Origin: Paraphysomonas bandaiensis
Lineage: Eukaryota > Protista > Chrysophyceae
Direction of reading: 5' to 3'
Length of the DNA: 10,720 bases
Assembly (NCBI GenBank): GCA_965644295.1
Contig: CBFFRP010000171.1
Span: forward strand, 1-10,720
The position numbers and the translations under genes are program-made. The notes beneath the pieces were generated by a model. The model was not told where the DNA came from, did no database searches, and saw nothing but the letters and a program-made list of their open reading frames with translations. The first letter of the stretch is position 1, and each line of letters begins with the position of its first letter. Below, piece after piece: positions 1 through 10,720 of this stretch.

Positions 1-2
1 GC

Positions 3-320
3 AAATAATGTCAACTTCTGTTAGTATAATATTCCTTCGGTGGTAATATCTGTCATTTATTAAGCAAATAAGTTTTGCTATTTTGTAAAATCGATTAACA
101 ACAATGTATTCTGATGTTTGTCCCTTCGGCACTGTTCTAAGCGGTCCTGTAGTAAACGTTCTGTGAGTTGCGAATATTGAATGGTTTCTATGGTGTACGA
201 GATTAGAAGTGGGCGAAGGTGTTCTTCAAAGAACGGTCAGTGAATATGTGTTGGTCTCTGTTTACTTGAATTTGGATTGTGGCAATATACAAGGGCTTCG
301 AAATGAGTATGGTTTGTGTT
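3..320 (-). pseudogene. Possible decayed ORF fragment (unidentified)
   Basis: One minus frame reads HFEALVYCHNPNSSKQRPTHIH*PFFEEHLRPLLISYTIETIQYSQLTERLLQDRLEQCRRDKHQNTLLLIDFTK*; A/C-rich strand bias. Confidence 0.3.
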
Positions 321-593
321 TCAAGAGCTGCATACATGCTGCAGTCTGTTGTCTTACTGATGCTGTCAGAAGATGTCGGCTCAATTGCGAAAGGGTGGCA
401 GCACCTGTTCAGAATAGTTTTTGTAATTTGTAAGCAATTGGTTTTTAATTAGCCATTGCTTGAAGAATACAATATAGTTTTAATGGCAGACAGAATGTCA
501 ATATCATAGTCTTTTGACCTTCTATTTATTTTTGTTCTAGACTGTATTCTATATTTCTAGATATACATATTATTTTGATGCAAGGTCTCAACG

Positions 594-626
594 CCTATTG
601 CTAAATAATCAGACATTCACTACTAT
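594..626 (+). repeat. Dispersed direct repeat, copy 1 (copy 2 at 1245-1276)
   Basis: cctattgct-N7/8-agacattcactactat; exact 16-nt core at 611-626 and 1261-1276. Both copies are preceded by tgatgc and followed by TA-rich sequence. Confidence 0.8.
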
Positions 627-1244
627 ACATATTATACCCTCAATAAAGTCGACTTGCACCTATTCGTGGTGGTTTGGGGATAAGTACCTGACATATTTCT
701 CCGAGAAACTAACGTGAGCAGAATATATAGTCAGCAGATATTAATTGTTCTGCCCACTCATATTATAGCCATAATATGCTTGTGTGGTACAAGAGACACA
801 AATAACAAATAATAAGTGTCACTTGTGTAGAGACGTCTTTGGGCCCCTGTGACGAATAAGCAGGCATCCATGACTGAGCCCATTAAAAGAGCATCCGGGA
901 TACGGGGATGCATACTGAAGTCAAGCATCTGGACTGTTCACCCTAAGGACTCAGAAATCCTGAAGTCAGCAGAGGTCGGGTATATACAAACATCGTGCTT
1001 GCTCACTGCGTTTGCTTTGATTGATAGAGAAAAAGAGGTTGCACATTAATGCTTGTGGTGACGCACAAGCAGCTTTCGTGGGGTTAGATATAGCAGGATA
1101 AGTCTGTGGCAAGACCAACTGGTTTGACCAGATATTGAGTGCTTATAGTGTTATATATGTACATAATGTGATTAGAGTCTATATATCAGAGTTAAGCACT
1201 AGTTAGTTAAATTACAATGCTAACGTAGTTCTGATGCTTAAACT

Positions 1245-1276
1245 CCTATTGCTCATAACAAGACATTCACTACTAT
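1245..1276 (+). repeat. Dispersed direct repeat, copy 2
   Basis: Matches 594-626. Confidence 0.8.
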
Positions 1277-1490
1277 TATATATATATATTTTAATATATA
1301 TGCGTAGGCTATAATATTATTATATTATTTAAGCGGAATTAGTGGAGAATACTGAAGTAGTGCATTTTAAGAAAACTTTATATTATATATATTATCAAGA
1401 GTTTACTGTCAATACGATATATATTATATATAATATATATATTATTATATAAAGGAGGATACAACACAATATATTATATACTATTTTTGA
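1274..1490. repeat. AT-rich low-complexity tract with (TA)n/TATTATA runs
   Basis: Multiple tatatattatat runs at 1274-1330 and 1378-1482. Confidence 0.8.
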
Positions 1491-1664
1491 TAGAAATGTC
1501 CAAATTTGCCAGTGAAGTGGGATCACTAGTTCCCAAGTGCAGATCAACTTATAACAATAATGAGCTAACATAGGGAAAACAACTCCTTCCCCACAACACC
1601 CAATCTCAAAATAGACCTCTACACATATATAAGCAGAGATTAACGCATCTTTCCACCTTCATGT

Positions 1665-2267
1665 ATGTCCAACAAAGAGGCATTTCCCCCCGACAGAGTA
1701 CCCCTCTACTGCTGGAAGAAGAGTGCATCCCTTTTCCTGCATACACTGGCCACATACCACAAAGGGCAAAACTCCAACCATCACTTGATACAGAGAATAC
1801 TAAACAACCGTACAAAAACCAAGCACGGTATAGCCTGGCTTAAGTTTCATGCTCCGACTGCAATCATCACATTTATTTCGTAAAAACACATGCTTCTCGA
1901 CCGTTCAAACCGTAAGGTTTCTCAAGTACGTGAGTTAGCCTTCCAGTTACACAAAGAAGCTATTCATTATTTGGCTAGATTTATAGTAACCAAATTGGAT
2001 CACCGCCACTTGCGAAATCTCTAGCTTCGCATGAAACATTTCCTGAGGTTGAACGTTTCTGGTCGAAAACTATATCACCGAAAAACAACTAACCTCGGCA
2101 TGTGGTCAACAGATAGTTCGAACGTTTCCTCTCACAAGTTCCATACCTGCGAGACTGCTGTTGTCAAAATCATACGACCATTACTCGCAGCTGGCAATAA
2201 ACTAAACATCAACCAAGGCCAAATACACATCCTCAGTCAACTCGCTCCCTCTCACAATCACGCATGA
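1665..2267 (+). pseudogene. Decayed ORF, possibly a retroelement fragment
   Basis: ORFs 1665-1883 and 2031-2267 share a frame. The ~200-codon stretch is broken only by TAA 1881-1883 and TAG 2022-2024. The strand is A/C-rich and the product basic and His-rich, with no recognisable catalytic motif. Confidence 0.5.
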
Positions 2268-2521
2268 CAAAACCTCTCAAGCGACCACACGTATTAAGAC
2301 TCTTCGGCATCCATATAGAAAACCATCATGGTAACACACACCCTGCTACACTCCCTGCCGTTGTTCCATCCTACTCTTGACCAAAAAGTTTTTGAAATTT
2401 AATATATATTTTAAACGTTGATTTTATCAGGATTCCATTTGATAATAAGCATTGTATTCTTTTGACACAAGGTTAGCTCTGTATTATACATATACAAGCA
2501 TCACAAGACCATAGTTGATAT

Positions 2522-2610
2522 CAGGGCCTGGTAACCGTTAATGGTAATGCCATTATAATTGCCGGGAACTGCACTACCATTAATGGGCCATTAATGGTTA
2601 TCAGGCCCTG
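2522..2610. mobile_element. 89-bp non-autonomous hAT-type MITE
   Basis: 23-bp TIRs cagggcctggtaaccgttaatgg / ccattaatggttatcaggccctg (21/23 match) and a perfect 8-bp TSD GTTGATAT at 2514-2521 and 2611-2618. CAGGG ends with an 8-bp TSD are hAT hallmarks. Confidence 0.92.
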
Positions 2611-2998
2611 GTTGATATCGCAGTTTTTATAGGACATCACGAGAAGGATATAAGTGTGTCATGACAGTGCCAGATATGGCGACAAAGGGACTCTGGGCAT
2701 GTCCACTCAGGACCAGAAATCGAGCGAAGGACTGAACAAAATTAATGATTGGGTGGAGTGCAAACTCTCCGAGTACCGTGATTGCTACAATATACATCAT
2801 GCTGATGGGGGGTTTACTTTTCAAGTTCTCTAAGAGCCAATATGTCACGAATGAAATCACCCTACTAAACGTTAGGAATAAATGAAGCAGTGAACTGGAT
2901 GTAACCGATATTCTTTATGTATTACGCACTTATGAACGACTACTACATTGTTCGCAGCTACCTCTATAATGTCAATCTTAACTCAGAATACGGTATTT

Positions 2999-5900
2999 TC
3001 AGTCAAATGTGTAGCACACAACACTTGAATGGTTTTCTTTTGATACAAAAGTTGTAACACTTGAATCGAAATCAAATACAGCCCCACAAAGTTTGCTAAA
3101 CAGATCAATATCTATTAAGCTAACGACCCAAGGAAATCGCCTTCGAATAAGACTCGACACTTTGTCTTCCATTACTTTCACCCGCTCAGCTTCAATCCCA
3201 CAAAAACCTTCGGCAGCTGCTTGAGAGGTACATGAAATGAATATGCCAACCGTTAAGACGAGTCGTGATATCAGAGATAGATTTATTCGCCTCGAGGGGT
3301 TCCGACAAAGCGGGGACGTTGCGGTTCCAATGTCAGCTGAAGCCGAGTCTCCAGAAATAGATTCCGGATCAATGCATACAGATACACATTTACCGCTCTG
3401 TATTTCTGAAAGGCTATAACGAAGAGCTGCCACTACAACTCTTGTAATCTGATCAATTTCCATATCATCGTGCAAAAAACAGTGGTGTTGAGTATTCGAG
3501 AGGAATGCTTTGCAGTACGTTCCTCTAGAAAAGGTGCACTTATTACTGAGCGCTTCTTTGCTGTCATTCGAAGAGAGATAACGCGAGATGAATCGTCCGA
3601 TACGAACAACACTCACACAGTCACTACTATTTCTAATGTATACAGATGATCCTTTCTCGAACAAAGTAACAGAATATTCCGTGTCTAACGACAAACGCGA
3701 CAGAGATACGCTCCTACCTAGCCTATCTGTCATCAGTAAGTAGGAAAGGGGCGGCAATGAGGACGCGAAAGCGCTGCGAATGGATTTCACAGTCATACGG
3801 GTAACTGCCATGCTGCCATGTTTCTGTACACTATCAGGCGTCGACGCCACAAGGGCATCCACTGATGATACAAGTTCATCTAAAGTGGATATTCCTGGCA
3901 ATTTCTTCCGCATGCATTGATGAAGCCACGATGTCGAATGAGTTACACCACCTCCACTGAAAGGAGAAAACATTGACGGTTGATGCTCGGATTCAAATCT
4001 ATCGTCTCTACTGGGATGAGCAATAGGAACTGAAAACATACATCCTATGCTGAATGAAACATATGACCCCACTAACCACGATCCCTCGCAGGTATACGCA
4101 GTATCGTTCTGAGGTTTTTGTTGTACACTACTAATAGATGTTGTTCTGGACTGATGACCCAATGATAGTTCATCGGCTCCAAATATATTACTCACTGAAG
4201 TGTCGGAGTCCACATTTTCAGCGCCAGTAGGTCTCGCCCTCGCTTGAGTTGATAGATCTTTGTTCGCAAAGCGATACGGCAGAAGCCGTTTAATTATATT
4301 GTGTACGCTGCTCTCCAGTGTGGCCAATGCAGTTCGATGCTTAGGAATTTGCTTTAGTGTACCGTCAATCAATTCCGAAATTATCTTTAGTGATGATCCC
4401 ATTGAAGGAAGATCGACATCCACTCCATAAGCAGTAAGCTCTGCACTAATATCAGGTGGGTTATACCTTTCCATACATAGCATGCAAAACATTTCCGTCC
4501 ATGACATATCTTGAAACAAAAAACGTCCAGTTGAGAGCTCGAAGAGAAGACATCCCAGTGACCAAATATCACATCCGTATGTTGGCCTTTCTGTGCTGAC
4601 TCGAACTTGCTTGCTTTTAATTCCCTGACAACTTTCATTGATGCATAGCATTTCGGGACTTTGTATCGGCAATGTACCCCTGCTTCGTGTTTTCATGCTA
4701 TGCCCAAAGTCGCTACCAGAAATATGTAACGACTCTCCAAAGTCGCCTAGAAACACACGGCCCGATAACTTATTCTTTAACACTGCATCTATCATGATAT
4801 CTAACCGAGGTTCATCGCGCACTATGAAGTTGCTGCATTTGATATCATAATGAACTATATGCTCCGCATGAACAGAGCGAACTATTGATACACATTCCGC
4901 GTATACACATAAAAAAAGGATAAACTCATCCACTACACCCATAGCGCTATTTATATCTTTCGGCAGATCCCTGTGACTATCTACTAGCATACGCATCGTC
5001 CAATCTTTCAAATCGTATTTTCCTTGCTCCATAACAATCCAGTACTCACTCTCATGGATTCCAAAGTTCAGAATGTCGCACACACCTTTATTTTTGGAAA
5101 GGCTCTCCAAGCACGACACCTCAGAAAATACGTCAAATATAACAGGCGGGTCATGTAAAGAGCGCTCTCGAGTAATTCGTTTGACAGCATAATCTTTGTC
5201 TTTTCCTGGAAGCAAAGCCAATCGACACTCTGCCGGACATCTTACTTTGTATACGCTCCCAAAAGCTCCAGAGGATATTTTATTGTTTTCGCGTATGTGT
5301 AGTGGCAAGCATGACACAGAAAAAAAAATCGGTGACGACAGCTTTAACAGACGCACTGCCGTAGGACCAATATACGATGCTGTCGACATCATATGCGCAG
5401 GTGAAAGTTCAGACAACCCAAGCGACAAGTACTCACGCACTCCAAACAGTAATTCCTGGACAAGATTATCGGAACTGGCCCCGCCCATAGAGTCATCGAA
5501 AATATCACCCTCGTGTGACACTTGCGACTCAACTCGCGACGGAGTACTCATCGACCTCGCTGGTGTACCTATCCCCTCAGATTTTGACACTTGAATAGAT
5601 GATGGTATTAGTTTCTGCATATCTGTGTGGGTCTCAGGCAGTTCACAGAGCGCGCGATATATGAGGATGTTCACAATAACCTCATAAGTGCAGCACAATT
5701 CATTCATGACTGTCATTTCCTTGGAGACATCGCTCACAGCCACTTGAATAAGTTTCAGTGCATCTTGGCTTGATTGCGAATTCGACATGTGAATGAGCGA
5801 CAATAGCGAATTGCTTGATGAATAAGAAGGCAGGCGACTTGACTTAGGCAAACCATATCCCGACGAGCGCCGCGTTGACCAACCAGCTGAGTCACGCCAA

Positions 5901-8900
5901 GACTCCACTCTCGTCAGGGTGCTGGATGAATCATCTCTCGCAAAATCGCCAACGAGCTTGTCCACTGTACCCCTAGGAGACAAATCGTTTCTACTGTCAT
6001 CAGCATATTCCTCAAAAATATTCTGCTTTGATGACTCTCGCAGTAAAGATCCCGAAAGTGAACCTCCGGCTCCATGATCCACTGATGAGGACAAATCTAA
6101 ATTTTCAAGGTGCATACGAGGTACAACAACACCAGACTTTGATTGCGACTGAATAATTGGAGGGGTACCGCCACGTGGACGCTCAGCAGATATATCTGTG
6201 CTACTCGGCCTACTCAAAACCAAAGGAATTTGAAATATATTGCAATCGTCATCATCATCTTCAAAACTAGCGTCCAGGTTGTCATCTATACTGACAACGG
6301 ACTGAAACGATGCTTCACGCCTCGTTTTGGTGAGTTGTATTGGGGATGACTTCGGAGACGTGATAGAATTCGGCTTTGTGCAATTTTGAGAAATCAATAC
6401 TTCTCTCGGAATGGACGACGCAGTTGGAGAGGGACTACTAAACGTCATCGATACTTCACTTCCAACAGGAGTAAATGCATTGGCCTGCGTCAAAGCTCCT
6501 GTCGCATTTGGTGGCGTCGTGACCTGCACAGCAATACCACTTCTTGTGTTGGCGTGGGCACGATCTAATCGCTCCAAGAGCTTATCTTCATCGTCCTCTC
6601 TCTCTCCGTCTTTAGATATGTTCGAATGCTTCCTGTCACTTCCTATGTCTTTATGAGCAACCTTAGAAAATTCACGCAAAATATCTTTGGGATCCTGACT
6701 CAGACGAGGAGAAGGGTCCACCCGAGCAGTGGAAATGCGACTGGAAACTCTGCTGCGATTCTTTGTCATACGTATGTCACTCGGGGGTACACCTTCCCTA
6801 GTATCACCATCAGTAAAGAGAATAGTATAGGTGAATGTCACAGATAGCTTCGAATCAGTATTAGTCTCTATATCGGGAGCGCATAGAGCACGGCCCATCA
6901 CTGTGCCAGGAAACCATCTCTGTGATCCGTTCTGCACTGTACAAAGAGCATCCACATTGTCCCCAACAGCAAACACGCCATCTCCATTGGCTTGTGCGGC
7001 AGATTCTCTTGCCGCAATATGAGGGCTATATGCCCTACTGCCAGTACTGAATTTTCTTGGCCGAGTTGGACCCATATCAATGCTTGTATCAAGACTGCGG
7101 CAACTATTGTGTGCGCCTGTAGAAGGAGGTCGTCCAGTTACACGGCTGTTAATAGTAGTCGACATCTGTGTCAAACGAACCACAAAGTTGTTTTTCTTCA
7201 CCCAAGACTCGCTGAATTTCGTCAAATGCTAAATGCATGACAAAGGTTACAATATACCAGAATAAAAAATTGACGACATTAGACGTACACAGTGTGTATT
7301 ATACCTCAGCCAACTCAACGAATATATAGTCCAGAGTCGGAGTAAAGAGCCTTGTCTGTACTCCAGCAGCTCCTTGTTTATGATGAGGAGTTACAGTGAG
7401 AAGACATAAGAACAAGAGCTCCCCAAGCAATGACGACAAACACTTGAGTTTGTATGAAGCTGTAGGTTGAAGGGAGACCATTAGGGCCTCGTGAAACGCT
7501 GCTGTCCATTCACTCTGACGAGGTAAGGCGTGGCTTTACATAGTTTAAGGATGGAAATAGATTGATAGTACAGCAGGTTACCTGACAGATAACATCGTTG
7601 ACGCTGAAAAATCTCCACACATGGAACCATTGATTAGAAATTGAAATCCTACCAGAACATATGACAGTCTGCTCCACATCGGTAACCCAGAAGCTCCGCG
7701 AGACTTTCGTTGTTGCCGTTGAGTACAAGGTTTTAGGACTTGGGATTCACTATGAGAACGATGCGATGGTGACGCAGAACCAGGTGTCGTTTTGAGTTGA
7801 GGTGAATGGATGAGAGCCGAGAGTTCTTGTGGAGACGGGGTGGTGGTTGACAGCAAACGGTAAACGGCAGAAGAACACATGCGGGCTACAGCAACTCGCA
7901 GTACTCCAGTTAATAATGATTCCGATATAGTATTCAAGCAGGTGTCACACGCTGTCCAGAATGCCATAACTGGCGGCGCTGCATAAGGAAGGCCATATAT
8001 ATCTCGCATTAGCATTACAATAACAGAAACAGACTGCAACGCCTTAGAAATAGACTGTACCCGTATCTCATAGGCCTTGTCATTCGGATCCACATTATTG
8101 TCTATCGTCTTGCTGTCCTGGGCAGCTAAGTTTACACATGTCTGGGATATTGTTTGGGTTGACGTAATACATTCTAATAGCTGTGACGCTCGAGCGCTAG
8201 CCTGACACCACACAACCCTGGTCTGGTCATCATTGAACTCTATATGGGGCGAGAGAATGTGTAAGGCAGTGAACAGTCCTGTCAGCGCACATATCACATT
8301 CGTTTCAAATGTCATCTGCATGGATACAATTAACAATCTTTCAAGGGTCATGTCCTACGAAAATATACGATTAAATACGAAGTATATTTCACAATTGCAC
8401 TTACCAGTATGCTTCCTATCTCATCGCCAAGTGACAATGGCATAGGATCCAACGATTCTTTAAGCAGTTTGTGAATTCCTTCTAGAAGGTATTTCAATTG
8501 GATTATAACATCCAAAACAGGGTATGGCGACGGTAACTCATGGAATTTGAGATTACGCATTCTAAGAAATTCTAGTAAACAGGAGTATCGACTATGACAA
8601 GTAAACTCCGATAAAGAAATGTGTGCAACAGATGTTGGCTCATGACAGCGATTGAATGGCGATTTAACAGTACTGTGGACAGATATTTCGATGCCCAGAG
8701 ACGCCAGAAATGTGATATCGTTAGGATCAGAATTAGTGACAGCTTCGCCGTTGATGCCGTTAAATCCACCCCCTTTACTTTCAATATTCCGGTTACTTGG
8801 AGACTTTTCAGACGAATAAATATCATCTGTTTCAGATAAGTAAGGAATTATCTTGCTCTTCCCCGAGAATGAGGCTATGCGACTACGCAACCGTGCTTGA

Positions 8901-8923
8901 ATTCGCCGAAATATGTTTTCCAT
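2999..8923 (-). CDS. Large spliced Ser/Thr protein kinase (~1916 aa); exons 8923-8405, 8354-7582, 7533-7305, 7228-2999
   Basis: ORFs 8348-8923, 7578-8351, 7299-7481 and 2999-7225 join in frame across three GT-AG introns (..GSIL|DMTLE.., ..LSV-S-HALPRQSEW.., ..LAE|HLTKF..), 5751 nt in total. Kinase motifs: ISSGAFGSVY, YAVK, HYDIKCSN, DFG, GTLPIQSPE, DIWSLG. The true start is uncertain; 8923 is the first ATG after an in-frame TGA. Confidence 0.9.
4300..5278 (-). other. Protein kinase catalytic domain (non-RD)
   Basis: Subdomains are in order: Gly-loop SSGAFGSV, AVK lysine, alphaC Glu (SEVSCL), HYDIKCSN, LGDFGES, SPE, CDIWSLGCLLFEL, terminal PKHR. Confidence 0.95.
6770..6973 (-). other. Tudor/Agenet-like domain within the kinase
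   Basis: FAVGDNVDA...RWFPGTV...TYTILFTDGDTREGVPPSDIR fits the Tudor-fold pattern F-x-x-G-D-x-V-x-A..W-(Y/F)-x-G-x-V..Y-x-I-x-F-x-D-G..E-x-V..I-R. Confidence 0.75.
7229..7304 (-). other. Spliceosomal intron, 76 nt
   Basis: Minus strand GAG|GTATAA...catttAG|CAT TTG, T-rich, phase 0; it explains why the 1408-aa ORF appears to start at TTG. Confidence 0.88.
7534..7581 (-). other. Spliceosomal intron, 48 nt
   Basis: Minus strand AG|GTAACC...tgtaaAG|C, phase 2. The AAG acceptor keeps the frame; the nearby CAG leads to a stop. Confidence 0.7.
8355..8404 (-). other. Spliceosomal intron, 50 nt
   Basis: Minus strand GTAAGT...ttttcgTAG, AT-rich, phase 0; removal fuses two ORFs in frame. Confidence 0.9.
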
Positions 8924-9300
8924 CAGGTCAGTTCATCCGGTGCACAGTGCATCAAACTATTCAAATATCTGTCGGATCATATCCGGCACAGCCGCTATGC
9001 CACATCCGATACGAATAACAAGCATTCATACTATGAACACAAGACTAAACCATATATCGAGAGTATAGAACACAAGAGTGCGCTCTGCTGTTATACACTG
9101 CAACTCACCAGACGAGGACGTACAGAACGGTACTACAGGTACACACATTCTTGCCATAGGTCCATTTGAGTATAGGGTATACCTGGATACCGTATACCGG
9201 TATACTGCTATATACCAAACAGCCTACGTACGAGTGATGACAATTCGCTGTAGAGAACAAAAATATCACCAATTTCTACAGCATATATATAGGTTTTTTG
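8924..9300 (-). pseudogene. Probable decayed 5' exons of the kinase gene, with a relic 78-nt intron at 9031-9108
   Basis: GTGAGT...ttcaTAG intron of typical size. The phase-0 join reads ..DLWQECVYL*YRSVRPRL|YECLLFVSDVA*RLCRI*SDRYLNSLMHCAPDEL and needs a 5-nt deletion (CTGAC, 8927-8931) to enter MENIFRR. All three minus frames contain stops. Confidence 0.45.
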
Positions 9301-9317
9301 AAGCTCATGCCACTGCC

Positions 9318-9353
9318 GGTCAAAACCATGTCATTGGTCAAAACCGTGTCGTT
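9318..9353 (+). repeat. 18-bp tandem duplication
   Basis: ggtcaaaaccatgtcatt / ggtcaaaaccgtgtcgtt, 16/18 identical; both differences are A/G transitions that give CpG in the second copy. Confidence 0.85.
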
Positions 9354-9715
9354 CCCTTTTTTCAGTTTCTCTATTCAGTTTGTATTTTGAGTGATTATTA
9401 TGATCATATCCAACTTTGTCACTCCGTATCTCCACTGATACAAAACCATCCACACCTATCAGCATATCCTCATGTTTATCTTGCTCTGCTCTTCCAAATT
9501 ATCCAAATTCTTGTGGGGTTTGAGCTAAATACTGCTCCGTTCTGTCCCTCGCATTTCACCTCTCCCGCAACTGATATTCCACGATCCCAACCAACAGAGA
9601 CAGACTTTTAGTGATGGGAAATGGTGTGAATGATGGGTGTTTTGAAAGTGGCGACATCTTACATCTGCTTGTCACCTCCCGTATGTTTCATTGTTGTGAA
9701 TGTCACACTTATAGA

Positions 9716-10100
9716 TCTCTCTGTCGCATGTGTACTGCACATATACACGTCTTAATTATACATACATTGCACAAACGTATGCATATATGTGCTATATATG
9801 TACTGCGCACACATATATGTGCGAATTATATGTATATGTTACATATATAAGTCTCTGTTACATACATGCTGCCCATATATATATATATGTGTGAGTCTCT
9901 GCCACAAATGTACTGCATATATATATATGTGCCATATGAATACTTCACACAAATACACGTCTGTGACACATATATACTTCAAACATCTATGTATGTATGT
10001 CATATATAAACTGCAAGCTTATATATGTCTCTGTTACATATGATGTGCGATATGTAGATATGTCATGTCTATGTTATATGTACACTGCACACATAAAGTG
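9716..10100. repeat. Degenerate subtelomeric minisatellite, ~32-36 bp unit, about 11 copies
   Basis: Recurring GTCTCTGTYACATATGTACTGCACATATAT-like units, for example at about 9716, 9851, 9895, 9959, 10027 and 10067. Confidence 0.75.
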
Positions 10101-10105
10101 TATAT

Positions 10106-10215
10106 CAGGGCTAGGGAACAATATATTGCAATACTATTGTGACGTATCGTCCCACCAATACCTAGTTCAATTGTATTTTAAGAGTCTATTGATACTATTA
10201 CAATGTATTGCAATA
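10106..10215. mobile_element. Probable hAT-like MITE left arm truncated by the telomere
   Basis: Starts CAGGGCTAGG (the MITE at 2522 starts CAGGGCCTGG). Carries repeated palindromic motifs caatatattgcaata 10119-10133 and caatgtattgcaata 10201-10215. No right TIR or TSD. Confidence 0.5.
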
Positions 10216-10218
10216 AGG

Positions 10219-10236
10219 TTAGGGTTAGGGTTAGGG
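10219..10236 (+). repeat. Proximal telomeric block (TTAGGG)3
   Basis: Three perfect repeats directly after ...caataagg. Confidence 0.95.
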
Positions 10237-10360
10237 TTCAAATGTCATCTGCATGGATACAATTAACAATCTTTCAAGGGTCATGTCCTACGAAAATATA
10301 CGATTAAATACGAAGTATATTTCACAATTGCACTTACCAGTATGCTTCCTATCTCATCGC
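10237..10360 (+). repeat. 124-bp exact direct copy of 8304-8427 (kinase exon/intron/exon) embedded in the telomere
   Basis: ttcaaatgtcatctgc...cctatctcatcgc is identical base for base to 8304-8427 (offset 1933). Confidence 0.97.
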
Positions 10361-10384
10361 TTAGGGTTAGGGTTAGGGTTAGGG
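10361..10384 (+). repeat. Internal telomeric block (TTAGGG)4
   Basis: Four perfect repeats between the two non-telomeric inserts. Confidence 0.95.
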
Positions 10385-10399
10385 TTTTATACTATTCGA

Positions 10400-10697
10400 T
10401 TAGGGTTAGGGTTAGGGTTAGGGTTAGGGTTAGGGTTAGGGTTAGGGTTAGGGTTAGGGTTAGGGTTAGGGTTAGGGTTAGGGTTAGGGTTAGGGTTAGG
10501 GTTAGGGTTAGGGTTAGGGTTAGGGTTAGGGTTAGGGTTAGGGTTAGGGTTAGGGTTAGGGTTAGGGTTAGGGTTAGGGTTAGGGTTAGGGTTAGGGTTA
10601 GGGTTAGGGTTAGGGTTAGGGTTAGGGTTAGGGTTAGGGTTAGGGTTAGGGTTAGGGTTAGGGTTAGGGTTAGGGTTAGGGTTAGGGTTAGGGTTAG
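10400..10697 (+). repeat. Terminal telomere array, (TTAGGG)49 + TTAG
   Basis: Perfect TTAGGG hexamers with the G-strand running 5'->3' toward the sequence end. Confidence 0.99.
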
Positions 10698-10720
10698 AGC
10701 AATACGTAACTGAACGAAGT
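10698..10720 (+). other. Oxford Nanopore ligation adapter remnant (artefact)
   Basis: AGCAATACGTAACTGAACGAAGT is the reverse complement of the ONT adapter end ACTTCGTTCAGTTACGTATTGCT. Confidence 0.97.

Follow-up and report, generated by a model that had tools for sequence, protein, structure and literature searches.

The telomere at one chromosome end of the marine protist Paraphysomonas bandaiensis holds an exact copy of part of a protein kinase gene that lies 1.9 kb further in on the same chromosome. The window, by which we mean the whole stretch of DNA analyzed, is the complete 10,720-bp contig C171 of an assembly of 62.6 Mb in 669 contigs. The copy (10237–10360) is 124 nt long, 100% identical to positions 8304–8427 and in the same orientation, and it sits between tracts of TTAGGG repeats. 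We consider it probable (roughly 0.7) that a short telomere end invaded a site in cis, primed a DNA-templated copy there, and was then re-capped by telomerase. This estimate combines two versions of how the copy came to end, to which we give roughly equal odds: synthesis may have aborted after a short distance, or a long copy may have been broken later.

Read outward, the chromosome end is built of several layers (all plus strand). A truncated transposon-like element ends in ...GCAATA at 10215. It is followed by a very short first telomere seed, AGG(TTAGGG)3TT (10216–10238), of which AGG(TTAGGG)3 occupies 10216–10236, whereas the final TT (10237–10238) is common to the repeat and the copy. The first repeat reads TAAGG, possibly because of a basecalling error. 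The copy ends in ...CATCGC, and directly after it comes a second telomere tract, (TTAGGG)4TT (10361–10386). The array is interrupted a second time at 10387–10399, by TTATA (10387–10391) and by the 8-nt leader CTATTCGA (10392–10399), which is a genome-wide mark of de novo telomere starts. The terminal array, (TTAGGG)49 followed by TTAGA, spans 10400–10698. Three successive telomere starts are stacked within 185 nt, with the templated patch located between the first and the second. The second interruption (TTTATACTATTCGA) was also considered as a further local copy, and this was rejected: it has no other match in the window, and its last 8 nt are the leader.

The final 22 nt of the contig (10699–10720, GCAATACGTAACTGAACGAAGT) are non-genomic, and we take them to be an untrimmed remnant of the bottom strand of the ONT (nanopore) ligation adapter. 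The same 22-mer occurs at or near 17 contig ends (e.g., C105, C135, C208, C325, C466, C520, C649, C1, C253, and C439), which indicates that the assembly was made from untrimmed reads and that the end of C171 is a physical molecule end. The TTAGGG array reaches the adapter remnant, and the G-rich strand runs 5' to 3' toward the physical chromosome end. The remnant should be trimmed from the assembly. Near the other end of the contig, positions 636–1100 are a high-copy dispersed repeat (at least 40 copies at 73–80% identity, in many contigs), which probably explains why this small contig was not joined at its left end.

The first telomere tract begins inside a dispersed element of ~3.8 kb with long inverted arms. 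Positions 9307–10215 (plus strand) constitute a truncated arm of this element, as identified by matches to arm pairs in other contigs; identity is 95–98% to the paired arms in C85, C58, C281, C71, and C419, and 91% in C138. All 11 of the 11 intact arms examined continue with TACATATTACAAT after ...GCAATA, whereas the window switches at this point to AGG(TTAGGG)3. The break point, 10215/10216, is an arbitrary internal position of the arm, as is classically seen where a terminal truncation has been capped by de novo telomere addition, in keeping with the setting of chromosome healing in which the earlier note had placed the insert. Telomerase would be the enzyme that added the seed repeats, judging from a register and leader common to at least 45 other starts. 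A break at the inner edge of the inverted arm, as at a hairpin or cruciform, was rejected because all 11 arms run on identically past the break. In the element copies at C85:7170–10943 and C58:16558–20258, the inverted arms exceed 950 bp in length. The central ~1.1 kb of the element is oppositely oriented in these two copies, which suggests flip-flop inversion between the arms.

The donor belongs to a four-exon protein kinase gene (2999–8923, minus strand), the last gene before the chromosome end, which was recognized by its Pkinase domain, open exons, and GT..AG introns. The exons (8923–8405, 8354–7582, 7533–7305, and 7228–2999) are all open in the required phase, as checked exon by exon, and have a coding total of 5751 nt; the introns are 50, 48, and 76 nt in length. 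The Pkinase domain (Pfam) is located in the ORF at 2999–7225, that is, in the last exon, and a Pfam search of the two donor exons returned no match, so that the kinase label comes from the last exon. Intron 1 (8355–8404; 50 nt, GT..AG on the minus strand) is skipped by a 6,016-nt contig of an RNA-like public run, X10, and is genuine and normally spliced; introns 2 and 3 are predicted from the sequence. The gene is expressed, as seen in X10, with a transcript 5' end at ~9114 and an X10 depth of 0 beyond it. The donor segment (8304–8427, plus strand) consists of 51 nt of exon 2, the whole of intron 1, and 23 nt of exon 1. The earlier note's attribution of the copy to the neighbouring kinase gene is thus fair.

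Direct-repeat analysis of the window established the extent and identity of the copy, and a genome-wide search of the 62.6-Mb assembly found the 124-nt sequence in two copies only, both in the window. This count rules out chance and a dispersed repeat as the source of the copy, and both candidates were rejected. Donor and copy are in direct orientation on one contig at a distance of 1,933 nt. At the left junction, TT is shared between telomere and donor; donor base 8303 is a T where the telomere has a G, and of the seven bases left of the junction four match a telomere register, the shared sequence being TT only. The right junction is without homology, the donor going on with CAAG and the copy with TTAG. 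These readings agree with the earlier description of an exact, same-orientation copy lying between telomere tracts, joined through a shared TT on the left and restarting at TTAGGG on the right. The same description had drawn attention to a telomere-like word in the donor (TCAAGGGTCA, 8341–8350). The word is present, 37 nt into the copy, where no role for it is visible. Separately, donor positions 8297–8305 (CATTCGTTT) resemble the leader joined to the start of a repeat (CTATTCGATT), matching at 7 of 8 positions in one register; this resemblance was noticed post hoc and may be due to chance.

Evidence for the two junctions was found in public sequencing runs, in the form of k=31 contigs that were placed up to position 10168 and in which words from the insert fall on the donor. 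The left junction is known from run X2 and the branch at the right end from run X4, these being separate runs rather than a molecule spanning both. X2 is DNA-like, in that the intron is kept and the element arm stands at 12–35x flank depth. An X2 contig carries the loose end GGTTAGGGTTAGGGTTAGGGTTAGGG directly before 8304, which is the left junction at the same base in independent data. The two main X2 contigs overlap by 30 nt at 8304–8333, as at a k=31 branch node. X4 shows 0 differences from the window over 7900–9258 and is probably from the same strain as the assembly. One X4 contig stops exactly at 8427, and its successor begins at 8398. Depth-bin extras of 2.5 and 9.9, at a 6:24 ratio, imply a third X4 contig on 8398–8427 only, with a depth of ~35, as compared with a single-copy depth of 38–40. 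From the contig break and this depth arithmetic, the third contig would represent the right junction and be carried by essentially all cells. Among the X4 contigs, none with the left junction was reported.

These data bear on whether the insert might have been created by a chimeric nanopore read, by the assembler, or by a polisher, in a small contig of low support. The contig is 10.7 kb in length and ends in untrimmed adapter, short-read contigs disagree with the assembly near 9241–9309, and the TAAGG of the first repeat may itself be an error, all of which would suit an artefact. However, the junction of telomere to 8304 occurs in an independent public run at high depth, X4 branches exactly at 8427 with a deduced junction contig at single-copy depth, and a chimera would have to switch precisely twice and come back to telomere sequence. 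The X2 junction and the X4 branch taken together make a single-read, chimera, or polishing artefact unlikely, which answers the concern of the earlier note that the insert might be a product of one read or of polishing; among the explanations considered, we rate this one the least probable. As for the differences themselves, X2 and X4 contigs depart from the assembly at 9241–9309 through a joint that leads from 9299 back to 9241 and adds 15 bases, which implies one more tandem unit of ~74 nt, and through a different continuation after 9309. These differences from the assembly, and those of X2 at 8265 and 8550, may reflect assembly error, a second allele, or strain difference.

X2 differs from X4 in having no branch at 8427. 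Its contig from 8304 reaches 9300 at a depth of 266, roughly what the normal left flank (86.5) and the telomere left flank (~196, by bin arithmetic) add up to, and the depth of the X2 junction is ~2.3 times that of the normal flank. X2 would accordingly contain about two extra copies per genome, each beginning with telomere repeats at 8304 and at least 1 kb long. With respect to the assembly, X2 has a G>A change at 8265 and 17 nt inserted behind 8550. In X2, at least 28 nt of clean telomere repeat precede the junction, versus 23 nt, with a mismatch before them, in the assembly. The X2 and assembly junctions are either descended from one ancestral event, with a change in tract length, or result from two uses of site 8304. 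The perfect identity of the copy had earlier been taken to imply a very recent event. This is not established, as X2 has the same left breakpoint despite a SNP and a 17-nt indel that set it apart from the assembly within 1.4 kb; the initial step may accordingly be older than the separation of the cultures, or it may recur.

The template of the copy appears to have been DNA rather than mRNA, in that the intron, which is spliced out in X10, is kept in the copy and the X2 copies continue beyond the end of the transcript. That the template was unspliced, as proposed earlier from the presence of the 50-nt intron, is borne out by the removal of this intron in the X10 contig. An unspliced RNA template has nonetheless to be weighed: a telomere 3' end could prime cDNA synthesis on nascent sense RNA, by means of telomerase or of the reverse transcriptase of a telomere-attached retroelement, and then return to telomere synthesis. 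The polarity of the copy would fit, as the sense RNA of a minus-strand gene is the right template for a plus-strand copy, and the gene is expressed. However, the intron is retained whereas the RNA contig shows splicing, and the X2 copies with the same left junction pass the transcript 5' end at ~9114 and run into intergenic DNA up to ~9300, which favors a DNA template over RNA. The marks of a processed retrocopy are absent, there being no A-tract at either end, and neither junction has poly(A) or retroelement sequence. We consider reverse transcription improbable.

The reach of the X2 copies also bears on how the 124-nt copy came to its end. The earlier note envisaged a telomere end that looped back, primed synthesis on the gene, and was released. 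Priming in cis has direct precedent (PMC13515017), whereas release after 124 nt is not established, in view of X2 copies that run to at least ~9270. In the longer version of events, the telomere would have copied from 8304 to the chromosome end, perhaps repeatedly, to yield a tandem terminal duplication. A subsequent break in the distal unit, at the base that corresponds to 8427, followed by healing through telomerase, would have left the 124 nt as a stump. This variant of the favored explanation is possible, at somewhat over one chance in three. In its support, the same left breakpoint in X2 continues to at least ~9270 without a branch at 8427, and the X2 junction, deeper than the normal flank, would fit tandem units with identical junctions described elsewhere (PMC13515017). 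Several X2 copies with one identical junction would be what the pseudo-rolling-circle model predicts (PMC13515017). Healed breaks are frequent in the genome as well, and the assembled state could be reached in one step from an X2-like state, while the reverse does not work. Against it, the telomere tract that precedes the copy differs in length between X2 and the assembly, and the intermediate has not been observed in the assembled strain. In addition, patches of similar size with 2-nt overlaps are common in human MM-BIR (PMC13065848), and a short abort needs no extra step.

Both versions of cis-primed copying have synthesis start from the telomere end. Alternatively, a double-strand break in a short telomere might have taken up a free 124-bp fragment of the nearby gene by ligation, without any templated synthesis starting at the telomere end. 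A left junction of 2 nt and a right junction without homology are compatible with non-homologous or microhomology-mediated joining, and Tan et al. discuss such an origin, or one driven by recombination, for cancer sites with 0–3 nt of microhomology and short non-telomeric insertions (PMC11293586). However, the donor is intact, so that the ligated fragment would have to be a copy in any case, and in X2 the same left junction continues for at least 1 kb. The distal tract also resumes precisely in the T1 register, for which a telomere piece ligated at random would have a 1-in-6 chance. Capture by end joining thus appears quite improbable. Templated insertion by Pol theta (TMEJ), whose inserts are usually shorter than 50 nt, come from within a few hundred bp of the break, and show microhomology at both junctions, does not match an insert of 124 nt that comes from 1.9 kb away and has no homology at its right junction.

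The T1 register is common to at least 45 starts of the form ...TCGA followed by TTAGGG, many of which carry a fixed leader. The leader CTATTCGA followed by TTAGGGTTAGGG occurs at 52 exact sites in the genome, as compared with 0 for a reversed control. These sites include true telomere starts and internal spots at which 2–6 repeats lie between unrelated flanks; the leader is often preceded by CCCAAA, and the flanks vary from site to site. In a census, 75 tract starts were in the T1 register. About 36 of these have the full leader, about 12 have partial leaders (...TCGA or ...ACGA) with site-specific bases upstream, and the remainder mostly end in ...GA or ...A. Such a graded pattern is expected if telomerase copies the RNA next to its template when it starts on a non-telomeric end, and the leader is probably copied from the portion of the telomerase RNA that adjoins the template. 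If so, the telomerase RNA would be expected to contain ...CCCUAAUCGAAUAG... beside the template. A search of 20 tag loci against Rfam found no telomerase family, returning only unrelated sub-threshold matches to miRNA models and two tRNAs in a palindrome. The latter is a long, near-perfect palindrome with two inverted tRNA genes (1564–1900 of locus L040, C164:166234–169253), which lies ~35 nt beyond a CTATTCGA(TTAGGG)3 site, the tRNAs being ~70 nt beyond it.

In the window, the last restart (10392) has the full leader. The restart after the insert has none and is exactly in the T1 register after ...CATCGC, the TCG of which matches the leader's ...TTCGA. This start fits telomerase aligning on that end, and the re-extension by telomerase that had been proposed to follow the copy is in line with a tract that starts in the same register as after the genome-wide leader.

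For copying primed in cis by a telomere end, which we favor, the following course of events may be proposed. The chromosome broke inside the transposon-like element at 10215/10216, as the truncation shows, and telomerase, the likely enzyme, would have added about 3.5 TTAGGG repeats to the break. The very short telomere 3' end (...GGGTT) would have looped back to a site 1.9 kb further in on its own chromosome and invaded there, pairing by 2 nt with the TT at 8304–8305, and a DNA polymerase would have copied the minus strand of the kinase gene outward. As anatomy and precedent suggest, this step would be a T-loop-like, microhomology-mediated break-induced replication in cis. The copy ends at the base matching 8427, through either an abort of synthesis after 124 nt or a later break in a longer copy. 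The resulting non-telomeric 3' end (...CATCGC) would have been extended by telomerase, in the register seen after a leader ending in ...TTCGA. Beyond four repeats and five stray bases, CTATTCGA and an array of at least 49 repeats would stem from a new de novo initiation. The end of the chromosome would in this way be a layered record of a break, telomerase, templated DNA synthesis, telomerase, and telomerase again.

Other telomeres in the genome were inspected for similar events. The telomere of C289 (L046, C289:62679–64869; locus ~1377–1460) holds an 18-nt segment, TGGAAGATACTTCTTGAT, which is a same-orientation copy from 62 nt upstream and lies between a short TTAGGG run and a partial leader, TAATCGA, followed by TTAGGG. 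The case is less clean, as the donor is in a subtelomeric tandem repeat of ~115 nt, and it fits a Pol theta templated insertion better than the 124-nt insert does. In C298 (L069, C298:127309–130351; locus ~1457–2460), tandem units of ~690 bp are separated by degenerate telomere-like tracts, and over 218 nt the second unit matches the first at 100% identity. These units resemble the footprint that telomere-primed tandem copying would be expected to leave. For the segments sandwiched in the telomeres of C296 (a 27-mer) and C144 (a 30-mer), no donor was found anywhere in the assembly. A pattern survey of telomere interruptions turned up mostly 1-nt slips in arrays. Among the loci read, capture of nearby DNA recurs but is not the rule.

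The window does not reveal a new kind of mechanism, as the repair process is already known from yeast and human cells. The closest parallel is microhomology-mediated break-induced replication in cis, termed the pseudo-rolling circle, which has been described for unprotected telomeres of yeast, with SUL1 and Y' amplicons, and for human 18p, and whose products are tandem terminal units that share identical junctions (Brewer et al. 2026, PMC13515017). A further hallmark of this process is its dependence on the BIR factors Pol32/POLD3 and Rad51/52. As proposed here, a telomere 3' end invades an inner site on the same arm in a T-loop-like first step, and the product is a direct copy with telomere repeats left at the junction. 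Identical junctions across copies would likewise be a feature of X2. There are differences as well. The assembled strain keeps 124 nt only, not whole terminal units, and the microhomology in the window is 2 nt, whereas the sites invaded in yeast offer internal telomere sequence of about 7 bp. Furthermore, the invader in the window is a seed of ~23 nt on a freshly healed break, and telomerase would have added repeats de novo to the non-telomeric end of the copy.

In size, the copy is closer to the templated insertions of short human telomeres, which are attributed to mitotic MM-BIR and Pol theta, have median lengths of 155–234 bp and a median overlap of 2 bp, and end by ligation or by telomere addition (PMC13065848). 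The 124 nt and 2-nt overlap of the insert compare well with these values, as does its ending in telomere addition. However, the human insertions come from many loci on all chromosomes and lie within telomere fusions, whereas the window has a single insert whose donor is in cis, 1.9 kb off, and whose end stayed free and was re-capped.

The flanking telomere starts have parallels of their own. In the TERC-ITS of rodents and other vertebrates, telomere repeats at repaired breaks are flanked by sequence retro-copied from telomerase RNA (PMC2246262, PMC8537989). Similarly, in P. bandaiensis a fixed non-telomeric leader precedes the repeats where they start, both internally and at true ends. Unlike in TERC-ITS, the RNA source of the leader is putative here, and the leader belongs to the last restart and not to the 124-nt copy. 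De novo telomere addition is known from yeast, Plasmodium, human terminal deletions, and cancer neotelomeres (PMC11293586). As in those cases, repeats were placed on arbitrary non-telomeric sequence, with 0–3 nt of homology, at a terminal truncation; the window is unlike them in having three stacked starts within 185 nt together with a templated patch.

So far, short or unprotected telomeres have been seen to give rise to templated copying mainly in laboratory yeast mutants, chemostat populations, telomerase-deficient worms, and human cells in crisis. The window provides a natural, fixed example in a free-living protist, in which the order of events (break, telomerase seed, DNA-templated patch, and two telomerase restarts) can be read from one stretch of 500 nt. 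It suggests that a seed of ~23 nt is able to prime on its own chromosome, and it shows a route by which gene fragments, introns included, enter telomeres and subtelomeres. A broader proposal is that healing in P. bandaiensis routinely alternates between telomerase, with its RNA-copied leader, and cis-templated synthesis primed by seed telomeres, such that subtelomeres and duplicated gene fragments are built stepwise, 8304 is a recurrent invasion site across isolates, and telomeres are chronological records of repair; we regard this proposal as doubtful. Together with the genome-wide leader CTATTCGA, the chromosome end described here makes P. bandaiensis useful as a natural system in which to study how telomerase and break-induced replication compete at new ends.
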